Source: Acidobacteriota bacterium (lineage in GTDB: Bacteria > Acidobacteriota > Terriglobia > Bryobacterales > Bryobacteraceae). From it: a stretch of 64,000 nucleotides of DNA. Made by a program: the position numbers and the translations under genes. Positions 1-64,000 of this stretch are shown here, one piece after another. Where the stretch lies: contig JACTMJ010000002.1 in the NCBI GenBank assembly GCA_014584705.1, positions 74,914 through 138,913 of the forward strand, written 5' to 3'. Under the pieces are notes generated by a model, which did no database searches, had not been told where the DNA came from, and saw nothing but the letters and a program-made list of their open reading frames with translations. The number at the start of each line of letters is the position of its first letter. Positions within the stretch are counted from its first letter, which is position 1.

Positions 1-1
1 C

Positions 2-637
2 TGCCTGTATTTCGCCAAGGACTTCGCGCGGATGCGGCGGCAGCAGGCTGAGCATCGCTGGGAACAGTTCGAGGTGAGCATCGTTGCCGGGAAGACGATG
101 GTGATCCTGGGATACGGGGAGATCGGGCGCGCCTGTGCAAAGCGGGCCGCCGCGATGGGGATGAAAGTGCTGGGAATCCGGCGGAGACCGGAACTCTCCT
201 ACGGCGACCAATACGTCGAGCGAGTGGTGGCATTTGATGATCGCGCGGCGTGGATCCCGGAGGCGGATTATCTGGTGCTGGCGGCACCCAGCACGCCGGA
301 GACCAGGGGGCTGGTGGGGGTAGAGGAGATTGCCTCCATGAAGCCAGACTCCGTACTGATCAATGTCGGGCGCGGGCCGGTGGTGGAGGAAGCGGCGTTG
401 GTATTGGCGCTGCGGGAGAAACGGATTCTCGGGGCGGCGCTCGACGTGTTCGACGAAGAGCCGCTCCCGGCCGGACATGCATTTTACGATCTCGATAACG
501 TACTCCTTTCGCCGCACTGCGCCGACATGACGCCGGAGTGGCTGGAGGATTCGATGCGCTTTTTCATCGGGAACTACGGGCGCTTCCGCGCGGGAGCGGT
601 GCTGGAGAACGTCGTGAACAAAGAATTGGGGTATTGA
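2..637 (+). CDS. D-isomer-specific 2-hydroxyacid dehydrogenase family protein (5' end outside window)
   Basis: Reading frame is open to the window edge. Has the NAD-binding GxGxxG motif (VILGYGEIGRACAKRA) and family C-terminal motifs NVGRGPVVEE and LLSPHCAD. Confidence 0.85.
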   Translation, partial: CLYFAKDFARMRRQQAEHRWEQFEVSIVAGKTMVILGYGEIGRACAKRAAAMGMKVLGIRRRPELSYGDQYVERVVAFDDRAAWIPEADYLVLAAPSTPETRGLVGVEEIASMKPDSVLINVGRGPVVEEAALVLALREKRILGAALDVFDEEPLPAGHAFYDLDNVLLSPHCADMTPEWLEDSMRFFIGNYGRFRAGAVLENVVNKELGY

Positions 638-638
638 G

Positions 639-1961
639 ATGCGGAACGTTTCATATTCGATTCGCCGGGCGCTGCTTGTCGCGCTGCTGATTTCATTTGG
701 AGCCTTCGCCACGGCGCAGGAGGCACCCTACGTCCCCTCCAAGGAGAACCTGGCGGCCCGGCAGTGGTTCCAGGACGCCCGGTTCGGCCTCTTCATCCAT
801 TGGGGCGTTTACAGCGTGCTTGGCAAGGGCGAATGGGTGATGAATAACGACCACATGTCCAAGACCGATTACGAGATGCTGCCGCCGCGCTTCAACCCGG
901 CAAAGTACGACGCCGCTCAGTGGGTGGCCCTGGCGAAAGCCGCCGGGATGAAATACATCACCATCACGAGCAAGCACCACGACGGCTTTGCCATGTGGAA
1001 TACGAAACAAAACAGTTGGAATATCGTGGACGCCACGCCGTACGGCAAGGACGTACTGAAGGCGCTGGCGGAGGAATGCCGGAAGCAGGATATCAAGCTA
1101 TTCTTCTACCATTCGCACCTGGACTGGTATCAGAACGAGTATTTCCCGCGAGGACGGACGGGCCACTATTCCGTCCGGCCCGACTACGGAAACTTCGACA
1201 AGTACCTCGACTACATGGATGCCCAACTGACGGAACTGTTGACGGAGTACGGGCCGGTGGCGGGCATCTGGTTCGACGGCATCTGGGATAAGAAGGACGC
1301 GCCCTGGCGGCTGCGGCGCACCTACGACCTGATCCACAAGCTGCAGCCGGCGGCGCTCGTGGGCAATAACCATCACCTGAAGCCGTTCGCGGGCGAAGAC
1401 TTCCAGATGTTCGAGAAGGACCTTCCGGGACAGAATACAACCGGCTTTAGCGGCGAATCCGAGATTGGGAATCTGCCGCTGGAAACCTGCGACACCATCA
1501 ATGGGGCGTGGGGCTACAACGAGAGTGACAAGCGCTTCAAGTCAACGAAGCAGTTGATTCACTACCTGGCGCGAGCAGCCGGGCACAACGCGAATTTCCT
1601 GCTGAACGTGGGTCCGAAGCCGGACGGTACCATCCAGGACGAGTTTGTGGAGCGGCTGCGGGAAATGGGCGCGTGGCTGGGCAAGAACGGAGAAAGCATT
1701 TACGGCACACGCGGCTATGCGAGAGTGCCGCCGCGGAATTGGGGCGCGGCAACGCAGAAGGGCGATACCATCTATATTCACGTGCTGGACTGGCAGGATG
1801 AGGTGCTGGCTCTTCCAAAGCTCTCGGACGTAAAAAGCGCCCGGCTGCTGGCGGACGGCACCGCCGTGAAGGTGGATCAACTGGCCGACGCGACGCTGCT
1901 GCACCTGCCCGCCGGGAAGCGCGACCCCTACGACACCGTGGTGGCATTGAGCACAAAATAG
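639..1961 (+). CDS. alpha-L-fucosidase, GH29 family, exported
   Basis: 440-aa ORF with a signal-like N-terminus (ALLVALLISFGAFATAQE). GH29 hallmarks FGLFIHWGVYSV and ITSKHHDGFAMWNT are present. Confidence 0.9.
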   Translation: MRNVSYSIRRALLVALLISFGAFATAQEAPYVPSKENLAARQWFQDARFGLFIHWGVYSVLGKGEWVMNNDHMSKTDYEMLPPRFNPAKYDAAQWVALAKAAGMKYITITSKHHDGFAMWNTKQNSWNIVDATPYGKDVLKALAEECRKQDIKLFFYHSHLDWYQNEYFPRGRTGHYSVRPDYGNFDKYLDYMDAQLTELLTEYGPVAGIWFDGIWDKKDAPWRLRRTYDLIHKLQPAALVGNNHHLKPFAGEDFQMFEKDLPGQNTTGFSGESEIGNLPLETCDTINGAWGYNESDKRFKSTKQLIHYLARAAGHNANFLLNVGPKPDGTIQDEFVERLREMGAWLGKNGESIYGTRGYARVPPRNWGAATQKGDTIYIHVLDWQDEVLALPKLSDVKSARLLADGTAVKVDQLADATLLHLPAGKRDPYDTVVALSTK

Positions 1962-2001
1962 CGGGTGGCCCGATCCAGGCGCGCCGCAAGTGGAGCAAAG
2001 A

Positions 2002-3048
2002 ATGAACTATCCCGAGAAGATTGGCGATATCGCCGAACTCGAAGACGCACTTTCGCAACCGTCCGAACGTGATATCGCGGCAATGGCCGCGCTCGATGGC
2101 GATGTGATGCTGCTGGGCGCGGGCGGCAAGATGGGTCCGTCACTGGCGCGGTTGGTGAAAAGGGCGTCGGTAGCCGCCGGGGTGAAGCGCCGGGTGATTG
2201 CGGTGGCGCGGTTTTCCGACCAGACATTGCTCTCGCAATTCGCGGCCCACGATATTGAAACGCTACCGGCCGACCTGCTGAAAAGCGAGGATCTGGCCCG
2301 ATTGCCCGACGTTCCCAATGTCATCTACATGGCGGCGAAGAAGTTCGGCACCAGCAGCGGCGAAATGACGGAAGCCGCCGCAACGTGGGCGATGAACGCC
2401 TACCTGCCGGGCCGGGTGGCGGAGCGCTTCGCGAAGTCGCGGATCGTGAGTTTTTCCACCGGGAACGTCTATCCGTTTACCGCGGCGGCCAGCGGCGGAG
2501 CAACGGAGAACACCCCGATGGAGCCCGTGGGAGAATATGGGCTTTCCGCTCTGGCGAGAGAGCGCATCTTCACCCACTTCTCACATCAGTACGGGACGCC
2601 GATGGCGATTCTGCGGCTGAACTATGCGATCGACCTTCGCTATGGGGTGCTCACGGATCTTGGCCGGAAGGTGCTTGCCGGGGCACCCGTGGACGTGACG
2701 ATGGGAGCCGTGAACGTGATCTGGCAGCGGGACGCGAATGCGGCGTGCCTGGGTTCGTTCGCGCACTGCGCGACGCCGCCCGACGTGTTGAATTTGACGG
2801 GTCCGGAGACGCTCTCCGTGCGCTGGCTGGCGACCGAATTAGGCAACCGGCTGGGCAAGAATCCCGTGCTCACGGGCGAAGAGCAGGCGACGGCGCTATT
2901 GAGCAACGCGACACGCTGCCAGAACCGCTTCGGCTATCCGACCGTGCCGGTGGCGAAGTTGCTTGACTGGGTGGCGGACTGGCTGCTGGCGGGCGGGGAG
3001 ACCTGGGATAAACCGACGAAGTTTCAGGTACGGGATGGAAAATTCTAA
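2002..3048 (+). CDS. NAD-dependent epimerase/dehydratase (SDR) family protein
   Basis: GGAG lies 6 nt upstream of ATG 2002; a longer GTG start at 1990 is possible. Rossmann motif LLGAGGKMGPSLARLV. Family-level call only. Confidence 0.75.
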   Translation: MNYPEKIGDIAELEDALSQPSERDIAAMAALDGDVMLLGAGGKMGPSLARLVKRASVAAGVKRRVIAVARFSDQTLLSQFAAHDIETLPADLLKSEDLARLPDVPNVIYMAAKKFGTSSGEMTEAAATWAMNAYLPGRVAERFAKSRIVSFSTGNVYPFTAAASGGATENTPMEPVGEYGLSALARERIFTHFSHQYGTPMAILRLNYAIDLRYGVLTDLGRKVLAGAPVDVTMGAVNVIWQRDANAACLGSFAHCATPPDVLNLTGPETLSVRWLATELGNRLGKNPVLTGEEQATALLSNATRCQNRFGYPTVPVAKLLDWVADWLLAGGETWDKPTKFQVRDGKF

Positions 3049-4073
3049 TGGACTTGCGGAAACGACTTTTCGAGGGAGTGGCGATCCCCGCGCATCCTCT
3101 GGCATTGAACGCGCAGCGGAAGCTGGACGAGCGGCGGCAAGCCGCGTTGACGCGGTATTACGTAGACGCGGGAGCGGGCGGAGTAGCTGTGGGCGTGCAT
3201 ACGACGCAATTCGCCATACGCGAGCCCAGGTTCGGTTTGTTTGAACCGGTGCTAAAGCTGGCCGCGGTCGCGCTGGGAGACCGGCCGGTGATTCGCGTGG
3301 CGGGAATTTGCGGGAAGACCGGGCAGGCTCTGCGGGAAGCCAAATTCGCAGCCGATTGGGGCTATCATGCCGGCCTGCTGAGCCTGAGCGCCTTTCGGGA
3401 CGACTCCGTGGAAGCGATGCTGGACCATGCGAGGGCGGTGGCCGAGGTCCTGCCGGTGTTCGGGTTCTATCTCCAACCCGCCGTTGGCGGGCGTGTGTTG
3501 CCGTATGCTTTCTGGCGGAAGTTTGCGGAAATCGAGAATGTCGTGGCAATCAAGATGGCTCCGTTCAACCGCTATCAGACGCTGGATGTGATCCGGGCGG
3601 TGGCGGATGCGGGAAGGACTGATTCGATTGCGCTCTACACGGGCAACGATGATCAGATCCTGGGCGATTTGCTGACGGCGTTTCCCGCGGGTGGGCAGAC
3701 GGTGCGAATCAGCGGTGGATTGCTGGGGCACTGGTCCGTGTGGACCAGCGCGGCCGTGAAACATTTGGAACTGGCAAAGCAGATTCATGCCAACGGAGGT
3801 GGCATCTCCAAGGAAATCCTGACGCTGGCGGCGGAGATCACCGATTCCAACGCCGCGCTGTTTGATGCGGCGAATGGGTTCCATGGGTGCATCGCCGGCT
3901 TGCATGAGATTCTTCGGCGGCAGGGATTGCTCGAAGGGCGCTGGTGTCTGGATGAGCATGAAGATCTCTCGCCGGGGCAGATGGAAGAGATTGATCGTGT
4001 CTGCCGCCAGTATCCGCATTTGACGGACGACCAGTTCGTGGAAGAAAACTTGCATCGCTGGCTGAATGCATGA
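3048..4073 (+). CDS. dihydrodipicolinate synthase / class I aldolase (DapA-like) family protein
   Basis: TAATG stop/start overlap with the upstream gene. 341-aa ORF with a DapA/NAL-family-like N-terminal region (GVAIPAHPLAL...VGVHTTQF). Substrate unknown. Confidence 0.65.
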   Translation: MDLRKRLFEGVAIPAHPLALNAQRKLDERRQAALTRYYVDAGAGGVAVGVHTTQFAIREPRFGLFEPVLKLAAVALGDRPVIRVAGICGKTGQALREAKFAADWGYHAGLLSLSAFRDDSVEAMLDHARAVAEVLPVFGFYLQPAVGGRVLPYAFWRKFAEIENVVAIKMAPFNRYQTLDVIRAVADAGRTDSIALYTGNDDQILGDLLTAFPAGGQTVRISGGLLGHWSVWTSAAVKHLELAKQIHANGGGISKEILTLAAEITDSNAALFDAANGFHGCIAGLHEILRRQGLLEGRWCLDEHEDLSPGQMEEIDRVCRQYPHLTDDQFVEENLHRWLNA

Positions 4074-4148
4074 GCGCGGTACGCCGCGAGAGAACACCCA
4101 AGGCGGCCGATTGCCGCTACAAGGCGACGAATGGCGAGGGGGAGCGTG

Positions 4149-5066
4149 ATGCGGACCTTATTCCAATCGACTGCTTTCTTGTTGCTGCTGACGGGATTAA
4201 TGACAGCCCAGCGCGCGTCGCCCACCAAGAGCGAGCTGTGCATCTATGATCTGCGCGCTGGCGCCAGCCGCTGCATACTCTCCACAAGCCGGCATATCGA
4301 GGCCCCGAACTGGACGCCCGACGGGAAGTATCTGCTGGTGAACAGCGGCGGGCTGCTCTTTGAGGTTGCCCTTGCGGCGCCGGAACTGAAGCAAATCCCC
4401 ACGGGAAACGTGACGCGGCTCAATAACGACCACGGCGTCTCACCGGACGGCGAGGTTCTGGTAATCTCGGCGGGCCACATGTACAGCCTTCCCAGGTCGG
4501 GAGGCACTCCAAGGCAAATTACCGCCAGGACGCCCAGCTACTACCACGGCTGGTCACCGGATGGACGGATGCTCGCCTACTGCGCACAGCGCGAGAACAA
4601 CTTCGACATCTATGTGATTCCATTGGAAGGCGGCGACGAGGTCAGGGTGACAGCGGCAGCTTCCCATGATGACGGCCCTGATTACTCGCCGGATGGAAAG
4701 TGGATTTATTTCAACTCGGACCGGGGCGGGGAAACAAGTATCTGGCGGGTGCCTGCCGGGAAGGCGACGCCGCAGGACGCGAGTGCGGAATTGGTGGTGG
4801 GGGGAGATCGCGCGGATTGGTTTCCGCATCCCTCCCCCGACGGCAAGGGAATGGTGTACCTGAGTTATCCCGAAGGGACGAAGGGGCACCCGGCCAACCA
4901 GCCGGTGGAACTGCGCTGGATTCGCCTGGATGCAAACACCCCGGACGCACGCAGGCCCCGGATTCTGGAATCGTTAACCGGGGGCCAGGGCACGATCAAC
5001 GTCAACTCGTGGTCTCCGGATAGCCGGGCGTTTGCGTATGTGCGCTATGCGTATCCGGCCCGGTAG
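4149..5066 (+). CDS. TolB-like WD40-type beta-propeller repeat protein, exported
   Basis: GGGGGAG precedes ATG 4149 (alternative ATG at 4131). Signal peptide MRTLFQSTAFLLLLTGLMTAQ. Repeated (S/T)PDG blades: TPDGKYLLV, SPDGEVLV, SPDGRMLAY, SPDGKWIYF, SPDGKGMVY, SPDSRAFAY. Confidence 0.8.
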   Translation: MRTLFQSTAFLLLLTGLMTAQRASPTKSELCIYDLRAGASRCILSTSRHIEAPNWTPDGKYLLVNSGGLLFEVALAAPELKQIPTGNVTRLNNDHGVSPDGEVLVISAGHMYSLPRSGGTPRQITARTPSYYHGWSPDGRMLAYCAQRENNFDIYVIPLEGGDEVRVTAAASHDDGPDYSPDGKWIYFNSDRGGETSIWRVPAGKATPQDASAELVVGGDRADWFPHPSPDGKGMVYLSYPEGTKGHPANQPVELRWIRLDANTPDARRPRILESLTGGQGTINVNSWSPDSRAFAYVRYAYPAR

Positions 5067-5104
5067 GCGGGCCTCCCGGATGGATTGGCTCACCCAGGGG
5101 CGGA

Positions 5105-5581
5105 TCAGGCCACACGCCGGCCACGCTTCGCCGCGGGCTTTGGTGCATTCCTCTCGAGGTGGCCGATGAGGCGCACTTCACTCAGTGCGATGGCAAGTTC
5201 CGCGGCTACCTGTTCTTCGCTGTGCCCTTCCTTGAGCAATCGGACGGCTTCCACCCGGCGATTGATATTCAATCCGGAGGACGCGGGCTTCTGAGGCACA
5301 CAGACCGCGGCGTAGGATTCCACATCCTCAAAACGGCTTTGCAATTCCTCCACTCCGGTGCGTACCTCGGCAAGGGCGATGTCGCTCTCCGACAGCCGCC
5401 GCCTGGCGTCGCTCGCGTTCCGTTCCATTGACTCCTGGGAGACGCGGAGGAGGCATATCGATTCGGCGAGCTCCTCCAGCCGCTGGCGGGATCGCCGGAT
5501 GGAACGCCAACCCAAATGGGCGGAGGTAATCGCGATGGCTGTGGCCGCGAGGGCGAGTGCGAAACTGATTATTGAGAGCAT
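5105..5581 (-). CDS. DUF2802-like flagellar-locus protein (N-terminal TM, coiled coil, C-terminal HTH-like motif)
   Basis: AGGA-type RBS before ATG 5581. TM segment MLSIISFALALAATAIAI, then a heptad-like region. C-terminal RRVEAVRLLKEGHSEEQVAAELAIALSEVRLIGHL resembles the conserved DUF2802 tail found in flagellar/chemotaxis clusters. Confidence 0.6.
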   Translation of the reverse strand: MLSIISFALALAATAIAITSAHLGWRSIRRSRQRLEELAESICLLRVSQESMERNASDARRRLSESDIALAEVRTGVEELQSRFEDVESYAAVCVPQKPASSGLNINRRVEAVRLLKEGHSEEQVAAELAIALSEVRLIGHLERNAPKPAAKRGRRVA

Positions 5582-5611
5582 TCCATTTTCCTTTGCAACT
5601 AGTTTTGAGGG

Positions 5612-6481
5612 CTATGCGGAACCAAGGCTGACGATTTCCTGGATGCGGACACCGTAATTGCCTTCGGTAACAACGACTTCGCCCCGACCGATGACACGAT
5701 CGTTGACGATGATCTCAACCGGGTCGTGGATACTGCGGTCCAGCTCCACAATCGAACCGGTGGACAATTTGAGCACATCCTGGAGCGCGACCTTTGCTTT
5801 GCCGAAGCTGATTCGGATGGGCAGTTCGAGATCCAACACGCGGCTGAGGTCGTCATCGCCCGTAGCGCCCGCAGTTCCCGAAGCGCGAGAGGCGCCTGAA
5901 GCGATGGGCGCCCGCACAGGGTTGTTCGGTGAAGCATCCGGTGCGGATTCGGACTTCGGACCGTCTTCTTCCTCTTGGGCGTGCCGTTCGAGGATCGACA
6001 GAAGGGATTCCGATACGCCGAAGCACAGAGGAGCAAGCGTTTGATCTTCGAACTGCAACTGGTAGCAAACCTCGAAGGCGGCGGGCGAATCGGCTCCGCA
6101 CACGACGGCTTCAAGGAGGGCGATATCGGCCGCCAGAGCACGGCCGAGAAACTGGGCCACCGCGGACAGCGCGCTTTGCAACACTTCCGTATAGCTGCCG
6201 GACACGTCTTCGTCCGTGAAATCATCGAGCCCCGCCGCGCTGAGGACGCGGGCGCCAATCGCCCTGCCGATAATCTCCGGGGCGGCTGTGTAGAGTTGCG
6301 AACCGGGCTGTGTATCCAGCGGATGCGCGCGCCATTCGCACTCAACGCCGGAAGGCGGAGGCGCTTCGGCCACTTCTACTTGCGCCCCGCAAAGCATTTC
6401 GAGCGATGCAGCCAGACGCGTGCGGAACTCGGCCGCGATCGCTTGAGGGGTCAAAGAACCGGTCGTGGATCGGGTTGTCAT
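5612..6481 (-). CDS. flagellar switch protein of the FliY/FliN family (divergent N-terminal 200 aa plus C-terminal SpoA domain)
   Basis: ATGA overlap with the fliA stop. The C-terminus (ISFGKAKVALQDVLKLSTGSIVELDRSIHDPVEIIVNDRVIGRGEVVVTEGNYGVRIQEIV) is a typical FliN/SpoA domain. I saw no canonical FliM N-terminal CheY-binding motif or CheC active-site motif. Confidence 0.7.
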   Translation of the reverse strand: MTTRSTTGSLTPQAIAAEFRTRLAASLEMLCGAQVEVAEAPPPSGVECEWRAHPLDTQPGSQLYTAAPEIIGRAIGARVLSAAGLDDFTDEDVSGSYTEVLQSALSAVAQFLGRALAADIALLEAVVCGADSPAAFEVCYQLQFEDQTLAPLCFGVSESLLSILERHAQEEEDGPKSESAPDASPNNPVRAPIASGASRASGTAGATGDDDLSRVLDLELPIRISFGKAKVALQDVLKLSTGSIVELDRSIHDPVEIIVNDRVIGRGEVVVTEGNYGVRIQEIVSLGSA

Positions 6482-7239
6482 AGGCCACGCTCCATGGGCC
6501 AGCTGCGCCGCATCGAGGTTCTGAGACGAAGGATCGCCTGGGTCTTCAATTGCGAGATCCTCGATTCGTGCAGGTGGACGATCCGGGCAATCTCACGCAG
6601 AGTGAGTTCTTCCTGAAAATAGAAATCCAGGATGGCGCTTTCGATCGGCGGCAATCGCCGGATGGCTTCCGCGAGCAGACGCTCAAGCTCGCGCCGCTCG
6701 TAGAGTTGATTGGGCAGTTCCGCGTCTTCGTCGGCGAGATAGGAGATCAGCTCGCGCCCATCTTCTTCGTTCGCCGCATATTCCAGACTCCCGAGCGTGA
6801 GGCCCTGGGTGTCGACGAGGTACTGATGATACACGTCCAGGGTTACTCCCATTTCCTCGGCGATCTGCTCGTCGTTGGGCGTCGCTTGCAATTCCTGTTC
6901 CACCCGGGCAATGGCGGATTCGATCTGTTTGGCGAGGCGGCGGCGCTGGCGAGGCGCCCAGTCGAGATCCCGCAGACTGTCGAGGATCGCGCCGCGGATC
7001 TTGTACTCGGCGTAGGTCTTGAGCTTGACATTGTGCGTGGGATCGAAACAGTCGATCGCGGAGATCAAGCCCAGAACTCCGGCCGATACCAGGTCGTCGA
7101 GGCTGATACTGTCGGGAAGGCGTTCGAAGATTTTGCGCGCGATCAGCCGCACCTGGGGCATATGCTCCAGGATGAGCGCTTCCCTGGTGACGCTTTCGCT
7201 TGGCGGGCTTGAATGGGGACGGGCGACAGCGGATCTCAC
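6478..7239 (-). CDS. fliA: RNA polymerase sigma-28 factor FliA
   Basis: AAGGAG followed by 7 nt then GTG at 7239; the longest ORF starts with TTG at 7257. Sigma-70 regions 2-4 are recognisable (KTYAEYKIRGAILD, LTLREIARIVHLHESRISQLKTQAILRLR). Sits in the flagellar operon. Confidence 0.93.
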   Translation of the reverse strand: MRSAVARPHSSPPSESVTREALILEHMPQVRLIARKIFERLPDSISLDDLVSAGVLGLISAIDCFDPTHNVKLKTYAEYKIRGAILDSLRDLDWAPRQRRRLAKQIESAIARVEQELQATPNDEQIAEEMGVTLDVYHQYLVDTQGLTLGSLEYAANEEDGRELISYLADEDAELPNQLYERRELERLLAEAIRRLPPIESAILDFYFQEELTLREIARIVHLHESRISQLKTQAILRLRTSMRRSWPMERGL

Positions 7240-7265
7240 GCGGCAACTCCTTGACAATTTCGAGA

Positions 7266-7295
7266 CCGTACGGATTTTCCGAAGGCCGTACGGAT
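7266..7295 (-). promoter_or_regulatory. two copies of CCGTACGGAT (palindromic core CCGTACGG) spaced 20 nt, in the flhF-fliA gap
   Basis: Copies at 7266-7275 and 7286-7295. The cores could also pair as an 8-bp stem with a 12-nt loop just upstream of the fliA RBS. Confidence 0.5.
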
Positions 7296-7329
7296 GCCGT
7301 TATGCGTTCCCGGACTCGGGAGCCGGGCT

Positions 7330-8934
7330 TCAGGCGGCGAAGTTCATGGCCAGCGCTTGTGCGGGCAGAATGCGCTCGCAGATTCGTTCGCGACTCGCCA
7401 GTTCCAGGTCGTCGGGAATCCGCTGCCCGGTGGCAAAGTACGCGAGCGGCTTCCGGCGCCGCCAGGATTCGCTCACCAACTGGCCGATGGAAGTGGTTTC
7501 GTCCAGCTTGGTGTAGACAAGGCTCTGATAGTCGAAAGCCTCGTAGAGATCCGCCAGGCGTTCGAAGTCGGCCGCCTTCATCGACGCCGGCGCCACCATG
7601 TGCGTGATCGTATGATCGAGACTGCGCAAAAACGAGGCCAGATCCTCCGCCGCATCAAAATCCCGCCACCCGAGCCCGGGCGTATCGACAAGAATGATCT
7701 CCTTCGAGGAGTACTCGCGGATCGCTTTCTCAAGAGCGGGCACGGTGGAGAGCGTGTCGAAGCCGACTCCGAGGACCGCCGCGTAGGCGCGGAGCTGTTC
7801 CGAAGCGCCCACCCGGAAGTTGTCCATGGAAATGATTTGCAGCGGGAAACGGCTGATCTCGCTGTAGCGCACCGCCAGTTTCACGAGCGTCGTGGTCTTG
7901 CCCGCGCCCGGAGGTCCCACCAGGGAAATGACAAGCGGGGTCGTGCGTTTGCGGCGCAACCCGGGTTCGGGCATCAGTTCGATGTGCGAAGCGATGGCAT
8001 CCTGGAGCGCGGAGACCAGATGAGCGGCCCCCTCACGCGCTTGCTGCTTCGGCGTCGCCGCGCTCCGTTTGCGCGAGGACCGGGCCGGCCGGTTGCGATC
8101 CGCGCCGTTCCCCCGCCCTCCCGTCTTCTGTTCCGCGACGCCGGAACCGAGCGTTCCGCTCATGGAGGAAAGGATGCGCTCGATCAGCTCCGGATGGAAA
8201 TCCTGTTCAAGCAGCAGATCGTATAGATAGCGCAGATCGTCGCTCGGGAGTTCCTGGCGGTAGTTGGCCGAGCTTACCCGGCGAACCGAGCCCGCCAGCT
8301 GCAGCATCTCTTTGCGAATCGAGAGCATTTGCTCGCGAAGTTTTTCGAACGATTCCATGGCGGAAGCGTCCTTTGCGGCTGCCGGAGGGATAGAGGCCGC
8401 GACGCACCCGTTTCCCATCGGTTGCACCTCGCCCGCTCCGGCGACGGAAGATTCCCGGCCCGCTTCTCCCGGGTTCTCCGCGGCGGGACGCCGCTGGTCC
8501 CCGAATGACGGCGGCGCACTTGTCACGTCATTCTCATCCGCCGCGAGAAAAGAATCTTCCAACCCCCGTGAAGAATGCGGAGCGTGCGGGACGCCTTCCG
8601 AAACGGAGTTCTCCTTCGCAGGGGAGCGCAGCTTGGAGGCCGCGCTCTCCTCGGGACGAGCTTCGGGATTCCGGTGTACCCGGCGCGCGAGATCGTATGG
8701 ATGAGCGGAGGCGGCTTCCGGCGGGCCGGCGGCGGCGGAATCTCGCGCCACGGCGGCTTCCCCTGCATTGGAAGAGTAGGCAAAACTCACGGCGAACTGG
8801 TCCGCTTGCCCTTTCTTCTGGTTCTCTATCCGCTTGGAGTTGAGCAGCATGGCATCGGCTCCAAGCTCGCGGCGGGCCTGTCGAATAGCATCCTGGACGC
8901 TCGCTGCATGAAAAGTTTTTGTGTTCATTCGCAT
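7330..8934 (-). CDS. flhF: flagellar biosynthesis GTPase FlhF (SRP-type), with long low-complexity insertions
   Basis: N-terminal B-domain TFHAASVQDAIRQARRELGADAMLL. G1 motif GPPGAGKTTT, G3 DTPG, G4 TKLD. Located between flhA and fliA. Confidence 0.9.
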   Translation of the reverse strand: MRMNTKTFHAASVQDAIRQARRELGADAMLLNSKRIENQKKGQADQFAVSFAYSSNAGEAAVARDSAAAGPPEAASAHPYDLARRVHRNPEARPEESAASKLRSPAKENSVSEGVPHAPHSSRGLEDSFLAADENDVTSAPPSFGDQRRPAAENPGEAGRESSVAGAGEVQPMGNGCVAASIPPAAAKDASAMESFEKLREQMLSIRKEMLQLAGSVRRVSSANYRQELPSDDLRYLYDLLLEQDFHPELIERILSSMSGTLGSGVAEQKTGGRGNGADRNRPARSSRKRSAATPKQQAREGAAHLVSALQDAIASHIELMPEPGLRRKRTTPLVISLVGPPGAGKTTTLVKLAVRYSEISRFPLQIISMDNFRVGASEQLRAYAAVLGVGFDTLSTVPALEKAIREYSSKEIILVDTPGLGWRDFDAAEDLASFLRSLDHTITHMVAPASMKAADFERLADLYEAFDYQSLVYTKLDETTSIGQLVSESWRRRKPLAYFATGQRIPDDLELASRERICERILPAQALAMNFAA

Positions 8935-9050
8935 CTAATTCCGTCGACCCCCTGTCATCAGTCGCTTGCGATCCATCGGGCGCATCCTTCTTCGCCCATC
9001 GATTCCGGAATGGCCGGAGACTCCTTCGCCGGGTTGCCCGCGCCAATCGC

Positions 9051-9208
9051 ACCGCGCATCCCCTCGCGCCGCGCATCCCCTCGCACCGCGTAACCTTTCG
9101 CACTGGATATCCCCGCGCCGTTTATCCCCCGCGCCGGTTATCCCCGCATCACACGCATAAGCTTCGTCCGTCTCCCCCTCGTATGCCTCCGCCTTGTATG
9201 CCTCCGCC
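9051..9208. repeat. three families of short tandem direct repeats in the flhA-flhF intergenic region
   Basis: Family A: [a/g]ccgcgcatcccctcgc x2 (9051-9084). Family B: [gt][at]tatcccc(c)gc[g/a][c/t]c x3 (9106-9152). Family C: t[ct]gtatgcctccgcc x2 (9179-9208). Confidence 0.85.
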
Positions 9209-9219
9209 CCGGCTTCGGC

Positions 9220-11298
9220 TCATTGAATCGTCCCGAGTGAAACCAGCCGAACTCCGCTGGGGATCTCGTTGTGCGAGAGGACCGCGAGATTCGGGAACGA
9301 GGCCTCGACGATTTGCCGGACAAAAGGACGAACCCCGGCGGAGACGAGCACCGCGGCCGCGCCTTCCCGAGACTCCAGGGAGCGCCGGAACGCTTCGAGT
9401 ACCTTGTTGATCGAATCCATATCCAGGTTCAGTTGGCTCACCAGCTCTCCGTGTTCCACATGCTCCTCGATGGGACGCTCGAGCGAAGGAATCATGAAGT
9501 AGATCGGCAGATCGTTCTGGGAGTTTAGGTAAGGCTGCACCAAAATCCGGCGAATCGACTGGCGAACGAATTCGGTGAGCAGAATGACGTTGCGGGAGTT
9601 CTGCGCACCTTCGCTAAGCGCTTCGAGGATGGAAGCGCCATCGCGAATCGACACCTTCTCTCGCAGCAGGTTCTGGATGACGCGCTGGACGCTCGAAAGC
9701 GGCAGCAGTTTGGGAACCAGATCCTCGACCGCCTTGGGGTGATCTTCCGCCACCCGGTCGAGATAGCGCTTGGCGTCCTGCCGAGAGAACAGCTCGTGCG
9801 CGTGACGCCGGGCAATCTCCGCGAGATGCGTGCCAAGAACGCTGAGCCCGTCCGCCACCGAATAGCCCTTCTTGCGCGCCTCGGCCTTCGCTTCGCTGGG
9901 AATCCAGACGGCCGGCAACCCGAACGCGGGATCTTTCACGGCTCTCCCCTCGATCTCCGGGCAGTCCGCCTGCGACTTGATGGCAAGGTCGCAGCCGGCC
10001 GGAAGCTCCCCGCGGGCGATCTCCGCTCCCTTGAGATACACGACATACTCGCGCGCCTTGAGGCTCAGATTGTCGGTGACCCGCACAGGCGGCAGCACGT
10101 AGCCCAGATCTCCGGCGAGTTGCTTGCGAATCGCCGAGATACGGCGCAGAAGCGGCGAACCGGCGCCGCCTTCCACGTGGCGCACGAGACCAAGCCCGAT
10201 CTCGACCGCCAGGGGATCGAGCTTCAGCAGGCTTTCCACGCGGTCCTTGGCCGGCGCTTTGGCGACCACGGGCGGCTCCGCGAGTTGTTTCTCGGATTCC
10301 TTTTGCAGCCTCCAGCCCGCGTAGCCCACGGCGCCGCCGAGGAGAAGGAAGGGGATCTTGGGGAGACCCGGCAGAATCGCGAGCCCGCCCAAGGCGAGCG
10401 AGGCCAGCATGAGGGGCTGCGCATTGCCAAAGACCTGTTTTCGAAACTCCAGACCCAGGCTCTTCTCCGACGCCGCCCGCGTCACGATGAGGCCCCCGGA
10501 GATGGAGATCATCAGCGCGGGAATGACCGTGACCAGACCGTCTCCGATGGTGAGCACGGTATAAGTTTGAATCGCCCGTGCGAACGGCATATCGTGCTGA
10601 AAAATGCCAATCAGCAGCCCGGCAACGATATTGATGCCGGTAATGAGAATGCTCGCAATGGCATCGCGCTGGGTGAAGCGGGAAGCGCCATCCATGGCGC
10701 CGTAAAACTCCGCTTCGGCGGCCAGAAGCTTGCGGCGGGTTTTGGCCTCGGCTTCATCGATGAGCCCGGCGTTGAGATCGCTGTCGATCGACATCTGCTT
10801 GCCGGGAAGAGCGTCAAGGGTGAAGCGCGCGGTGACTTCGGAGATGCGCACGGCGCCATGATTGATGACCACGTACTGGATGGCGATCAGCACCAGAAAG
10901 ATCACCGTGCCGATGACGTAGTTCCCGCCAACCACGAACTGCCCGAAGGCCTCGATAACATGGCCGGCGGCGGACGTGCCCACATTCCCTTCGAGCAGGA
11001 TCAGGCGCGAGGAAGAGATATTCAGAGCCAGGCGGAACAACGTTAGCAGCAGGAGGGTCGTGGGGAAGACGCTGAACTCCACCGGGCGGAGAATATACAT
11101 CGAAACCAGCAGGACGATCACCGACAGGGTGATGTTGCACACGATGAACAGGTCGAGAACGAGGCCCGGAAGGGGCGTGATCATGGCGACCACGATCACC
11201 AGCACGGCGATGGGAACGCCCATTTCGGCGATCACGCGCGGAGGCGGAACAAACGGCGATTTCGCCTTTGACGCGGGGGCGGCTGGCTGCGCGCTCAA
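9220..11298 (-). CDS. flhA: flagellar type III export protein FlhA
   Basis: 692 aa. GGAGA followed by 5 nt then TTG start. Conserved FHIPEP-type region and FlhA cytoplasmic domain. Confidence 0.97.
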   Translation of the reverse strand: MSAQPAAPASKAKSPFVPPPRVIAEMGVPIAVLVIVVAMITPLPGLVLDLFIVCNITLSVIVLLVSMYILRPVEFSVFPTTLLLLTLFRLALNISSSRLILLEGNVGTSAAGHVIEAFGQFVVGGNYVIGTVIFLVLIAIQYVVINHGAVRISEVTARFTLDALPGKQMSIDSDLNAGLIDEAEAKTRRKLLAAEAEFYGAMDGASRFTQRDAIASILITGINIVAGLLIGIFQHDMPFARAIQTYTVLTIGDGLVTVIPALMISISGGLIVTRAASEKSLGLEFRKQVFGNAQPLMLASLALGGLAILPGLPKIPFLLLGGAVGYAGWRLQKESEKQLAEPPVVAKAPAKDRVESLLKLDPLAVEIGLGLVRHVEGGAGSPLLRRISAIRKQLAGDLGYVLPPVRVTDNLSLKAREYVVYLKGAEIARGELPAGCDLAIKSQADCPEIEGRAVKDPAFGLPAVWIPSEAKAEARKKGYSVADGLSVLGTHLAEIARRHAHELFSRQDAKRYLDRVAEDHPKAVEDLVPKLLPLSSVQRVIQNLLREKVSIRDGASILEALSEGAQNSRNVILLTEFVRQSIRRILVQPYLNSQNDLPIYFMIPSLERPIEEHVEHGELVSQLNLDMDSINKVLEAFRRSLESREGAAAVLVSAGVRPFVRQIVEASFPNLAVLSHNEIPSGVRLVSLGTIQ

Positions 11299-11450
11299 TG
11301 GAGTCTCCTTCCTTCAGCGACCCTCCATTGAGGATCGCCCGGCTCTACGCCCCGCGGGAGCCGGCCTGGCCATGCACTTTGCATCCAGGCGGAATGATCG
11401 GCCGAACGGCTTCGCGCCATTAGGCATCCCGCGAGATTCTCGTCCCGGCG

Positions 11451-12509
11451 TCAATAGCCGGGCCGCTGCCGCTGCAGCACATATGCCAGCACTTCGGCCA
11501 CGGCGCGGTAGAGTTCCGGGGGAATCTCCTGCCCCACTTTGGCGGCGCGGAAGAGGGCCTGGGCAAGCGGCTTGTTCTCCACAACCGCCACGCCGTTCCG
11601 CTCGGCGATCTCGCGAATGCGGAGGGCAAGGAAGTCGAGTCCGCTGGCGACCACCCGCGGCGCGGCCATGGTCCCGTGGTCGTAACGAATCGCGACCGCG
11701 TAGTGGGTGGGATTGACGATCACGGCGGTAGCCGCGGGCACCTCCCGAAGCATGTTCTTCCGCAGCATCTCCCGTTGCAGACGCCGCACGCGGGCGCGGA
11801 TCAGCGGATGGCCCTCGACCTCCTTCATCTCGTCGCGAATTTCCTGGCGGCTCATACGAAGATCCCGGCGATACTTCATTTGGGTGCGGGCGAAGTCAAT
11901 CACGCCCAGCAGCAGAAACAACCCGGACGCGCGCCAGAGGAGGCTCTCAATGGAAGCTCCCGTGATCTCGATGCCGTGGCGCAGCGAGGTGAGAGGAAGC
12001 ATCAGATAGACGCTAATCTCCTCCCTGGCGATGCGATAGACAATCCAGCAGAACAGGGGCAACAGAAACAAAGCCTTGAGGAATTCGGGGCCGTTCTGGG
12101 AGAACATCTGCTGCGCCTTCCTGAAGGGATCCAGTCGCTTGGGATCAAGGTGCAACCGTTTGGCGCTGAGTCCGAATCGCGTCTGAAGCAATTGAAGGAG
12201 CAGGGTAAGCAGGACAATGCCGAGTACGGCCGCCGCCATGCTCCCGCCGAAACGCATGGCGAGATAGATCGCAATGTTGTGGAGCTGCTCCACGCTCAGC
12301 CGGTCGCTGAACGCTTCCGCGACAAAGTAGCGCAGCACGTCGACGAGAGCGTGAACCGCGGCGGGCGTCTGGGTGACGATCAGCGCGAGAAAGGCGACGA
12401 ACTGAAGGCTGCCAAGGAATTCGCGCGAGACGGCAAACTGGCCTTCCTCGCGGGCTTTGTCAATGCGCCGCTGAGTCGGTTTCTCGGTCTTCTGGCTGCG
12501 GTCCGACAT
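11451..12509 (-). CDS. flhB: flagellar type III export protein FlhB
   Basis: 352 aa. N-terminus SDRSQKTEKPTQRRIDKAREEGQ and the NPTH autocleavage motif (VIVNPTHYAVAI). Confidence 0.95.
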   Translation of the reverse strand: MSDRSQKTEKPTQRRIDKAREEGQFAVSREFLGSLQFVAFLALIVTQTPAAVHALVDVLRYFVAEAFSDRLSVEQLHNIAIYLAMRFGGSMAAAVLGIVLLTLLLQLLQTRFGLSAKRLHLDPKRLDPFRKAQQMFSQNGPEFLKALFLLPLFCWIVYRIAREEISVYLMLPLTSLRHGIEITGASIESLLWRASGLFLLLGVIDFARTQMKYRRDLRMSRQEIRDEMKEVEGHPLIRARVRRLQREMLRKNMLREVPAATAVIVNPTHYAVAIRYDHGTMAAPRVVASGLDFLALRIREIAERNGVAVVENKPLAQALFRAAKVGQEIPPELYRAVAEVLAYVLQRQRPGY

Positions 12510-12512
12510 GGA

Positions 12513-13328
12513 TTAACCCCCGCCGGGAAGGCTTCCGCGGGCCGCCACCCCAGCCGCCAACTGCAGGGAGTTTTCGAGGAATGCCAGAACCTGATCGCCA
12601 AAGATTTCATACAGACGGACGTAGGTGGCGGACATCATACCCAGGACGAACAGTGAGAGCAGGAGCTTGGCTGGAAAGATCATGCTGAGCAGCTGCAACT
12701 GGGATTGGACGCGGCCGAGCAGGGCGAGCGAAAGATCGATCAGCAAGAGCAGGGCGATCAGTGGCATCGACAGCCGGGCGGCAATCTCAAACATAGCCCC
12801 GCCCAAATGCACCAATTGGTTGGCGGCGGCGAGATCGGGGAGATAACTGCCGGGAGGAACACGGCGGATGCTTTCCCCCATCAGGTAGAGCACCTCGCGA
12901 TGCAAACCCGTGGCGAAAAACAGCAGCGACGCGATCAACTGCGCCAGGATCTGCAGAAGCCCGGCGTCGGCCTGCGTGGAAGGGTCGATGATCGATGCAT
13001 AGCCGAAGCCGGCCTGCAAGGCAAGAAACTGCGCGCCCAGGACAAACGCTTCGATCAGGAAATGGACGGCCAATCCCCAGAGCAGACCGAAGCACACCTC
13101 CGAAAGACACCAGAGGAGCATCCGTCCGGTGTTCGCATCGCCCGGCGGGAGGCCGGGCGCGCCGGCGAGCAGCGGCACGCTGAGCGCGAGAGCCACAAGC
13201 GGACGAACGCTTTCCGGGAGCGCCCGCAAACCGGGAACCGGCAGAAAGATGAGCAGGCCGGACATACGGCTGAGCACCAGCAGGAAGCTGAGGATGCGCG
13301 TTTCGGAGATGGCCACGTCAACGGGCAT
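12513..13328 (-). CDS. fliR: flagellar export apparatus protein FliR
   Basis: Polytopic membrane protein located between fliQ and flhB. Start taken at ATG 13328; the longest ORF reaches 13421 but would overlap most of fliQ. Confidence 0.9.
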   Translation of the reverse strand: MPVDVAISETRILSFLLVLSRMSGLLIFLPVPGLRALPESVRPLVALALSVPLLAGAPGLPPGDANTGRMLLWCLSEVCFGLLWGLAVHFLIEAFVLGAQFLALQAGFGYASIIDPSTQADAGLLQILAQLIASLLFFATGLHREVLYLMGESIRRVPPGSYLPDLAAANQLVHLGGAMFEIAARLSMPLIALLLLIDLSLALLGRVQSQLQLLSMIFPAKLLLSLFVLGMMSATYVRLYEIFGDQVLAFLENSLQLAAGVAARGSLPGGG

Positions 13329-13587
13329 ATTTTTCCAGGTTGCCGAGGATTGAAATGCAGTAGGTGAGCAAGCGTTCGAGCGTCCAGGGAAGGAAGACGA
13401 CGATCGTTGCAAAGAAGGCAAGCAGTCTCGGAATGGTATTGAACGCGCTATCCTGCATCGAGGTCAGAACCTGGACGAGACTGACGATCGCGCCGACGAC
13501 GAAACAGAGAGACAGGATGGGCAGGCCCACCCAGAAGGCAGTCCAAAGACACTGCCGGATGATCTCGGAAACAGCGTCGGGGGTCAT
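13318..13587 (-). CDS. fliQ: flagellar export apparatus protein FliQ
   Basis: 89 aa with two TM helices. ATGA overlap with fliP. Confidence 0.93.
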   Translation of the reverse strand: MTPDAVSEIIRQCLWTAFWVGLPILSLCFVVGAIVSLVQVLTSMQDSAFNTIPRLLAFFATIVVFLPWTLERLLTYCISILGNLEKYAR

Positions 13588-14378
13588 CCAACGCCTCCAA
13601 GAAAGCTCTTCATCAGCGAACCGACCATGAGATTCCAGCCATCGGCGAGAACGAAGAGCAGGATCTTGAACGGCGCGGAAACCATCACCGGAGGCAACTG
13701 CACCATGCCGATCGAGAGGGTGATGGATGCCACGAGAAGATCAATCACCAGGAAGGGGAGGAACAGGACCGCGCCAATCTGGAACGAGGTCTGCAACTCC
13801 GAGAGCACATAGGCCGGGGCGGTTACCAGGAAGGGCAGCTCGGCCGCGTTTCGCGGGGAGGGAGCGCCCGACATCTCCAGAAAAAGCTGAAGATCCTTCT
13901 CCCGCGTGTACTTGAGGTGGAAGGTTTTGAGAGGCTGGGCAAGGGCGTCGCCCGCCTGTGCCAGGCTGAGTTCCCCTCTCTGGTAGGGCTGGTACGCTTT
14001 CTCGAAGATCTCCTGCCCGACGGGCCGCATAATCAACAGCGTGAGAAACAGGGACATCCCGATCAAGACCTGGTTGGAGGGCGTCGTCTGCGTGCCGAGC
14101 GCCTGGCGCAGAAAGTGAAACACGACCACCAGGCGAAGAAACGGCGTGAGGCACATGACCATCGCCGGGAGCAGGACGAGCGCGGTGAGAAGCACCACGA
14201 TCTGCAAGGGGATATTGACGTCTCCGTTCGCCCCGGGCGTGAAGCGCACTCCGGGGATGGGAGAGGGAATGGTTTGCGCGTGAGCGCACGCGCTCAAGAC
14301 AAGGACGCTAACGGCGGCGCGGGCGGCGGTAATCGCGGTGAGGGCCGCGGCGCGAACGGAGGCGAAACGGGCCGTCAT
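13584..14378 (-). CDS. fliP: flagellar export apparatus protein FliP
   Basis: Start at ATG 14378 gives a signal peptide plus the conserved FliP core (LPAMVMCLTPFLRLVVVFHFLRQALGTQTTPSNQVL). The 381-aa longest ORF is an upstream run-on. Confidence 0.95.
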   Translation of the reverse strand: MTARFASVRAAALTAITAARAAVSVLVLSACAHAQTIPSPIPGVRFTPGANGDVNIPLQIVVLLTALVLLPAMVMCLTPFLRLVVVFHFLRQALGTQTTPSNQVLIGMSLFLTLLIMRPVGQEIFEKAYQPYQRGELSLAQAGDALAQPLKTFHLKYTREKDLQLFLEMSGAPSPRNAAELPFLVTAPAYVLSELQTSFQIGAVLFLPFLVIDLLVASITLSIGMVQLPPVMVSAPFKILLFVLADGWNLMVGSLMKSFLGGVG

Positions 14379-14998
14379 CGGGATGCTCCGCGAAGAGAAG
14401 CCCCCGCGATACCGCGCGGCGGAAGTTCCGACGGAAGACCTCGGCCCGCGCGTCGGGAAGCGCCCCACGGACGCAGCCCGGCCCTCGCGCGCCGGGCCCG
14501 GCGGGGACGCGCGCTTGCACCAGTTGCATCCGCACCGGCATGCCCGGCTTGGAGAGAAGAAAGGTTGCGAGCGGAAAGCGTCTGAGGCGCGGCTCCGGCC
14601 TGTGCCAGCACATGATATTCCCAATCCCCGGCGCACAGGACAAGAAACTGCAGTTGCGGCCCGAGGGTTTTTCGGGCGCGAATCTCGATTCGTTCCGGAC
14701 CGGGTGCGCGCTTCCCGAAGAACTTCCACCAGGGGGTCGCGCGTGGAGGCTCATCCGGGCCGCCGCTTCCAGGCTGGGAAGGTGCTGGCGACGGCGCTCG
14801 GCCGGGCCGCCCGGGGATATCCGCGAAGAACGGAGACCAGCCCTCCCGGAATCGAGACCGCGAGACAGGCGCGGATGCACCCCGCACGCAGCATCGAAAC
14901 AGCCAGGCGGCGAAGCATACGGCAAGCGGCCATATCCAGACCGGCACCGCGAACCCCGTTGAGGACACCGGCAAAGCCGGCCATGCCAAAGCATGCAT
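14375..14998 (-). CDS. fliO: FliO-like flagellar export protein
   Basis: Stop overlaps the fliP ATG. GGGAGGG lies 7 nt before ATG 14998. Single TM (VWIWPLAVCFAAWLF) followed by IEIRARKTLGPQLQFLVLCAGDWEYHVLA, resembling the FliO core. The Arg/Ala-rich C-terminal ~70 aa are atypical. Confidence 0.6.
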   Translation of the reverse strand: MHALAWPALPVSSTGFAVPVWIWPLAVCFAAWLFRCCVRGASAPVSRSRFREGWSPFFADIPGRPGRAPSPAPSQPGSGGPDEPPRATPWWKFFGKRAPGPERIEIRARKTLGPQLQFLVLCAGDWEYHVLAQAGAAPQTLSARNLSSLQAGHAGADATGASARPRRARRARAGLRPWGASRRAGRGLPSELPPRGIAGASLRGASR

Positions 14999-15224
14999 CC
15001 AAAGACCCTCCCATCCGGGTAACGTTCATGGCGAACGAGACCGGACAATCCGATGGAATGGATCCGCTGGACAGAATATGCGGACGCCGGCGCGTGATAC
15101 CCGCTCCCCGGCAGCACCGGGGGAATCACCCCGCCGAGAACGGCCCGGGGCGCGGAACGCTCGACGGCGCTCGCACCCGATGCGGGTTCCGCTGGATCTA
15201 GGGGTGCGATCAGACCGGGAACGG

Positions 15225-15497
15225 CTAGCCGTTCTCGAAATCCGTAATCCGCACGCCCAGCTTGTCTTCGAGGACGACGATCTCGCCAAACCCGATCAGG
15301 ATGCCGTTCATCCAGACGTCGACGTTCTCGCCGGCCGCCCGCGACAAGGCGATCACGCTGCCCGGCTCGAAGCCGAGAATCTCGCGGATTGAGATGGTCC
15401 GCCGGTCCAGTTCCACTTCCATTTCCATGGGTACATCGGCGAAAGCGGCGAGCTCCTTTAGATCGGCCGGCGGGATTGGTTCCGCGGTGTGGGTCAT
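15225..15497 (-). CDS. fliN: flagellar motor switch protein FliN (minimal, 90 aa)
   Basis: AAGGAG followed by 6 nt then ATG 15497; a GTG at 15515 is possible. SpoA domain VELDRRTISIREILGFEPGSVIALSRAAGENVDVWMNGILIGFGEIVVLEDKLGVRI. Confidence 0.9.
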   Translation of the reverse strand: MTHTAEPIPPADLKELAAFADVPMEMEVELDRRTISIREILGFEPGSVIALSRAAGENVDVWMNGILIGFGEIVVLEDKLGVRITDFENG

Positions 15498-15605
15498 CGA
15501 GATCTCCTTTGCCACGCGGCGGGAGGGAGCGGAAGCGCCGCGCCCCTCCGGGATCGTCCGGAAAGAAGCGCGGCACGGCGCACCGGCCGCGGGGAATCCG
15601 AGCGG

Positions 15606-16895
15606 TTATCGCTTCAGGTTGATGGTTTCCGCGCTCAGTTCGTCCGCGGTCGTGATCACTCTGGCGTTGGCCTGGTAGCCGCGCTGATACACGATGAGAT
15701 TCGTGAACTCGCGGGCCATATCGGCCGTGGATCCCTCGACGGCGCCCCCGACAATCGTGCCCCGGCCCCCGCTGCCCGCCACGCCAATGGTGGGCTCGGC
15801 TGTCGCGGAACTCACCCGGTAATTGTTATTGCCGACCGCGATGAGCGTATCGGGATTGCCGATTCCGGCCATGGCCAGCTTCCCGATGACGCCCTCGGTG
15901 CCGTCGGAATACTGGGCCACCAGAACGCCTCCATCACCCACCGCCACCCGCGAAAGCTGCGCGGCCCCACGACCGTCCTGGACAAGTCCAGCCACAGCGG
16001 TGGGCTGTGCGAACTGCGTAACGAGAGGCGCCTTAGTGGGAGAAAAGAAATTAATCTTGATCGCATCCGCACCGACAAACGGGTTTGCACCCGAGGCCAC
16101 CGGCGTGATCTCAATGTCGATCGTCGGTATGGGATCGGGCAGCGTGGGCGAGACGCTCGTGCCATCGATCGTCGCCAGGGTGCCATCGGAGTTGAAGGTA
16201 ATGGGGATGGTGGCGGGCGGCGCCGGCTGCGTAACCACGCCAACGGAGGGGTCCAGTTGCTCGACCGAGACGTCCCAGGCATTCGCCGCCGTCTTCTGAT
16301 ATTGCAGCGTGACGATGGTTTCGTTGCCGAGCGAATCGTAGACCCGCAGCGGCACCTTCAGGAGCGAGGTCGAATCATTGAGCGCCGAGGCGTCGAGATT
16401 CATCGTCAGGTACAGATTCCCGGTCGCGGAGGCGGGCCGCAGGCCGCCTTCCGGAACGATGATGTCCCGGATCGCGCCCGTGGTGAGCAGATTGCCGTCC
16501 GTATCCGCCACCCAACCCTGCACCTTCTCTCCGGTGGCGGTCAGCAGCGAACCGTCCGCCGCTTTCTTGAAGTTCCCCGCGCGGGTGTAGAGGGTGCCGC
16601 CATTGGCATCCTTCACCACAAAGAAACCTTCGCCCTGGATGGCCGCGTCGAGCCTGCCGGAACTGGTTTGCACCGAGCCCTGGTTAAACTGCCGGGTGGT
16701 AATCGGGCGACCGATGCCCATGCCAACCTGGGTTTGTCCGCCCGCGCCCAGTGTGCGCGAGAGCAGATCGGAGAAGCTGACGTCGCTCCTCTTGAAGCCG
16801 ATCGTGTTGAGGTTCGCCAGATTGTTGCCCACAACGTCAACCGCGGTGGAGTGTCCGGCCAGCGCGGAAAGGGCCGATGAAAATGCTGTAAACAT
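15606..16895 (-). CDS. flgE: flagellar hook protein FlgE
   Basis: N-terminus MFTAFSSALSALAGHSTAVDVVGNNLANLNTIGFK and C-terminus LIVYQRGYQANARVITTADELSAETINLKR are typical axial-protein termini. Confidence 0.93.
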   Translation of the reverse strand: MFTAFSSALSALAGHSTAVDVVGNNLANLNTIGFKRSDVSFSDLLSRTLGAGGQTQVGMGIGRPITTRQFNQGSVQTSSGRLDAAIQGEGFFVVKDANGGTLYTRAGNFKKAADGSLLTATGEKVQGWVADTDGNLLTTGAIRDIIVPEGGLRPASATGNLYLTMNLDASALNDSTSLLKVPLRVYDSLGNETIVTLQYQKTAANAWDVSVEQLDPSVGVVTQPAPPATIPITFNSDGTLATIDGTSVSPTLPDPIPTIDIEITPVASGANPFVGADAIKINFFSPTKAPLVTQFAQPTAVAGLVQDGRGAAQLSRVAVGDGGVLVAQYSDGTEGVIGKLAMAGIGNPDTLIAVGNNNYRVSSATAEPTIGVAGSGGRGTIVGGAVEGSTADMAREFTNLIVYQRGYQANARVITTADELSAETINLKR

Positions 16896-16963
16896 GCTTA
16901 AATCTCTTTCTTCGAAGTATTTGCGGCGCACGCCGCGGGCAGGTTCGCGATGGCGCTCCCGCT

Positions 16964-17371
16964 CTAGGCCGCGGAGTCCGCCGTGGATTCGGCGGGTGGA
17001 TTGCTCTTGCCGATCGACTCCAGCTCCTGCCGGATGGAGATCAGTTGTTCCAGCTCGCTGAACTGAGCAAGTTGCGATAGAAACTCCGTCCCGTCGGCCG
17101 GGTTCAACGGATTCTGGTTCTTGATCTGGGCGACGAGCAGGGTCAGAAACGTCTGCTTGTTCGCCAATGCGCCCGCTCCGGAAACGGCGCTCTCGCCGGA
17201 GGCACCCTCCGCGCCGGCCGATTCCCCCGTGCTGCCGGTGTTGGTCCGATCCGCACCGGTTCGATTCGCGTTCGTCCGCTGTGCGGCGTGGACGCCCGAC
17301 CCGGTGTTCCGGGTCTCTCCGGCCGAGGAAGCCGCATCGGACATATAGCGGCTGAGTGGTTGTATCATCAT
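16964..17371 (-). CDS. flgD: flagellar hook assembly/capping protein FlgD (short form, 135 aa)
   Basis: AGGGAGGAA immediately upstream of ATG 17371. Conserved FlgD N-domain KQTFLTLLVAQIKNQNPLNPADGTEFLSQLAQFSELEQ. No Tudor/Ig-like C-terminal domain is encoded before flgE. Confidence 0.85.
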   Translation of the reverse strand: MMIQPLSRYMSDAASSAGETRNTGSGVHAAQRTNANRTGADRTNTGSTGESAGAEGASGESAVSGAGALANKQTFLTLLVAQIKNQNPLNPADGTEFLSQLAQFSELEQLISIRQELESIGKSNPPAESTADSAA

Positions 17372-17393
17372 TTCCTCCCTTGGTCTCCTGATC

Positions 17394-20048
17394 TCAACTG
17401 TTCCCGCGCCCCGAGCCCCGAACCGCACCGCGGGCGTCGTCCCGAAACGCTTCGGCGCGCCCCGCGATCGCCCCGTCGAGGGTCCCGGCAAAGGACGAAG
17501 CACCCCCGCGCGGAGACAAGATCCGCGCGGAGAAGGCCCGCCGATTCTGTTCATCACCGCCCTGTTCCGGCGACCGGCCTCCCGCGAATCCTTCGCCGCC
17601 CGATTGCCCGGGCGACCCGCCTCCCTGCCGGTGGGAAGGAGCGTCGCGCCACTCGCCGTGATCCGTCGACCTCTGGCCGGAGCTTGGACTCCCGGCATCG
17701 AAGCCCGATCGCTCGAGCCGGTGGAGCAATGATGGAATCTCCGCGCGCATCTCGCGCACGAAGCGCTCCGATTGGGATTCGATGCGCACTTCAATATCGG
17801 CTCCCGCACTTCCGGCGGCCCGGTTGCCGCGCTGCAGGAAGCGGAGCCGGACATCCTCGCCTCCGCCCGCCCCCGGCAGATCCACGCGAAGCGACCGGGC
17901 CGCGGGAAGGTCCTTGCCGGCGGCGGGGCCGGGCTGCGGCGGCAACTCAGCCAGGAGCGCTTCGGCAACCTTCGGCAACGTGCCGCCGGACGGAGATTGG
18001 CCGGTAGCGGCGCCGGTTCGGATCGAGCCGTGGGCCGTGCCCCCCGCGCCCGGGTGCCCTGCGGAACCTGCATGGTTCGGGGACGCGGCCACGAGCGATG
18101 CCGGATGAAGCTCCGGATGGGCAGCCATCCCGGCCGCGCCCGCGCGGAAGGGCTTCCGCGGCCACGGCGAGGTTTCCCCGGAATCGCCGGGAGCGCTCTC
18201 TTCCGGGTGCGATGCGGCCGCGGTACCGGACGAAGCGGCGTCAGGAATCGTCATCCGCCTTGCGGCTCCCTGACCGAACCTCACCCCTCCGGCGGATCCG
18301 CTCCCGGACCCGAACCGGGGCGCGGCGAGTACGGCCGATCCCGGAATCGGAAAGTTCGTCTCCACCCCCGCTCGCGCCGGAAGCCGGACGTTGGCGTCGT
18401 TTTCCCCGGCGGCAGGCGAGGCCTCGGATAGAGGGGCCTGCCCGGTTTGTGCAAGGGTTTTCTGTTCAAGAGTGCGGGCGGCGTCCCGCGAGCCCGGAAC
18501 GGCGTGGGTTGCGATGGCTGCCCCCGGCGCCGCCGCGTCGTTAGATTCAGCGGGAATCCCCATGGCGAGCGGTCTTGCGGTGGGCGGGAAAGCGACGGAA
18601 TCGCCGGCCCGCGCGTTCGCCCACCGGGATCCCGCGAGAACCGCCGCTCCATCCGCCGCGTCGCGCATCGCGCCGTCCATCGCGCCGTCCATTGCGCCGT
18701 CCATTGCGCCGCCCATTGCGCCATCCATCGTGTCGCCCGCCGCGCCTCCGCCGCCGAGCCCCGCGTTTTCTCCAGCGGAGGCTACAATCCGGTCAACCGT
18801 AACGCGAATCGTCGGCGGTGCGGACGAGGTCCCGGAGCCAGAGCGGCCGAGATCCTCGGCGAATGCTCCGCGCCCGAAAGCCGCGGTGGCGACATCCGAG
18901 CCCGCCAGGACCGGTTCCGGAGAACCTCCCCGGCCTGCGCGTCCCGCGATACCCGGCGTCGCCTCCGTTCCAATCCGCGTCCACGGCCCGGGAGCGCCCG
19001 GTCCGGACGCGGAACTCAGGTGCGGATCCGCGGTTTGCGGATTCATGCCGCCCCGGGGGGGCGGAACTGCCTCGCCTAGCGCCGCGATGGCTTGGCCGGG
19101 AGAACCCGCGGCGGGAATCGAATGGCCGGCGACGGCCGCGGGCGCGCCCGTCGCCGCTGAATCTCTTACCGGCGCGCCGGAAGCGACCAGCGCATCGGAG
19201 TTCTCCTGGTCGCCGGGCTCCCAAGCCCGCGGGTTTTCTTCCGTTTCCTCCACGAAACCGCCGCCGCCAGCGAACCGGATTGGCCCCTCATCGGGGTTAC
19301 CCGCGGAAGTCGCACCTCCTTGGGTTGTGCGTTCTTGTGCCGGACGAGAGGCGTCCGCCGCAGCCGCGCGGGCATCGCGAGAGGCGTCGGATGCCGGTTG
19401 CGAATCTGAATTCCGGCGAGAGGCGTCCGCCATCTCCGCCCGGGCTGGCCACAATGCGGAACGGTGCGCCGGAGCACCCGATTCGAGGCGCGCCGGTGCA
19501 TTACCGCGAACCAGCGCGCGCGCGCCGACAGAGTTCGCTCGCGGACGCGAATCGGCTAAGCCCGTGCGCTGACGCTCGTTGGCTAAGCCCGTGCGCTGAC
19601 GCTCGTCGGCTAGGCCCGTGCGCTGACGCTCGTCGGCTAGGCCCGTGCGCGAACGCTCGTCGGCTAGGCCCGTGCGCGAACGCTCGTCGGCTAGGCCCGT
19701 GCGCGAACGCGCAACGCCCTCCATCCGGTTTCCCGCGTTTTGCCGCCGGTCCTCGTTCGCCTCACCCAATCTGGAGGACGGCTCGAACCGGGAGTGGCGC
19801 ACCGGATCCTCCGTTGTCTTCCCCGGCGGAGGCAAAGGCACCCGGTCCGCAAACTGCCGGGGTGTCGCGGCCGCTACATCGATGCGAGTCTCCATCCACA
19901 TCGCCAGATAGCCGCCAAACTCGGCGACACCGCGAGCCGATTCTTCCTCCCTGGGCGCTCGTCCGGCTTGCGCGGATGCGCTTGCACGGCTGGAGGATGA
20001 GAGCGAGGCCGCGGAATTCGCGGAGGACCGAATCGATGCAGGAGTCAC
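17394..20048 (-). CDS. fliK: FliK-like flagellar hook-length control protein (884 aa, Ala/Gly/Pro/Arg-rich, internal tandem repeats)
   Basis: GGGAG followed by 7 nt then GTG 20048. Sits directly upstream of flgD-flgE. The C-terminal region (LRVDLPGAGGGEDVRLRFLQRGN...IEVRIESQSERFVREMRAEIPSLLHRLERSGFDAG) resembles the FliK Flg_hook/T3S4 domain. The rest is low complexity. Confidence 0.7.
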   Translation of the reverse strand: MTPASIRSSANSAASLSSSSRASASAQAGRAPREEESARGVAEFGGYLAMWMETRIDVAAATPRQFADRVPLPPPGKTTEDPVRHSRFEPSSRLGEANEDRRQNAGNRMEGVARSRTGLADERSRTGLADERSRTGLADERQRTGLADERQRTGLANERQRTGLADSRPRANSVGARALVRGNAPARLESGAPAHRSALWPARAEMADASRRNSDSQPASDASRDARAAAADASRPAQERTTQGGATSAGNPDEGPIRFAGGGGFVEETEENPRAWEPGDQENSDALVASGAPVRDSAATGAPAAVAGHSIPAAGSPGQAIAALGEAVPPPRGGMNPQTADPHLSSASGPGAPGPWTRIGTEATPGIAGRAGRGGSPEPVLAGSDVATAAFGRGAFAEDLGRSGSGTSSAPPTIRVTVDRIVASAGENAGLGGGGAAGDTMDGAMGGAMDGAMDGAMDGAMRDAADGAAVLAGSRWANARAGDSVAFPPTARPLAMGIPAESNDAAAPGAAIATHAVPGSRDAARTLEQKTLAQTGQAPLSEASPAAGENDANVRLPARAGVETNFPIPGSAVLAAPRFGSGSGSAGGVRFGQGAARRMTIPDAASSGTAAASHPEESAPGDSGETSPWPRKPFRAGAAGMAAHPELHPASLVAASPNHAGSAGHPGAGGTAHGSIRTGAATGQSPSGGTLPKVAEALLAELPPQPGPAAGKDLPAARSLRVDLPGAGGGEDVRLRFLQRGNRAAGSAGADIEVRIESQSERFVREMRAEIPSLLHRLERSGFDAGSPSSGQRSTDHGEWRDAPSHRQGGGSPGQSGGEGFAGGRSPEQGGDEQNRRAFSARILSPRGGASSFAGTLDGAIAGRAEAFRDDARGAVRGSGRGNS
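18669..18728 (-). repeat. five tandem 12-nt coding repeats inside the fliK-like gene (GAMD tetrapeptide)
   Basis: [c/t]gcgcc[g/a][t/c]ccat repeated five times, encoding GAMGGAMDGAMDGAMDGAM. Confidence 0.9.
19554..19715 (-). repeat. six tandem 27-nt coding repeats inside the fliK-like gene (9-aa unit RTGLADER[S/Q])
   Basis: Units start at 19554, 19581, 19608, 19635, 19662 and 19689. Neighbouring units differ by 0-3 nt. Confidence 0.95.
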
Positions 20049-20263
20049 GCGGTGCTCCCTTGCAGTTTCGATACCATTCGCGCGGACACCCCGGATCCCG
20101 CACTTTCCCGCCGCAATCGCAGCCTTCCCGTGAAGAACAGCCGACCATTTTTCGTCACTGGCAAGGTTTCATCGCGCTCCCCCCTCTGCCTCTCCCCGGC
20201 CACGAGGGGACGGAAAGAGGCGCCAGACGGGCGCCGCGCGCTCCCCGGCCCGGCTTCGCCTGT

Positions 20264-20329
20264 ATTGGCCTCTCGCGTGCATTGCCTCTCGCGTGCATTG
20301 CCTCTCGCGTGCATTGACCTCTCGCGTAC
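20264..20329. repeat. four tandem 16/17-nt repeats in the divergent fliK / flgF control region
   Basis: attggcctctcgcgtgc / attgcctctcgcgtgc / attgcctctcgcgtgc / attgacctctcgcgtac. Confidence 0.95.
20265..20281 (+). promoter_or_regulatory. possible sigma-54 (-24/-12) promoter for the flgF arm
   Basis: TTGGCCTCTCGCGTGCA. The GG and GC dinucleotides have the spacing of TGGCACG-N4-TTGCW, about 76 nt before the flgF start. It forms the first unit of a 4x tandem repeat. Several consensus mismatches. Confidence 0.3.
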
Positions 20330-20356
20330 AAGAGGACCATCGACGGAGGACGCCCC

Positions 20357-21106
20357 TTGGATCCCATCACTTCCCTGCTAGCCGGAGGAATGACTTCCCG
20401 GCTCGATTCTCTCGATCTGCTCGCCAACAACATCGCGAACGCTTCCTCGGCGGGGTACAAGGCGGACCGGGAACGCTTCAGCGCGTTTCTCTCCGCGGAC
20501 CTGGCGGAGGCGCTGGCCACGGGCGAGACGAGGAAGGCGAGCGAGATCCCGATGGTGGAGGACCGCTTTACCGAGTTTCGGCAGGGAACGTTCCTCGAAA
20601 CGGGCGTCGCCACCGATGTGGCGCTCGACGGAGAGGGATTCTTCTCTGTAGAAACTCCCCGCGGCGTCCGATATACGCGTGCGGGCCGGTTTCATCTCGA
20701 GCGCGACGGCGAATTGCGAACGCGCGAGGGATACCGTGTGCGCGTGAAGCAGACGCAGAACCCGAAGCGGCTGGCGGCGGACCCCGCGCAGCCCATCCGC
20801 ATAACGCCGCGGGGAGAAATTTTTCAGGGAGAGAACCGGCTCGGCGTGATGGACCGGGTGGGTTTCGGGCGACCCGATCTGCTCCGCAAGGAAGAGGCGG
20901 TTTATTTCCGGGCGGTGGAGGGGATGACGGAGCTGGCACGGGAGACGCCGGTGGTGAGCGGAAGCCTCGAGGCCTCGAATGTCGATGCCGCGGCGGGATC
21001 GTTCCGGCTGGTGGAAACCACGCGCCAGTTCGGCATGCTCAACCGTGCCTTCACGCTGCACGACGGTTTGCAGCGCGGTTTGATCGAACGGGTAGCCAAG
21101 TGGTAA
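20357..21106 (+). CDS. flgF: flagellar basal-body rod protein FlgF
   Basis: GGAGGA followed by 6 nt then TTG 20357. N-terminus LDLLANNIANASSAGYK. 249 aa, immediately upstream of flgG. Confidence 0.88.
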   Translation: MDPITSLLAGGMTSRLDSLDLLANNIANASSAGYKADRERFSAFLSADLAEALATGETRKASEIPMVEDRFTEFRQGTFLETGVATDVALDGEGFFSVETPRGVRYTRAGRFHLERDGELRTREGYRVRVKQTQNPKRLAADPAQPIRITPRGEIFQGENRLGVMDRVGFGRPDLLRKEEAVYFRAVEGMTELARETPVVSGSLEASNVDAAAGSFRLVETTRQFGMLNRAFTLHDGLQRGLIERVAKW

Positions 21107-21137
21107 GGGTTCCCGAGACTCGAAAGGAAATGCACAG

Positions 21138-21929
21138 ATGATCCGAGCTCTTTATAGCGCCGCCAGCGGCATGAGCGCGCAACAGACGAACGTCGACAAT
21201 ATCTCTCACAATCTTGCCAACGCGAACACGGTAGGGTTCAAGATGCGCCGGGCGCAGTTCCAGGACCTGCTCTATCAGAACGTGATTCAGCCGGGCTCGA
21301 GCGCCAACGCGCAGGCGTTCGTGCCAACGGGGTTGCAGATCGGCCTCGGAACGCGCGCCATCTCGAACGAGATCATCTTTACACAGGGCAATTTCACGCT
21401 CACCAACAACCCCTATGATCTGGTGATCGAGGGCAATGGTTTCTTCGCCGTCCGGCAGCAGAACGGGGAATTGGCCTACACGCGGGCCGGTGCGTTCCAT
21501 CTCGATCAGGATGGGCGCATGGTGACCGCCGACGGCAATCAACTGGACCCACCAATCACGCTTCCCCCGGAGGCTCTGAATGTCCGGATCGCGCCGGACG
21601 GTACCGTCACCTATTCGATCCCCGGCCAGAGCGGCAGCCAGCGCGCCGGGCAGTTTCTTCTGGCGAACTTCCAGAATCCGGCGGGCTTGAGCAGTCTGGG
21701 GAAGAATCTTCTGCTGCCGACAGATGCGAGCGGACAGCCGACGCTCTCGATCCCCGGAGGTCCGGAGGGGGCGGGCACACTGCTGCAGGGTTATGTGGAG
21801 CAATCCAACGTGAGCCTGGTGGAGGAGTTCATCAGCTTGATCACCAGCCAGCGCGCCTACGAGGCGAACGCCAAGGTGGTGAAGGCGGCCGATGAAATGT
21901 ATCAGCAACTGAACAATCTGGCACGGTAA
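21138..21929 (+). CDS. flgG: flagellar distal rod protein FlgG
   Basis: MIRALYSAASGMSAQQTNVDNISHNLANANTVGFK ... ITSQRAYEANAKVVKAADEMYQQLNNL. 263 aa. Confidence 0.95.
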   Translation: MIRALYSAASGMSAQQTNVDNISHNLANANTVGFKMRRAQFQDLLYQNVIQPGSSANAQAFVPTGLQIGLGTRAISNEIIFTQGNFTLTNNPYDLVIEGNGFFAVRQQNGELAYTRAGAFHLDQDGRMVTADGNQLDPPITLPPEALNVRIAPDGTVTYSIPGQSGSQRAGQFLLANFQNPAGLSSLGKNLLLPTDASGQPTLSIPGGPEGAGTLLQGYVEQSNVSLVEEFISLITSQRAYEANAKVVKAADEMYQQLNNLAR

Positions 21930-21933
21930 TCGA

Positions 21934-22935
21934 ATGGCAACGAAAGGCAATAGGGATGGACGAATGTGGCGCAAGGCTCGGCGCGCATGGGCGCACGGGC
22001 TAGCGGCTCTCATGGCCGGCCTGCTGGCATTGGCCGCGCCCGCGCGATCGGGCGTGGCGGAAGCGGGTTGCCTTGCGGTGAGCGGGTCGCGATTGACGGC
22101 GGCTGCCTTGGCGCGAGAGGACCCGCGCTTTCTGGCGATACCCGCCGGCACGGATTTTGGATATCTCCCGGAACCCGGCGAACGGCGTACGCTCGCCCTG
22201 CCCACGGGGGAATTGGTCTGTCTGGAACGAGCCTCGCGGCCGCTTGCGGAAAGCGAGATCGCTCTGGCGCTGGAACTGCCCGGCACGGCAATCACGGCCG
22301 CGATTCTCGATTTTCCGAGGACGGCCTTTCCGCCGGGGAAGCTGCGCTTTCCCGCCAGCGGCGTTTCTCCGCCGGCGCGCGGATCCGATTCCGTCTTGTG
22401 GCGAGGCTCCATCGAATATGAGCCTGGGCGAACGATCGCGCTATGGGCACGCGTGCGCCTCGCGCGGGAGACAAAGTGTCTGCGCGCCGCGGCCGATATT
22501 CCGAAGGGTGGAGCGCTGTTCCCATCGGGAATTGAAGCAACAACCTGCGACGCCGCGGCGATTCTCGCCGGAGCGCTGGAGCCGGAGTCCCGGGAAAGCG
22601 TCTCCGCGTCTCATGGACGTTTCGCGGCCCGTCCGATCCGCAAGGGCGAGTGGCTGACGGCGGGATTATTGATCGACGCGGCCATGGTCGTCGCCCGCCG
22701 GGAGGCGATGCTTGAATTGCGTTCGGGTGGGGTACGCCTTGTGCTACCCGTGATGCCGGAAGAGAACGGGCGGGCAGGGGATGCCGTCTGGGTTCGCAGC
22801 ATGGCGACCAGAGAACGGCTCCAAGCCCGGGTCTCCGGACCCGATACGCTCACACTGACTTTGCCGGGTCGGGAACCTCGAACCAGGGCGGCGGCGCTCT
22901 CCTCGGCGGCGCGCCCGGATTGGAGAACTCCATGA
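21934..22935 (+). CDS. flgA: flagellar P-ring assembly chaperone FlgA
   Basis: Located between flgG and flgH. C-terminal SAF/ChapFlgA-like region (GEWLTAGLLIDAAMVVARREAMLELRSGGVRLVLPVMPEENGRAGDAVWVRS). Start ambiguous: ATG 21934 or ATG 21964. Confidence 0.8.
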   Translation: MATKGNRDGRMWRKARRAWAHGLAALMAGLLALAAPARSGVAEAGCLAVSGSRLTAAALAREDPRFLAIPAGTDFGYLPEPGERRTLALPTGELVCLERASRPLAESEIALALELPGTAITAAILDFPRTAFPPGKLRFPASGVSPPARGSDSVLWRGSIEYEPGRTIALWARVRLARETKCLRAAADIPKGGALFPSGIEATTCDAAAILAGALEPESRESVSASHGRFAARPIRKGEWLTAGLLIDAAMVVARREAMLELRSGGVRLVLPVMPEENGRAGDAVWVRSMATRERLQARVSGPDTLTLTLPGREPRTRAAALSSAARPDWRTP

Positions 22936-23633
22936 TTGGCAGAATTCTCGGCGTGATCCTGTTGGCGCTGCTGGCACTCCCCTCGGTAGCGAGGGAAGGA
23001 AAGGAAAAGTCGCCGCGGAAAACGCCTCTCGACGTCTACATCGAGGAGGCTCTTGGAAGGGGCGCGGCCCTCGAAAACTCCGGCGCGACCGGGAGCCTGT
23101 TCACCTCCGCGGCGTTGATGGTGGATCTCAACCGGGATCTGCGGGCTCTGCAAGTGGACGATGTTGTGACGATTCTGGTGGTGGAGCAGGCAAGCTCGGT
23201 CACGAGCGGCACGGTTGCGACGGACCGGCAGTCCAAGGCTCGGACGGGTTTCGACACCTTGTTCGGGCCGCGGATTCCGACGAGCTTCCTGCCGAATCTG
23301 GTGGGGTTTGAAGGATCCACTTCGCTCGATGGCGAGGGTTCGACAAGCAGGCAGGTATCCGTCTCAACGACGCTCTCGGCGCGGGTAACGCACGTGCTGC
23401 CCAATGGCAATCTGGCGCTCGAAGGCGTGAAACGGATTGGCATTAATGGGGAGCAGCAGGAAGTCAAGGTGCGCGGCGTGATCCGGCCGATCGATCTCGG
23501 ACGCCAGAATACGGTACCCTCGGACCGGCTGGCGATGCTCGAAGTGACCGTGAACGGCAAGGGTGTGGTTGCCGACGCGATTCGAAAGCCGCATTTCCTG
23601 GTGAATCTTCTCACCAAGGTACTTCCCTTCTAA
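22932..23633 (+). CDS. flgH: flagellar L-ring protein FlgH
   Basis: ATGA overlap with the flgA stop and GGAGAA upstream; the longest ORF starts at TTG 22920. Conserved FlgH core (DLRALQVDDVVTILVVEQASS..., LNGEQQEVKVRGVIRPIDL). No lipobox Cys is visible in the signal peptide. Confidence 0.9.
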   Translation: MIGRILGVILLALLALPSVAREGKEKSPRKTPLDVYIEEALGRGAALENSGATGSLFTSAALMVDLNRDLRALQVDDVVTILVVEQASSVTSGTVATDRQSKARTGFDTLFGPRIPTSFLPNLVGFEGSTSLDGEGSTSRQVSVSTTLSARVTHVLPNGNLALEGVKRIGINGEQQEVKVRGVIRPIDLGRQNTVPSDRLAMLEVTVNGKGVVADAIRKPHFLVNLLTKVLPF

Positions 23634-23668
23634 GTGGCGCAGATGAGGAAACATTCGAGGAAGCGATC

Positions 23669-24850
23669 ATGATCGGGGCCAGCCATGCGGTGAGGGGCAA
23701 ACGCGGGATGAGAATCAAGCTTGTGACAAGGGCCGGCCACGCGGCGTTGCGGGCGGCGGCGCTGGCATGGTTTCTCCTTTGGGGAACCGTGCCAGCGGCC
23801 AAGGCAACGCGCATCAAGGAACTGGCGCAGATAGAGGGCATCCGGGACAACCAACTGATCGGCTACGGGCTGGTGGTGGGGCTGGCGGGCACGGGCGATG
23901 GAGTCCAGACCCAGTTCACCGTGCAGACATTGCGAAACATGCTGGACCGGATGGGGATTTCCCTACCCCCGGCCATGCTGCGTGTGACCAATACGGCCGC
24001 GGTGATGATCACAGGGACGCTTGCTCCCTTTGCGCAGCCCGGCAGCAAGCTGGACGTGACGGTTTCCGCGATGGGCGACGCCTCGAACCTGCAAGGGGGC
24101 GTGCTGCTCTTGACCCCCTTGCGCGGGGTGAACGGAGAAATCTATGCGGTGGCGCAAGGGCCGATGAGCACGGGAGGATTTGTCGCGGGGCGCCAGGCGC
24201 AGGGAAATGCGACCACGCGCAATCACCCGACCACCGCGCGGATTCCCAACGGGGCCATTGTCGAGCGGGCGGCACCCTCGGTGATGCCAGGGAAGGAAGT
24301 GCGGCTGCAGTTGCGAACGTCGGACTTTACGAACGCCGCCCGGATCGTGGAAGCGATCAATGCGAAGTTCCCGGATGCGGCATCGCCGCTAGCGGTGGCG
24401 CGGAATGCGGGATTGGTGGCGGTGCGCGCGCCCGAAGACGCCCCCGGCGGCATGGCCGGATTTATTGCGGCGCTGGAGGCGCTCGAAATCGACGCGGAGC
24501 AGCGGGCCGGGATCGTCGTGAACGAACGCACGGGGACGGTGATCGTGGGAAGCCAGGTCAAGGTGGCCCCGGTCGTGATGATGCATGGAAGCTTGAGCAT
24601 CGAGGTCCAGACCCGGTATGACGTCTCGCAGCCGGCTCCGTTTGCCAAGGGGGAAACCAAGGTGGTGCCGGAAGTGAACGTGCAGGTTCGGGAGGAAGAG
24701 GCCCGGAGCGTGTCGCTCAAAGACGGCGCGACGGTGGACGATCTGGTGCGGGCTCTGAACACCATCGGGGTGACCCCGCGCGACATCATTGCGATTCTGC
24801 AAAGCCTGAAGGCCGCGGGCGCGCTCGATGTGGACCTCCAGGTGATCTAG
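23669..24850 (+). CDS. flgI: flagellar P-ring protein FlgI
   Basis: RIKELAQIEGIRDNQLIGYGLVVGLAGTGD ... RDIIAILQSLKAAGALDVDLQVI. Confidence 0.95.
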   Translation: MIGASHAVRGKRGMRIKLVTRAGHAALRAAALAWFLLWGTVPAAKATRIKELAQIEGIRDNQLIGYGLVVGLAGTGDGVQTQFTVQTLRNMLDRMGISLPPAMLRVTNTAAVMITGTLAPFAQPGSKLDVTVSAMGDASNLQGGVLLLTPLRGVNGEIYAVAQGPMSTGGFVAGRQAQGNATTRNHPTTARIPNGAIVERAAPSVMPGKEVRLQLRTSDFTNAARIVEAINAKFPDAASPLAVARNAGLVAVRAPEDAPGGMAGFIAALEALEIDAEQRAGIVVNERTGTVIVGSQVKVAPVVMMHGSLSIEVQTRYDVSQPAPFAKGETKVVPEVNVQVREEEARSVSLKDGATVDDLVRALNTIGVTPRDIIAILQSLKAAGALDVDLQVI

Positions 24851-24963
24851 AGTGGCGGGCGCGAGACGGCGGAATGGGGACGGCCCGATTCTGGACCGGG
24901 AACGGCGAGGAATCCGCATTCTCAAGAGGGGAACCCGGTCGCGCACGCGGGAGGAAGGCAAGA

Positions 24964-25335
24964 ATGACCGATACAACGATGATGGATGCGGCTGCAAGCG
25001 TGTACCGCCAGACGCCGCTCACCGTGGAAGGGATTCGGCGGGCGGTCGGCTCCCGCGCGCAAGCGCGAGAGGTAGCGCGGCACTTCGAGGCGCTGCTGAT
25101 TCAGGAAGTGGTCAAAGCGGCGAGAAGCGCCGGGGGAGGCGGCTGGCTGGGGGAAGACGCCGGCGAAACCTCCGAGGCCACCGCTCAGATGGGAGAAGAG
25201 TTTCTGGCGACGGCCATTGCTTCCGGGGGCGGATTCGGATTGGCAGCGGCCTTTTCCCGCTCGCTCGAAGCCACGTTGTCGCCGCCTTCGAAATCGGACG
25301 ATCCCCTTCCGGACGCAACCTTAGAAAAAACCTAA
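24964..25335 (+). CDS. flgJ: FlgJ-like rod-binding protein (single domain, no muramidase)
   Basis: GGAGGAAGG followed by 5 nt then ATG 24964. Rod-binding motif ARHFEALLIQEVVKAARS ... GEEFLATAIASGGGFGLA. The ORF ends after 123 aa. Confidence 0.75.
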   Translation: MTDTTMMDAAASVYRQTPLTVEGIRRAVGSRAQAREVARHFEALLIQEVVKAARSAGGGGWLGEDAGETSEATAQMGEEFLATAIASGGGFGLAAAFSRSLEATLSPPSKSDDPLPDATLEKT

Positions 25336-25344
25336 GAAAATCCC

Positions 25345-25371
25345 TAAAGAAGTTCCGGGGACCGCCGATAC
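25345..25371 (+). promoter_or_regulatory. sigma-28 (FliA) promoter upstream of flgM
   Basis: TAAA (25345-48), a 15-nt spacer, then GCCGATAC (25364-71). Lies in the 60-nt flgJ-flgM gap, 25 nt before the flgM ATG. Confidence 0.75.
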
Positions 25372-25395
25372 GGAAAGCAGGACGGCCTTTACAGG

Positions 25396-25785
25396 ATGAA
25401 GATCCCCGAGTTCCAATCCGACCAGCTTCGGCAGCAAAGCTCCGACGCAGCGGCAACCATCGGTTCGCGCCGGGAAACGGTGCGTGATATTGGAAGCGAC
25501 GCCACCACCTATCCCCATTCCGGAGGAGCCGGGCCGCGGGACGAACGCGTGCCGGCGGTGGATGCGGTGGAGTTTTCGCCGCTATCCCTGACGATTATCG
25601 GCACCGCGAACGCCGATGCGCGAGTGAAGTCGTTAGAGAGCGTATTCCAGCGCGGAGAGTATTCCGCGAACGCCGAGAAGCTTGCCCACACTCTGGTGCA
25701 GACCTTCCTGGTAGAGCACGACAGCCTGGAAGCTCGGCCGGAAACGCCGTCTCCATCCAACTCGGGTAGCTTCCCGAAACAGTAG
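25396..25785 (+). CDS. flgM: anti-sigma-28 factor FlgM
   Basis: 129 aa, last gene of the flgF arm. C-terminus ARVKSLESVFQRGEYSANAEKLAHTLV fits the FlgM sigma-binding helices. Preceded by a sigma-28 promoter. Confidence 0.8.
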   Translation: MKIPEFQSDQLRQQSSDAAATIGSRRETVRDIGSDATTYPHSGGAGPRDERVPAVDAVEFSPLSLTIIGTANADARVKSLESVFQRGEYSANAEKLAHTLVQTFLVEHDSLEARPETPSPSNSGSFPKQ

Positions 25786-25792
25786 CCTTCCC

Positions 25793-27217
25793 CTATTGAA
25801 GACAGGCTTCCGCCGCTTGCTGCCCCGTGCGCACGCAATCGGGGATGCCGATGCCTTCATACGCATTCCCCGCCAGGTAGACGCCCGGCACCGTACGCAT
25901 GCGATCCTGGATTTCCGCGATTCTCCGTGCATGCCCCACTTCGTACTGTGCCATCGCTCGCCGCCAGCGAAAGACCCGAACCGCCTTTGGCGTCGCGGAC
26001 AACCCCGTCAGCCGTTTCAGATCGGCGAGGACGGCCTCCACCAGCGAGCCATCGTCCTTGAGACGCGCATCGCATGCAGCGGCATTCCCAACGAAGCAGC
26101 GGAGCAGCGCGCTGCCGGGGCGAACCCGATAATCGAACTTGTTTTGCACGTAAGTGGCGGCTACCATCGTCTGGCGTTCGCGGCGGGGAACCAGGAAACC
26201 GAATCCTTCGGGCGGACGGCGAAGGTCGGCCATCTCGAAGCGCAGCGCCACGGTAGCCGAACTATTGTAAGGAATCTGATTCAGCAGACCGGCCGCGACG
26301 GGTTCCAGGCTGCCCAGGAGAGCAGCGGCGGCGTAGGCCGGGGTCGCGAGGATCACGCGAGCGGCTTCGAACAAACCGGCGCTCGTCCGTATCCGGAAGC
26401 CGCCCTCCACCGGCTCCAAGACTTCCACCTGGCTTCCCAGGTGGAACTGATCCGCGCCGATCACCCCAACGAGGCGATCAACGAGAGAACCCATCCCATC
26501 CTTGAGCGCCCGGAAAATTGGCCCGGCGGGCTGGTTCCCCGCGGCCGGGGCGGCACGTTTGCGCTTCTCGGCCAGCACGCCGCGCGAGAGGCTTCCGTAC
26601 TTGCGCTCCAGTTCCACGAATCGGCCCAGCACGCTCGATGCGCTCATCCGCTCCGGGTCTCCGCCATAGACTCCGGCGAGCAACGGCTCGGCCAGATAAT
26701 CCACCGCTTCCTGGCCGTAGTGATCGTGGAAGAAATCGGCAACGGACACATCGTCGGGGCGAGGTTTTGCTGACGCGGTCCGAAACAGCTCTAGCCCCAT
26801 GCGAAGCTTCGTCGGCCAGCTCAGCAGGCGGGTGCCGACCATGGGCATCACCTTGGTGGGCACCATCATCAGCAGGCCGTCGGGCATGGGAACCAGACGC
26901 CCGTTTCGAACGATATAGGTCTTGCGCTGGTGGTCGTTTGACCCGATCAGATCGCCGGCCATGCCCAGTTCGCGGATCAGCGCGGTGGCCCATGGCTTTT
27001 GCGCGAGGTAACTATCCGGGCCGCCCTCCACCAGACATTCATCGACGTGAGCCGTTTCGAGGACGCCGCCCGCGCGCGGACGCGCATCAAACAGAACGGG
27101 CTCCCAACCGGCCTTCTTCAGGGTGTAGGCCGCACTGAGACCCGAAATGCCAGCCCCCACGATCGCCACCCGCTTCGAGGGAGAGCCACTGTTGGAGCCC
27201 GCCGTTGCCTGTGCCAT
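25793..27217 (-). CDS. hemY: protoporphyrinogen/coproporphyrinogen III oxidase (HemY/CgoX family, FAD-dependent)
   Basis: 474 aa with the dinucleotide-binding motif VAIVGAGISGLSAAYTL. HemY-family length and C-terminus. Adjacent to hemE. Confidence 0.9.
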   Translation of the reverse strand: MAQATAGSNSGSPSKRVAIVGAGISGLSAAYTLKKAGWEPVLFDARPRAGGVLETAHVDECLVEGGPDSYLAQKPWATALIRELGMAGDLIGSNDHQRKTYIVRNGRLVPMPDGLLMMVPTKVMPMVGTRLLSWPTKLRMGLELFRTASAKPRPDDVSVADFFHDHYGQEAVDYLAEPLLAGVYGGDPERMSASSVLGRFVELERKYGSLSRGVLAEKRKRAAPAAGNQPAGPIFRALKDGMGSLVDRLVGVIGADQFHLGSQVEVLEPVEGGFRIRTSAGLFEAARVILATPAYAAAALLGSLEPVAAGLLNQIPYNSSATVALRFEMADLRRPPEGFGFLVPRRERQTMVAATYVQNKFDYRVRPGSALLRCFVGNAAACDARLKDDGSLVEAVLADLKRLTGLSATPKAVRVFRWRRAMAQYEVGHARRIAEIQDRMRTVPGVYLAGNAYEGIGIPDCVRTGQQAAEACLQ

Positions 27218-27232
27218 TACCGCCGTCGCCCG

Positions 27233-28282
27233 CTAATCGCGGCCCTGAGGCTTGAACTCGCGCACCATCTGGACGACCGCCTTCACATTCTCGACGGGCG
27301 TTTCGGGAAGGATTCCATGGCCGAGATTGAAGATATGGCCGGGGCGCGAACCAGTTCGCTTCAACAACTCCGTCACTTTCTCCTTGAGTTCCGGAAGCGG
27401 AGCGAAAAGCGCGCTGGGGTCGAGATTGCCCATGATGGCGGAACGATAGCTGATATCGCTCCAGACCTGATCAATGTTCACGCGCCAATCGACGCCGATC
27501 ACGTCCCCGCCCGCGGCGTGAAGTTCCCGGAAGAATCCGGCCGCGCCGGTACCGAAGTGGATGACGGGCACCCCGGCGGAGCGGATTCGCTCAATGAGAG
27601 CGCGCGAGTACGGAGCGACGTAGCGGACGTAATCGTCCGGCCCAAGCGCCCCAACCCAGCTATCAAAGACCTGGATGCAGCGCGCGCCGGATGCCACCTG
27701 CAACACGGCAAAGGGGCCAACCACATCCACGATCTTGCCCATCAATCTTCGCCAGAGCGTTTCATTGCCATACATCAGCCGCTTCGTATTGAGGAACGTG
27801 CGTGAAGCGCCGCCCTCAATCATGTAGCTGGCGATGGTAAAGGGTGCGCCGACAAAGCCCAGCAAGGGGATCTTGTTGTCGAGCGCCGCTGTCGCCTTCC
27901 GAATCGCTTCCCCCACATAGCCGAGTTCGTCGGTATTCGAAATGGAGAGGCTGTCCACGTCGGCCATCGAGCGCACCGGATTGTCGATGACGGGGCCTTC
28001 CCCGGCGACAAACTGGAGCTTCAGGCCCATCGGCTCCACCGGCAGCAGCAAATCCGCGAAAATGATGGCCGCATCGACGTCGAGAGCGTTGATCGGCTGC
28101 AGGGTCACTTCGGCCGCGAGTTCCGGATTCTTGCATATCTCGAGGATGGTGTGATGGCGGCGAATTTCGCGGTACTGCGGCATATAGCGCCCCGCTTGCC
28201 GCATAAACCACACGGGTCGCACGTCGGTGGGACGCCGCCGGCAGGCATCCAACAATCGATTATTCACGGTAGCCAAGCGCAT
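27233..28282 (-). CDS. hemE: uroporphyrinogen decarboxylase
   Basis: PVWFMRQAGRYMPQYREI and the overall 349-aa URO-D fold signature. Confidence 0.95.
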   Translation of the reverse strand: MRLATVNNRLLDACRRRPTDVRPVWFMRQAGRYMPQYREIRRHHTILEICKNPELAAEVTLQPINALDVDAAIIFADLLLPVEPMGLKLQFVAGEGPVIDNPVRSMADVDSLSISNTDELGYVGEAIRKATAALDNKIPLLGFVGAPFTIASYMIEGGASRTFLNTKRLMYGNETLWRRLMGKIVDVVGPFAVLQVASGARCIQVFDSWVGALGPDDYVRYVAPYSRALIERIRSAGVPVIHFGTGAAGFFRELHAAGGDVIGVDWRVNIDQVWSDISYRSAIMGNLDPSALFAPLPELKEKVTELLKRTGSRPGHIFNLGHGILPETPVENVKAVVQMVREFKPQGRD

Positions 28283-29319
28283 GAAGGTTCCGCCTTATCC
28301 TCGCAATAGAACACTCGAAAATCTTTTCGTTTGTGGGCTTCCGCCCAGGCCTTACCCAGAATGAAGTAAGGCTTGGCCCAGACCTCGCTGTCAAGCGTGC
28401 TGGGCGACAGAATGGACACCGACAAGGCGCCTTGCGCGGGCATGCCCGTGCGGGGATCCATGATATGACTGTAGACTACCCCGTCCACTTTGAAAAACTT
28501 CTCGTAACTTCCGGAAGTGGACATGGACTGGTCTTTCAAATAAACGGTCTCGACGGTACGCTCCGGGTGCTTCGGATCGCGAAGGTTCACCTTCCATCCT
28601 CTTGGCTCTCCCGGCGGCGCGCCGATCGCGTAGATGCTGCTGGTCGAAGCCGAGATGAGGGCCGCGCTTACTTTGTACTGACGGATCCTGCTGACGAGAC
28701 GGTCAACCGCATAGCCTTTCCCAACGCCACCGGCATCCAATTCAACCCCCGGCTTGCGAAATGCAATCGTGCGCCGTTCTGGGTCTAAGACTATATTTTC
28801 AAAGCCCACCTTGTCCAGAGCTTCGCGAATTTCCCTCTTGGTGGGGATTTTTCCCGTGCCTTTGTAGAAGCCCCAGACCTTCATTAGCGGGCCGACCGTG
28901 ATGTCGAAGGCGCCCTCGCTTTCGCGGCTGTAACGAAGGCAGGTCGCGATGAGATCGAACAGTTCGGGCGAAACGCGCTGGGGGCTGCCGGCGGCAAGCC
29001 GGTTAAGCTGGCTGAGTTCGCTGCCGGGTTTGTAATTGGAGAGCAAATCGTCGATGCGCCGCACCTCCTCAAACGAGGCATCCAGGATGGCTTCGAGGTT
29101 TTGCGGGTCTTCTCCATAGGCGGCAATCGTGTAGGTTGTGCCCATGGCCTGAAGACTCTTCTCCACTCGCATTAGCGGGCGATGGGCCGGGGGATGCGTC
29201 GCCGCACCGTGCCTCGGCGCTTGCCGCCGGGCGCTGGCGAACACGGAATGGCCGAAAGTTGCCGCCATGACGGAAAGCGCCGACACAAGGAGGATGCGGA
29301 AGGCCCTCGGACGCATCAT
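28264..29319 (-). CDS. apbE: FAD:protein FMN transferase (ApbE family), exported
   Basis: Signal peptide. ApbE motifs AMGTTYTIAAYG, FDITVGPLMKVWGF, LDAGGVGKGYAVD, MSTSGSYEKFF. Confidence 0.9.
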   Translation of the reverse strand: MMRPRAFRILLVSALSVMAATFGHSVFASARRQAPRHGAATHPPAHRPLMRVEKSLQAMGTTYTIAAYGEDPQNLEAILDASFEEVRRIDDLLSNYKPGSELSQLNRLAAGSPQRVSPELFDLIATCLRYSRESEGAFDITVGPLMKVWGFYKGTGKIPTKREIREALDKVGFENIVLDPERRTIAFRKPGVELDAGGVGKGYAVDRLVSRIRQYKVSAALISASTSSIYAIGAPPGEPRGWKVNLRDPKHPERTVETVYLKDQSMSTSGSYEKFFKVDGVVYSHIMDPRTGMPAQGALSVSILSPSTLDSEVWAKPYFILGKAWAEAHKRKDFRVFYCEDKAEPSCAWLP

Positions 29320-29732
29320 CGCGCGCCTGCTTTGCCGGGGTCGGAGGGGTCCGCGGCGGTATCGACCTGCGCCGCCTCCAGACGACGACGCCAGTCCCGC
29401 GCCCTCTTGAGCAGCGATTCCATACGCTCGTTGGAAGCCGTGCCGGTATCAGAAACAAAGCGCAGTTCGGGCGCCTGGCGCAGCGCGAGACGGCTCGCCA
29501 ATTGACGGCGAAGATACCCGGCGGCTCTCCCGAGGGCGGTGAGCGTAGCATCCCGATGTTGGTCGTCGCCCTCGATCCGCACGAGGATGTCGGCCTTCTT
29601 GCCGTCCGGGGAAAGGTGAACGCCGGTGATGCCGAGCAGCGCTATTTTGGGGTCGGCAAGTTCATAAAGAACGAGTTCCGAGAGTTCTTCCCGGATCGCG
29701 TCCGCGACCCGTAGCTGTCTGCGTTCGTCCAT
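29316..29732 (-). CDS. rbfA: ribosome-binding factor A
   Basis: RVADAIREELSELVLYELADPKI...ITGVHLSPDGKKADILV...LRQAPELRFVSD. Positioned downstream of infB. Confidence 0.93.
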   Translation of the reverse strand: MDERRQLRVADAIREELSELVLYELADPKIALLGITGVHLSPDGKKADILVRIEGDDQHRDATLTALGRAAGYLRRQLASRLALRQAPELRFVSDTGTASNERMESLLKRARDWRRRLEAAQVDTAADPSDPGKAGAR

Positions 29733-29738
29733 GGCGGG

Positions 29739-30035
29739 TTAATCGATCCACTCCAGATTCGCGCGGATCAAGCCGCCGGTGAGATGGTCCGCCGCCATTT
29801 GCTCCACGCGAAGCATTGTATTTTCCGCTATCCGCCGGCTGCTTGCCACCGTTACTACTGCCAATTCCGCCAGTTGCCACTGGCCCTGAAAATCCGTTTC
29901 CGCAACCGAGACGTTGAAGCGGCTGCGCAGACGGTCTTTGAGACTCTTCAGCACCTGTCGCTTGTCCTTGAGAGATTGCGCGTGCTCAATGCGAATTTCG
30001 AGGATGAGCGCCGCAATGGAAACCATAGCCGCCAC
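29739..30035 (-). CDS. DUF503 (YlxP-like) protein
   Basis: 98 aa. LEIRIEHAQSLKDKRQVLKSLKDRLRSRFNVSVAE. Conserved position between infB and rbfA. Confidence 0.85.
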   Translation of the reverse strand: MAAMVSIAALILEIRIEHAQSLKDKRQVLKSLKDRLRSRFNVSVAETDFQGQWQLAELAVVTVASSRRIAENTMLRVEQMAADHLTGGLIRANLEWID

Positions 30036-30071
30036 CCGCGCGCCTCGCGCGAATTGCCGGAAAGAAGCGCT

Positions 30072-33000
30072 CTACGCGAACGCCTCCACTTGCACCCGCT
30101 CCCGGACGAAGGCCTCAATGATGTCGCCTGGCTTGACGTCGTTGTAGTTCTCGATACCGATGCCGCACTCCAAGTTCGTGCGCACTTCGCTTGCATCGTC
30201 CTTGAACCGTTTGAGCGAGCCAATCTTACCGGTGAATACAACTGTATTGTCGCGGAGCAGCCGCACCTGCGAATCTCTGGTGATGGTGCCTTCCACCACA
30301 AGGCAACCCGCGATGGTGCCCACCTTGGTGATGCGGAAGACATCCCTCACTTCGGCCCGTCCGCGGAACACTTCCTTGTAAACAGGTTCCAGCATGCCCG
30401 TCATCGCCTGCTTCACTTCGTCGGTGAGTTCGTAGATGATGGAATGCAGCCGGATATCGACATCTTCCTGCTCCGCGAGCGCGATGGCGTTCTTGTCGGG
30501 CCGGACGTTGAAGCCTACGACGATCGCGTTCGACGCCGAAGCGAGCAGCACGTCCGATTCGTTGATCGCGCCGACGCCTGAGAGGATCACGCGGAGCCGT
30601 ACCTTGTCGTTCGAAAGCTTCTCGAGGGTCTCCGCCACCACCTCGGCAGTGCCGCCCACATCCGCCTTCAGGACGATGAGCAGTTCCTTGATCTCGCCTT
30701 CGCGCAGCGTTGTGTGGAAGCGCTCCAGCGTGACCTTGCTGCTCTTGGCCATCTGAATCTCTCGGGCCTTCGATTCGCGGTAGAGCGCGATTTGCTTGGC
30801 CTTGGCCGTGTCCGTGACCACCTGAAGGGTGTCCCCGACCTCCGGCACCGATTCGAGGCCGAGAACTTCCACGGGCATGGAAGGTCCGGCCTCTTTGACC
30901 GGATTTCCCCGGTCGTCGAACATCGCGCGCACACGCCCGAACACCGGGCCGCAAATATAGTGGTCGCCGGCGCGAAGCGTTCCGTCGCGAACAATGACGG
31001 TGGCCACGGGTCCGCGGCCTTTGTCCAATTGCGCTTCGAGCACGGTTGCGAGAGCCGGTCGCGCGGGGTTCGCCTTAAGCTCGAGGATCTCCGCGGAAAG
31101 CAGAATCATTTCAAGCAGGAGGTCCAGGTTGGTGCCGGCTTTGGCGGAGACCGGAACGGTAACCGTATCGCCGCCCCAGTCTTCCGGCATCAAGCCTCGC
31201 TCCGTGAGCTGCTGCTTGATGCGGTCGAGCTGCACATTCGGCTTGTCGATCTTGTTGATCGCGACGATGATCGGCACCGAGGCGGCTTTGGCGTGATTGA
31301 TCGCTTCGTCCGTCTGCGGCATGATACCGTCGTCCGCCGCCACCACCAGGACCACAATGTCGGTCACCTTGGCGCCGCGCGCCCGCATGCGTGTGAACGC
31401 GGCGTGGCCCGGCGTATCCACGAAAACGATCTTCTTCCCGTTCTTCTCGACGTAATAGGCGCCGATATGCTGCGTAATGCCGCCCGCTTCCCGGTCGGCC
31501 ACGTTGGTGGCGCGAATGGCATCGAGAAGAGAGGTTTTCCCATGGTCCACGTGACCCATGATGGTCACTACCGGCGGACGCTCCTCGCGGTCTCCCTCCA
31601 CCTCGGTCTCGACGATATCCTGGACGCTTTCCTGCTCGTAGCTCATCTGCTTGATCGAAGCCCCGAATGCGCGGGACATCTCTTCGGCAAGTTTGGCGTC
31701 GAGCGTCTGGTTGATGGTGGCAAAGACCTTCTTATCGAGGAGCTTCTTGATCACCATGCTGGCCTTCACGCCCAGCTTCTCGGAAAGCTCCTTCACCGTA
31801 ATCCCCTCGGCGACGGTGATCTCGCGGGTGATGGGCGGCGGCGCCTCGGCTTCGCGCCGGCGCGCCGGGCGAAACGCGAGTTCTTTCTCTTCGAATTCCT
31901 GGCGGCGTCCGCGGTCGGCGGCGCGTTTTCCCGCAGCGGGCTTGCGGCCCGGCGCGGCGGGCGCCGGCGCAACGTCGGGCAAAAGCGGCGCGGAGGTGGG
32001 ATGCATCCCGCGCCCGCGCGCGGCAATGCCGGGGCCGGACATGGGCCGGCCGGGAACACGCCCCCGGTCCATCGGCTGACCGGGCCGCACGGGGCCGGCA
32101 TAGATCGGTTCTCCCGGTCTCGGGCGGGGCGCTCCGGGGCGCTGCACGGGCGTCGCCGGGTTTGGACGCATCTGCTTGAGACGCTCCACCATTTCCGGCG
32201 TGGGCGGAACGATGGGCCGCGCCACCTGCCGGCTCGCCGCCGCTGGGCGATTCGGAACCGGCGGTCGCGCCGGGCCCGGAGCGGGACGAAGAGCGCCTTC
32301 GGACATTCGCAGCCGTCGCACCGCGTCTTGTCCGGCGATGGGCTCCCCAGGCTTAAGGCCGGGAAGCGCCTGGCCGGGCGCAACCACTTTGTTCGGCGGC
32401 GTCACCGCCAGACCGGATGTCTGGGCGGGAACGGACCTCAAAATCTCTCCCGGCCGCAATTCCGGTTTCCGCGGCTCGCCGGGCCTGGCGGCAAGGGGTT
32501 CCGGGGAAGCGGGCGCCGGCATCGCCGGGGGCGCGGGGGTACGGCGATGCTCCGGGCTCAGCGGCGCAGCGGGGATTGCGGACGCCGGCGCCTTCGGCCG
32601 TTCCGCCCGGGTGACCGGCGGCGGCAACAGGTCGGCGGCCGAGGGGCGCTCCGGCGTCGTCTCTTCCGCGGGTGGCGGCGCTGGCGCGGGAACTCCCGGC
32701 AGCGGTGGCGCAGCCGATACCGTTGGCCCGGGCAGCGCGGGCGGCGCGGAGGGCGCTTCCGTCACGCTCGGAGCCTCAGCTCGCTCCTCCACGGCTGTTC
32801 GCACTTCCTTCTCGTCGTCGTGCCGGAAAGGAGAAACCTTCGCGTCCACGACCCGCGCCTTGAGAGGCGGCGGGAGCAATGAACCCGCGCCGACACTTCG
32901 CCGGCTCGATTCGTGCTCCGTGTCCGCACCGCCAAGCGGAGGCGTGATCGGCGACGACGGGCGGCGCAATGGGGGCGGCAGAGGCGGCGCGATGGGCCGG

Positions 33001-33614
33001 TCTTTCCCTTTACTGGAGATAGGAGGGGGGAGCGTGGGCACAGATTTTCGGGTTTCCGTCTTAGTTAAGGGCTGTTGACCGGACGTTGCCGCCGGGGACG
33101 AAGAGAGGGGACGCGCGTTGCCGGTAACGACTTCGTGAACTCCGCCTGTCGCTGTCGCGGGAGCGGGCTGGCTCGCGGACGGCGCCGGAGCCTTGCCTCC
33201 CGCCGTCCCGCGGGATGCCTCAGGAAGGGGAGCGGTAACCGTCGGAGGGGAAACGGTGCGCGGAGCCGTGAGAGGAGGGGATGCTTTCAGCGTCCGCTCC
33301 CGCTCCTCGGGAACGGAAACCGGCGACCCGGAAGTCGCGGACGCCACTTTCGCGGCCTGTTCCGCTTCGGGCGCACTCCCTGGCGCCGCCACTGCTTCGA
33401 GCTTGCCGGAAGGCGGTTCCGCGGCGGCGGAACCACGATCATTCGAGCCGCCCTGCCCGGAGAGACGTTCCCGCACAATTTCCGCCAGTTCCGGTTCAAT
33501 GGTGCTGGAATGCGTCTTCTTATCCTCCACACCAAGTTCCGGCAGCAAGTCGAGGATGACTCCCGGCTTTACTTCCAGCTCGCGAGCGAGCTCGTTAATC
33601 CTCATCTTCGACAT
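30072..33614 (-). CDS. infB: translation initiation factor IF-2 with a very long Pro/Ala-rich N-terminal region
   Basis: The canonical IF-2 N-terminus [15 protein letters not shown] starts at ATG 33614; the ORF is open back to TTG 33689. GTPase motifs [17 protein letters not shown] and NKID are present, with a full C-terminal domain set. Confidence 0.97.
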
Positions 33615-33765
33615 AATCGTGGCGGCTGGTCTGTCCGCTGGGGCGTCATCGTGGTGCAAGAGCGAGTCGCTCTTGCTGGATGACGTCAAACTCCCTCTCT
33701 TTGCTGATGTTAGACGCCTCGGCTAATCCCTTATCGTACCAGAATCCCCTAATTTCCAGAGAGCT

Positions 33766-35364
33766 TCATTCGGATTCCGGAATAGTTTCAGCCGATTCTG
33801 AAACAATCTCACTGGCGATTGTTTCAGCGTTCCTTGCATCATCCTGAATTTCGGTTGACGCCAACACGGGGGAGACGCTCTCCGTTTCCACATTGCCCGA
33901 CGCGGAAATATCCGCATCGGTGGCGGCACTGGAATCCGGCGCAACCTCCGGATTCGACGCCGCTTCGGCTTCCGCTTCCCCGGAGGATTCCGTCTCCTGG
34001 CCGAAATTGCTCGGGAACAGATGAGCGAGCGGATCGTGGGCTGGCGACTTTACCGGCGCGGACTCCCGGCTCTCCGGCTGAGCGGCCAGCACAGCCGCCT
34101 CAAACTGGCTGTAGTAACTCAGTACGGCGGACTGGATCATCGTCATGTACTCTTCCATCATGTCCGGAATACGGGCGAGTTGCTCCGGGGTCATCGCGCC
34201 CAGGTTCTCCACCGTGCCCACGCCATTGCGGACCAGCATATTCAGGAGCACTTCCGGCAGGCCGTGGTTGAGCAGCACAGAGACCGGATCGCCCGGCACC
34301 ACCAGGTTCGACATCTCCATTTCCACTTCCTGGCGCTTTTCTTCCTGGCTCTTGATGTCGATGCGCCAGCCCAGCAACTTCGCGGCCAGGCGAACATTCT
34401 GCCCCTTCTTGCCGATCGCAAGGGAAAGCTGCGTGTCGTCGACAATTACTTCCATGTGGCGGAGTTCCGCATCCACGATCGCCACGCGGGTGATCTTTGC
34501 CGGGCTCAGCGCGTTGGTGGCAAAGGTCTTGGGATCTTCGGAATACTCGATGATGTCGATCTTCTCCCCGCGAAGTTCGCGGATGATCGATTGCACGCGC
34601 ATGCCCTTCATGCCGACGCAGGCGCCGACGGCGTCCACGTCCCGGTCATTGCTCTGAACGGCGATTTTGGTGCGCTCCCCTGCCTCCCGCGCACAGGCCT
34701 TTACGACAACGGTGCCATCGTAGATTTCCGGCACTTCCTGCTCAAAAAGCCGGACGACAAACTCGGGATCGGCACGGGAAACAATCACGCCCGGCGTCTT
34801 GCCGGATTTCTCCACGGCCTTGATGATGACGCGGATCCGGTCGCCCATCGAAAAGCCTTCCAGCCGGGATTGCTCGCGCTTCGGCAATCTGGCCTCGCTC
34901 TTCCCGATATCCACCACCATATCCGGACCTTCGATCCGCTTCACGACGCCCGGGACCATCTCGCCGATGCGGTCGTTGAAATCCCGGAACACGGTTTCCC
35001 GCTCCGCCTCGCGGATCTTCTGCATAATCACTTGTTTGGCGGTCTGCGCGGCGATGCGTCCAAGACCGTCGGTCGCCTTGGCGATCCGAATTTCCCCGCC
35101 AATTTCGGCATTGGGGTCGAGCAGGCGCGCCTTCTCGACCGTCAACTGGTTGAGAGGGTCTTCAACGGATTCCACAACATGCTTGACAACAAAAATCTGA
35201 AGCTCGCCGGTCTTGGGGTCAAAGTCGGCGGCCATGTCTTCCTGCGTCTTAAACTGCTTGCGCGCCGCCACCAGCATGGCGTCCCGTACGGCATCGAGCA
35301 CAATCTGGCTGTCGATGCCCTTCTCCTTGCTGATCATGTCGATACTGGTAAGCAGATTTGTCAC
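33766..35364 (-). CDS. nusA: transcription termination/antitermination factor NusA with acidic C-terminal tail
   Basis: N-terminal, S1 and KH1/KH2 modules are recognisable (MISKEKGID..., RIKAVEKSG..., IDIIEYSEDP...). 532 aa. Confidence 0.97.
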   Translation of the reverse strand: MTNLLTSIDMISKEKGIDSQIVLDAVRDAMLVAARKQFKTQEDMAADFDPKTGELQIFVVKHVVESVEDPLNQLTVEKARLLDPNAEIGGEIRIAKATDGLGRIAAQTAKQVIMQKIREAERETVFRDFNDRIGEMVPGVVKRIEGPDMVVDIGKSEARLPKREQSRLEGFSMGDRIRVIIKAVEKSGKTPGVIVSRADPEFVVRLFEQEVPEIYDGTVVVKACAREAGERTKIAVQSNDRDVDAVGACVGMKGMRVQSIIRELRGEKIDIIEYSEDPKTFATNALSPAKITRVAIVDAELRHMEVIVDDTQLSLAIGKKGQNVRLAAKLLGWRIDIKSQEEKRQEVEMEMSNLVVPGDPVSVLLNHGLPEVLLNMLVRNGVGTVENLGAMTPEQLARIPDMMEEYMTMIQSAVLSYYSQFEAAVLAAQPESRESAPVKSPAHDPLAHLFPSNFGQETESSGEAEAEAASNPEVAPDSSAATDADISASGNVETESVSPVLASTEIQDDARNAETIASEIVSESAETIPESE

Positions 35365-35444
35365 GGTCTTCCGTCCTCTCCCGTTTCCCTATGATTTTCA
35401 GAGGGAACCGGCGTTAGTTGATTTTCGGGGAAAGGGCGATGGCG

Positions 35445-35912
35445 TCAGTGCCAATCGAACTTCAGATGAGCCCGCGCGATTTCATCGAGCCGCGCGGCAA
35501 TACTTAGCGTGGGCGAAACCTCTACCGTGATTTCACCAGGAAGTCCGGCGCGGAGCACGCCCTCGAAAGTTTTTCGGCCATTTCGGGCTTCCTTAAGCAC
35601 GATCTTGACTTTTTCTCCGGAGAATCGGTCAAAGTCTTTTTGTCTGAACAGCTTACGTTCCACCCCAGGGGACGAAACCTCTAACTTGTAGCTTCCCCCG
35701 GGCATGACATCTTCCACATCCAGCACGGTCCCTAACTGCTGGGAAATGAACTCACAATCGTTCAGAGTCACTCCGGACGGCTTATCGATCGTTACCCGGA
35801 GCATGCGGCTCTTGCCGCCTCCCAGCACCTCCACCTCCACCACTTCCAGACCTTCGGACTCGGCGATGCGTTCCGCGATCGTGTGGATTCTCTGTGCCAG
35901 CGAAGATTCCAT
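35445..35912 (-). CDS. rimP: ribosome maturation factor RimP
   Basis: Start at ATG 35912 (MESSLAQRIHTIAERIAESEGLEVVEVEV). Located upstream of nusA. The longest ORF, to 36002, is probably a run-on. Confidence 0.9.
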   Translation of the reverse strand: MESSLAQRIHTIAERIAESEGLEVVEVEVLGGGKSRMLRVTIDKPSGVTLNDCEFISQQLGTVLDVEDVMPGGSYKLEVSSPGVERKLFRQKDFDRFSGEKVKIVLKEARNGRKTFEGVLRAGLPGEITVEVSPTLSIAARLDEIARAHLKFDWH

Positions 35913-36228
35913 AAGCTTCCGTTGCAACAGCCAGATCTGGTTCGAAGCGCTCCTTTCACCAATAAAAAAGTGGGCCGAGGCCCACTTTCGCTTCAAGCCC
36001 ATGATAACGCAGTCTCGCGGCTATTGAAACCCTCCCGGGCCTCCTCTTTGGAGCGTATCATCGCATTGCCGCTCCGGGCGCGTGAGATTTGGGGCGCAAT
36101 TCCGCCTGTGTTCTTTGATACATTGCAGATGTCCCGCTGCACTTGCCCGCAGCGAACTTTGAACAGAACGCGTCTGATTCAGATGAGAGTGTATGCAATC
36201 GCGGGAAGGCCGCGGAAGGAGAAGCCCC

Positions 36229-37077
36229 ATGAGTTCCGTTTCCGTTGATCGACGTGGATTTCTTGGAGCCGCGGCCGCGGCTGCCAGTTTGGCTACCGTG
36301 TCGCCGTCCGCAACGGCGGCGGTTGGCGGAAAGAAGCCGCAGTTTCAGCTCTCGGTGGCGTCGTATTCGCTCCGCAAGTTTGATCGCGCCGCCACCATCA
36401 AGATGGTGAAGGATCTGGGCATCACGAATATCTGTATTAAGTTGTTCCACATGCCCTACGAATCCACTCCGGCGCAACTCGCTCAGTACCGCAAGGAGTT
36501 CGAGGACGCAGGGCTGAAGATCGTGGGCGGCGGAACCGTAACCTTGCAGAAGGAAGACGAGAACGATATTCGCAGCTATTTCGAATATGCGAAGAATGCC
36601 GGGATGCCAATGATGGTGATCGCGCCGACCGTGAAGACGCTCCCGATGATTGAGAAATTCGTAAAGGAGTACAACATCGCGGTGGCCATTCATAACCATG
36701 GCACCGAGGACAAGCACTTCCCCGGCCCGCAGGACGTTCTGCCGCATATCAAGAACATGGATCCACGGGTGGGCCTCTGCATCGATCTCGGACACACCGC
36801 CCGCACCGGCATCGACGTCGTTAAGGCGGTTCAGATGGGCGGCAAGCGGATTCTCGATATTCACATGAAGGATCTGGCGAACCTGATGCAGAAGGATTCG
36901 CAGGTCGCCGTCGGCCGCGGCGCGATGCCGGTTGCGAAGATCTTTCAGACTCTCGCCAACATTGGCTATACCCATTGCGTGGGTCTCGAGTACGAAATCC
37001 ACGCCGACGATCCCTATCCGGGCATGCTCGAATCGATTGCCTACCAGCGGGGAATTCTGGCGGCCATGAACGTTTAG
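36229..37077 (+). CDS. Tat-exported sugar phosphate isomerase/epimerase (xylose isomerase-like TIM barrel)
   Basis: GGAAGGAGAA RBS before ATG 36229. Twin-arginine signal VDRRGFLGAAAAAASLA. TIM-barrel family pattern (VAIHNHGTEDKHF, CIDLGHTARTG, HMKD). Confidence 0.8.
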   Translation: MSSVSVDRRGFLGAAAAAASLATVSPSATAAVGGKKPQFQLSVASYSLRKFDRAATIKMVKDLGITNICIKLFHMPYESTPAQLAQYRKEFEDAGLKIVGGGTVTLQKEDENDIRSYFEYAKNAGMPMMVIAPTVKTLPMIEKFVKEYNIAVAIHNHGTEDKHFPGPQDVLPHIKNMDPRVGLCIDLGHTARTGIDVVKAVQMGGKRILDIHMKDLANLMQKDSQVAVGRGAMPVAKIFQTLANIGYTHCVGLEYEIHADDPYPGMLESIAYQRGILAAMNV

Positions 37078-37165
37078 CCCGGCGGCGATTCGCGCCGGAG
37101 TCGAGCGAGGCCCCGGCGCGCCTCCGCTCTCATTGGAACTCCCGGACAGGCAGCGGGAGGCACCG

Positions 37166-38590
37166 TCAGGCCACGCTGCCGTCGTATACCTGCAATCCCC
37201 TCAGACGAATCGGCCCGATCGCGTTCTGAATGCGCAGCCGCAGGGCCACAGCGCGGACTTCGGGAAAGAGGTGAATGCGCTTGCTCCCGATCGTCGTCCC
37301 GCGGGCGATCTCCGTCCAGACCGTTGGGTGCGCCGGATCTTTCGCCACTTCGACTGCATGAGCGGCGATGGTCTGCCCGTCTCCCAGCCATTCACGCAGC
37401 AGCACCCGGTCAAACCGGAGAGGCTTCCCGAATTGCGCGACCACGTCGAGCGACCTCTCCGACGCCGGCGGCGCGAACTGGCTGTTTGCGTCAACGTCGA
37501 GCAGCACAGAAAGATCCGGAAGGGGCTGGCCGCCCGACGCCGTAGAACCGGCATGTGCGCTTCGAAGTACCGTTCCGCCTCCGAGCAGCGGCTTGCCATA
37601 GACCCGGTTCAGCAGCGCGCCGAACTCCCGAAGACGCGCAACATCCGATTCCGGCATCAAGCCGCGATTGTCGGGCGCCAACCCCAGCACCAGTTGCGCG
37701 CCACGCCCTACGGTCTTGTGGTACGTCTCCGCGAGCTCATCAAGGGACTTGAGGCTCTTCTCGTCATTCGGGTGCCAGAACCAGTGCCGCTTGCGCAGGG
37801 GCGTGTCGGCCTCCACCGGGCGGTAGCGCAGGTAGCCCAGGCGGTCAACGACGTTCCAATTCTCCTCGGAGGCATAGCCATCCTCGTTGCCCACCCAGCG
37901 AACGTCGCCGTATTGCAGGAAGCCCGTATCGGCGAAAATGTTGGCGTTGGGCTGGTAGGTGCGAATGGTTTTTACGTATCGATCGAAATCGTAGACGTGA
38001 CCCTCGCTGCCCGCGCCATCCAGCCAGATCTCCACGAGTTCACCGTAGCGTGTGCAAAGCTCGCGCATCTGATTGTCGTAATAGGCGTCGTACTTAGCGC
38101 TCTCCTTGTAGGCGGGCTCATGCCGGTCCCACGGCGAGAGATAGATCCCGAACTTGAGCCCGTGCCGGCGGCAGGCGTGCTCCACCTCCTTCACGAGGTC
38201 TCCCTTCCCTCCGCGCCAGGGGCTGCTCTTGACACTGTAGTCGGTATAGCGCGAAGGCCACAGGCAGAAGCCGTCGTGGTGCTTCGCCACCATTACGAGA
38301 TAGCGCGCCCCGCCCGCCTTCGCGGCCAGCACCCACTGCTCCGCGTCAAGCTGCTTTGGATCGAAGACGGAAGGCTCCGCCGTGCCGTCACCCCACTCGC
38401 GATCCTGAAAGCTATTGGGGCCGAAATGGATCAACACGCCGATCTCGAGGTCCTGCCACGCAATCTGTTGCGGCTTCGGCTTGGTATCCACAAAGCTTTG
38501 GCCGGCAAGTGCGGAAACGAGCGCCGGCGCAAGCGGAACGGATCGCAGCAGGGATCGGCGGGAGAGCAGCCAATGCGGATGCGGTTTCAT
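37166..38590 (-). CDS. alpha-L-fucosidase, GH29 family, with C-terminal discoidin-like module
   Basis: Tat-like signal SRRSLLRSV. GH29 motifs GVLIHFGPNSF and VMVAKHHDGFCLWPS. About 120-aa C-terminal beta-sandwich-like extension. Confidence 0.88.
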   Translation of the reverse strand: MKPHPHWLLSRRSLLRSVPLAPALVSALAGQSFVDTKPKPQQIAWQDLEIGVLIHFGPNSFQDREWGDGTAEPSVFDPKQLDAEQWVLAAKAGGARYLVMVAKHHDGFCLWPSRYTDYSVKSSPWRGGKGDLVKEVEHACRRHGLKFGIYLSPWDRHEPAYKESAKYDAYYDNQMRELCTRYGELVEIWLDGAGSEGHVYDFDRYVKTIRTYQPNANIFADTGFLQYGDVRWVGNEDGYASEENWNVVDRLGYLRYRPVEADTPLRKRHWFWHPNDEKSLKSLDELAETYHKTVGRGAQLVLGLAPDNRGLMPESDVARLREFGALLNRVYGKPLLGGGTVLRSAHAGSTASGGQPLPDLSVLLDVDANSQFAPPASERSLDVVAQFGKPLRFDRVLLREWLGDGQTIAAHAVEVAKDPAHPTVWTEIARGTTIGSKRIHLFPEVRAVALRLRIQNAIGPIRLRGLQVYDGSVA

Positions 38591-38773
38591 GGCGCTGGCA
38601 TCGTATCACGAACGGGCGGCGCGCATCGTGGCGCAACCGTTCAGCCGAGGAGAACATGCCGCGGAATCGTGTTCCTCTTCCCCTGGACGTCCGCGTTCAT
38701 TCCCATTTCTTATCGAATAATCCGAATTGCATCCCGAAACTGCCTGGGAGATACTTTTACCGGTGCGGTCGCT

Positions 38774-39985
38774 ATGACGAATACAACTTTTCCCCACGAT
38801 GAAACCTCCGCAGGGAAGATCCTGCAGGCGCTCGATTCCTTCGAGATTGAAGTGCCTTCCTGGGGCTTCGCGAATACGGGAACGCGCTTCGGGAAGTTCA
38901 TTCAGGCTTCGGCAGCCACCTCCACCGAAGAGAAGCTGAGCGATGCGGGCCGCGTGCATGCCGTCACGGGCTGCTGCCCCAGTGTGGCCGTCCACGTGCT
39001 TTGGGATTTTCCGGATGGTATCGCCGGCGTCGAAGCAGTCCGGCTTGCGGCGGCGAGGCATGGCGTCCGCATCGGGTCAATCAACCCAAACGTGTTCCAG
39101 GATCAGATTTACAAGCACGGCTCCCTGGGGAATCCCGACCCCCATGTCCGCACCAAGGCGGAGGAGCACATCGCGGATTGCATTGAGATCGCGCGCCGGA
39201 CGGGAAGCCGCGACATCTCGCTGTGGTTCGCCGATGGCTCCAGCTTCCCGGGCACAGCCAACATTCGCGGGCGCAAGAAACACTTCGCCGAGGCACTCCA
39301 CCGTCTGCACGAGCAGATGGACCCCTCCCAGCGCATGCTGGTCGAATACAAGCCGTTCGAGCCCGCGTTCTATCACACCGACATTGCGGACTGGGGCATG
39401 GCCTACATCCTCGCCAAACAGGCCGGGGAGCGCGCCAAGGTGCTGGTCGATACAGGGCATCACTATCAGGCGCAGAATATCGAGCAGATTGTCGCCTGGC
39501 TACTCAGTGAGAACGCCCTGGGCGGCTTCCACTTCAATGACCGCCGATACGGCGACGACGATCTGACGCTTGGTTCGATTGACCCCTATCAGGTCTTCCG
39601 CATCTTTGCCGAGATTCTCTATTTCGAGTGGGAACACGGCGAGCGTGCCGACATCGCCTACATGGTGGACCAGAGCCACAACCTCAAGAACAAAGTGGAA
39701 GAGATGATCCAGACCGCGACCACCGCGCAGGAACTCTACGCGAAGGCGGCCCTCATTGACTTCGGCCGACTGGCGACGCTGCAAAGCCGTTCGGCGCTGG
39801 TGGATGCGGAAGAGGTCTATCGCGACGCATTCTCGACCGACGTACGCCCGCTGCTGCGGGAGTGGCGCATGGCACGGGGCCTCCCGGAACATCCACTGCG
39901 GGCATACCGCGAAAGCGGGTACACCGAAGCGCAGGAGAAGGCGCGCGGCGAGAAGAATCGAGCGCGGACCGCCAGCTACGCCTGA
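38774..39985 (+). CDS. L-rhamnose isomerase-type sugar isomerase (RhaI family, TIM barrel)
   Basis: Start at ATG 38774, in frame within the 950-aa longest ORF. FEIEVPSWGFANTGTRFGKF, SINPNVFQD, VEYKPFEP and VDTGHH are typical of the actinobacterial/Pseudomonas stutzeri-type L-RhI family. Confidence 0.8.
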   Translation: MTNTTFPHDETSAGKILQALDSFEIEVPSWGFANTGTRFGKFIQASAATSTEEKLSDAGRVHAVTGCCPSVAVHVLWDFPDGIAGVEAVRLAAARHGVRIGSINPNVFQDQIYKHGSLGNPDPHVRTKAEEHIADCIEIARRTGSRDISLWFADGSSFPGTANIRGRKKHFAEALHRLHEQMDPSQRMLVEYKPFEPAFYHTDIADWGMAYILAKQAGERAKVLVDTGHHYQAQNIEQIVAWLLSENALGGFHFNDRRYGDDDLTLGSIDPYQVFRIFAEILYFEWEHGERADIAYMVDQSHNLKNKVEEMIQTATTAQELYAKAALIDFGRLATLQSRSALVDAEEVYRDAFSTDVRPLLREWRMARGLPEHPLRAYRESGYTEAQEKARGEKNRARTASYA

Positions 39986-40006
39986 GCCTTTCACATCCCG
40001 ATCAAG

Positions 40007-41335
40007 TTGGAATCCACCAGAATCGTGCGCCAATTCATTGAACGATACTTCGACTTCGAAGCGCTGGGCACCAATCTGCGAACGGAGGTGCTGGCCGGGT
40101 TCACCACGTTCCTGACGATGGCGTACATCATCTTTGTGAACCCGTCCATCCTCAGCCAGACGGGGATGCCCGCCGCGGCGGTGACCGCGGCCACCTGCCT
40201 CTCGGCTGCGTTCGGAAGCCTTGCAATGGGAATCGTTGCGCGCTATCCCATCGCGCTCGCCCCCGGAATGGGATTGAATGCATATTTCACCTATGTGGTT
40301 TGCCTGGAGATGGGCATTCCATGGCAAGCGGCGTTGGGCGCAGTGTTTCTCTCCGGCGTCGCCTTTCTGCTTCTGACGATGGCGGGTGTACGTCAACTCG
40401 TGATCGCCGCCATCCCGGCGGAACTCTATGCGTCGGTCGCCGCCGGGATCGGGCTGTTCATCGCCTTCATTGGCCTGCACAATGCGGGCATCATCGTCGC
40501 TGACCCCGCAACCCTGGTTGCCCTTGGAAATCTCCGCAACCCGTCCACCGCACTGGCGATTGCGGGACTGCTTCTGATCGCCATCCTGATGGCCTTTCGG
40601 ATTCGGGCCGCCATGCTGATCGGCGTGCTGGCGACGGCCGCGGCCGGAGCGATTTTCGGTCTCGTCCCCTGGCAGCCACAGCCTTACCGCTTCTCCGAGA
40701 TCACCGCTACTGCCTTCCAGTTCGACATCGCCGGCGCGCTGTCCCTGGGCTTTCTGGAAGTCATGTTCGTGTTCCTCTTCGTGGATCTCTTCGACAACAT
40801 CGGCACGCTTGTAGCCGTGGGAAAACAGGCGAAATTGTTCGACCGGGAAGGGCATATTCCACGAATCCAGCGGATTCTGTATGCCGACGCCACCGCCACG
40901 CTCGTGGGCTCGGCGGCGGGCACATCGACGGTGGTGAGCTACATCGAGAGCGCCGCCGGGGTGGCCGTGGGAGGCCGCACGGGGTTCACCGCCGTTGTCG
41001 TCGGATTGCTCTTTCTGGCGGCAATGTTCATCGCCCCCGTCTTCGGCGTTGTACCGGTAGCAGCGACGGCTCCCGCTCTCATCGTCGTCGGTTCCCTGAT
41101 GATGACCGCCGCTTCGGAGATCGAGTGGCACAAACCCGCAATCGCGATTCCGGCCTTCCTCACGCTGATTACGATTCCGCTCACCTTCAGCATCGCCAAC
41201 GGATTGGCGTTCGGCTTCACGGCCTATGCGATCATCCAGGTATTCCTGCCCGAACGCAGGCGGGTAAACTGGTTGGTTTATGTCCTTGCGGCGCTCTTCA
41301 TCGCTCGATTCGTATACCTTGCGCGCGGGCACTAG
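40007..41335 (+). CDS. NCS2/AzgA-family purine (adenine/guanine/hypoxanthine) permease
   Basis: FDFEALGTNLRTEVLAGFTTFLTMAYIIFVNPSIL is the family-typical N-terminus. About 12 TM segments. Confidence 0.9.
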   Translation: MESTRIVRQFIERYFDFEALGTNLRTEVLAGFTTFLTMAYIIFVNPSILSQTGMPAAAVTAATCLSAAFGSLAMGIVARYPIALAPGMGLNAYFTYVVCLEMGIPWQAALGAVFLSGVAFLLLTMAGVRQLVIAAIPAELYASVAAGIGLFIAFIGLHNAGIIVADPATLVALGNLRNPSTALAIAGLLLIAILMAFRIRAAMLIGVLATAAAGAIFGLVPWQPQPYRFSEITATAFQFDIAGALSLGFLEVMFVFLFVDLFDNIGTLVAVGKQAKLFDREGHIPRIQRILYADATATLVGSAAGTSTVVSYIESAAGVAVGGRTGFTAVVVGLLFLAAMFIAPVFGVVPVAATAPALIVVGSLMMTAASEIEWHKPAIAIPAFLTLITIPLTFSIANGLAFGFTAYAIIQVFLPERRRVNWLVYVLAALFIARFVYLARGH

Positions 41336-41345
41336 TCGAACTTTG

Positions 41346-42260
41346 ATGCGCAGTCTTGGGAATTTCAGCCTGGCGTTCATCGCGGTGCTGGCGCTGACGG
41401 TGGCTTGCAGCGGCACGCAACCGTCGTCTTCCGCGGATGCGCGCTCATCAACGTCCGTGGACATCCTCGTGCAAGGCGCGGAGTTGAGCGAACTGGGGCC
41501 GCTTCTGGCAGCGCTCGAAGAGCAGCGCGAAGTGCGCATTGGCACCTGGTACTTCTGGGTGGGTACGATCGCTGGCAAGTCCGCCGTTGTATCCCTGACG
41601 GAGGTGGGGCCGATGAATGCAAGCGCGGCGACGGCGCTCGCAATCGACCACTGGAAACCGCGCGTAATCGTGAACCAGGGCACGAGCGGCGCGCACGACC
41701 CCCGTCTTAAAGTCCGCGATATTGTCCTCGGCGTGAAGAACGTCGAATTCAATGCGTACAAGACCACACCCGGCAAAACGGGCGAGGGAATCTCACTCGA
41801 CCGTGTGACGCCCACCACAACCAAAATGCGGATTGGCAATGTGGAGAACCGGGTGAGCTTCACCTACTTCCCCAGCCATCCGCAACTCGTGGCTCAGGCG
41901 TTGCGCGTGCCCTACAAGCGGGGCCGGGTGCTTCCCGGAATCGTGGGGAGCGGACACCAGTGGAACCGCGAAATGGACCGGATTGAATGGTTGCGGAAAA
42001 CCTACGGAAGCGATGTGGAAGACATGGAAAGCACCTACGTGGCGGCCGTTGCCTACGCCTTCCGGATTCCCTTCCTATCCGTTCGCATCGTTTCTGACTC
42101 TGAGTTCTATAGCCCGCGGTTCATCCGGGAAACGGGCGGCGAATGCGCGGAGTTCGTCCTTGATTTCATTCGCGCCGCGGATTTCAGCAGCCTCACACCC
42201 GTTACTCACGACGCTTTGCCGGATGCCACTCTGCCGGCGACGCTTCCAGTGGCGCCGTAG
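41346..42260 (+). CDS. lipoprotein of the PNP/UDP phosphorylase superfamily (MTA/SAH-nucleosidase-like)
   Basis: Lipobox LALTVAC-SG. Nucleosidase-type motifs VIVNQGTSGAHD and DMESTYVAAVAYAFRIPFLSVRIVSDSE. Confidence 0.75.
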   Translation: MRSLGNFSLAFIAVLALTVACSGTQPSSSADARSSTSVDILVQGAELSELGPLLAALEEQREVRIGTWYFWVGTIAGKSAVVSLTEVGPMNASAATALAIDHWKPRVIVNQGTSGAHDPRLKVRDIVLGVKNVEFNAYKTTPGKTGEGISLDRVTPTTTKMRIGNVENRVSFTYFPSHPQLVAQALRVPYKRGRVLPGIVGSGHQWNREMDRIEWLRKTYGSDVEDMESTYVAAVAYAFRIPFLSVRIVSDSEFYSPRFIRETGGECAEFVLDFIRAADFSSLTPVTHDALPDATLPATLPVAP

Positions 42261-43342
42261 GCGGCGGGTTCTCCCTCAAACCCCACATACTGCACTTCCT
42301 CTTCCAGAAGAATTCCGAAGCGGGCGAACACCGCCTTCTTGAGGCGGGCGATCATGCGGCACAGTTCCTCCGCCGTGGCGCCTCCGGCATTGTAAATGAG
42401 GTTGGCATGGTACGGCGCAATGTGGATTCGGCCCTCCCAGGAATCCTTGGCGCCCACTTGTTCCAGGAACCACGCGGACGGAATCTTCCCTTCCCGAACG
42501 ACCTTGTCGGGAACCTCGGCACGCACCGCGGCAGGCAATTCCGCTTCATGGAGGTTCTTAAAGATGCTGCCCGCGCACTTCAGCGTCGGCGGAAATTTCT
42601 CGTTCCGGATGGCAAGAATTTCGTCCGCCGTCTTTCGCAACCCGGGGCCATCGCCTTCGGAAAACTCCATACGGGCGCGCAGCACAATCCAGTTCCGGTT
42701 CCGTTTGAATACGCTTTCGCGGTAGCGAAACTCGCAGCCTTCCCCGCTCACGTTGCGAATGGTAAAGCCATCAAAGAAGCGCACCGCGCGAACCACTTCG
42801 GAAATCGAGTGTCCGTACGCCCCCGCGTTGCCGTACACGGCGCCGCCCACCGCGCCCGGAATCCCCATCAAGGTTTGAATGCCCTGGAGGTCTTGGTCCA
42901 CGGTGTATCGCACCAAGTCCATCAGTTCGACGCCGGCATCGCACTCCACCATGAGACCCTCGCGGCAGATGGAAGAGGCGGTGTATCGCAACACCGTTCC
43001 CCGAAAACCCGCATCGGAAACCACCAGATTCGTACCGGAGCCGATCACCACATGGGGCCTCCCCTGCTCCCGAAGCAAGGCCAGCGCCGCCGTGAAAGCG
43101 GTCTCATCCGCGGTTTCAATCAGAAGGTCAGCGGGACCGCCGATGCCGAAGCGCGTATATTCGGAAAGGGACGCATCGGGCCTCACGGTGAGGCCCTGAA
43201 TATCCGTGAGCGCGAGTCTGGACGACGTTGCCACGCTCTCATTATAGGGGCGATGGATTGCATCCCCGCGGTATCGGTGCACATCCGAATCTTCGAAAGG
43301 AGCGCGGTTGATGGGGTTCCCGGGATTCTCCAATGCGGGCAT
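42206..43342 (-). CDS. murB: UDP-N-acetylenolpyruvoylglucosamine reductase MurB (start uncertain)
   Basis: FAD-binding domain EYTRFGIGGPADLL...VIGSGTNLVVSD and C-terminal MurB domain KCAGSIFKN. ATG 43342 overlaps the divergent neighbour, so the true start may lie further downstream (for example GTG 43234). Confidence 0.85.
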   Translation of the reverse strand: MPALENPGNPINRAPFEDSDVHRYRGDAIHRPYNESVATSSRLALTDIQGLTVRPDASLSEYTRFGIGGPADLLIETADETAFTAALALLREQGRPHVVIGSGTNLVVSDAGFRGTVLRYTASSICREGLMVECDAGVELMDLVRYTVDQDLQGIQTLMGIPGAVGGAVYGNAGAYGHSISEVVRAVRFFDGFTIRNVSGEGCEFRYRESVFKRNRNWIVLRARMEFSEGDGPGLRKTADEILAIRNEKFPPTLKCAGSIFKNLHEAELPAAVRAEVPDKVVREGKIPSAWFLEQVGAKDSWEGRIHIAPYHANLIYNAGGATAEELCRMIARLKKAVFARFGILLEEEVQYVGFEGEPAAYGATGSVAGRVASGKAS

Positions 43343-44024
43343 CGCCTGGCTGAAGGCGCTGCCCGAGAATAACAATCGGGAGTGGTTTGAGGAGAACAAA
43401 CCCACCTATGAGACGGGAGTGAAGGCACCCATGCTCGCGCTGGTGACTTCCCTGAATGCTGCCCTTGTGGAGCGAATGCCGGAGTATTTTTTAGACCAAC
43501 CGGCGAAGGCGATTTTCCGTATCTATCGGGACATTCGGTTCAGCAAGAACAAGACGCCCTACAAGACGCATTTGGGCGCGGTCTTCAGCCGTCGCGGCAT
43601 GGGCGATAAAGCCTCCGGGCTCTACTTCCAGGTCTCCGCCGAAGGCGTGGGAATCGCCGGCGGAGCCTACATGCCGCCCAATGATTCTCTCCTCGCCATT
43701 CGCACCAGGATCGCCTCGCAGTTTGAAGAGTTTCACGCCATCCTTCAGGAGAAGAAGCTCCGGCGGGTAATGGGCGTACTCCAGGGAGATACTCTCTCTC
43801 GTCCCCCGAAAGGATTCCCGGCCGATCATCCAGGAATCGAGTTGCTCAAGAAGAAGCAGTTCTACTTCTGGAAGGAACTTCCTCCCGAACTGCTCTCTTC
43901 GAAGAAGCTGGAATCGGAGATTCTCAGCCACTTTCTGGTGATGCGGTCCGCGATGCTGTTTCTCGACGACGCGGTGCTCGCCAAACGCCGCACCGCCTCC
44001 AAACGCATGGATTTTCTGAGTTAG
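43311..44024 (+). CDS. DUF2461 (TIGR02453) family protein
   Basis: AAGGAG followed by 8 nt then ATG 43311. FSNAGIAWLKALPENNNREWFEENKPTYE and FRIYRDIRFSKNKTPYKTH are family hallmarks. Confidence 0.85.
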   Translation: MGFPGFSNAGIAWLKALPENNNREWFEENKPTYETGVKAPMLALVTSLNAALVERMPEYFLDQPAKAIFRIYRDIRFSKNKTPYKTHLGAVFSRRGMGDKASGLYFQVSAEGVGIAGGAYMPPNDSLLAIRTRIASQFEEFHAILQEKKLRRVMGVLQGDTLSRPPKGFPADHPGIELLKKKQFYFWKELPPELLSSKKLESEILSHFLVMRSAMLFLDDAVLAKRRTASKRMDFLS

Positions 44025-44153
44025 CGCGGTTCGGCGAGCGGCTGCGACTTGCAGCGCTGGGTTCGCCGTGCCGTCCGCAATCAACGCGTTCCGACGGATT
44101 CCGCCGCAACGGCGAGAACTTCCCGCCGGGGATTCGTTATAGTTTGAATCAGC

Positions 44154-44651
44154 ATGGCATACGTCGCTTTATATCAATCCGCGCATCCGAATTCGGAGGA
44201 AGAAGCGCGTGAGATTTTGGACACTCTGCGGGAGGGCGGTATCGGCACCGTGCGCATCCGGCAGGAGGATGAGCCGGGGGGTGGGGTGCGCTCGTTCCTG
44301 GTAGAGGTGGATTCCTCGGAGATCTACGACGCGCAAGCACTGCTCGAGAAGAAGGGGATCAATGTCGAGGGCCTTGACGCCGGATCCAATGTCGATTTTC
44401 GCGTCGTCTTCTTTTCCGATAAGCATGACTCCGAACCGGAAGCGCTCTCCGTCCAAACGCTTCTCGAAGCGAACGGCATCACGGCCTTTCTCGACGAAAG
44501 TTCTCCGCTGCCGAACTTCCCGCACAAGGTCCTGGTGGCGAGCGCGGACGCCGCGCGAGCGCGCGAAGTGATCGAATCTGCGAGAGCTACCGGACCCATC
44601 GACGCGGAAATTGGGGCCGCGAAGAGCGGCGCTGGAGACGACGCCGCTTGA
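44154..44651 (+). CDS. hypothetical protein (possibly two DUF2007-like modules)
   Basis: 165-aa ORF in an otherwise empty gap. Two similar segments end in ..AQALLEKKGI and ..VQTLLEANGITAF. Weak family guess only. Confidence 0.4.
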   Translation: MAYVALYQSAHPNSEEEAREILDTLREGGIGTVRIRQEDEPGGGVRSFLVEVDSSEIYDAQALLEKKGINVEGLDAGSNVDFRVVFFSDKHDSEPEALSVQTLLEANGITAFLDESSPLPNFPHKVLVASADAARAREVIESARATGPIDAEIGAAKSGAGDDAA

Positions 44652-44673
44652 AGAAGTTCGGCGGTGAGAGAGG

Positions 44674-47256
44674 CTAACGCGCTCCCCCATACAGCCAGCG
44701 GCGGCCGTCGCTGCGCAAGGTGATCGCTCCGTCGCGATCCGTTCGAAACAGGGCGATGCCGCGTGCGCGAAGGCGCGCCACCACCGTCGGGTTCGGGTGG
44801 CCGTAAGAGTTCAGCCAGCCCGCGGAAACCAGGGCCAGCGAGGGGGAAAGCGCATCCAGAAACGCGGCGCTGGTCGAAGTGCGGCTTCCGTGATGCGCCA
44901 CCTTCAGAATATCGGCGCGCGGAAGTTCTCCTCGCTCGATCATCTCCTGCTCGTTCATTTCATGGATGTCGCCCGTGAACAGAACAGACGTGTCCCCGAA
45001 CCGTGCATGAAGCACCAGCGAATCCTCATTGGAGCGCCTGTCATTCTGTTCACTGGCCGTTTGGTAGGAACCGGGGTGCAGAGTTCGCCAGCGGACTCCG
45101 CCCGATTCCCACGTATCCTCCGCGCGGCGTGTGATGCACTCCACGCCCGCCGCGCGCGCCACCGCCAATACACGGTCCAGGAGAGGATGGTCGGCATTCT
45201 GCCTGGCCAGCACGAGCGTCTTTGGCCGGAAGATGCGCAGGATGGCGGGCGCGCCGCCTGCATGGTCAAAGTCCAGGTGGCTGAGAATCAGCGTGTCAAT
45301 CCGCTGGATGCCGCGTTTCCAAAGATACGGAGCAACAATGTCTTCACCGGTGTCGAGCCTCGTGCTGGCCGAGTAACCGCCAAGCCCGCCTGTGTCAATG
45401 AGGGCCGTGGAGCCATCCGGGGCAACCAGGAGCGATGCATCCCCCTGCCCGACGTCCAGCATGGTGAGTTCCATTTCTCCCCTCGTGAGCTCCGGGACAA
45501 AAGGGTGGATCAGGATAAGGGCGATGGTCAGGGCCGCCGCCCCCGCAAGAACGGCGGTCAGGGCTCGGCGATGCAGCGCTCGCGGCGACGCGTTGGCGAT
45601 TACAGCCTCTCGGCGCTCCCGAGCGGAGAGCCACCGTGCTTTGGGCTCCCAGACAACGATGGCGATGACGACGGCCGCGGTCGCGAGCATCAGCAGAAAT
45701 GGCGGAACGTCCGGAATTCGCAAGTCCGGCGTGTTCGCGGCAATGGCGGCAATCAATTGATTCGTGAGTTCGATCAGATTCGAGAGCAGATGCTGGACTC
45801 CTGGAATCGGCAGTGCAAGATCCAAGAAGGCCAGCGGCACGACGAGAGCGAGGATCGGACTCAGGAGAAGATTCGCAATGGGGGCGATCAGCGGCGCGCG
45901 ATGGAAGTCCTGGACCAGGAGCGGCGTGAGCACCACCTGCACAACAAGGGAGAAAAGCAGCAGCGTGCCACAAATTCCGGCCCCGCGAACGAGGAGCGCC
46001 AGGACTCGCTGGGACGCCCCTTCCGGCAGCCGGGTTGCGAGGTGCAAAGCCCGCGCGAGCAGGCGCAGTTCCACACGCGCTTCGGCCACCTCGGCGGGCA
46101 ATCGGAGATCGGAACCGGTATCCGGGAGGTTCCCGGCGACGGCGGGCCAGGCCCCGAAGAGAGCTTGCTGCAAGGGAATCGCGATGCCGGTAATCGCCAG
46201 CACGGCGAGGAACGAAAGCTGAAAACTCGCGTCGAGAAGTTGCCCGGGGTCCCACGCCAGAAACAGCAGCGCGACAAGCGCCAAAAGATTCAGCGGTCGC
46301 GAGCGTCGGAATGCGAGCGAGGCAACCAGATAGAGCGTCACCGCGCAAGCCGCGCGTAGCGCCGGCACTTCATACCCGGCCACCAGGGCATAGGCCCAGC
46401 AGAGAAGCGCCGTCAGCAGAAAGCGCAGCCATCGCGGAAGCGAGATCAGCCGAAAGAAGAGCAGAAACGTAGCGGCGAGAATTGCTACGTGTTGCCCCGA
46501 GATCACCAGCACGTGATACACGCCGGCAAGACGATAGTCTTCGAGCGTCTCTTCGGGGATCATCGAGTCCTCGCCCAGCAGGACGGCGGAGAGCCATGCT
46601 CTCACTTCCGGCCGAGCCTGATAGCGGAGATCCAGGCGATCCAGGAGAGATTCCCTCACGCGGTGCAGCATCGCCAGAGCAGTTGGACCGCAATTGCCAG
46701 GGTCCGCGCGGAGGCGGTTGGCCCCGGTGGCTGAAATCAACCAGAACACACCCTTCCGCGCAAGAAACCGCTCATAGTCGAAGCCGCCGGGGTTCCGGAA
46801 GTTTCGTGGAGGACGAATGCGACCCTCGATGCGGACCGGCTGCCCGTACCGCAGGTCCGGCAATGTCTCCCCTGCACGCGGGTAAACGCCTGCCTGGATC
46901 CGTGCGCCGTCCGGCGTTCGCAGCAAGAACTGCACGCGCTCCGGTGTACGGGTGATGACGGAATCCACGCAGCCCTCAGCGACAACCCTCTCCCCCGGCT
47001 GCACGTTCACGGGGGGCGGGAAAGGAAGCGGGTGCAGACTCAGCCAGAACCCTCCCAGGAAGAACCCGGGCGCCACGACCGCCCACTCGGATCGCACCCG
47101 GTTCCGGCAACCGACGCCCGCCCAGACCAGCAGGGGGAGGAGGATCGCCGCCGGCCAGTAGGAAGCCGGCTCCCCCGGTAGAGAAATCTCGAACGCCATC
47201 CCCGCAAGCACCGCGAGGAGCGGCAGAAGGAAAGGATTGCGCTGAAATGCCGACAC
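44674..47256 (-). CDS. comEC: ComEC/Rec2 DNA internalisation channel protein with metallo-beta-lactamase domain
   Basis: 860 aa with an N-terminal OB/DUF4131-like region and a polytopic competence domain. The C-terminal MBL domain has MLDVGQGDASLL, HLDFDHAGG and KVAHHGS. Confidence 0.9.
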   Translation of the reverse strand: MSAFQRNPFLLPLLAVLAGMAFEISLPGEPASYWPAAILLPLLVWAGVGCRNRVRSEWAVVAPGFFLGGFWLSLHPLPFPPPVNVQPGERVVAEGCVDSVITRTPERVQFLLRTPDGARIQAGVYPRAGETLPDLRYGQPVRIEGRIRPPRNFRNPGGFDYERFLARKGVFWLISATGANRLRADPGNCGPTALAMLHRVRESLLDRLDLRYQARPEVRAWLSAVLLGEDSMIPEETLEDYRLAGVYHVLVISGQHVAILAATFLLFFRLISLPRWLRFLLTALLCWAYALVAGYEVPALRAACAVTLYLVASLAFRRSRPLNLLALVALLFLAWDPGQLLDASFQLSFLAVLAITGIAIPLQQALFGAWPAVAGNLPDTGSDLRLPAEVAEARVELRLLARALHLATRLPEGASQRVLALLVRGAGICGTLLLFSLVVQVVLTPLLVQDFHRAPLIAPIANLLLSPILALVVPLAFLDLALPIPGVQHLLSNLIELTNQLIAAIAANTPDLRIPDVPPFLLMLATAAVVIAIVVWEPKARWLSARERREAVIANASPRALHRRALTAVLAGAAALTIALILIHPFVPELTRGEMELTMLDVGQGDASLLVAPDGSTALIDTGGLGGYSASTRLDTGEDIVAPYLWKRGIQRIDTLILSHLDFDHAGGAPAILRIFRPKTLVLARQNADHPLLDRVLAVARAAGVECITRRAEDTWESGGVRWRTLHPGSYQTASEQNDRRSNEDSLVLHARFGDTSVLFTGDIHEMNEQEMIERGELPRADILKVAHHGSRTSTSAAFLDALSPSLALVSAGWLNSYGHPNPTVVARLRARGIALFRTDRDGAITLRSDGRRWLYGGAR

Positions 47257-47602
47257 TTCTTTGATTTAGTGGAGACGCCGACCAAAAATTCTCACTTAAA
47301 CCGCTTCCGCCGCGGGTGCTTCCGTTGCTGAAGTGCTTCCTTACAGTGGGCATGAACTTGTGAACTTGACTGCAATCATCGCCGCGATGCCGGCGCGCCA
47401 TGCTCGTAAGGATTTTCGGAGGGCGAAGCGGAACAGGGAGGGCCGCGGAGAACTCTAACACGCAGATGGGAGATTTCACAGCGGCGGACAGTGATGCATG
47501 GATTTCCATGAGGCGAGAGCGAACCGCAGTCGCGGCTGTGGTCGGGAGCTGATTGTGATGGTCACGGCGGTCTCAGATTGCTGGAAAGGATCTGCGCAAT
47601 GT

Positions 47603-47630
47603 GGAACTTCCAGGGACTTCACGGACGTAA
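47603..47630 (+). promoter_or_regulatory. possible ECF (sigma-E-like) promoter upstream of htrA
   Basis: GGAACTT, a 16-nt spacer, then CGTAA. Lies about 145 nt upstream of the htrA ATG. Confidence 0.35.
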
Positions 47631-47776
47631 AATCAGGTAGAACCGAATTCGAATCTGCACGTCTATTGGTTTAGATCGCAAGCACAACCGAGTATGGATC
47701 CCTGTCGCTTTCCCCACTTTGCGTCAAAGCAGCAACCCGCTCGGCGACACGCAAGACCCTGTTTTTTGGAGGAGAT

Positions 47777-49303
47777 ATGAAGATTCAGATAAAGCGCTAC
47801 ATGCCGGGAGTTCTCCTTTGCGCAGCGCTGGCAGTTGGTTCCTCGCTCATTATTCATGCCATTGCCACACCCGAAGCGGGAGCGAATCGAGTGGATAGCG
47901 CCGTTCAGGCGAGCGGCCAGAACTCGGCTCCACCCAGTTTCACCTTTGCGCCGATGCTAAAGCAGGCACGCAAATCCGTGGTGAACGTGCTGGTGGAGAA
48001 AGTGGACCGCGTGCCCACCCGCAGTATGGAGCGTTTCCCGTTTCCCTTCTTCGACCCCTTTGGCCAGGGGGAAGGCCGGCAGCAGGATCCGAATGACGAC
48101 GGAACCCGCCGCAGCCGGGGCGCCGGTTCCGGAGTGGTGGTGAGCGCGGACGGCTACATCCTCACGAACAATCACGTGGTGGAAGATTCCGACGAAGTGA
48201 CGGTCACCTTTTCCAACGGCCGCACCGAAAAGGCGAAAGTCGTCGGTACGGACCCGCCCACCGACCTTGCCGTGCTGAAGGTGGAACCCAAGGGACTCGA
48301 TCTGGAACCCATCCAGTTCGCCAACTCGGATTCCGTCGAGGTGGGAGACCTGGCTTTCGCCATCGGGAATCCCCTCGGCATCGGCCAGACGGTGACCATG
48401 GGGATCGTGAGCGCGACGGGGCGCACCATGGGAATCATCCGTACCGGTGAGAACAGCGGCACTCCCCAGGCTGGGTATGAGGATTTCATTCAGACGGACG
48501 CCGCGATCAACCGGGGCAATTCCGGAGGCGCTCTGATCACCGTGGACGGGCGCTTGATGGGCATCAATTCCGCGATCATTTCGCAGAGCGGCGGCAACGA
48601 GGGGATCGGCTTTGCAATCCCGATGAATATCGCCCGCTTCGTGATGGACCAGTTGATTTCGAACGGCAAGGTGCAGCGAGCGATGATCGGCGCGCTGCTA
48701 ACCGAAGTGGATTCCACGATGGCCAAGGCGCTCGGAATGGACCGGCCTTACGGAGCCATGGTCAATGAGGTGGTGCAAGGAAAGCCCGCGGCGGCCGCCG
48801 GGATGAAAGCGGGAGACGTTATCACGAAGATCAACGGGACGGAGATGCGCGACAGCATGCAGACCCGGAACATGATCTCCATGATGAAGCCCGGCACGAA
48901 AGTGGACATCACCGTGAATCGCAACGGGAAAGCGGTAACGCTACCGGTGACGCTCACGGGACTCGATCAGCAGTTCTCCTCGGAGTCCGTCGAGAGCTCG
49001 TCCCAAAGCGGTCTTGACGGGGTGAGTGTGTCCGAGATCCCCGAAGACATGCGCTCTCAGTTGAGGTTGGATGCCGACGTCAAAGGCGTGGTGGTCACCC
49101 GCGTATCGCCTTCGAGCAAGGCAGCCGCGGGAGGTATTCGCCCGCGCGACGTGATTGTCGCCATTGACCGGCAACCCGTGACGAGCGTCGGCGATTTCGA
49201 GCGGCTTATGAAGGGTGCACAGAAGGATGCTATCTTCGTGCAGGTAAAGCGCTACGTGCAAGGACGAGGCTGGAGCAATTTCTTCTTCGGTGTCGAACGG
49301 TAA
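47777..49303 (+). CDS. periplasmic serine endoprotease, HtrA/DegP/DegQ family (two PDZ domains)
   Basis: GGAGGAG RBS and a signal peptide. Catalytic motifs TNNHVV, DLAVLKV and GNSGGAL. Two PDZ-like segments. Confidence 0.95.
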   Translation: MKIQIKRYMPGVLLCAALAVGSSLIIHAIATPEAGANRVDSAVQASGQNSAPPSFTFAPMLKQARKSVVNVLVEKVDRVPTRSMERFPFPFFDPFGQGEGRQQDPNDDGTRRSRGAGSGVVVSADGYILTNNHVVEDSDEVTVTFSNGRTEKAKVVGTDPPTDLAVLKVEPKGLDLEPIQFANSDSVEVGDLAFAIGNPLGIGQTVTMGIVSATGRTMGIIRTGENSGTPQAGYEDFIQTDAAINRGNSGGALITVDGRLMGINSAIISQSGGNEGIGFAIPMNIARFVMDQLISNGKVQRAMIGALLTEVDSTMAKALGMDRPYGAMVNEVVQGKPAAAAGMKAGDVITKINGTEMRDSMQTRNMISMMKPGTKVDITVNRNGKAVTLPVTLTGLDQQFSSESVESSSQSGLDGVSVSEIPEDMRSQLRLDADVKGVVVTRVSPSSKAAAGGIRPRDVIVAIDRQPVTSVGDFERLMKGAQKDAIFVQVKRYVQGRGWSNFFFGVER

Positions 49304-49335
49304 CCCGTTTCATTTCGCCCCCTGATCCTCCCTTT

Positions 49336-49364
49336 GGGCCGCCCCGCACGGGCGGCCCTTTTTA
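49336..49364 (+). terminator. rho-independent terminator after htrA
   Basis: GGGCCGCCC-cgcac-GGGCGGCCC (9-bp perfect GC stem) followed by TTTTTA, 33 nt after the htrA stop. Confidence 0.8.
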
Positions 49365-49425
49365 TGTTCCCGCCACCCCGCGCTATACTCCGTGTTTGGG
49401 ATGAAAATCCCTCCATGGAGTCGAA

Positions 49426-51114
49426 ATGTCCGAAAAACAGCAGTTACGCAGCTATACCATCACCCAGGGAAGAGACCGCGCCCCGGCCCGGAGTTACCTG
49501 AAAGGCATCGGGTTTACCGACGAGGATCTCCGGAAGCCCATCATCGGAATCGCCAATACCTGGATTGGCACGATGCCGTGTAACTACAATCTGCGCGAAC
49601 TGGCCGTCTATGTGGCCCAGGGTGTGCGGGCGGCCGGCGGAACGCCCATGGAGTTCAACACCATCGCCATCAGCGACGGGATCACCATGGGTACCGAGGG
49701 AATGAAGACCTCGTTGATCAGCCGCGAAGTGATCGCCGATTCCATTGAGTTGGTCGGTCGCGGCCACATGTTTGACGGTGTGATCGCGCTCGTGGCTTGC
49801 GATAAGACCATCCCCGGAGCGGCGCTCGGCCTCATCCGTTTGAACGTCCCCGGCGTACTTCTCTACGGGGGTTCCATTCTTCCCGGCAAGTACAAGGGAA
49901 TCGACGTCACCATTCAGGATGTGTTTGAAGCAGTGGGCGCGCACGCGGCGGGGAAGATCAGCGATCAGGAGTTGCTTGACCTGGAGAATTGCGCCTCTCC
50001 TGGCGCGGGCGCCTGCGGCGGCCAATACACCGCGAACACGATGGCCACGGTGATGGAGATCATCGGCCTCTCTCCGCTTGGCACCGCCGCGGTCCCGCAA
50101 GTGGATCCGCGCAAGAACGACGTTTCCCGGTATTGCGGCGAGGTCATCGTCGACGCCGTGAAGCGGGATCTGAAGCCGCGCGATATTCTCACCAAGACGG
50201 CGTTCCGCAACGCAATTGCCTCCGTGGCCGCCAGCGGCGGATCCACCAACGCGGTGCTGCACCTTCTCGCCATGGCCAGGGAAGCGCACGTAGATCTGAA
50301 GATCGATGAGTTTAACGAGATCAACGACCGCACTCCGCTGCTCTGCGACCTCAAGCCCGCGGGCCATTTTGTCGCTCCGGACGTAGACAAAGCCGGCGGC
50401 ATTCCGGTGATTGCAAAACGTCTCGTCGATGGCGGTTACGCGGACGGTTCGGCGATCACCATCACCGGAAAGACACTCGGTGAAGAGGCGGCCAAGGCAG
50501 TGGAAACGGGCGGCCAGACGGTGATTCACGCGCTCGACAACCCGATTAAGAAATCTGGCGGCCTGGTGATCCTGAAGGGCAACCTTGCACCAGATGGCTC
50601 CGTGATCAAGGTGACCGGAATCAACAAGACCGTCCATCGCGGCCCGGCGCGGGTATTCGGGCGCGAAGAGGCCGCGATGCAGGCGGTAACGGCGGGCCAG
50701 ATCAAGGCCGACGACGTGGTGGTGATCCGCTATGAGGGCCCCGTGGGCGGGCCTGGGATGCGCGAAATGCTCGGCGTCACGAGCGCGATTGCGGGAGCCG
50801 GCCTTGGCGAATCCGTCGCCATGGTCACCGACGGCCGATTCAGCGGCGCTACGCGCGGCTTTATGATTGGCCATGTGGCGCCCGAAGCAGCCAAAGGCGG
50901 GCCGATTGCCCTCGTTTACGACGGGGACATCATCGAACTCGACCTGGTGAAAAAGACCATTACGCTGGAAGTGCCGGAAGCCGAGTTGGAACGGCGGCGC
51001 GCCGAGTGGAAGAAGCCGAAACCGCACTACACCGAAGGCGTCTTCGCCAAGTATTGCGCTCTGGTATCTTCCGCCGCGGAAGGCGCGATTACCTTCGCGC
51101 CGAACCTGGATTAG
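49426..51114 (+). CDS. ilvD: dihydroxy-acid dehydratase
   Basis: [52 protein letters not shown]. 562 aa. Confidence 0.97.
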
Positions 51115-51180
51115 CCGGGTTCGGTTCTCTTCAGCCCCGTGCTGGAAGATGGATTGAACATTCGAATTGGACAGGCATGT

Positions 51181-51231
51181 GGGGGCACTCCTGATTCCGG
51201 TATACACGGAAGCAGGAGTGCCCCCTCTCTT
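51181..51231 (+). terminator. long perfect hairpin downstream of ilvD (terminator-like)
   Basis: gggggcactcctg-a-ttccg-gtataca-cggaa-g-caggagtgccccc (13 + 5 bp) followed by tctcttt. Starts 67 nt after the ilvD stop. Confidence 0.5.
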
Positions 51232-51643
51232 TGCAGAATACTCCGCGTATTTGAATCGCCTTCCCAGTACACCCACCCGGTACCTACCCTCGGATAATAT
51301 GCCGCCGTGCCTTCCCGGCCGCCAGAGGGGTTCTCACAGCATCCTCCCCTCCACAAACGTAAGTCCAATATCTTCTTTAGGCCACGCCGCTCGGGGCGCG
51401 CTCCTTCTCCAGGATTCGACGCAAATGCGGGCCGCCGTTCCCTCGCGACCTCACGCCCAGCAGGAATTGACATTCGCGGAAACGAGCGCGGTGCCGCACT
51501 GATTTCCCGAAAAGTCCTAATAGTTCGTACTATCTGTTATCTACCTCTCATTTTACTCGAAATACTAGTTTACCCGGTTACATTCATGTAACACTTCAGT
51601 CAATTCATGACGTTTTCATCATGGAGTATTTGGAGGTATTTCG

Positions 51644-52513
51644 ATGAAGAGATGGGTGACGTTTTGTGGACTTATTACAATTGGACTCATGCTTACGCAG
51701 GCATCTCAAGCTGAGACCATCGTCTACCCCAATGTGCCCGGTGGCGAGACATATACGAATGCATCCGGGATCAATCAAGGGCAGGCTGTCGGCGCGACCG
51801 GCTGGTATTACAACAATGTGAGAAGCTCCGGGTCAGTGGGAATCAACGCCCAGCATCCGAATGACTCTACGGGTTCCGTCTGGTTCAACGGCCCTTCCGG
51901 GTCCGCAAAAGCCGACATTGAGTATCTGGCGAACGGTGTCAGTGTGTTCGGAAACTACGCCGCCACCGGCTCTCTCGGCCTCCTTTCGGATCTCTCTTCA
52001 ATGAGCTATTCGTGGTACCGCGACGGCGCAAGCACCACGACGGCGAACCTGCACCCCGTGCTTCGTGTGATCGTGGATGCCGACGGGAACCTCGGGACGA
52101 TCGGCGACCGCGGCGGCTTGGTTTTTGAAGGCGCTTACAATGGGAACCTCCCAGCGACAACCGACGCTTGGGTTTCCAACACCATCAGCATGAATACCTT
52201 TCTTTGGAATTTCGGTTTGGGAATTGGATTTGCCGCGGATATCGACGGCACATCGTACGGCTACGATTCAACACTTGCGGATTGGCAGGCCTACTTCCCC
52301 AATGCGGTGATCCTGGGATTCAGTTCAGGAATCGGCAGCGGCTGGAGCGGTACGTTCACTGGCGCCGTGGATAAGATCTCCTGGACGATTGGCGACACCA
52401 CCACGGCCACCAACTTCGAGGTTCAGGCCGTGCCGGAGCCTTCCTCGGTTCTGCTAACCATGGCGGGCGCCGCTTTGCTGTTCCTCCGCCGGCGCATGAA
52501 GACACAAAGTTAA
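51644..52513 (+). CDS. PEP-CTERM sorting-domain secreted protein
   Basis: Signal peptide. C-terminus VPEPSSVLLTMAGAALLFLRRRMK matches PEP motif, TM helix and basic tail. The gene and its upstream region are visibly less GC-rich than the surroundings. Confidence 0.85.
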   Translation: MKRWVTFCGLITIGLMLTQASQAETIVYPNVPGGETYTNASGINQGQAVGATGWYYNNVRSSGSVGINAQHPNDSTGSVWFNGPSGSAKADIEYLANGVSVFGNYAATGSLGLLSDLSSMSYSWYRDGASTTTANLHPVLRVIVDADGNLGTIGDRGGLVFEGAYNGNLPATTDAWVSNTISMNTFLWNFGLGIGFAADIDGTSYGYDSTLADWQAYFPNAVILGFSSGIGSGWSGTFTGAVDKISWTIGDTTTATNFEVQAVPEPSSVLLTMAGAALLFLRRRMKTQS

Positions 52514-52536
52514 TCGGGCAATGCGCGAGTTCCATG

Positions 52537-52580
52537 CGAAGCCCGGCAGGGGACCCCTTAAGGTTCCTTGCCGGGCTTCG
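52537..52580 (+). terminator. hairpin after the PEP-CTERM gene
   Basis: cgaagcccggca ... tgccgggcttcg gives a 12-bp perfect stem, extendable by 2 bp after one mismatch. No clear T-tract follows. Confidence 0.4.
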
Positions 52581-52660
52581 TCGCATCGTTCGATCTCGCG
52601 TCCGGGTTGATGGCTGCGCGCGAACGAAGAAAGTTCGCTTGCAAGTGGCGTTATCCTGAA

Positions 52661-53329
52661 ATGGACAAGGGCCTTATGGATGAACGCGATTTTTTCTTGG
52701 AAGCCCGCGCCCAGAAGCCGGCCACGCTCAATTGCCCGTTTTGCCGGAGCGTAAACGAGTACGCTCTCGCCTGGATGGTTCGCAAGAAGCGCACCAACAT
52801 CAACGTGGCGCAATTGGATGAACGCGACCGCGCCAAGTTCGAGAAAGCCCAGAGCTACATGGTGCTGCTCGACGACCACGCCACCTGCCTTGAACCGGGA
52901 TGCCGACGTCGCTTCGAAGTTTCCGGCGTAAAGACCATGGCCTTCGTCACTCCGGAGCAACTCGAAGAGATTGATTTCGGAAGCCAGAGCCGGCGCGACG
53001 GCGGACAGCGCCAGGGCGCGCGTGGCGGCCGTCCGCGGACGGATGGGGGCAATCGCGGGCACGGTGGCGGCCCAAGCAACCGCGACAACATCGGCAACCG
53101 GAGCAATTACGGCAATCGCGATGCGCAGTCCGGTCGCGGACCGCGGCAGTTTGGCCAGGGGAGCGGACAGCAGGGCGGCAAGTCCTCAGGCAACCGTGGG
53201 AAGCAGCCGAACCGGGGCGGCAACGCACCGGCTCCCTTTTCCCCATCGCAATGGAGCGAGCAGCAGGGCTCGCGCAGCCCTCGCGGCAAACGCTCTGACC
53301 CCACGGGGCCGGGTGGCGGCTGGCGCTAG
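52661..53329 (+). CDS. hypothetical protein: Cys4 zinc-ribbon-like N-domain plus ~120-aa Arg/Gly/Asn/Gln-rich tail
   Basis: CPFC ... CLEPGC pairs lie in the first 100 aa. The tail is RG/RGG-rich (GGQRQGARGGRPRTDGGNRGHGGG...). Start taken after the 52537-52580 hairpin; there is no strong RBS. Confidence 0.5.
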   Translation: MDKGLMDERDFFLEARAQKPATLNCPFCRSVNEYALAWMVRKKRTNINVAQLDERDRAKFEKAQSYMVLLDDHATCLEPGCRRRFEVSGVKTMAFVTPEQLEEIDFGSQSRRDGGQRQGARGGRPRTDGGNRGHGGGPSNRDNIGNRSNYGNRDAQSGRGPRQFGQGSGQQGGKSSGNRGKQPNRGGNAPAPFSPSQWSEQQGSRSPRGKRSDPTGPGGGWR

Positions 53330-53841
53330 ACTCCTCCGCGTTTCTCTTCCGGCGTCTTCCACCCCTGAGCCACGACCAATGCCTCCCCCTCGCGAACCAG
53401 GTGAGGGGTACGCATTTCCAATTCCGCGACGAAAGCCGCCTTCTCGCGCGGGCTGATGAGCACACGCTGCGTACGCCCGTAGCGGATCAGAAGGCGATCA
53501 AAGCTCCAGGCGGGCGCGCTGGCGAGGCTGCGCGACGGCTCCACCCTGGTGATCGACAATAGAGGAATCCGGATTCGCAGCAAGCCGCTCCGAACCACCA
53601 GTTTGTCCGATTCGAACGAGTATTCACACGGGTAGGCGATCGCCCACATCGCCGCCAGGACGCCCAACGGCAGCGCCACCAGGCCGAGATCGATGGGCTG
53701 AGAAGAACCCACCGCGGAACCAAGCAGCCAAGCCGGCACACCCAGGGCGAGGAGAAGGTATGCGGCCGCAATAACACCCAACCAGCGGTCAACGCGGGTG
53801 GGATAAAGGCCGGCGGAGTCTCGCGTCGTCCTCTGTTCCAT
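53326..53841 (-). CDS. membrane protein with bacterial PH-like domain
   Basis: Two TM helices, then YSFESDKLVVRSGLLRIRIPLLSITRVEPS...FDRLLIRY, typical of bPH/YdbS-like domains. Family-level guess. Confidence 0.45.
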   Translation of the reverse strand: MEQRTTRDSAGLYPTRVDRWLGVIAAAYLLLALGVPAWLLGSAVGSSQPIDLGLVALPLGVLAAMWAIAYPCEYSFESDKLVVRSGLLRIRIPLLSITRVEPSRSLASAPAWSFDRLLIRYGRTQRVLISPREKAAFVAELEMRTPHLVREGEALVVAQGWKTPEEKRGGV

Positions 53842-53972
53842 CGCACAAATGCCCAACCGGGGCCTCTACCTTCCAGTAAACTATAGCCACATGCACGGCG
53901 GGACATCGGCTGCGGATCGGGCGGACGGTATCCCGCGGCAAGCGGCAGATCGGGTCACGGGGGAATCGGCAG

Positions 53973-54965
53973 ATGCAAAGACGCACGTTTCTTCACGCTT
54001 CGGTGGGCGCCCTGGCGGCGTCACCGGCACTGCTGGCCGCAAGCGACATGCCCACCCGCCCTCTCGGAAAGACCGGCTTGACGGTGAGCCAGTTCACTCT
54101 GGGCGGTTATCACATGCGCGTGGGAGGGCCTCGATCGGGAATTCATCTCATCCATCGCGCGATCGAACTGGGGGTAACCCATTTCGACAGTGCGCGGGGA
54201 TATCACGGCGGCGATAGCGACGCCACCTATGGGAATGCGCTGGCGGGCGGACTTCGCCGCAAGGTGCTTCTGATGTCGAAGAGCAACAAGCGAGACGCGG
54301 CGAGCGCGATGACGGAACTCGAAGACACGCTGCGGGATATGAAGACCGACTACCTGGACCTTTGGGTATGCCATGAAGTCGGCAGTATGGACGAAGTGGA
54401 CCGTATTTTCGCGCCCGGCGGCGCGGCGGAGGCATTTCGCAAAGCCAGGCAACAGGGCAAGGCGCGCCATATTGGTTTTTCGGGTCATCGCGACCCCGAG
54501 GTGCATTTGCGCATGATGCGGGAGACGGACCAATGGGAAACCGTGCAGATGCCCATCAATCTGGTGGACCCGCACTACTTGAGTTTCCTGACGACCGTGA
54601 TGCCAGGCGCGCGCAAACGCGGCATGGGCGTGCTCGCGATGAAATCGAACGCGATGGGCTCGATCAGCCAGAAAGGCATCGCGACAATCGAGGAATGCCT
54701 GCGATTCACTCTTTCCCAGGCGCCGGATTCGCTGGTTTCCGGTGTCGAAACCATCGAACAACTGGAACAGAACGTGGCCGTCGTCAAGGCCTTCCAGCCC
54801 ATGAGCAAAGCCGAGCAGGATACGTTGCTCACTCGAACAAAGAAGGGAGAGACCGGCGTCGGGGTGGAACGGTATAAGAAGCCGGTGGTGGGGGCACAAA
54901 GCATGCCCACCTATCTCGATGGCGAAGGAGGCCGGGGTGGGTCTCGCTTCGGAGCCACAGTCTGA
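53973..54965 (+). CDS. Tat-exported aldo/keto reductase
   Basis: Twin-arginine signal MQRRTFLHASVGALAASPALLAA. AKR motifs FDSARGYHGGDSD, DLWVCHEV, HIGFSGH. Confidence 0.88.
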   Translation: MQRRTFLHASVGALAASPALLAASDMPTRPLGKTGLTVSQFTLGGYHMRVGGPRSGIHLIHRAIELGVTHFDSARGYHGGDSDATYGNALAGGLRRKVLLMSKSNKRDAASAMTELEDTLRDMKTDYLDLWVCHEVGSMDEVDRIFAPGGAAEAFRKARQQGKARHIGFSGHRDPEVHLRMMRETDQWETVQMPINLVDPHYLSFLTTVMPGARKRGMGVLAMKSNAMGSISQKGIATIEECLRFTLSQAPDSLVSGVETIEQLEQNVAVVKAFQPMSKAEQDTLLTRTKKGETGVGVERYKKPVVGAQSMPTYLDGEGGRGGSRFGATV

Positions 54966-55347
54966 AGAGACGCCTCCGGCAAGCAATCCCGGCAGCGCAC
55001 CATGACGCCTTCGGTGGACGGCGGGGAAAGCAGGCTCACGATCAGCCGTCGATTTTCGACAGCCGTTTCCTGGCCGGACAGCCTGTTCGTTCTCGGCAAC
55101 CCGTTCGCGTCAGGCAGTGCATTCGTATTTGGTAATCCCTTCAGAGCAGAGCGGCCGCTTCCCGACGGGACGGTAATCGCTGAGAGCCTCGGATCCGCGG
55201 AAGTGGCTCGCGATTGCACGGCAGGCACGCCAGTCTTCGAGGGCAAGGAATTTCGAAGCGGGCGCTCGTTGGCAGCGGGCCGTGAGTTGGCAGCGGATCG
55301 GCGAATTCGCACGACGGGGACCACTTCCCCGCGACGGTACGTTCGCG

Positions 55348-55437
55348 GCCCACCCGTTCACGACCCACACGGGCGCAGCCCACACGGTCGCGGCCCACAT
55401 ATTCACTGCCCACACCGTCGTAGCCCGTCGGCGAACG
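55348..55437. repeat. six degenerate 15-nt tandem units, each starting with GCCCAC (minus strand: ending GTGGGC)
   Basis: GCCCAC-like hexamers occur at 55348, 55363, 55378, 55393, 55408 and 55423, an exact 15-nt phase, inside a region with no convincing ORF. Confidence 0.7.
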
Positions 55438-55740
55438 GACCTCGTTCGGGCGCTGGACTTCCGAAAATCTGATGGCTGAATCTCGGCGAACCCGGCTGCC
55501 GCGGGCCGACCCCGCGACAAGTGGGAGGGAGTTCCGGCTCCCGAGCCCTCCCCGCGTTCGAGACGAGGCGGCGGGAGCCGGCTTTCCAATCCCGCCTGCC
55601 TCAAGAACCCCCGGAATCGAGGCGATGCTCGACTGCAAGTACCAAGCCCTTTGGGAATGCGTTGTGCTGCCTGGACAGGATCCGCCTCGCGCGGGAATCG
55701 ACCGGAGAGCAGCCCTGGAATGCCAGAGCGCCAGCGGTGT

Positions 55741-56595
55741 CTATGCCGCTCTGGGAGCGGCGAACACAGAGACTTTTTCCAGGATCTCCTGCTTAAGCGC
55801 GTTTGGGTTGGTGTCGATACGGCGGCGAGCGGGTTGCGGCAGCATATCCACCAGGTCTTCAAACGAGTAGGTATCGGATTCAGGGGTAACGGAGAAGCCA
55901 ATCAGGTTCGTAATTCGGTTCGTGATCCGCAGCAGGTTTCCCAACTCCCGGTCGCCCGGTTCCGGAGCCTCGTGATGGGTTTGGGCAACGAAACGGACTT
56001 CCGGAGGCAGGCTCCATTCCGCGGCCAGCCATGCTCCGGCCATGCAGTGGTCGATATCGAAAATGTCGAGTTCCGCCTGGATCAGCGGCAGCCCTTCCTC
56101 GGCGGCGACGTCGAGCAAGCGCGCATACTCTTGCGGATAAGCGGTCATCATCCCCAAGCGGCCCACATCATGCAGCAATCCCGCCATGTACGCCCGTTCC
56201 GCCGGAATCCCGCAACCGCGGGCGACGTTTTCGGTGAGCACCGCGCACGCCAGGCAGTGGATCCAGCAATCGAGCAGCCGCTGATAGCGGAGCGCGGATT
56301 TGATCTGTGCGTTCAAGGCCACCATCATCACCAGAGCTTTCACCCGCTCGAGGCCAACAATCGAGATGGCGTGGGCAATGTCGCTGACCTGCTGGGAGAA
56401 GCCAAACAGCGAAGAGTTTGCCAGTCGCAGGAGTTCAAAGGAGAAAGTGGGATCAATCCGAATGACGTCGGAAAGCTGTGCATTGGAAACATTCGGATCC
56501 TGCAACAGGCCCAGCAGGCGGTTGGCCACCGGCGGAAACGGCGGCAGTTGCCGCAGTGCCCAAGGGTATTTCGGAATCGAATTCAACTTTTCCAT
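55741..56595 (-). CDS. stand-alone HDOD-domain protein
   Basis: LPPFPPVANRLLGLLQDPNVSNAQLSDVIRIDPTFSFELLRLANSSLFG...ISIVGLERVKALV...GLLHDVGRL is a typical HDOD domain. No other domain was recognised. Confidence 0.88.
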   Translation of the reverse strand: MEKLNSIPKYPWALRQLPPFPPVANRLLGLLQDPNVSNAQLSDVIRIDPTFSFELLRLANSSLFGFSQQVSDIAHAISIVGLERVKALVMMVALNAQIKSALRYQRLLDCWIHCLACAVLTENVARGCGIPAERAYMAGLLHDVGRLGMMTAYPQEYARLLDVAAEEGLPLIQAELDIFDIDHCMAGAWLAAEWSLPPEVRFVAQTHHEAPEPGDRELGNLLRITNRITNLIGFSVTPESDTYSFEDLVDMLPQPARRRIDTNPNALKQEILEKVSVFAAPRAA

Positions 56596-56715
56596 AGCTT
56601 CTTTCCTGTCCGCTGCCCGCTCGTTTTCCCGTCAGTGCGTCCCGCTCGTTCTTCCCGCCTCTTCGTCGCTGGTTCGCATGGTGCATGGCCGCGCGATACC
56701 ATCGCCTCATTGGTT

Positions 56716-56742
56716 TTATCGGCTCCTCCGGCGAAAGGTTTA
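56716..56742 (-). promoter_or_regulatory. sigma-28 (FliA) promoter upstream of the HDOD gene
   Basis: The minus strand reads TAAA-cctttcgccggagga-GCCGATAA, an exact consensus with a 15-nt spacer. The -10 element ends about 120 nt upstream of ATG 56595. Confidence 0.75.
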
Positions 56743-56960
56743 TGAAGTTTCCCGAAATTCTCGAAGACTTTTCTTTCCGGGGGTATGGACGTAATGCGGT
56801 GTCGGCCCCTCCCGCATCGGAGACCGGGCGACGGCGCTTCCACTCGTGAGAACATAGGGGTTTGAGGAAAGGCGCTCGCTAGATTCTTGTCATCATTTTC
56901 GCCACTTCCCGTGAGAGCGACGCCGTTTCCCGATTCCCCGATGTCAGGAGCAACACGTCC

Positions 56961-58370
56961 ATGAGCGACCAGAAGCTGAGCAGTGAACAAGAGTTTCGCA
57001 TCGAAAAGGACTCGATGGGAGAGGTGCGCGTGCCCGCCGCGGCGCTCTACGCCGCCCAAACCCAGCGCGCGCTGGAGAATTTCCCCGTGAGCGGCATCCC
57101 CTTCCCCCGCCCGTTCATCCGCGCGCTGGGGTTGGTGAAAGGAACGGCCGCGGAGGTAAACCGCTCCCTGGGCCTCCTCGATCCGGCCGTAGCGAGCGCC
57201 GTCGCCGCCGCCGCCGCCGAGGTGGAGGCCGGGGAACACGACTCCCAGTTCCCGCTGGACATCTTCCAGACTGGCTCCGGCACGTCCACGAACATGAACA
57301 CCAATGAGGTGATTGCGACGCTGGCCACGCGGAAGCTAGGCAGCAAGGTCCATCCCAACGATCACGTGAATTGCAGCCAGAGCTCCAACGACGTGATCCC
57401 CACGGCCATGCACGTCAGCGCTCTGACGGAGACGGCGGAGAAGCTCATCCCGGCCCTGGAGCACATCGCGGGTGTGATTGACCGAAAGGCGGCCGAAGTG
57501 GACCACGTCGTTACCACCGGGCGCACCCATCTGATGGACGCCATGCCAATCCGCCTTAGCCAGGAACTGGGCGGCTGGAGCGGGCAAGTCAAGGACTGCA
57601 TCGCACGCCTGAAGGCCACTTACCCCCGCATCGGAGCGCTCGCGCTGGGCGGAACCGCGATCGGAACGGGGATCAACGCGCACCCCGAGTTCGGCGGGAA
57701 GGTAGCCGAGGCCCTCGCCGCCAAGACCGGGTTGCCCTTCGTAACCAGTTCCAACTACTTCGTGAGCCTTTCGAGCCTGGACGCGGTCGCGGAGCTTAGC
57801 GGCCAGTTGAAGACATACGCGGTTGCGCTGATGAAGATTGCGAACGACCTCCGCTGGATGAACAGCGGGCCCGTCCACGGCATCGCGGAAATCGCGCTGC
57901 CTTCGTTGCAGCCGGGCTCCAGCATCATGCCGGCGAAGGTGAATCCGGTGGTGCCGGAATCCGCCGCAATGGTCTGCGCGCAGGTCATCGGCAATGACGC
58001 AACCATCACGATCGCGGCGCAGAGCGGCAACTTTCAGCTCAATGTGATGCTGCCCGTGGCCGCCTACAACCTGCTGCAGAGCATCCACATTCTGGCTACC
58101 GCCAGCCGGATGCTCGCGGACAAGGCCATCGCCGGCTTCACCGTGAATGAAGCCAAAATTGCTTCGCTCGTGGAGATGAACCCCATCCTTGTGACTGCCC
58201 TCAATCCGATCATCGGCTATGAGAAAGGTGCGGCCGTGGCGAAGCTGGCTGCCAAGGAAGGCCGGAGGGTGAAGGATGTGGCTGCCGAGCAGACGGACCT
58301 CTCGCCGGAACATCTCGCGGAAATTCTCGACCCCCGCAAGCTGACCGAAGGCGGCGTGGCGGACGCCTGA
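56961..58370 (+). CDS. fumC: class II fumarate hydratase
   Basis: FRIEKDSMGEVRVPAAALYAAQTQRA, and GSSIMPAKVNP, a variant of the GSSxMPxKxN signature. 469 aa. Confidence 0.97.
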   Translation: MSDQKLSSEQEFRIEKDSMGEVRVPAAALYAAQTQRALENFPVSGIPFPRPFIRALGLVKGTAAEVNRSLGLLDPAVASAVAAAAAEVEAGEHDSQFPLDIFQTGSGTSTNMNTNEVIATLATRKLGSKVHPNDHVNCSQSSNDVIPTAMHVSALTETAEKLIPALEHIAGVIDRKAAEVDHVVTTGRTHLMDAMPIRLSQELGGWSGQVKDCIARLKATYPRIGALALGGTAIGTGINAHPEFGGKVAEALAAKTGLPFVTSSNYFVSLSSLDAVAELSGQLKTYAVALMKIANDLRWMNSGPVHGIAEIALPSLQPGSSIMPAKVNPVVPESAAMVCAQVIGNDATITIAAQSGNFQLNVMLPVAAYNLLQSIHILATASRMLADKAIAGFTVNEAKIASLVEMNPILVTALNPIIGYEKGAAVAKLAAKEGRRVKDVAAEQTDLSPEHLAEILDPRKLTEGGVADA

Positions 58371-58409
58371 GCGCGGCAACCTCGCAACAATTCCGACCTG
58401 CATTTGGAA

Positions 58410-58434
58410 AGCGGCCCCGGCCTCGCGGGCCGCT
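58410..58434. terminator. hairpin between convergent fumC and the Roadblock gene
   Basis: agcggccc-cggcctcgc-gggccgct (8-bp stem). The flanks are weakly T-rich on both strands. Confidence 0.45.
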
Positions 58435-58490
58435 CTTCCGTCTTTGGGAAGCAAGCGCGCCGCGCCGGCCGACTGCGATTTCCGTCGGGT

Positions 58491-59051
58491 CTAGCCCTCG
58501 CGCGCGAACTCCTGCACGGAACTGTGTTTTTCCGCGTCGCGGTAGAGCGGATCGTCGTCATCGGCGGGCGATGTGCTATAGCTTTCGAGCGAAGCCAACG
58601 CTTGCAGGGTGCGCCGCATGCTGCCCTGATCCTCTTCGTCGCGGGTGTCTTCCCGCTCTTCGAGCGCGCGAGCCTGCTCTGGATCGAGTATCCCCAGAAT
58701 TTCGTCCGCATACTTGCGGGAATAGTACATCACCATCCCGATGCTGCACCCCTCGTAGGCAACGGCGGCCAGTACCGCGCGGTTCCCCACCGCTACCACG
58801 CTCACCCAGCCCTCGAAGCCCTTGAAGCAGACTTCCTGCAATGCACCGCAGCCGCCTACTTCGGCCACCCGCCGTCCAATGCCCAGGGAAGATGCGCTCA
58901 GCGCGGCCAGGGCCTCCGCCTGATCGTTAAGATTCCGGTGCGTCACCGCTACGCCGTCCGCCGTAGCCAGCAAACAGCCACGAATGCCGCGTGTGGAGGA
59001 AGCGAGCTCCTCCAATGGGATTTCGATTTGTCGCAGGGTTTGCTGGTCCAT
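58491..59051 (-). CDS. Roadblock/LC7 (MglB-like) domain protein with acidic C-terminal extension
   Basis: GIRGCLLATADGVAVTH...SLGIGRRVAEV...GWVSVVAVGNRAVLAAVA matches the Roadblock/LC7 fold pattern. Lies 15 nt downstream of the GTPase gene. Confidence 0.8.
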   Translation of the reverse strand: MDQQTLRQIEIPLEELASSTRGIRGCLLATADGVAVTHRNLNDQAEALAALSASSLGIGRRVAEVGGCGALQEVCFKGFEGWVSVVAVGNRAVLAAVAYEGCSIGMVMYYSRKYADEILGILDPEQARALEEREDTRDEEDQGSMRRTLQALASLESYSTSPADDDDPLYRDAEKHSSVQEFAREG

Positions 59052-59066
59052 GGCAGAATTGTACTC

Positions 59067-59621
59067 CTAAACGAGGCTAAATGATCCTTCAGATCTCAAA
59101 GAGTTCGATTTCGGTGCCACGTACTCAAAGAGGATCCGCAGCGTTTCAAGAGCGCTCTCCCGGCTCCTTGCATCCACATTTACAACACAATCCGGAGGAA
59201 CCCCAAGATAAATCCCTACTTCTTCAGGCGGCCATTCTTCACTGAGATCGGTGCGCGTAAGTCCTATGACGGTTGGTACGTCGATGAATTTCTGGAGGAA
59301 CTTCAAGGTCTTCTTTGCTTCGACAAAGCAGGCCGGGCGGTCTGCCGCCACCAGCAGAACGAGGGCGTGCGCGCCATTGCATGTGACCTCCCAGAGGAAA
59401 TCGAAGCGCTCCTGGCCGGGCACACCGAAAAGCAGAATCCGGACATCGTCCACGTCCATCGTCCCGAAATCGATGCCGACCGTGGTTCCCACCTTCCCGA
59501 TGTCTTCGCTGGCGAGAACATCGGTGTCCACAAATGGCGTATCGGACAGTGTGCGAACAAATGTGGATTTTCCGGAGCCAACCGGCCCTGCAACGAGGAT
59601 TTTCGCGACGTATTCCTGCAT
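59067..59621 (-). CDS. small Ras-like GTPase of the MglA/CvnD (COG2229) type
   Basis: GGGGAG followed by 5 nt then ATG 59621. P-loop GPVGSGKST. G3 is FGVPGQERF, with no Asp as in MglA/CvnD. The G4-like motif is TRTD instead of NKxD. Confidence 0.8.
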   Translation of the reverse strand: MQEYVAKILVAGPVGSGKSTFVRTLSDTPFVDTDVLASEDIGKVGTTVGIDFGTMDVDDVRILLFGVPGQERFDFLWEVTCNGAHALVLLVAADRPACFVEAKKTLKFLQKFIDVPTVIGLTRTDLSEEWPPEEVGIYLGVPPDCVVNVDARSRESALETLRILFEYVAPKSNSLRSEGSFSLV

Positions 59622-59810
59622 TCCGACTCCCCTGAACTCGTTAGCCCGCGTCCGCCTACGAACACTTCGCATCGGATACAACGCCGTGATCACGATGGGG
59701 CTTGCGACAATTCCACTTTCCCCGAGATTGCCGGGGAAAGGTAGGCGAAGATAAAAGAAAGCCATTCCAGCACAACACCAAACCGGTAGGCCTTTGGTTT
59801 ATCCCGGCGG

Positions 59811-59839
59811 TGTAAGTGATTATACAAGAATCACTTACA
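59811..59839. repeat. 11-bp perfect inverted repeat with a 7-nt spacer in an AT-rich gap
   Basis: tgtaagtgatt-atacaag-aatcacttaca, followed by the 8-bp palindrome tagtacta (59845-52). Lies about 190 nt upstream of the GTPase ATG. Confidence 0.9.
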
Positions 59840-59974
59840 TAAGCTAGTACTATATGGTTAATTTTGACAATCCTGACCGGGTTTAGGCCGGGAAAGCGGT
59901 TCGTCCGCTGCCGAAATGGCTGAAATTGGGGCGGAGACGGGGAATCGGATGAGCAAGCACCGCCGGCTGAGCGC

Positions 59975-60988
59975 CTACGTGAGGCAGACCACGCTCGGGA
60001 GCGCGCCGGACGCCCGTTTATCGAGGGCATCCCTCTCCGCATCCACCATGATCCTGACGAGATCCCGGAACGAAGTACGGGGCTCCCATCCAAGCAGTCG
60101 GCGCGCTTTGGAGGCATCCGCTTGCAGCGCGTCCACTTCCGACGGGCGAAAATATCGCGGATCAATGACGACATAGTCGCGCCAGTCCAGGTTCACGAGT
60201 GCGAAGCACTCTTCCACAAATTCCTGAACCGAGTGGGTCTCACCGGTGCCAATCACAAAGTCGCCCGGCTCAGATTGCTGCGCCATCAGCCACATTGCTT
60301 CCACGTATTCCGGCGCGTATCCCCAGTCACGCTTTGCGTCGAGGTTCCCGAGGAAGAGTTTTTCCTGCAAACCCCGCGCGATGTGTGCCGCGGCCCGTGC
60401 AATCTTGCGGGTAACGAAGGTTTCCCCGCGCCGGGGAGATTCGTGATTGAAAAGAATCCCGCTTGAAGCGTGCATCCCGTAACCTTCGCGGTAGTTCACC
60501 GTGATGGAGTGTGCGAAGAGCTTCGCGCATGCGTAAGGGCTGCGCGGGTGGAACACCGCCCGCTCATCCTGGGGCGGAGAGGTCGCGCCGAACATCTCGC
60601 TCGAACTTGCCTGGTAGTAGCGGGCCTTCACCCCCGTGCCGCGCATCGCTTCCAGAAGCCGAAGGGCGCCCGTCGCCGTGATATCGGCTGTGTACTCGGG
60701 GATGTCAAAACTCACTCGAACGTGGCTCTGCGCCGCCAGGTTGTAAACCTCATCGGGGCGAATGTCGTAGAGCAATTTCCAAAGACTGCTGGCGTCGCTC
60801 AAGTCCGCGAAGTGCAGGTAGAAATTCGGCTTCTCGTGGGGATCTTCGTAGATCGGGTCCACCCGTTCCGTATTGAAGCTGGACGAGCGCCGCTTGATGC
60901 CATGCACTTCGTAACCCTTCGCCAGCAGGAACTCGGCGAGATAGCTGCCGTCCTGCCCGGTAACCCCCGTAATTAGCGCTCGACGCAT
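59975..60988 (-). CDS. gmd: GDP-mannose 4,6-dehydratase
   Basis: [41 protein letters not shown]..., YACAKL, and the full 337-aa Gmd pattern. Confidence 0.96.
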
Positions 60989-61069
60989 CGGCCCGGCTCC
61001 CCCTTTGAGCGTGCGTGCCGGGGCAAACCGTTGGGAACGTAGCCCTGCGAACGCCCGCTCTGTACGGGT

Positions 61070-61096
61070 ATATCGGCGTTGGAACGCAGATCTTTA
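61070..61096 (-). promoter_or_regulatory. sigma-28 (FliA) promoter upstream of gmd
   Basis: The minus strand reads TAAA-gatctgcgttccaac-GCCGATAT (15-nt spacer). Lies in the 125-nt gap between the upstream gene stop (61114) and the gmd ATG (60988). Confidence 0.7.
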
Positions 61097-61113
61097 GGAG
61101 CTTCTAAGCCGCT

Positions 61114-61800
61114 TTAAGGCGTGGGCGTGCGATCCGCCCTTCCGCGCCGGAGATCCGGCAGGAACTCATTCACGGCATTCCCGCCCATCCTGCCAAGGAA
61201 TCCGTAGAGCACCCGCAGGAGAGCGTCCCCCGCGGAAGACTGGCTTCCCACCCGCCATGCGTTCTGCATGAAGTTGCTTGATGGAATGGCAATGAAGCGC
61301 GAATAGGCAGGCATCCGTTCCCCACGCGCATTGGTGGCCGTGACGCTGGAGAGCAAGACGTGCCCGATGCGCCCCTTGAGGTCGCCGCGAAGCGTGCCGC
61401 CCTTGCGATAATAGCGGGGATCTTCCCCCCAGATCCCGCCGAGGCCGGCTTCCATTCCGTTGCTAATGGCAAGGCCCGAAATAGCCAAACCATAGCGTTT
61501 CCCGAATCCGCCCCAGGTTTCCGGATACTCGTGCGGGGATCGCCAGGCAGTAGACCACGCGGCACTAAAGACCGAACTGCTTACGGCTGCCGTGCCGGTA
61601 CCGCGCAGATACCATTGCAGGCGGTCTTTGCCGGTAGCGGGAACATAATCGCGAACGGAGGTCGGCAACGGTATGACGGCGGGCGCTGCGGCGTCCGCAT
61701 TCGCCTCCTGGCCGGTGGCAGGAGTCTCAGCCGCCGCGAATTGGGGTATGATCGCAAGCAGACAACTGAGCACCAACCCCAGAACTCGGTCTCTGAGCAT
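61114..61800 (-). CDS. hypothetical exported protein
   Basis: GGGAGG followed by 7 nt then ATG 61800. Signal peptide MLRDRVLGLVLSCLLAIIPQFAAAE. No family recognised. Confidence 0.5.
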   Translation of the reverse strand: MLRDRVLGLVLSCLLAIIPQFAAAETPATGQEANADAAAPAVIPLPTSVRDYVPATGKDRLQWYLRGTGTAAVSSSVFSAAWSTAWRSPHEYPETWGGFGKRYGLAISGLAISNGMEAGLGGIWGEDPRYYRKGGTLRGDLKGRIGHVLLSSVTATNARGERMPAYSRFIAIPSSNFMQNAWRVGSQSSAGDALLRVLYGFLGRMGGNAVNEFLPDLRRGRADRTPTP

Positions 61801-61986
61801 CGAACCACCTCCCGATTTCAGCCAGCTTTCTGGATCCGGAACGCACCGCGCCCCACCGCGGGTGCAGCCCGCCGAAACATCCATGTGTTCTTCGGGTCAC
61901 GCCCTTACAGAATAGCCTTGTTTTCGCCGATATCCGCCGTTCCAACTCCGATCTGACGGCAACGCGATGAAATACTATAAGGAGGT

Positions 61987-63210
61987 ATGGGCATTTTCTC
62001 GGGACGCAAGACACCCCAGTTCCGGCTGGAACAGGTAATGGATCTGGAAAAGGCGTATGTCTTGCAAAATTATGGCCGCTACCCGCTGCTGCTCTTGCGG
62101 GGCGAAGGCCCCTACGTCTGGGACGACCGCGGCCGGCAGTATCTCGATTTCATCGCGGGCATCGGCGTCAATGGCTTCGGCCATGCGCATCCTCGCATTG
62201 TGAAAGTGATTCAGGAGCAGGCGGCGCTGATGATCCACTGCTCAAACCTGTACTACAACCCCTACCAGGGCATCCTCGCCAAACGCCTGGCGAGCATTAG
62301 CGGCCTGCAGCGCACCTTTTTCGCCAATACGGGCACAGAGGCGATGGAAGGCGCCATCAAGATGATCCGCTCCCATGGCCGCGCCATTTCGCCCGCCAAG
62401 CACGAAATCGTCTCGCTCGAAAACTCCTTCCACGGAAGATCCACCGGAGCGCTGGCGCTCACCGGCCAGCCGAAGTACCGGAAAGATTTTGAGCCACTGC
62501 TGCCCGGAGTGAAGTACGTCCCCAAGCAGGATATCGCCGCGCTCGAGGCCGCCGTCAACGAGAACACGGCGGGCATCGTACTCGAAGTGGTTCAGGGCGA
62601 GGGAGGGATCTATCTGATCGACGAGGCTTTCCTGCGCAAAGCGCGCTCCCTGGCGGACAAGTTCAACGCCCTGCTCGCATTCGACGAGATCCAATGCGGC
62701 GTGGGGCGTGTGGGCAAGTATTTCGCTTACCAGATGTACGACCCCGCCGTGATGCCCGACATCATGGTGACCGCGAAGCCCATCGGAGCGGGGCTGCCCC
62801 TCGGCGTGATCTGCTCGAATGAGAAGGCATCGGTCACGATTGGCGCCGGGATGCACGGAACCACCTTTGGCGGCGGACCCCTCGCCTGCCGCGTGGGAAT
62901 CGAGTCTCTCGATCTTCTCGAGGAATTGCTGCCTTCCATCCGCGAGGTGGGTGCCTACTTCAAAGAACAACTCCGCAAGCTGGCGTCCCGCCACAGAATG
63001 GTCAAGGAAGTGCGGGGCACGGGCCTGATGCTGGGCATGGAGCTTGATCGCCCTGGGAAAGACCTCGTCACCGACGCGATGAATGAGGGCCTGCTGATCA
63101 ACTGCACCAACAACACCGTGCTGCGCTTCCTGCCGCCCTTCGTCATCCGCAAGAAGGATGTGGACCGGGCGGTAAAGGTGCTCGACAAGGTGCTGAAGCG
63201 CGCCGCGTAG
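61987..63210 (+). CDS. argD: acetylornithine/class-III aminotransferase
   Basis: YVLQNYGRYPLLLLRGEGPYVWDDRGRQYLDF, FDEIQCGVGRVGK, TFGGGPLA. The alternative start ATG 62038 gives the more typical N-terminus. Confidence 0.9.
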   Translation: MGIFSGRKTPQFRLEQVMDLEKAYVLQNYGRYPLLLLRGEGPYVWDDRGRQYLDFIAGIGVNGFGHAHPRIVKVIQEQAALMIHCSNLYYNPYQGILAKRLASISGLQRTFFANTGTEAMEGAIKMIRSHGRAISPAKHEIVSLENSFHGRSTGALALTGQPKYRKDFEPLLPGVKYVPKQDIAALEAAVNENTAGIVLEVVQGEGGIYLIDEAFLRKARSLADKFNALLAFDEIQCGVGRVGKYFAYQMYDPAVMPDIMVTAKPIGAGLPLGVICSNEKASVTIGAGMHGTTFGGGPLACRVGIESLDLLEELLPSIREVGAYFKEQLRKLASRHRMVKEVRGTGLMLGMELDRPGKDLVTDAMNEGLLINCTNNTVLRFLPPFVIRKKDVDRAVKVLDKVLKRAA

Positions 63211-63231
63211 GCTCTCCCCTCTCGCTGCGTT

Positions 63232-64000
63232 TTATTGCTCCGGCAGGTGGAGAACCGCTTCCGCCACCGCGGGGCCTTGGTCGCTTGCGCTTTCCGCCAG
63301 CGGAGCCGTGCCCCCCACTTTCGCGAGAATCGCCCAGGAATGCTGGTAGCCCAGGGTCGCGATGGCGCTGCTGCCGAGTTTGTTTTGGATCCAGTTCTTG
63401 AGCGAGGGCTGCATGTGCAGCGTGGCTTCATCGGCCACCGCCATGCCGACAATGACGCCCGCGCGCAGCGTATTGAGCCGGACTTCCATTCGGGTGCTCT
63501 CCTCTTTGCTTTCCCACAAGTCGTAGCGCTCGATGGGAAGAAAGATGCCGGTGCGCGGGTCGATCACCTGCAAGTACAGGCCCCGCGCGGCCTTGGGACC
63601 CGTAGGCGGCAACAGTTCGCCGTTCCAGTGAATCGCGGCGGAAGCTCCTGCGGGGAATCCTCTTGATTCGAGCTTCACCGCCATCGCCCCCACCTGCGGC
63701 ATTACGCGCAGTTCTAGAGCCAGCGTGGCGAGGTCCCCCGGCGTGGGCAGAGCGTAGAGATAGATGGGGCGTGCCTCCGTGCTTTCCGTGGAGGAGTCGG
63801 CCTTGAGCTGCAAGGTCGCCGGCTTGCCGGCATCCACCTTCCCGATGATCGCGCTCACGCCCTTGGGGAGCCCCTCCACACTGAACTCGATGCGGCCGCA
63901 GAAGCCGTTCAGCCCGCGCGTATCGATGCGCAAGGGCGCGCTCAGGCCGCCCGGCTGTAGGAGAATGCGCGGTCGTTCGGCCACCAGGGAAACGGTGGGG
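63232..64000 (-). CDS. protein with C-terminal ILEI/FAM3-like domain (5' end outside window)
   Basis: Frame is open to the window edge. RGLYLQVIDPRTGIFLPIERYDLWES...GVIVGMAVADEATLHMQPSLKNWIQNKLGSSAIATLGYQHSWAILAKVG follows the ILEI-domain pattern. Confidence 0.6.
   Translation of the reverse strand, partial: PTVSLVAERPRILLQPGGLSAPLRIDTRGLNGFCGRIEFSVEGLPKGVSAIIGKVDAGKPATLQLKADSSTESTEARPIYLYALPTPGDLATLALELRVMPQVGAMAVKLESRGFPAGASAAIHWNGELLPPTGPKAARGLYLQVIDPRTGIFLPIERYDLWESKEESTRMEVRLNTLRAGVIVGMAVADEATLHMQPSLKNWIQNKLGSSAIATLGYQHSWAILAKVGGTAPLAESASDQGPAVAEAVLHLPEQ

Follow-up and report, generated by a model that had tools for sequence, protein, structure and literature searches.

Likely fliK gene of a Bryobacterales bacterium carrying a recent in-frame tandem repeat in its presumed ruler region

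Introduction

In fla/che-type operons, as found in Bacillus subtilis, Helicobacter and spirochaetes, fliK directly precedes flgD and flgE, with switch and export-gate genes, flhF and the gene for a FliA-type sigma factor further downstream. FliK is regarded as a secreted, largely disordered molecular ruler. Its N-terminal part would travel out through the hook during hook growth, and its C-terminal domain would flip FlhB from hook-type to filament-type export as soon as a sufficient hook length is reached. The requirement for FlhB cleavage is described in PMC9307174. Salmonella FliK is composed of an N-terminal exported ruler, a flexible, proline-rich linker of low complexity, a compact switch core and a disordered tail (PMC6972891). 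Engineered variants of this protein with lengths of 363-785 aa are functional, and the 785-aa variant is secreted, switches substrate specificity and supports hooks of up to 135 nm, with 0.2 nm per inserted residue (PMC6126814). For the injectisome of Yersinia enterocolitica, PMC3469391, with reference to Wagner et al. 2009, gives YscP sizes from 452 to 538 aa, brought about by 14-, 25- and 46-aa repeats, and a linear relation between needle length and YscP size. A repeat-variable type III secretion ruler is thus already known, with Yersinia YscP as the precedent.

Here, we describe a fliK-like gene with tandem repeats in a 64-kb stretch of DNA from a soil Bryobacterales bacterium, called the window below. 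We consider it likely that this gene is the Bryobacterales orthologue of fliK and that its 27-nt array is a species-specific, in-frame expansion within a weakly constrained spacer.

Results and discussion

The coding sequence of the candidate hook-length ruler and substrate-specificity switch occupies positions 17394-20048 on the minus strand, starts with GTG and encodes 884 aa. A Shine-Dalgarno-like AAGGGAG is read directly 6 nt before the GTG (20055-20061, minus strand) and is kept in two relatives of about 84% nucleotide identity (L001 and L002) and in a contig of a conspecific metagenome-assembled genome (L005). The N-terminus MTPASIRSSANSAASLSSS is common to the window protein and three orthologues, one of them NCBI-called, and P0001, P0003 and P0021 are full-length colinear orthologues with the same N- and C-termini. 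GC content by codon position (0.74/0.67/0.73) is a weak signal in this ORF. We nevertheless take the minus-strand frame as real, because the gene is colinear with its orthologues from start to stop, every indel is in frame, and dN/dS (0.55 overall) is in keeping with a coding sequence. Conservation, in-frame indels and dN/dS likewise led us to reject two plus-strand ORFs of 393 and 499 aa, which are shadow ORFs of GC-rich DNA. Within the gene, the body has a dN/dS of 0.6-0.9 and the C-terminal domain one of 0.18, as compared to 0.063 in FlgE at equal dS; the difference between body and core is the pattern expected for a spacer joined to a functional domain. A promoter and terminator scan gave no signal exceeding shuffled expectation.

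The original prediction placed an 884-aa gene upstream of flgD-flgE, which is confirmed by this ORF and by profile matches of its neighbours. The hook cap gene flgD (16964-17371, minus strand; 134-135 aa; Pfam FlgD, E 6.7e-20; orthologue start MIQPLS) begins about 22 nt past the fliK-like stop codon and is followed by the hook protein gene flgE (15606-16895, minus strand; 429 aa from MFTAFSS; NCBIfam FlgE, E 4.9e-90), whose product shares 96% amino acid identity with FlgE of L002. The order on the minus strand is fliK-like, flgD, flgE, fliN-like, fliP, fliR, flhB, flhA, flhF, FliA-like sigma factor and fliN/fliY-like, and the gene order around the fliK-like gene is repeated in L001, L002 and L003, the last being a Logan contig 97.9% identical to the window. 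The export-gate partner flhB (11451-12509, minus strand; Pfam Bac_export_2, E 2e-101) encodes the NPTH autocleavage motif (VIVNPTHYAV). This arrangement of fliK-like gene, flgD and flgE ahead of switch, export-gate, flhF and FliA-type genes resembles fla/che-type operons, and the fliK-like gene takes the slot before flgD-flgE that fliK occupies in the Bacillus-type operon. The window differs from these operons by a FlgD of only 134-135 aa and by its upstream region, where a divergently transcribed flgF-flgG-flgA-flgH-flgI cluster is found instead of fliE through fliJ. It also differs from E. coli, where fliK follows fliJ.

The encoded protein has the layout of Salmonella and E. coli FliK, in which a conserved N-terminus is followed by a long body of low complexity, a C-terminal core and a tail, and is likewise encoded in a flagellar export operon with an NPTH-bearing FlhB. 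The conserved N-terminal region (aa 1-52; 19893-20048, minus strand) includes EFGGYLAMWM, a motif kept in most aligned family members. From what is known of flagellar early substrates, we read this region as a putative export-signal and gate-recognition region, in which FGGYL would fit the pattern F-x-x-x-hydrophobic. The Ala/Gly/Pro/Arg-rich, low-complexity body had been correctly anticipated (A 19%, G 14%, R 10%, S 10% and P 8% of the 884-aa protein). A divergent Flg_hook/T3S4-like core, RSLRVDLPG...RLRFLQRG...IEVRIESQSERFVREMRAEIPSLLHRLERSGFDAG (aa 718-786; 17691-17897, minus strand), coincides with a sub-threshold Flg_hook match. The family alignment further revealed a conserved motif, SSFAGTLDGAIAGRAEAFR (aa 851-869; 17442-17498, minus strand), in a C-terminal tail that is otherwise of low complexity and might be comparable to the disordered C-terminal tail of FliK (PMC6972891). 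AlphaFold2 with a 16-sequence alignment (mean pLDDT 63.8) predicted a core of three strands and one helix at pLDDT 72-82, and the window's subgroup has an 8-residue insertion between predicted strands two and three; the model from the single sequence was poor (pLDDT 49). A Foldseek search of the moderate alignment-based model against the PDB returned no match at E < 1, and the FliK core structure 2RRL was not listed; we read this comparison as uninformative rather than as evidence against a FliK-like fold.

Unlike FliK of Salmonella (405 aa) and E. coli (375 aa), the window protein has 884 aa, which agrees with the prediction of roughly twice the enterobacterial length, and about 717 residues before its core versus 267. 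Its gene bears tandem DNA repeats, and its domain is too divergent to be matched by the Pfam and NCBIfam models. The long body is the norm in this protein family rather than a peculiarity of the genome, as most full-length relatives have 730-850 aa, with the motif near the C-terminus as in the window protein. Rulers of such size can work, since the 785-aa Salmonella FliK is functional (PMC6126814). That protein was obtained with alpha-helical YscP inserts in a known FliK, whereas the body of the window protein is natural and Ala/Gly/Pro/Arg-rich, and the value of 0.2 nm per residue may therefore not transfer to it.

The gene is probably fliK, as judged from its place in the operon, the architecture of the protein and transitive homology through its family. 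The whole 884-aa protein had no match in Pfam and NCBIfam at E <= 0.1. The recognisable FliK-type C-terminal domain of the original prediction did not emerge from a direct Flg_hook (PF02120) search of the C-terminus, because the excised domain, which aligned to model positions 36-82 of 85, scored 12.5-13.8 bits (E 0.05-0.13) where the cut-off is 29.8 bits; this was nonetheless its sole Pfam match, and the homology itself is upheld by the family relatives. With the C-terminal 199 aa as query, exhaustive phmmer searching of 1.84 billion sequences recovered 19 cluster representatives. Word-indexed protein searches gave only one match each for the full protein and the family profile, so that the family is visible only by exhaustive search. 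Starting from the window domain, phmmer reached P0014, P0016, P0018 and P0020 at E 8e-05 to 8e-04, and these four match Flg_hook on the aligned segment at E 7e-07 to 6e-05, with 29.4 bits (E 7e-07) for P0014, 27.2 for P0018, 24.7 for P0020 and 23.2 for P0016. No relative attained the Flg_hook cut-off in the domain scans, and P0014 has a precomputed PF02120 assignment on record. Flg_hook was matched at E <= 1 by 13 of the 16 family domains, always on one segment, and other Pfam families gave only scattered single-member matches. On the strength of these E-value-significant transitive links, the C-terminal domain appears homologous to Flg_hook.

Several other comparisons were marginal or negative. 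An hhalign comparison of the family profile with E. coli FliK alone aligned residues 281-317 at a marginal E of 0.046, a segment that falls within the equivalent of the core domain of Salmonella FliK. Sequence searches of the PDB with the window domain, the family profile and P0014 yielded chance-level matches or none, NCBIfam scans over all 16 family domains matched no FliK model, an exact-protein look-up found no record identical to the window protein, and a scan of JGI metagenomes for relatives found none. The conspecific orthologue is named 'hypothetical protein' at NCBI, and the one taxonomically placed family relative outside the window's species belongs to Bryobacterales. All direct tests on the window's own sequence being sub-threshold or negative, it could be argued that the gene encodes some other disordered flagellar accessory protein and that the resemblance to Flg_hook is too weak to carry the FliK function. 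We think this quite improbable, because Flg_hook is the sole Pfam family with matches in several of the 16 domains, which all fall on one segment, because relatives linked by phmmer at E 8e-05 to 8e-04 among 1.8 billion proteins reach Flg_hook E-values of 7e-07, and because both the slot ahead of flgD-flgE and the general architecture agree with FliK.

The body of this likely FliK contains six in-frame 27-nt tandem units encoding aa 116-169 (19542-19703, minus strand, in the RTGLADER[S/Q] register), as defined by Tandem Repeats Finder, a unit table and comparison with orthologues. Six was also the predicted number, in a span (19554-19715) that proved to be 12 nt off. Tandem Repeats Finder reported a period of 27 nt, 6.3 copies and 93% matches at 19540-19710, with a score of 258 that is the highest of all arrays in the window. 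In order, the units read RTGLADERS (twice), RTGLADERQ (twice), RTGLANERQ and RTGLADSRP, and neighbours differ by 0, 2, 0, 2 and 5 nt rather than by the 0-3 nt first assumed. A neighbouring array has 16-nt units, and Tandem Repeats Finder detected a second in-frame array of 12-nt units (DGAM/GGAM, about 5-7 copies) at 18645-18746 on the minus strand, a site at which orthologues are 4-8 aa shorter. Because the periods of 27 and 12 nt are divisible by three, copy-number changes in either intragenic array alter protein length and keep the frame, and neither has the period of a contingency locus with frame-shift phase variation.

The presumed recent expansion of the 27-nt array was supported by the relatives at about 84% nucleotide identity. 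At the array site, L001 has the terminal unit only and L002 two to three degenerate units, and the 3'-most unit of the window (RTGLADSRP) is the orthologue of the single unit in the relative. A strong array was found in no other family member, and the array is specific to the window's species. Within the species, the window was compared with L005 (98.4% nucleotide identity), the only conspecific assembly in which the array is covered. Both have six units and no copy-number difference was seen between these two genomes, so that this single comparison lends no support to the copy-number variation between strains that had been envisaged. A JGI metagenome scan for the exact junction of array and flank found none and added no conspecific alleles. 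The unit order, by contrast, is A A B B C Z in the window and B* C C' C A Z in L005, and the arrays differ at 16 of 162 nt as compared to a background of 1.5% (P about 6e-9). Unit-level alignment places several whole-unit gaps that cancel out, and the two arrays are best related by whole-unit gain or loss. The sharp difference in unit order and composition between two conspecifics indicates that units turn over quickly within the species.

Errors of assembly in the repeat count or unit order would offer a trivial explanation, given that the relatives are metagenome assemblies and that L003 starts inside the 12-nt array and does not include the 27-nt array. We consider this highly improbable. 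Exact internal repeats reach at most 58 nt in the window array and 47 nt in the other conspecific array, and at 58 nt the copy number is resolvable with ordinary short reads of at least 100 nt or a k-mer of at least 60; moreover, an independent conspecific assembly also yields six units, and the order is anchored by distinct unit variants.

It is tempting to view the array as a length-tuning device, in which frequent slippage generates strains or subpopulations with different ruler and hook lengths that are exposed to selection. The unit lengths in multiples of three, the copy numbers of six, about two to three, and one among relatives, and the excess divergence of the conspecific arrays through whole units would all suit such a device, as would the precedent of Y. 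enterocolitica strains, in which YscP repeat number varies and needle length tracks YscP size (PMC3469391). YscP and the window protein indeed share a ruler body with tandem motifs of lineage-variable number and in-frame length change. However, YscP serves an injectisome and not a flagellum, the window unit has 9 aa, and its count varies between species-level relatives and not between the two conspecific assemblies. The sole conspecific assembly covering the array has six units too, the adjacent 16-nt array has an equal copy number in L005, the second conspecific contig (L003) aligns to the window without gap across the covered 3' part of the 12-nt array, such an array is confined to this one member of the family, and the share of five units in the roughly 700 residues before the switch domain is only about 6%. 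We therefore regard length tuning as unlikely, and nothing indicates an active tuning or phase-variation mechanism.

Conversely, whole-unit gain, loss and conversion through recombination within the array could reshuffle units while selection on ruler and hook length holds the total at six. Two assemblies with 98.4% identity whose arrays are equal in length and unlike in order and composition would fit this proposal, as would the impaired motility of Salmonella with shorter and with longer hooks (PMC6126814). Yet equal counts in only two genomes may be coincidence, gene conversion without length change could yield part of the pattern, and both arrays come from possibly short-read assemblies, although no exact repeat in them exceeds 58 and 47 nt, respectively. 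To us, a selected constant count also seems a rather slim prospect; if true, the constant six with reshuffling would bear witness in nature to stabilising selection on the FliK ruler and hook length, and the ruler model could be tested in the field with this Bryobacterales lineage.

We thus favour a species-specific expansion in a weakly constrained spacer of a likely FliK with a divergent T3S4/Flg_hook domain at its C-terminus. The array has grown in frame from one ancestral unit to six, adding 45 residues, most likely by replication slippage or unequal recombination. Its site appears to belong to a ruler region with frequent indels across the family, and it may persist because this region is a weakly constrained spacer. 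At the Salmonella value of 0.2 nm per residue, the five added units would lengthen the hook by about 9 nm; an alpha-helical conformation sets the lower bound at about 7 nm, and complete extension of the chain the upper bound at about 17 nm. The difference of 45 residues from sister lineages could hence serve as a natural test of this value outside enterobacteria, if hooks can be measured.

What is new here is most likely an unusually long and divergent fliK with a real, recent in-frame repeat, i.e., a modest gain in annotation and no new mechanism. The practical gain is a family of long proteins that escape Pfam and NCBIfam and whose taxonomically placed members here are from Bryobacterales only. 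These proteins can now be interpreted as the fliK products that seemed absent from those flagellar clusters, and the T3S4 switch domain thereby gains in known sequence diversity. The repeat would exemplify natural change of ruler length by discrete steps that keep the frame, for which YscP is the earlier example, and none of these findings overturns current understanding.

A genome-wide tendency towards tandem expansion was considered as well and rejected: the 64 kb hold only about eight arrays, three of them in or beside the fliK-like gene.

Identity of the fliK-like gene

The fliK-like open reading frame (17394-20048, minus strand) encodes 884 aa from a GTG start, with a Shine-Dalgarno-like AAGGGAG readable in the sequence 6 nt upstream. 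The encoded protein is dominated by few residues (Ala 19%, Gly 14%, Arg 10%, Ser 10%, Pro 8%), and GC content by codon position is 0.74/0.67/0.73 versus about 0.62/0.48/0.78 in the neighbouring flg genes. With GC this high throughout the codon, codon statistics alone are insufficient to confirm the frame. The minus-strand frame is confirmed by comparative data: three orthologues are colinear with the protein from N-terminus to C-terminus, all indels are in frame, and dN/dS, at 0.55 for the whole gene, falls to 0.18 in the C-terminal domain. The original prediction of an 884-aa frame carrying 27-nt repeats upstream of flgD-flgE was correct, with small fixes to coordinates and unit differences.

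In fla/che-type operons, fliK precedes flgD-flgE. The minus-strand operon studied here fits this order, which is strong support for FliK, as it comprises the fliK-like gene, flgD (starting within ~22 nt after the fliK-like stop; Pfam FlgD, E 6.7e-20), flgE (NCBIfam FlgE, E 4.9e-90), fliN-like, fliP, fliR, flhB, flhA, flhF, a FliA-like sigma factor gene and fliN/fliY-like. The FliK switch domain acts on FlhB, and the FlhB of this operon possesses the NPTH autocleavage motif (PMC9307174). At 134-135 aa, FlgD (16964-17371) is short: its single match is to the N-terminal Pfam FlgD domain, and it appears to lack the C-terminal domain of enterobacterial FlgD. Its N-terminal 70 residues are of low complexity and fast-evolving (86% aa identity to contig L001 of a relative). 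Two cluster-edge frames with normal codon-position GC, 5105-5581 (minus, 158 aa) and 25396-25785 (plus, 129 aa), had no Pfam match and could be unrecognised flagellar accessory genes.

The whole fliK-like protein matched no Pfam or NCBIfam model. Its excised C-terminal domain recovered a single Pfam family, Flg_hook (PF02120, the switch domain of FliK and T3S4 proteins), at 12.5-13.8 bits (E 0.05-0.13) and hence below the curated cut-off of 29.8 bits, so that the Flg_hook search proposed with the original prediction fails if applied directly. An exhaustive phmmer search with the last 199 residues against 1.84 billion cluster representatives found 19 proteins, most full-length members being 730-850 aa long, with a common motif ~150-180 residues from the C-terminus (ARSLRVDLPG..GE.[IL]RLRFLQRG...IDVRI.S.SE..VRE.RAEIP.LL.RLE.AGF). 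Flg_hook was matched at E <= 1 by 13 of the 16 family domains, and distant members came near its cut-off (P0014, 29.4 bits, E 7e-07; P0018, 27.2; P0020, 24.7; P0016, 23.2). These four proteins are devoid of an 8-residue insertion between predicted strands 2 and 3 of the domain, and for P0014 the protein collection lists a precomputed PF02120 assignment. Profile comparison aligned the strand-helix segment of the family, marginally (E 0.046), to residues 281-317 of E. coli FliK, which lie within the counterpart of the Salmonella core domain. An alignment-based AlphaFold2 model of the C-terminal domain has a three-strand, one-helix core (pLDDT 72-82); with this moderate-confidence model, Foldseek returned no PDB match at E < 1, and PDB sequence searches for the domain and family were empty. 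NCBI names the conspecific orthologue a hypothetical protein.

In Salmonella FliK, an N-terminal ruler region is joined by a flexible linker to a compact core (residues 268-352), which a disordered tail follows (PMC6972891). The fliK-like protein has a matching layout in the family alignment: its N-terminus (EFGGYLAMWM) is conserved, its long body is of low complexity, its core at aa 718-786 is again conserved, and its tail is of low complexity with a conserved terminal motif. Overall, we consider it likely that the gene is FliK, a divergent member missed by current annotation models; the predicted identity holds up as likely, but not by way of the proposed domain search. Early flagellar export substrates carry a gate-recognition motif, F-x-x-x-hydrophobic. 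FGGYL within the conserved N-terminus (aa 44-48; 19905-19919) fits this pattern and is a candidate for such a motif, and FlgD has FLTLL.

With synonymous divergence comparable between the two genes (dS about 0.37-0.44), dN/dS is 0.063 for FlgE (96% aa identity) versus 0.55 for the fliK-like gene (63-68%), with 0.5-0.9 in the body and 0.18 in the switch domain. This pattern is expected of a sequence-tolerant spacer attached to a functional domain, and it explains why the body tolerates slippage products. Embedded in this otherwise fast-evolving body are two motifs largely kept across the aligned family, P[ST]IRV[TS]VD (aa 412-419; 18792-18815), which resembles SLRVDLPG, the opening strand of the C-terminal domain, and RRMTIP (aa 597-602; 18243-18260).

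Expansion and turnover of the 27-nt array

At 19540-19710, Tandem Repeats Finder detected 6.3 copies of a 27-nt period (93% matches), the top score (258) in the 64-kb window. The array had been correctly described as six in-frame units, but in the same register these run from 19703 down to 19542 on the minus strand, 12 nt off the predicted position, and successive units differ by 0, 2, 0, 2 and 5 nt rather than by 0-3 nt. They encode RTGLADERS (twice), RTGLADERQ (twice), RTGLANERQ and RTGLADSRP. At the array site, L001 has one unit, RTGIADSRP, orthologous to the sixth and most divergent unit of the window, and L002 carries degenerate units, two to three in number; both contigs are ~84% identical to the window across the gene. 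No strong tandem array was seen in other family members. The five upstream units therefore represent a species-specific expansion, in agreement with the recent expansion originally proposed. The array segment is a frequent-indel site in the family alignment, and P0007 (811 aa) carries a different short charged repeat (ERRETERRETVRSETERTE) at residues ~118-140, roughly the same alignment position, which suggests that the segment is indel- and repeat-prone across the family.

The nearest genome matches were the Bryobacterales MAGs L002 (JBDIBK010000074) and L005 (GCA_023384735.1). L005 and Logan contig L003 are conspecific with the window, to judge by identities of 98.4% over 8.2 kb and 97.9% over 4.3 kb, respectively. 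The L005 array also has exactly six units, arranged differently: B* C C' C A Z versus A A B B C Z in the window, A to C denoting unit types and Z the ancestral terminal unit. Position by position, the arrays differ at 16 of 162 nt where the background rate is 1.5% (P about 6e-9), between flanks that are 96.8-98.6% identical, and their best unit-level alignment contains several whole-unit gaps that cancel out. Misassembly is unlikely, because exact repeats within the two arrays reach no more than 58 and 47 nt. The intergenic 16-nt array has the same copy number in L005, and the part of the 12-nt array covered by L003 aligns without gaps. The 27-nt units are gained, lost or converted quickly; net copy number is unchanged in this sole within-species comparison, which leaves unsupported the proposal that hook length is tuned from strain to strain or inside one population.

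Possible consequences for hook length

For the fliK-like protein, secretion, switching and any effect on hook length are inferred. In Salmonella, hook length stays tightly controlled, at 42-135 nm, with FliK variants of 363-785 aa; each inserted residue adds 0.2 nm, and motility suffers whether hooks are shorter or longer (PMC6126814). The span of a fully extended chain is 0.37 nm per residue (PMC6972891). If Salmonella scaling held, the hook would gain ~9 nm from the 45 added residues, with bounds of ~7 nm as helix and ~17 nm fully extended. Applied to the whole 884 aa, the Salmonella line would give ~150 nm, a value that is probably meaningless for a body whose conformation may be different. 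For the type III secretion ruler YscP of Y. enterocolitica, in-frame repeats of variable number are already documented: the protein ranges from 452 to 538 aa across strains differing in the number of 14-, 25- and 46-aa repeats, and needle length rises linearly with its size (PMC3469391). No relevant work on tandem repeats in FliK turned up in a literature search. The array therefore has precedent in the sister system, and the probable FliK that carries it is new and divergent.

Other repeats and intergenic elements

The 12-nt array, the second in-frame array of the fliK-like gene (18645-18746), has about 5-7 copies encoding DGAM/GGAM; at its site the orthologues P0001 and P0003 are shorter by 8 and 4 residues, and L003 begins inside it, as often happens where a repeat interrupts assembly. 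The 16-nt unit (CTCTCGCGTGCATTGC) occurs three to four times at 20256-20327, in the intergenic stretch separating the fliK-like gene from the divergent flgF (start at 20357), 30-100 nt upstream of flgF, and is single-copy in the more distant L001 and L002. Its first copy (TGGCC...TGCA, GG-N10-GC spacing) resembles a sigma-54 promoter and is a candidate for one. A ~40-nt block at ~20140-20190 (GCGCGATGAAACCTTGCCAGTGACGAAAAATGGTCGGC, on the strand of the gene), which precedes the fliK-like start, is near-invariant in the window, L001, L002 and L005, among which the surrounding intergenic DNA diverges, making it a candidate promoter or regulatory element of the operon. Three adjacent short arrays (17, 16 and 15 nt; ~2.5 copies each) at 9047-9208 fall in the 285-nt gap between flhA (9220-11298) and flhF (7330-8934), which none of the contigs of the relatives spans. 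Beyond the flagellar cluster, tandem arrays occur at 55339-55426 (15/45 nt) and 56616-56667 (26 nt).

Follow-up and report, generated by a model that had tools for sequence, protein, structure and literature searches.

Probable recent amplification of a predicted sigma-54 promoter core upstream of the flgF operon in an uncultured species of Bryobacterales

Divergent flagellar operons and the four-unit array between them

The window, by which we mean the whole stretch of DNA that was analysed (64,000 nucleotides), belongs to a MAG of an uncultured member of the Bryobacterales (Acidobacteriota) and carries two flagellar gene arms that diverge from one control region (Table 1). On the plus strand, flgF starts with a TTG at 20357, which is preceded by GGAGG at 20345-20349, and the genes 3′ of it encode FlgG, FlgA, FlgH and FlgI. 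On the minus strand, a low-complexity FliK-like open reading frame of 884 aa begins with a GTG at 20048 and is followed by flgD, flgE, fliN, fliP, fliR, flhB, flhA, flhF and fliA. A preliminary description of this DNA had given these two starts (20048 on the minus strand and 20357) as the flanks of the region and had placed four tandem repeats of 16/17 nt between them, and both statements agreed with the sequence exactly. The four units were arranged head to tail at 20264-20329 with lengths of 17, 16, 16 and 17 nt, and they read ATTGGCCTCTCGCGTGC / ATTGCCTCTCGCGTGC / ATTGCCTCTCGCGTGC / ATTGACCTCTCGCGTAC. Tandem Repeats Finder reported the array with a period of 16, 4.4 copies, 92% matches and a score of 112 over the span 20256-20327, and it also offered an alternative reading with a period of 33. 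The exact 16-mer was present at a single locus in the whole 4.88-Mb genome (61.4% GC). The preliminary description had proposed looking for it at other flagellar loci of the genome, and the genome-wide exact search found it at none of them. A scan of the control region against Rfam gave matches at chance level only.

The array is genuine DNA and not an assembly artefact. An identical array was obtained in Logan contigs from five independent studies, P1-P5 (runs X1, X3, X4, X5 and X7), where the de Bruijn graph split it into unitigs of 43 nt and 33 nt alongside a left contig that ends at 20297. Four of the five runs showed a depth close to that of the flank for the 43-nt unitig and about double that depth for the 33-nt one, which corresponds to an array of four units. 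In X5, a run of low depth, the 43-nt unitig had about half of the flank depth, and this misfit was read as noise. Altogether the four-unit array was found in metagenomes of more than 10 independent studies, and the array sequence came from metagenomic runs on bioreactors, sludge and biofilms. JGI metagenome contigs were scanned twice, once for the unit junction and once for the enhancer block, with no match in either case.

Table 1. Features of the control region, in coordinates of the window
Feature	Coordinates	Strand	Basis or remark
Unit 1, predicted sigma-54 promoter core of the flgF operon, intact	20264..20280	+	Matrix score, conservation
Units 2 and 3, 16 nt each, identical in the window	20281..20312	+	One G of the -24 GG lost
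Unit 4, 17 nt, promoter copy	20313..20329	+	GG>GA; -12 GC>AC
Partial unit 5′ of the array	20256..20263	+	TCGCCTGT; array start in Tandem Repeats Finder is 20256
Predicted 5′ leader, ~65 nt	20292..20356	+	From a start ~12 nt past the -12 C (20280) of unit 1
flgF, first gene of the flgF-flgG-flgA-flgH-flgI operon	20357..21106	+	Pfam LlgE_F_G_D1, Flg_bb_rod
Predicted divergent sigma-54 promoter of the fliK-flgD-flgE...flhA-flhF-fliA arm	20061..20076	-	TGGTATCGAAACTGCA; -12 C at 20062
GTG start codon of the FliK-like open reading frame	20046..20048	-	Nominal +3 of the minus-strand promoter
Putative composite enhancer (UAS) between the divergent promoters	20142..20175	.	CGACCATTTTTCGTCAC-TGGCAAGGTTTCATCGC

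The flgF promoter element in related genomes

Sigma-54 promoters follow the consensus TGGCAC-N5-TTGCW, in which GG and GC are exactly 10 nt apart and serve as near-invariant contact nucleotides. In the window this GG-N10-GC feature was found in unit 1 and in none of units 2-4. Unit 1, TGGCCTCTCGCGTGCA, carries TGG at 20266-20268 (GG at 20267-20268) and the -12 GC at 20279-20280. Units 2 and 3 are one G short, as had been noted in the preliminary description, and this loss leaves them without GG and with a shortened spacing, so that the GG-N10-GC geometry is gone. A scoring matrix was built from 54 Bryobacterales sites with the window's genome left out; its GG was near-invariant, its T at -14 and its GC at -13/-12 were invariant, and the consensus TGGC...TGCA was strong. 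On this clade matrix unit 1 scored 19.4 bits and ranked fourth in the genome, while units 2 and 3 scored 9.6 bits each and unit 4 scored 6.5 bits.

The comparison with relatives was based on a FlgF search of 40 genomes, 29 of which were positive, giving 30 genomes from 21 genera when the window's own is included; the closest public records were MAGs labelled Bryobacterales, Bryobacteraceae or Solibacteraceae. On the coding strand, all 30 Bryobacterales genomes had a GG-N10-GC element before flgF; its position was -91 in the window's genome alone, whereas the 29 others had it 28-52 nt from the flgF start. The background of GG-N10-GC matches with a decent score at these loci was 0.36% per position, or 0.086 per 25-nt window. 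Outside the genus the upstream DNA could not be aligned, and the conservation of position is thus meaningful, though the genomes are related. The identification of unit 1 as a -24/-12 promoter of the sigma-54 type in the preliminary description is thereby upheld, since position, spacing and the GG and GC were kept in 30/30 genomes, and we infer from these sequence features that the flgF promoter depends on sigma-54.

In a MAFFT alignment of the intergenic region of the window with five same-genus genomes, each of the five relatives had a single copy of the element ~42-45 nt before the flgF start (TGGCCCCCCGCGTGCA in G003, TGGCAATCTGCGTGCA in G007 and G008, TGGCCCTTGGCTTGCA in G009 and TGGTCACGTTCGTGCA in G002), and the window differed from them by an insertion of 49 nt. 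The single promoter of the relatives was paired with unit 4 in this alignment. Measured from the T of one TGG to the T of the other, the minus-strand promoter and unit 1 are 189 nt apart; the corresponding range in the five nearest relatives was 186-190 nt. This agreement indicates that unit 1 keeps the ancestral geometry and that the additional 49 nt lie downstream of it. From the single aligned copy of the relatives, the conservation of position and the matrix scores, the units are, by sequence comparison, tandem copies of the predicted flgF sigma-54 promoter core. The multi-unit array was missing from every other species genome examined; conservation of the repeat number, which the preliminary description had raised as a point in question, was found within the species, with four units in every resolvable run, and not beyond it.

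The minus-strand promoter, the putative enhancer and candidate activators

A second predicted sigma-54 promoter, reading from 20076 to 20061 on the minus strand, scored 14.2 bits on the clade matrix. Its TGG and CTGCAA were invariant in the six-genome alignment, and it was found in most of the 30 genomes. The preliminary description had drawn attention to a weaker minus-strand element, TGGCCGGGGAGAGGCA, at 20202>20187; this sequence does exist, but it scored below 12 bits and lies in a variable stretch, and the conserved promoter is the one at 20076>20061. The sequence GCGTGA at the start of the FliK-like frame was invariant across the six genomes, and a long open reading frame, mostly with a GTG start, was located at +2 to +6 of the promoter in ~24 of the 30 Bryobacterales genomes. 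This pattern suggests a conserved leaderless mRNA transcribed from the minus-strand sigma-54 promoter.

Two further observations were made along this arm. In its distal part, flhF (7330-8934) and the following fliA (6478-7257) are separated by 73 nt and not by an flhG (MinD-like) gene; with fliA at the end of a long sigma-54-driven arm, sigma-28 would come under sigma-54 control. The FliK-like gene itself contains a 27-nt tandem repeat at 19540-19710 of the window (6.3 copies, 93% matches), which is translated into successive copies of a nine-residue, RTGLADERS-type peptide.

Between the two promoters, the putative composite enhancer is made up of two degenerate dyads of the GGCAA-N4-TTGCC type, and the stretch 20142-20175 was invariant in the six same-genus genomes. 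Across the 30 genomes, 25 GGCAA-N4-TTGCC dyads were counted between the promoters, compared with 3.7+/-1.9 in shuffled sequences (shuffle maximum 10). The enhancer core CTTGCCA-NN-GACGAAA had exactly two sites in the genome, one at 20142-20175 and the other near flgB; since the pattern was derived from those two sites, this count is descriptive and is no test. The second site was positioned 69 nt upstream of the -24 of the predicted sigma-54 promoter of flgB, TGGCAAGGGAACTGCA, whose operon on contig C8 also carries fliF, fliG and fliI. In this flgB region (L042 9820-9935; G000 C8, about 77820-77935, minus strand) the ATG of flgB is at ~+4, and a perfect GGCAAGTTCTTGCC dyad together with GACGAAA was seen upstream of the promoter.

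The genome was also inspected for rpoN and for enhancer-binding proteins, as the preliminary description had advised, and both were found. A Sigma54_DBD domain (PF04552, 199 bits) was detected in a 559-aa open frame at C12:45617-46090, and 15 full Sigma54_activat enhancer-binding proteins are encoded. Synteny and phyletic pattern singled out two candidates for the activator of the region. The first is a protein of 336 aa that consists of AAA+ and HTH_8 only, with no receiver, sensor or N-terminal regulatory domain; its gene (L041 7453-8463; G000 C28:50452-51462, minus strand) adjoins fliC, fliD, a glycosyltransferase gene and a methyltransferase gene. Orthologues of this candidate were present in 29 of the 30 flagellated genomes, and seven non-flagellate genomes of one genus gave paralogue-level matches only. 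NCBIfam assigned no specific family to the 336-aa protein. The second candidate is a kinase/response-regulator pair on C24, with the candidate activator at 64557-65930; in four other genera its orthologues are 17-21 kb away from flgF.

The overall arrangement is reminiscent of the Caulobacter crescentus flaN/flbG region, which reportedly has divergent sigma-54 promoters, ftr enhancers and the regulator FlbD. Caulobacter ftr elements are bound by an activator of the NtrC family, and the GGCAA-N4-TTGCC-type motif presumably resembles ftr. In both systems divergent flagellar hook/rod operons have a -24/-12 promoter each and common enhancer elements between them or nearby. The present region differs in that it belongs to the Acidobacteriota, that its enhancer motif was derived de novo and that the mRNA of its minus arm is apparently leaderless; moreover, we know of no description of a tandem amplification of a promoter core in Caulobacter. 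Studies of Caulobacter flaN/flbG, ftr and FlbD appear by title in the reference list of PMC3096577.

Sigma-54-dependent rod/hook classes are described for polar flagellates, with FlgSR in Campylobacter/Helicobacter, FlrBC in Vibrio and FleSR in Pseudomonas (PMC7064773). As in those bacteria, predicted sigma-54 promoters precede rod, ring and hook genes here (flgB, flgF-I, flgD/E, fliK), FlhF is present, and fliA (sigma-28) is downstream in the cascade. In contrast to them, the best-linked candidate activator is the 336-aa protein without a receiver rather than a two-component response regulator, and fliA stands at the end of a sigma-54-driven arm. Sigma-54 flagellar control in Acidobacteria was not described in the literature searched; the present data provide comparative evidence for predicted sigma-54 rod, ring, hook and export genes with a common enhancer in the Bryobacterales, and the enhancer motif and the corrected minus-strand promoter can be used for regulon annotation.

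It could be argued that no sigma-54 promoter exists here at all, that GG-N10-GC arose by chance in GC-rich DNA, that sigma-70 or sigma-28 drives flgF and that the repeat is neutral slippage junk. The frequency of decent matches, ~0.36% of positions, leaves some room for a chance hit, but the element kept its position in 30/30 genomes of 21 genera, with the invariant T at -14 and GC at -13/-12 and the strong TGGC and TGCA consensus described above, and a divergent promoter pair with a common enhancer fits a sigma-54 architecture. A scan of the region for sigma-70 promoters and terminators found neither, and FliA-type promoters are expected for late genes, which counts against sigma-28 at flgF. 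We therefore consider this explanation to have hardly any probability. The TTGACC created in unit 4 by the G>A change was also considered as a sigma-70 -35 element, and it was dropped for want of an acceptable -10 at 16-18 nt.

Another reading, put forward in part in the preliminary description, takes the units as iterated regulator-binding sites, or as decoys or roadblocks that hold non-productive sigma-54 holoenzyme past the start site. It can appeal to the -12 region (GTGCA), contacted by sigma-54, which units 2 and 3 retain, and to the location of units between the predicted start and the gene. However, the 16-mer occurs nowhere else, flagellar loci included, a single copy suffices in all 29 other species, a separate conserved enhancer is available at 20142-20175, the units have no dyad symmetry, and the changes in the copies destroy the sigma-54 contacts instead of preserving them. 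The holoenzyme-decoy and binding-site readings taken together were accordingly judged very unlikely; iterated binding sites in particular were rejected because the motif is limited to one locus, is single-copy in the relatives and is a duplicate of the promoter.

The predicted leader, the alleles and the origin of the array

With amplification of the promoter core as the preferred reading, units 2-4 would be expected to be inactive in the window, judging from the near-invariance of the GG and GC dinucleotides. The likely effect of the array would then be a single active promoter together with a longer leader, of ~65 nt, compared with ~16 nt for the equivalent leader in the relatives. The predicted leader contains units 3-4 and the Shine-Dalgarno sequence GGAGG. 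Its computed fold was not more stable than those of shuffled sequences (z = +1.2), and the idea that CCUCUC motifs form an anti-Shine-Dalgarno structure was abandoned for this reason.

Public metatranscriptomes were searched for the start site. In the RNA-labelled wastewater run X33, one contig with a depth of 2.1 begins at 20304 and extends into flgF; this contig end lies 12 nt past the start predicted for unit 1 and upstream of those that units 3 or 4 would give, and, as a single contig, it is weakly compatible with initiation from unit 1. The 'metatranscriptomic' runs X25-X32 had contigs that cross the intergenic region and looked like DNA, and X37, X38, X40 and X43 were without sequence at the locus. 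On window positions 19500-22000, runs X25-X32 and X34, which carry the metatranscriptomic label, showed contigs of up to 195 kb and even depth over the intergenic DNA, and the X34 contig was confined to 20107-20297, from the enhancer to unit 2.

Three alleles of the array were distinguished in the public runs. In allele A, that of the window, unit 1 alone keeps GG-N10-GC. Allele B (runs X10, X14, X15 and X18, the region being spanned by one contig per run) differs from the window by G>A at 20293, an additional G after 20299 and A>G at 20317, and allele C (runs X25-X30) is like B except that it has no change at 20317. Unit 1 was the same in all three. In alleles B and C unit 3 has regained its G, so that units 1 and 3 are both intact (unit 3 scored 20.6 bits), and unit 2 bears an additional G>A. 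Because unit 3 is intact in these two alleles, a description of the array as one promoter plus junk fails species-wide. Unit 4 has GC>AC at its -12 in every allele and is polymorphic for GA/GG. Variation in copy number was detected in no resolvable run of the more than 10 studies, and the array always had four units.

The differences among the alleles fall on the GG and -12 positions, unit 3 having G- or GG and unit 4 having GA or GG. Four of the five changes inferred in the copies hit the 4 critical nucleotides of 17 (binomial p ~0.01, rising to ~0.04 if conversion from unit 2 gave rise to unit 3 of allele A). Furthermore, the two units that are intact in alleles B and C are 33 bp apart, which is ~3.1 helical turns, whereas units 2 and 4, defective in every allele, are ~1.5 and ~4.7 turns from unit 1, out of phase with it. 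With three alleles only, the pattern of changes and the phasing give hints that selection may act against misplaced promoter copies.

These same observations are what speaks for a functional multi-promoter module, in which slippage or gene conversion would switch the number of intact cores between one and two and so set the expression of the rod operon, and in which selective silencing would affect those copies whose helical face is wrong with respect to the enhancer. Against such a module it must be said that just three alleles and five events are involved, that the copy number was constant in every run, that the coincidence in phasing has a 1-in-3 chance and that biased mutation at G-rich sites could give the same appearance as selection. 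We regard a tuning role of this kind, the silencing of wrong-face copies included, as unlikely. Only little credence was likewise given to a promoter cassette of interconverting copies with one (as in the window) or two active starts, whose wrong-face copies would be silenced at GG/GC. If it were true, the cassette would supply evidence from nature of face-of-helix constraints and of promoter interference at sigma-54 promoters.

The explanation that we consider probable is a recent, species-specific tandem amplification, from one to four copies (+49 nt), of the promoter core that serves the flgF-flgG-flgA-flgH-flgI operon, in an otherwise ordinary sigma-54 control region. In the relatives an imperfect direct repeat, GTGxGCA ... 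GCGTGCA, with its halves 16-17 nt apart, surrounds the promoter, and the sequences of this microhomology are CGTGAGCATTGGCCCCCCGCGTGCA and GTGCGCAATGGCAATCTGCGTGCA. Replication slippage between the 8-nt microhomology flanking the ancestral promoter probably produced the duplication, and the partial unit TCGCCTGT is a remnant of the microhomology that could have seeded it. Under the proposed scheme the enhancer at 20142-20175 would serve both the minus-strand promoter of the fliK...fliA arm and the flgF promoter, and an enhancer-binding ATPase would activate RNA polymerase-sigma-54, with transcription of flgF most likely starting at ~20292 from unit 1. Units 2-4 would be decayed promoter copies that are transcribed within the lengthened leader, and the array is best regarded as a promoter duplication of recent origin, in which decay is leaving a single active copy and a longer leader.

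In its form the array resembles contingency-type promoter repeats, which also are short head-to-tail repeats in a promoter region that probably arise from slippage. It differs from them in that each unit of 16-17 nt is a whole promoter core and not a spacer tract, and in that four copies were present in every population sampled, with variation restricted to point changes in the units. A phase-variable (contingency) locus was thus rejected, as the copy number is fixed at four in all resolvable runs. The literature searched held no description of a tandemly duplicated or amplified sigma-54 promoter core. In the array, naturally occurring promoter copies differ from one another at hardly any nucleotides besides the sigma-54 contacts, and the alleles A, B and C form a small test set suited to questions of promoter duplication, interference and enhancer phasing.

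Intergenic tandem arrays with a period of at least 9 and at least 3 copies numbered only ~12 in the whole genome, so that repeat-proneness is not pervasive in it. Three of the ~12 are near flagellar genes, and on C28 two intergenic arrays, at 48281-48348 (15 nt x4.7) and 49157-49218 (21 nt x3), were observed in the interval that separates the fliD region from the orphan activator gene.

Follow-up and report, generated by a model that had tools for sequence, protein, structure and literature searches.

Predicted FliA-dependent transcription of a stand-alone HDOD gene in Bryobacterales

We asked whether a stand-alone HDOD gene of a soil acidobacterium may belong to the late flagellar regulon. 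HDOD is a common bacterial signalling 'output' domain whose biochemical function is still obscure, and HDOD mutants of several species have motility defects for which neither a mechanism nor a regulatory logic is at hand. The gene lies in a 64,000-nt stretch of DNA (hereafter, the window) from an uncultured Bryobacterales MAG (phylum Acidobacteriota) in which flagellar genes form a large cluster. A preliminary description of the window, made from the sequence alone, had reported an exact sigma-28 promoter consensus in front of the gene and fliA in the same window, and had proposed on these grounds that the HDOD protein is part of the late flagellar regulon.

Sigma-28 promoters conform to TAAAGTTT-N11-GCCGATAA in E. 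coli and, for SigD, to TAAA-N15-GCCGATAT in B. subtilis. The minus strand of the window from 56742 to 56716 reads TAAACCTTTCGCCGGAGGAGCCGATAA, which represents a sigma-28-type site, TAAAcctttcgccggaggaGCCGATAA (Table 1). Agreement with TAAA-N15-GCCGATAA extends to 12 of 12 positions, as the preliminary description had it. This was the single match when both strands of the window were searched, and 100 dinucleotide-preserving shuffles yielded none. The site is located in a divergent intergenic region of 365 nt, and the end of its −10 element is separated by 121 nt from the HDOD ATG (56595) on the same strand; transcription is predicted to start at about 56706–56711. An 11-position form of the pattern (TAAA and GCCGATA) matches the window three times, at 25345–25370 (+), 56742–56717 (−) and 61096–61071 (−), compared with 0.02 matches expected. 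The spacer is 15 nt in all three, and each is placed in intergenic DNA and faces the gene that follows. Here too the preliminary description proved accurate: it had counted three intergenic, correctly oriented sites, and its GC estimate of 60–65% spans the 62.5% measured. It had put the chance expectation on the order of 0.01. Full agreement at 12 positions is found only at the HDOD site, since the flgM and gmd sites read GCCGATAC and GCCGATAT, respectively. A scan of the region found neither a sigma-70-like promoter that might compete with the site nor an intrinsic terminator around the HDOD gene; both are weak negatives because such a scan relies on consensus sequences of the E. coli type.

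Table 1. Features of the window discussed in the text
Feature	Position	Strand	Remarks
Stand-alone HDOD gene, 284 aa	55741..56595	−	Pfam PF08668, 179.2 bits, E 8e-53
Sigma-28 (FliA)-type promoter	56716..56742	−	exact consensus match, unique in window
−35 element, TAAA	56742–56739	−	followed by 15-nt spacer
−10 element, GCCGATAA	56723–56716	−	
Predicted 5′ leader, ~110 nt	56596..56715	−	purine-rich, GGAAAG Shine-Dalgarno-like stretch at end
Class-II fumarase/aspartase gene	56961–58370	+	divergent from the HDOD gene
Second sigma-28-type site, TAAAgaagttccggggaccGCCGATAC	25345..25371	+	60-nt gap before probable flgM; PWM 21.5 bits
Probable flgM (anti-sigma-28), 129 aa	25396..25785	+	sub-threshold FlgM profile matches, homologue, synteny
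Third sigma-28-type site, TAAAgatctgcgttccaacGCCGATAT	61070..61096	−	before gmd, then MglA-like and MglB-like genes
gmd (GDP-mannose 4,6-dehydratase)	59975–60988	−	
ORF on the other side of the third site	61114–61884	−	
Weaker sigma-28-like candidate site, TAATggcgcgaagccgttcgGCCGATCA	11395..11422	−	flhB-flhA intergenic gap; PWM 19.1 bits
fliA	6478..7257	−	TIGR02479 FliA_WhiG, 226 bits (cut-off 189.6); NF005413 FliA, 210.8 bits (cut-off 201)

Is the motif retained upstream of HDOD orthologues? The exact motif is kept in all six close orthologues, in which the spacer, the leader and the neighbouring genes have diverged. In an alignment of the ~400-nt intergenic region from seven genomes, the extended block of the HDOD promoter, TAAAC.TTT...GCCGATAAA, is the sole invariant block upstream of the ATG. 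The preliminary description had named a lack of conservation upstream of orthologues as grounds for giving up the idea; the motif is invariant across the seven genomes, so these grounds do not exist. Among Bryobacterales at large, 44 of 79 HDOD upstream regions contain the motif with at most two mismatches, compared with 2 of 79 when the opposite strand is read and, among 4620 control windows, 48 (1%), with the reservation that the loci are phylogenetically related and the raw counts therefore overstate the number of independent observations. Similarly, the density of G[CT]CGATA is 2.27 per kb upstream of HDOD genes vs 0.136 per kb elsewhere. The enrichment over controls is both strand-specific and position-specific. 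At the level of protein clusters (50% identity), 9 of 13 bear the motif, and about 44% of the upstream regions and 4 of the 13 clusters are without a good one. The clade consensus is often TAAT with a 16-nt spacer, not TAAA-N15. The motif is 17–41 nt from the start codon in most other Bryobacterales HDOD genes and 121 nt away in the clade of the window.

We further asked whether a motif derived from HDOD genes elsewhere would recover other targets. A position weight matrix (PWM) was trained on HDOD sites of other, distant genomes, the window's own clade being left out; it assigns 21.4 bits to the HDOD site. At a threshold of 17 bits it matches the window six times (0.4 expected): at the HDOD, flgM and gmd sites and at three places within the flagellar cluster, each in sense orientation. 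Other loci, 724 kb in total, contain only seven matches that are not upstream of HDOD, among them one before a gene for a methyl-accepting chemotaxis protein (MCP) at locus L013 and one before a gmd orthologue.

The gene behind the second site is probably flgM, as judged from its sequence and context. Its FlgM profile matches are both below the cut-offs (Pfam E 0.011, NCBIfam E 0.009). Nevertheless it follows flgI and a FlgJ-like ORF, and a 48% identical homologue (P0126) has a recorded Pfam FlgM match and shares the flgH-flgI-orf-flgM synteny with the window. The site itself, CCCTAAAGAA...CCGATAC, is invariant in four genomes whose FlgM proteins are 48–72% identical. Thus, of the earlier statement that the same motif precedes flgM, the motif stands as described and the identity of the gene is to be read as probable. 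At 23.9 bits the gmd site outscores every other PWM match in the window, and a 93% relative has it at the corresponding place (L086:5463-5489), although the spacer has diverged. This third site precedes GDP-mannose 4,6-dehydratase and no obvious flagellar gene; with the top score held by a site before a gene that is not classically flagellar, the regulon may include more than flagellar genes. The weaker candidate site in the flhB-flhA gap shares the TAAT-N16-GCCGATCA form with the HDOD sites of loci L010 and L011. Its position upstream of flhA-flhF-fliA suggests that fliA autoregulation could follow. The presence of fliA, which is located downstream of flhB-flhA-flhF, is firmly supported by profile matches (Table 1), in line with the preliminary description, and its product is presumed to be the sigma factor that reads the HDOD promoter. 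As far as sequence can tell, the HDOD site thus displays the attributes of a class III-type promoter: proper elements and spacing, co-orientation with the gene, a cognate FliA (and a probable FlgM), conservation, and the same motif at canonical targets, here flgM, sites within the flagellar operons and an MCP gene.

Gene neighbourhoods tell a different story. No flagellar gene is found within 4 kb of HDOD at any of 80 Bryobacterales loci, which led us to reject a link to flagella through gene neighbourhood in this order, and synteny around the gene is lost once identity drops below about 90%. The motif persists in orthologues whose neighbouring genes differ. An MCP gene is a neighbour at only one of the 80 loci (L013), where HDOD directly follows it. 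In an unrelated lineage (L090), a homologous HDOD gene is located 43 nt after fliA, in the order flhB-flhA-flhF-flhG-orf-fliA; its own motif is degenerate only. With no flagellar gene near the other loci, it is the promoter motif, L090 apart, that ties the HDOD gene to flagella. Two distant homologues (L091 and L092; 31–34% identity) have no motif and adjoin GGDEF or histidine-kinase genes, that is, non-flagellar signalling contexts.

The predicted leader of the HDOD transcript is purine-rich and contains GGA, and enrichment of Campylobacter jejuni Cj0248 in CsrA co-immunoprecipitation (PMC4894983) prompted the idea of CsrA-type control. This idea found no support. Close orthologues have leaders of anything between 82 and 207 nt with sequences that cannot be aligned, a search against Rfam returned no match, and the folding of the leader does not surpass that of shuffled sequences (z +1.44).

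Next, we focused on the protein. HDOD is indeed its sole real domain, as first described: the match spans residues 17–209 and profile positions 1–195 of 196 (cut-off 22.9 bits), a weak HD match overlaps it, and an HDIG match is above its cut-off. The AlphaFold2 (AF2) model is all-helical (pLDDT 87.4, pTM 0.84), and its top fold matches in PDB are all HDOD structures, namely 3HC1 (the best, TM 0.71), 3M1T, 9QZK and 3MEM. The structural-genomics entry 3HC1, an HDOD protein of Geobacter sulfurreducens, is the best PDB match by sequence as well (E 2.6e-22), at only 22% identity. Five His and one Asp of 3HC1 bind two iron ions (PMC12075610). The predicted di-metal site of the window protein is complete (H113, H142-D143, H183 and H207-H208), its six ligands (five His, one Asp) aligning with identical residues in 3HC1. 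In the protein alignment (A1) these residues are invariant or nearly so, with D or N at the position of D143, and R84, within GLERVKAL, is at least 90% conserved. We therefore predict, from model and sequence, that the protein represents a metal-site-intact, 3HC1-like subclass. Two other assignments were considered and rejected. An HD-GYP c-di-GMP phosphodiesterase is contradicted by the absence of HHExxDGxGYP (the sequence reads THHEAPEPGDRELG, with no GYP), by a non-significant match to 4MCW (E 0.24, TM 0.30) and by the lack of any HD-GYP family match. A SadB-like or REC-HDOD identity is at odds with an HDOD domain that starts at residue 17, no YbaK-like, receiver or other domain having been detected.

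How does this arrangement compare with known systems? Signalling genes with class III (FliA) promoters include E. coli ycgR and pdeH (yhjH). Pseudomonas flgZ is another signalling-gene target of a FliA-type class III promoter (PMC3913639). As in these cases, the target here is a small signalling protein and not a structural part, but it is an HDOD rather than a PilZ or EAL protein, and the host is an acidobacterium. The TAAA-N15-GCCGATAA architecture is that of class III promoters, with FliA and a probable FlgM encoded nearby; unlike known representatives, the clade tolerates TAAT and a 16-nt spacer, and FliA dependence is predicted here from sequence.

Among HDOD proteins, a counterpart of the same architecture is PSPTO_4229 of Pseudomonas syringae DC3000, a stand-alone HDOD protein of 273 aa (the window protein, too, has only HDOD and is of about 280 aa), both deletion and over-expression of which lower swimming (PMC11813219). 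That swimming is reduced in either case indicates a dosage-sensitive motility modulator, which would fit tight co-regulation with flagellar genes. PSPTO_4229 needs R84/R85 (PMC11813219), for which R84 of the window protein is a putative counterpart. The text of that paper does not contain the word 'FliA' and gives no promoter or regulon information on PSPTO_4229. Motility phenotypes were also reported for PFL_0554/PFL_5871 and Cj0248 (PMC11004494). The label 'uncharacterised' given in the preliminary description is thus to be softened, since motility phenotypes of stand-alone HDOD proteins, if not their mechanism, are on record in Pseudomonas and Campylobacter (PMC11813219, PMC11004494). SadB (Pseudomonas; PDB 9QZK), GsmR, MmoQ and Cj0248 (PDB 1VQR) share the HDOD fold, and effects on flagellar motility or on the biosynthesis of flagella are known for SadB, GsmR and Cj0248 (PMC6543031, PMC11004494, PMC12075610). 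However, the window protein has neither the YbaK-like N-terminal domain of SadB nor the receiver domain of GsmR and MmoQ. SadB lacks three metal-binding His and acts as a proteolysis adaptor that does not need the pocket (PMC12075610), whereas the pocket of the window protein is intact. The match to Cj0248 is weak (E 2.7e-7, TM 0.33).

Several other readings of these data deserve consideration. The promoter might depend on FliA while the HDOD protein plays no part in motility, being a general signalling or metabolic phosphohydrolase in a regulon that includes 'planktonic lifestyle' genes. The strongest site of the window, in front of gmd and the small-GTPase/MglB-like pair, would fit such a regulon, as would the 0 of 80 Bryobacterales HDOD genes that adjoin flagellar genes, and the intact di-metal site together with the HDIG match suggests an enzyme. 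We nevertheless find this reading unlikely in view of the HDOD motility phenotypes in four or five unrelated species (PMC11813219, PMC11004494), the HDOD gene directly after fliA inside the flagellar cluster of L090, and the one directly after an MCP gene at L013.

It is considerably less probable that a factor different from FliA recognises the motif, either a similar alternative sigma factor or a regulator with a sigma-28-like operator. Only one window of the genome is in view, other FliA/WhiG or SigB/F-type paralogues are possible, and TAAT with a 16-nt spacer is frequent in the clade. Yet both elements and their spacing fit the cross-phylum sigma-28 consensus, the same motif is borne by flgM, an MCP gene and flagellar operons, and strand-specific enrichment is what one would expect of a promoter and not of a palindromic operator. 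Finally, the match could be due to chance, or could be a promoter for the fumarase gene on the divergent side or for a leader RNA that escaped annotation, and HDOD expression would then not be concerned. The fumarase gene does border on the same intergenic region and the leader is long, but no chance matches are expected, the motif faces away from the fumarase gene, and it is kept in orthologues that have a different neighbour. In most relatives it is found within 17–41 nt of the HDOD start codon, and a leader that is neither conserved nor structured and has no Rfam family speaks against a leader RNA. Upstream enrichment and the seven-genome alignment largely refute this explanation at the sequence level, and we give it hardly any credence.

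In our judgment, therefore, positions 56742–56716 (−) likely constitute a functional sigma-28 (FliA)-dependent promoter of a monocistronic HDOD gene. Placement of the gene in the late flagellar regulon, as originally proposed, is supported by motif conservation, by the presence of FliA and by the sharing of the motif with flgM, an MCP gene and flagellar operons. Counting against it are the longer distance between −10 element and ATG in the clade of the window, the upstream regions and clusters that have no good motif, the lack of flagellar neighbours in Bryobacterales, the two distant homologues in non-flagellar contexts and the top score of the gmd site. We infer the following course of transcription, its timing and the function of the product. 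Upon completion of the hook-basal body, FlgM would be exported and FliA released. FliA-RNA polymerase would then bind TAAA-N15-GCCGATAA and initiate ~7 nt downstream, near 56708. Because its promoter is proposed to be read by FliA-RNA polymerase, the HDOD protein would be made alongside late flagellar and chemotaxis proteins. The product, which is predicted to be small and all-helical with its 3HC1-type binuclear metal pocket intact, would most likely tune motor or chemotaxis output after assembly. Its metal site might sense or hydrolyse a small phosphorylated ligand, or the protein might bind a flagellar or chemotaxis partner in a dosage-sensitive manner.

A bolder proposal, which we put forward only tentatively and consider rather doubtful, is that the stand-alone di-iron-site HDOD protein is a conserved class III flagellar component across Bryobacterales, and one encoded in the fliA operon in at least one other lineage. 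Its role would be that of a sensor with a metal centre or of a phosphohydrolase (redox, O2/NO or nucleotide second messenger) that directly tunes motor or chemotaxis output. The promoter itself is an ordinary sigma-28 promoter. The apparent novelty lies in an HDOD family that belongs to the regulon in a conserved manner, a link that gene neighbourhood does not reveal. Our literature searches, which covered few papers from subscription journals, found no report of sigma-28 control of HDOD and no description of acidobacterial FliA promoters or flagellar regulons; this is no proof of novelty.

A sigma-28 promoter is kept before a stand-alone HDOD gene across an order even though the gene is never beside flagellar genes, and promoter footprints can thus recover functional links missed by gene-neighbourhood methods. 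The sites also allow a FliA regulon of Acidobacteriota to be outlined in part for the first time, comprising flgM, an MCP gene, HDOD, and gmd with the small GTPase pair, to which candidate sites within the flhA-flhF-fliA operon, internal or autoregulatory, may be added. If the HDOD protein is made after hook-basal-body completion, the partners to seek are motor, stator or chemotaxis proteins, or late-stage nucleotide signals. Should the class III component reading be true, it would give a mechanistically orphan domain its first defined physiological context and explain the scattered HDOD motility phenotypes in Pseudomonas, Xanthomonas and Campylobacter.

The stand-alone HDOD gene is preceded by a sigma-28 (FliA)-type promoter sequence, and the preliminary description was right to call its consensus exact: the 12-position pattern TAAA-N15-GCCGATAA occurs once on both strands of the 64-kb window and not at all in 100 dinucleotide-preserving shuffles. 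An 11-position form (TAAA plus GCCGATA) has three occurrences against 0.02 expected, all with a 15-nt spacer. Each lies in a short intergenic gap and points towards the next gene, bearing out the earlier statement that the three sites are intergenic and correctly oriented; only the HDOD site matches at 12/12 positions. The measured GC content of the window (62.5%) agrees with the 60–65% estimated by eye. The end of the -10 element is 121 nt from the HDOD ATG (56595), and a scan with an E. coli-type consensus found no sigma-70-like promoter in the HDOD intergenic region.

Sigma-28-like sites and associated genes in the window
Feature	Coordinates	Strand	Details
Sigma-28 (FliA)-type promoter	56742-56716	-	TAAA-cctttcgccggagga-GCCGATAA
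11-position site	25345-25370	+	upstream of 129-aa probable FlgM ORF
11-position site	56742-56717	-	upstream of HDOD gene
11-position site	61096-61071	-	upstream of gmd
PWM site	61096-61070	-	before gmd; 23.9 bits, highest in window
PWM site, flgM			21.5 bits
PWM site, HDOD			21.4 bits
PWM site	15460-15433	-	5' end of fliN; 19.8 bits
PWM site	9527-9501	-	within flhA towards its 3' end, ahead of flhF-fliA; 19.7 bits
PWM site	11422-11395	-	flhB-flhA gap; 19.1 bits
fliA	6478-7257	-	FliA_WhiG 226 bits (cut-off 189.6); FliA subfamily model 210.8 (cut-off 201)
gmd, GDP-mannose 4,6-dehydratase	59975-60988	-	TIGR01472, 508 bits
MglA/Ras-like small GTPase gene	59067-59765	-	downstream of gmd, same strand
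Roadblock/MglB-like protein gene	58491-59051	-	downstream of gmd, same strand

Scanning the HDOD orthologue alignment against one genome per GTDB species yielded 80 loci, all in Bryobacterales or Terriglobia MAGs. The motif proved conserved when promoters were compared: TAAA-N15-GCCGATAA is exact upstream of all six close orthologues (72–96% identity), with a different spacer in each. In the whole intergenic alignment of these six and the window, from the neighbour's start codon to the HDOD ATG, the sole invariant block is TAAAC.TTT......G..GCCGATAAA; spacer, flanks and the 82–207-nt leader are diverged or unalignable. By sequence comparison, such a block in a diverged intergenic region is a classical phylogenetic footprint. 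Most of the more distant HDOD genes (36–45% identity) carry cTAA(A/T)-N15/16-GCCGATA(A/G) or GTCGATAA, here only 17–41 nt from the start codon and with a GGAG Shine-Dalgarno sequence in between. Moreover, the motif is kept while the HDOD neighbours vary (fumarase and a second HDOD gene, a hydrolase, or ETF genes at orthologue loci L081, L083 and L084, respectively); the promoter therefore goes with the HDOD gene and not with its neighbours. With up to two mismatches, the motif is found in 44/79 HDOD upstream regions, in 2/79 on their opposite strand and in 48/4620 control windows (1.0%) of the same loci. This enrichment over controls, together with the intergenic footprint, essentially excludes a chance match or a promoter serving a neighbouring gene. 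The -10 core G[CT]CGATA has a density of 2.27 per kb upstream of HDOD versus 0.136 per kb elsewhere. When the HDOD proteins were clustered at 50% identity to limit phylogenetic pseudo-replication, 9 of the 13 clusters retained the motif.

The family includes paralogues, since in several cases two of its loci occur in one MAG (L006/L075, L018/L067, L054/L061). It is therefore uncertain whether the HDOD genes at ~40% identity are orthologous to that of the window. At L081 (10001-11940, +), a paralogous second HDOD gene (286 aa) follows the 83% orthologue by 225 nt on the same strand. The fumarase–HDOD intergenic region contains a second conserved block (window ~56837-56872, reading GCGCCTTTCCTCAAACCCCTATGTTCTCACGAGTGG on the minus strand), which is kept in five genomes at least 90% identical and absent from the 72% orthologues, where the fumarase neighbour is missing; it may serve the divergent fumarase gene as promoter or operator. 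Three related loci (L055, L059, L073) have a second sigma-28-like site (18–20 bits), which lies some 200 nt ahead of the HDOD start, on the opposite strand and pointing away. The next ORF beyond it encodes an IS1595-family transposase in L055; L059 and L073 have only short match-less ORFs there.

The sigma-28 consensus is TAAAGTTT-N11-GCCGATAA in E. coli and, for SigD, TAAA-N15-GCCGATAT in B. subtilis, and the HDOD motif agrees with this cross-phylum pattern. Four genomes with FlgM proteins of 48–72% identity keep the site before the probable flgM (CCCTAAAGAA...CCGATAC), although this footprint is less specific than that of HDOD because the short intergenic region around it is well conserved throughout. 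A position weight matrix (PWM) trained only on HDOD sites of L007–L080, loci outside the window's own clade, gave 6 window matches that reach 17 bits, versus 0.4 expected. Those at fliN, in flhA and in the flhB-flhA gap are in sense orientation inside minus-strand flagellar operons, and through the latter two fliA could positively regulate its own expression. Across 724 kb of other Bryobacterales DNA, only 7 sites of at least 18 bits lie outside HDOD upstream regions. Among them, one precedes the gmd orthologue of a 93% relative (L086) and one a methyl-accepting chemotaxis protein (MCP) gene at L013 (PF00015, E 9e-44), a canonical sigma-28 target class. Thus, four lines of sequence evidence (consensus match, flgM site, PWM matches in the window and PWM matches elsewhere) point to sigma-28, and recognition of the motif by a factor other than FliA appears quite unlikely. 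At L013 (2375-4837, +; a Candidatus Acidiferrales bacterium MAG), the MCP gene immediately precedes HDOD and has a strong sigma-28-like site of its own, GTAAAGatccgctacgagaTGCCGATAGA (21.7 bits); at none of the other 80 loci does HDOD have a chemotaxis gene next to it.

The flagellar cluster spans 5.1–25.8 kb of the window, with a FliN/FliY-like gene, fliA, flhF, flhA, flhB, fliR, fliP, fliN, flgE and flgD on the minus strand and flgF, flgG, flgA, flgH, flgI, a FlgJ-like rod-binding ORF and the 129-aa ORF on the plus strand. As described earlier, fliA is present, scoring above both curated cut-offs. The motif reported before flgM is also there, while the identity of the gene is only probable: the 129-aa ORF matches FlgM models below threshold (Pfam E 0.011; NCBIfam E 0.009) and occupies the position expected for flgM, and a homologue with 48% identity and matching synteny has a Pfam FlgM match on record. 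The HDOD gene lies 30 kb from the cluster, with an aldo-keto reductase gene on one side and a divergently oriented gene for a class-II fumarase/aspartase on the other. The window contains no genes for flagellin, Mot or Che proteins. Within the cluster, the 289-aa FliN/FliY-like gene (5612-6481, -) comes after fliA and overlaps its stop by 4 nt, and a 158-aa ORF (5105-5581, -) downstream of both has no family match. Upstream of flgE, a FlgD Pfam domain sits at the C-terminal end of a 369-aa ORF (16964-18073, -) overlapped in another frame by an 884-aa ORF (17394-20048, -) with no Pfam match. Region 16964-20048 may encode a FliK-like hook-length protein, long and of low complexity, and after it a short FlgD, with tentative gene boundaries.

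At L090 (152-6912, +; MAG GCA_026394195.1), the series flhB-flhA-flhF-flhG-orf-fliA is followed, 43 nt beyond fliA, by a gene for a more distant stand-alone HDOD homologue (303 aa, 33% identity). Since only a degenerate motif (…CAAAacctgtttccattccATCGATTA) precedes it, this gene is probably co-transcribed with fliA. A PAS/GAF histidine kinase gene comes next. Unlike L090, the window has no flhG (MinD/ParA-like) between flhF and fliA (7258-7329).

HDOD was described as the sole recognisable domain of the 284-aa product of ORF 55741-56595 (-), and PF08668 (179 bits) is indeed the only substantial one. A protein with 100% identity to it is on record from a Bryobacterales MAG (Acidobacteriota). 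From the orthologue alignment, AlphaFold2 gives a confident, all-helical model (pLDDT 87.4, pTM 0.84). The PDB entries closest to it are without exception HDOD structures: Geobacter sulfurreducens 3HC1 (TM 0.71) comes first, followed by 3M1T, SadB (9QZK), 3MEM, MmoQ and, weakly, Cj0248. In 3HC1, five His and one Asp bind two iron ions, whereas SadB has lost three of the metal-binding His and does not need the pocket (PMC12075610). Residues H113, H142-D143, H183 and H207-H208 of the window protein align with identical 3HC1 residues and are invariant or nearly so among orthologues, except that D143 is D or N. The protein passes the HDIG-domain cut-off; the absence of a GYP motif and a non-significant match to the HD-GYP structure 4MCW argue against HD-GYP identity. 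A domain profile search found no receiver or YbaK-like domain. Fold, metal ligands and the missing domains together make this a stand-alone HDOD protein with a predicted intact metal site.

Class III control of small signalling proteins has well-known precedents in other bacteria, among them YcgR and PdeH of E. coli. Pseudomonas FlgZ is another (PMC3913639). HDOD proteins linked to flagellar motility include GsmR (Xanthomonas), Cj0248 (C. jejuni), SadB (Pseudomonas) and PFL_0554 and PFL_5871 of P. protegens (PMC11004494); in the literature searched, such links recur without any known mechanism. Closest in architecture to the window protein is PSPTO_4229, HDOD-only and 273 aa long: deletion and over-expression alike reduce swimming, two arginines are required, and its authors, who make no mention of FliA, propose a chemotaxis or flagellar binding partner (PMC11813219).

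The site upstream of the HDOD gene is most likely a working FliA-dependent promoter, a reading we hold with good confidence. The footprint, the PWM matches and FliA in the window all favour the proposed place of the gene in the late flagellar regulon. If so, the HDOD protein would be made together with late flagellar and chemotaxis proteins, and might act as a metal-centre sensor or phosphohydrolase, or bind motor or chemotaxis proteins in a dosage-sensitive way. There is a smaller, though appreciable, probability that the promoter is real and the role of HDOD lies outside motility. In favour of this are the lack of flagellar genes within 4 kb of HDOD at the 80 loci and the third 11-position site, which, intergenic and oriented as described, precedes gmd and no flagellar gene. 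This site and the gene order behind it are kept in L086 (TAATggtttgtgtctgagcGCCGATAT at 5463-5489), and the genes of window 58491-61096 (-) may form a module of sugar modification and polarity GTPase under FliA control.

FliA promoters are very well known as a class, and this one is an ordinary example. The literature searched, which misses most subscription journals, yielded nothing on an HDOD gene under sigma-28 control or on FliA promoters in Acidobacteria, so novelty is provisional. What appears new is the conserved pairing, across an acidobacterial order, of a sigma-28 promoter with a family of stand-alone HDOD proteins, a connection invisible to gene neighbourhood. It would be of greater interest still if the HDOD protein were to modulate the flagellar motor or chemotaxis directly and in a metal-dependent manner.

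Follow-up and report, generated by a model that had tools for sequence, protein, structure and literature searches.

Prokaryotes have their own relatives of the eukaryotic Rag/Ragulator and SR-type switches, namely pairs of a small Ras-like GTPase and a Roadblock protein. To our knowledge, the only examples studied at the bench are MglA/MglB and the actinobacterial conservons. The prokaryotic MglA family has been split into five groups (Wuichet and Sogaard-Andersen 2014, PMC4316618). Group 1, or MglA proper, has an intrinsic Arg beside the G2 Thr, TVPGQ in G3, and NKxD in G4; in Groups 2 to 5, Thr replaces the Arg of MglA and GTPGQ is held in common, with Groups 2 and 3 further marked by a G4 without lysine and an unusual G5 (DAR) (PMC4316618). 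The MglB partners coupled to Groups 2 to 5 share an Asp-Gly pair, and the same survey placed none of these four groups in Acidobacteria, where Group 1 only was found (PMC4316618). The type outside Group 1 includes actinobacterial CvnD/MfpB, the Group 3 systems of beta- and gammaproteobacteria, and the PATAN-linked Group 5.

On the partner side, MglB is a GAP that acts without an arginine finger, as shown structurally (PMC3199381, PMC6785124). In M. xanthus, its acidic Ct-helix confers GEF-like exchange; tails rich in D/E are found on MglB homologs of each of the five groups, and acidic MglB tails coevolve with a positively charged alpha5 of the coupled GTPase (PMC6785124). For the conservon GTPase MfpB, the Roadblock protein MfpD is reported to be a GAP and the DUF742 protein MfpC a GEF (PMC13015309).

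Here, we report the analysis of a GTPase-Roadblock gene pair in a window of 64,000 nucleotides (GenBank assembly GCA_014584705.1, contig JACTMJ010000002.1, positions 74,914 to 138,913) from a soil Acidobacteriota bacterium of the family Bryobacteraceae; the names of homologs likewise point to the order Bryobacterales. The pair belongs to an already described family and opens no new category. It extends the non-MglA branch to Acidobacteria, and does so in the barest form of that branch, a GTPase plus a Roadblock protein without kinase, PATAN, or DUF742. The reading that we favor, and hold to be probable, is that of a self-contained two-gene operon encoding a minimal G-protein switch, with the Roadblock protein as GAP and with regulation from a leader of its own. 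The bare two-gene form makes the locus a simple system for the effect of a Roadblock dimer on a finger-less GTPase of Groups 2 to 5.

Locus and gene boundaries

The coordinates and the spacer (Table 1) confirmed what the first-pass annotation, made from the letters of the window, had read: two minus-strand genes of 184 and 186 aa, 15 nt apart. By sequence reading, the ATG of the GTPase gene has a GGGGAG Shine-Dalgarno 6 nt upstream. The GTPase stop codon and the bases that follow it form TAGGAG, the Shine-Dalgarno of the Roadblock gene, and because of this overlap the two genes are probably translationally coupled. The GTPase comes first and the Roadblock protein second, unlike the gene order of Group 1 MglA-MglB. 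A 232-aa open reading frame from 59765 was considered as an N-terminal extension of the GTPase and rejected, since relatives retain neither the upstream ATG nor its reading frame.

Both neighbors, gmd upstream (353 nt from the GTPase gene) and the convergent fumC downstream, are unrelated housekeeping genes. In the gap where the Roadblock gene and fumC converge, a GC-rich hairpin (GCGGCCC-N9-GGGCCGC) was read by eye. It probably closes the operon as a bidirectional terminator; the consensus terminator scan did not list it because its T-run is too short.

Table 1. Features of the GTPase-Roadblock locus and its surroundings (positions in the window)
Feature	Coordinates	Strand	Remarks
Small GTPase gene	59067..59621	(-)	184 aa; ORF call, ATG start
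Intergenic spacer	59052..59066	(-)	exactly 15 nt; GTPase and Roadblock genes in the same frame
Roadblock/LC7 (MglB-like) gene	58491..59051	(-)	186 aa; ORF call
Hairpin, putative terminator	58411..58433	.	between convergent Roadblock and fumC genes
Non-coding leader, candidate regulatory region of the pair	59622..59860	(-)	about 240 nt; kept in 12 distinct loci
Leader block TAGTACTA	59845-59852	(-)	conserved block
Palindrome (10 bp) GTAAGTGATT-N7-AATCACTTAC	59812-59838	(-)	only in closest relatives
Leader 13-mer TTATCTTCGCCTA	59742-59754	(-)	unchanged in 11/12 loci
Leader block AAAGTGGAAnTGTC	59706-59719	(-)	conserved; after the 13-mer
Sigma-28-like motif TAAA-N15-GCCGATAt	61070-61096	(-)	before gmd
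Perfect sigma-28 consensus	56716-56742		before nearby HDOD gene

Distribution and conservation

The pair was present in 10/10 genomes of the genus with the 15-nt spacer unchanged, and within the genus identity was 72 to 97% for the GTPase and about 70 to 96% for the Roadblock protein. Since both genes and the spacer are conserved throughout these 10 genomes, the pair does not consist of chance open reading frames. All 14 intact-pair loci checked had the same stop codon (TAG) and the same gap of 15 nt, and metagenome copies down to 67% identity had the same two-gene arrangement.

Outside the genus, none of the 31 further genomes sampled across the family and the order (Bryobacterales) had the pair. 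Flagellin was encoded in 31 of the 41 genomes, with every one of the family's 15 other genera represented; 21 of these 31 lacked the pair. Restricted as it is to one genus while 21 flagellated relatives do without it, the pair is a genus-specific accessory and not part of the flagellar core.

Absence calls within the source genome were based on its completeness (99%). This genome has a single Roadblock gene. DUF742 (PF05331) had no match anywhere in it, nor did PATAN (DUF4388, PF14332), no CvnA-type kinase was found either flanking the pair or in the genome, and a search for a candidate GEF partner (DUF742 or RomR/RomX-like) returned none. The remark that the pair lacks a sensor kinase and DUF742 thus holds beside the pair and genome-wide.

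The GTPase

Against Pfam, the GTPase matched PF03029 (ATP_bind_1; E = 1.2e-12; 48.6 bits, cut-off 27), with weaker matches to Ras and Arf. PF03029 was matched by all 84 homologs found, and those with a name are annotated as ATP/GTP-binding protein; NCBIfam holds no equivalog for the GTPase or for the Roadblock protein. In a library of 1.84 billion representatives, relatives numbered 1,565 at E ≤ 1e-3 and only 11 at E ≤ 1e-30.

The G motifs were located as follows: G1, G12-PVGSGK-S19 (residues 12 to 19); G2, T46-T47, with Thr where MglA has Arg53; G3, G66-VPGQ70-E, which lacks the Asp and retains the catalytic Gln; G4, T122-R-T-D125; and G5, D150-AR152. Among 67 homologs, the residues G12, G15, G17, K18, K43, T46, T47, D51, G53, G66, P68, G69, and Q70 were invariant. 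The protein, with a net charge of -10, ends in a conserved C-terminal tail (...ESFSLV) for which disorder is predicted.

An AlphaFold2 model built from the 67 homologs has a small-GTPase fold (pLDDT 83.5, pTM 0.81). Foldseek searches with this model returned Rab, Arf, Arl, and MglA folds at TM about 0.7; MglA of T. thermophilus from its MglB complex (3t1q_A) stood at rank 4 (TM 0.71 to 0.73, 23% identity), and none of the solved structures was distinctly closer than the others.

These features agree with the published signature of Groups 2 to 5: one Ras-superfamily GTPase domain in a protein of at most 240 aa, G[TV]PGQ, Thr-Thr in G2, no arginine finger, and a coupled gene for a Roadblock partner with the Asp-Gly pair, here 15 nt downstream. 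The G4 without Lys and the DAR in G5 are the variant of Groups 2 and 3. Unlike Group 1, the protein has no intrinsic arginine finger (T46), reads GVPGQ and not TVPGQ, and has TRTD in place of NKRD; its identity to MglA structures is 21 to 23%. In a quick tree, it grouped with GTPGQ-type relatives far from MglA, the MglA outgroup sequence serving only as the root. On its motifs, we assign the GTPase to the MglA family as a member of the Groups 2 to 5 type (CvnD-like), which is neither MglA proper nor a conservon GTPase. The MglA/CvnD-type class proposed in the first-pass annotation stands in so far as it means this type, with PF03029 and the Robl_LC7 profile PF03259 both above cut-off, and falls where it means MglA proper. 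Likewise, every G motif that it had called non-canonical is present as read, but T[RKH]xD is typical of the clade and GVPGQ of the family; given the match to the published signature, the unusual motifs are hallmarks of the family and not oddities of this protein.

The accepted G4 motif is [NT]KxD. With the Asn and Lys of NKxD missing, and with a best Pfam family named "ATP binding," the TRTD protein might in practice be no GTPase at all, and bind ATP or another nucleotide or serve as a non-cycling pseudo-switch. We regard this as very improbable: Asp125, the base-specificity residue, is invariant in the 19-member clade, T[RKH]xD is the normal form of G4 in the wider clade, a Thr in first position fits the accepted motif, and the catalytic residues of G1, G2, and G3 are intact, unlike those of a paralog in the same genome. 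Moreover, GTPase activity has been measured for CvnD9, whose G4 is also deviant, and the arginine of DAR has been proposed to offset the missing G4 lysine (PMC4316618).

The Roadblock partner

The second protein matched PF03259 (Robl_LC7; E = 1.5e-8; 34.7 bits, cut-off 23), and scored 24.9 bits with the NCBIfam MglB model (cut-off 200). Matches to known structures included 7f8m (1.1e-10), Rv3364c/MfpD (9hef, 3.7e-6), and CvnB5 (3leq, 2.7e-3), with MglB at only 0.1 to 0.7. The core spans approximately residues 12 to 122 and contains D32-G33 within ATADGVAV, aligned to the ADG of 7f8m.

From residue 123 extends a tail of 64 aa (19 D+E versus 8 K+R; net charge, -11), in keeping with the acidic tail of about 60 aa noted at first. 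Its order is kept across the clade: DPEQAR, an acidic stretch, GSMRSALRALAALD, and a variable acidic end. The acidic helix is followed by the conserved motif GSMRxALxALAxLD, the tail as a whole is conserved in about 22 clade members, and GSMRSALRALAALD is amphipathic and strongly conserved; a helix is predicted, with low pLDDT. As in the MglB Ct-helix of M. xanthus, the Roadblock protein thus carries an acidic C-terminal extension, D/E-rich and longer than 15 residues. A positively charged alpha5 in the GTPase was not evident, the basic residues of its alpha5 (RESALETLRILFEYV) being at most R154, in first position, and R161.

Proposed mechanism

A gene fusion among the relatives links the two proteins. 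The relative P0089 is a natural 327-aa GTPase-Roadblock fusion in the gene order of the operon, Rosetta-stone evidence that the GTPase and the Roadblock protein of the window act on each other; together with the conservation of the operon, it backs the GAP/GEF-type partner role first suggested for the Roadblock protein. We infer that the Roadblock protein dimerizes and binds the switch regions of the GTPase in its GTP-bound state. By analogy with characterized partners, it would most likely accelerate GTP hydrolysis, positioning Gln70 without an arginine finger, a mode established for MglB and reported for MfpD. The acidic helical tail may provide a second contact, either for allosteric nucleotide exchange like that of the MglB Ct-helix or for effector docking. 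As there is no DUF742 here, nucleotide exchange would be intrinsic or tail-assisted. The GTP-bound GTPase would be the output, acting on an effector.

The complex was modeled as one chain (58494-59621(-) translated, in-frame TAG read as Gly; paired and unpaired alignment). This read-through chain, which holds one Roadblock protomer, gave a pTM of 0.50, a switch-I pLDDT of approximately 40, a low value in Roadblock alpha2, and no confident docking, a result that, with a single protomer, speaks neither for nor against the complex.

A different division of labor would make the Roadblock protein mainly a GEF or scaffold in the manner of Ragulator/LAMTOR for Rag GTPases, a platform whose long conserved tail would hold the GTPase, possibly together with the orphan paralog. 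We consider this unlikely. It would account for the strong conservation of the amphipathic tail motif, for a genome with one Roadblock gene to two GTPase paralogs, and for the lack of any other candidate GEF in that genome (no DUF742, no PATAN), and it has a precedent in eukaryotes, where platforms of the Roadblock and longin type serve as GEFs (PMC3747258). However, both MglB and MfpD, the bacterial partners that have been characterized, act as GAPs, and the protein has the Asp-Gly pair of the MglB proteins coupled to Groups 2 to 5. The GAP reading is retained here. A bolder reading, in which the active GTPase, the long-tailed Roadblock protein, and a pseudo-GTPase paralog would form a three-part genus-specific device whose expression is gated by an undescribed cis-element in the leader, be it a structured 5' UTR or an operator, appears rather doubtful.

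Comparison with known systems

By architecture, the nearest described system is the PATAN-linked Group 5, and by the G4 and G5 motifs Groups 2 and 3. With Groups 2 to 5, the locus shares the single-domain GTPase, the Thr-Thr of G2, G[TV]PGQ, a G4 without lysine, DAR, and an MglB partner with Asp-Gly. It differs from these systems in having two genes without PATAN, kinase, DUF742, or a second MglB, and in a Roadblock tail with a clade-specific motif; PF14332 being unmatched in the genome, it is no PATAN-linked Group 5 system as such.

The likeness to the conservons (CvnA-D, MfpB-E) lies in a GTPase of PF03029 with the same G2 and G3 signature, and in a Roadblock protein that resembles CvnB5 and Rv3364c/MfpD, likely with the same GAP logic. 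A conservon is a four-gene unit with a CvnA-type kinase and DUF742 (CvnC/MfpC, the reported GEF); here, the neighbors are gmd and fumC, neither of these two components is encoded in the genome, and G4 reads TRTD in place of NxFD. The Pseudonocardiaceae conservon GTPase has an extended switch-I insertion that is also missing here.

With MglA-MglB of M. xanthus and T. thermophilus, the pair has in common the Ras-like fold, a G3 with PGQ and no Asp, and a Roadblock protein encoded next to the GTPase. In contrast to Group 1, neither a RomR/RomX nor a Frz context surrounds the pair.

Among relatives, the gene context varies from group to group. In P0022 (52% identity), the closest outside homolog with known context, the order is histidine kinase, response regulator, PATAN-like protein, GTPase, Roadblock, and protoglobin; a Herpetosiphonaceae locus (L024) has PATAN-GTPase-Roadblock, and a further locus, L054, has a PATAN-like open reading frame directly before the GTPase, with no Roadblock open reading frame within the fetched stretch. 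Loci of Aquitalea, Rhodoferax, and Kangiella are laid out as in Group 3, with the GTPase gene next to genes for unknown proteins and to one, two, or three genes of Roadblock size, and those of Pseudonocardiaceae are full conservons (kinase, Roadblock, DUF742-sized open reading frame, GTPase). Among the nearest representatives, the GTPase is also fused to BLUF (P0090) and to HTH domains (P0092, P0101), which marks the family as a signaling switch with interchangeable inputs.

Leader and regulation

The conserved leader is one of two side observations worth noting. This non-coding region is retained in 12/12 distinct loci despite differing upstream genes. Counted from the GTPase start, its conserved blocks are a GTACTA box near -237 and, at -165 to -130, yTGTACTGCnATGCCTT-N4-TTATCTTCGCCTA, followed by AAAGTGGAAnTGTC; the 13-mer has a single change in L051, the most divergent of the 12 loci. 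Two variable hairpins lie between and after the blocks, and the arm sequences of the second differ by lineage. Since the leader is conserved wherever the pair occurs, whatever gene lies upstream, the pair probably carries its own regulation, rather than relying on the sigma-28 promoter of gmd.

That promoter is the basis of a motility or polarity role, in which the pair would be an MglA/MglB-like module of the FliA (sigma-28) regulon expressed by read-through from gmd. The motif before gmd is near consensus, the one before the nearby HDOD gene is perfect, and flagellin is encoded in the source genome. The terminator scan predicted none between gmd and the GTPase gene, so that read-through from the gmd promoter is possible in the source genome. 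Group 1 MglA does control polarity, and a Group 3 system of the MglA family influences type IV pilus-dependent behavior in Snodgrassella (PMC11112851). Against this, the gap after gmd holds the conserved pair-specific leader, which has no sigma-28 motif; a gmd gene ahead of the pair is limited to the five closest genomes (L001 to L005, one subclade), and in L019 and L009 a DUF72 gene takes its place with the leader still retained. The GTPase lacks the arginine finger, TVPGQ, and NKxD of Group 1, and the pair is missing from the related genomes described above, flagellin-bearing ones among them. We therefore judge this role quite improbable. The sigma-28 and flagellar context described in the first-pass annotation is real as to motif and flagellin, but adjacency to gmd is confined to one subclade; the motility or polarity role drawn from it is unsupported, as the leader accompanies the pair and the 21 flagellin-bearing relatives lack the pair.

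Regulation from the leader, the reading preferred here, could rest on a structured 5' UTR or on a promoter (yTGTAC-N16-TATCTT) combined with an operator. A scan for the sigma-70 consensus found no promoter for the pair, and no Rfam family reached the gathering threshold across the window, where only a chance snoRNA match (E = 1.8) was returned. RNAalifold gave -3.85 kcal/mol for the leader, with an outer helix composed solely of invariant columns, and single-sequence RNA z-scores ranged from -3.4 to +2.2.

The leader was also considered as a regulon motif and dismissed as such: the 13-mer and nhmmer profiles matched this locus alone, with no second site in the genome.

Orphan paralog

The source genome also encodes an orphan GTPase paralog (C2:53745-54368), conserved genus-wide, in which G2 and G3 are decayed and the catalytic residues lost.

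The GTPase gene is preceded by a non-coding leader that is conserved across 12 distinct Bryobacterales loci irrespective of which gene lies upstream (gmd in its own genome), and which occurs only once in that genome. Across these loci the leader carries an invariant 13-mer, TTATCTTCGCCTA, with a single change in one relative (L051), followed by AAAGTGGAAnTGTC; its hairpins have arm sequences that vary from lineage to lineage. An Rfam search of the leader returned no match. Two possible readings of the leader are a promoter plus operator and a structured 5' UTR. Its distal end holds two palindromic elements, of which the perfect 10-bp inverted repeat has a related palindrome in the closest relatives (L003 and L004) that is lost in L005 to L010; unlike this repeat, the GTAC box was retained at every locus compared.

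Features of the GTPase-Roadblock region, the HDOD gene and the GTPase paralog (window coordinates unless stated)
Feature	Position	Strand	Description
Conserved non-coding leader	59622-59860	minus	~240 nt; kept in 12 distinct Bryobacterales loci
13-mer TTATCTTCGCCTA	59742-59754		within leader
AAAGTGGAAnTGTC	59706-59719		within leader
Inverted repeat GTAAGTGATT-N7-AATCACTTAC	59812-59838		perfect, 10 bp; encloses TATAAT
Palindrome TAGTACTA	59845-59852		adjoins 10-bp inverted repeat
GTPase C-terminal tail	59070-59117	minus	residues 169-184; predicted disordered; clade-wide end motif
GTPase-Roadblock junction	59052-59069		GTPase stop codon and 15-nt spacer
Sigma-28 motif TAAA-N15-GCCGATAA	56716-56742	minus	exact consensus; precedes stand-alone HDOD gene (55741-56595)
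Orphan GTPase paralog	G000 (own genome) C2:53745-54368 (= L013 7746-8369)	+ (L013)	207 aa; 40% identity to GTPase

At the other end of the gene, the junction with the Roadblock gene is constant: at all loci, including those with only 67% identity, the GTPase ends in TAG and the 15-nt spacer keeps it in frame with the Roadblock gene, most likely because the stop codon overlaps a TAGGAG Shine-Dalgarno sequence. A true GTPase-Roadblock fusion was found in one relative (library representative P0089). The tail encoded just before this stop terminates clade-wide in E-[SEG]-S-F-[SA]-[LM]-V-COOH, a possible docking or degradation signal.

Other domain fusions were found among close relatives of the GTPase, with P0090 (340 aa) joined to a BLUF blue-light sensor domain and P0101 and P0092 to winged-HTH-like N-terminal regions, which hints at forms of the switch that are coupled to light or to DNA.

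The genus also encodes an orphan GTPase paralog, present in 9/9 genomes where it could be assessed (some copies partial), not detected in G001 (another genome of the genus, 84% complete) and not found outside the genus. In its own genome it has no Roadblock neighbor. Its P-loop and G4 (TKSD) are intact, G2 has decayed from TT to TP or GP, and G3 has decayed to VPAGN, ISAAS or LPCRN, without Gln; it is probably a nucleotide-binding pseudo-GTPase.

The exact sigma-28 consensus upstream of the stand-alone HDOD gene was the only match in the window (0.01 expected by chance).

In a comparison with L032 and the other Pseudonocardiaceae loci, actinobacterial-looking conservon loci were observed on contigs labeled as "Candidatus Melainabacteria" metagenome-assembled genomes (L033, L043, L048 and L049). 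In the sole pair read closely, the proteins encoded by L033 were almost identical to those of a Pseudonocardiaceae locus (L032), and those assemblies are likely mis-binned or contaminated.
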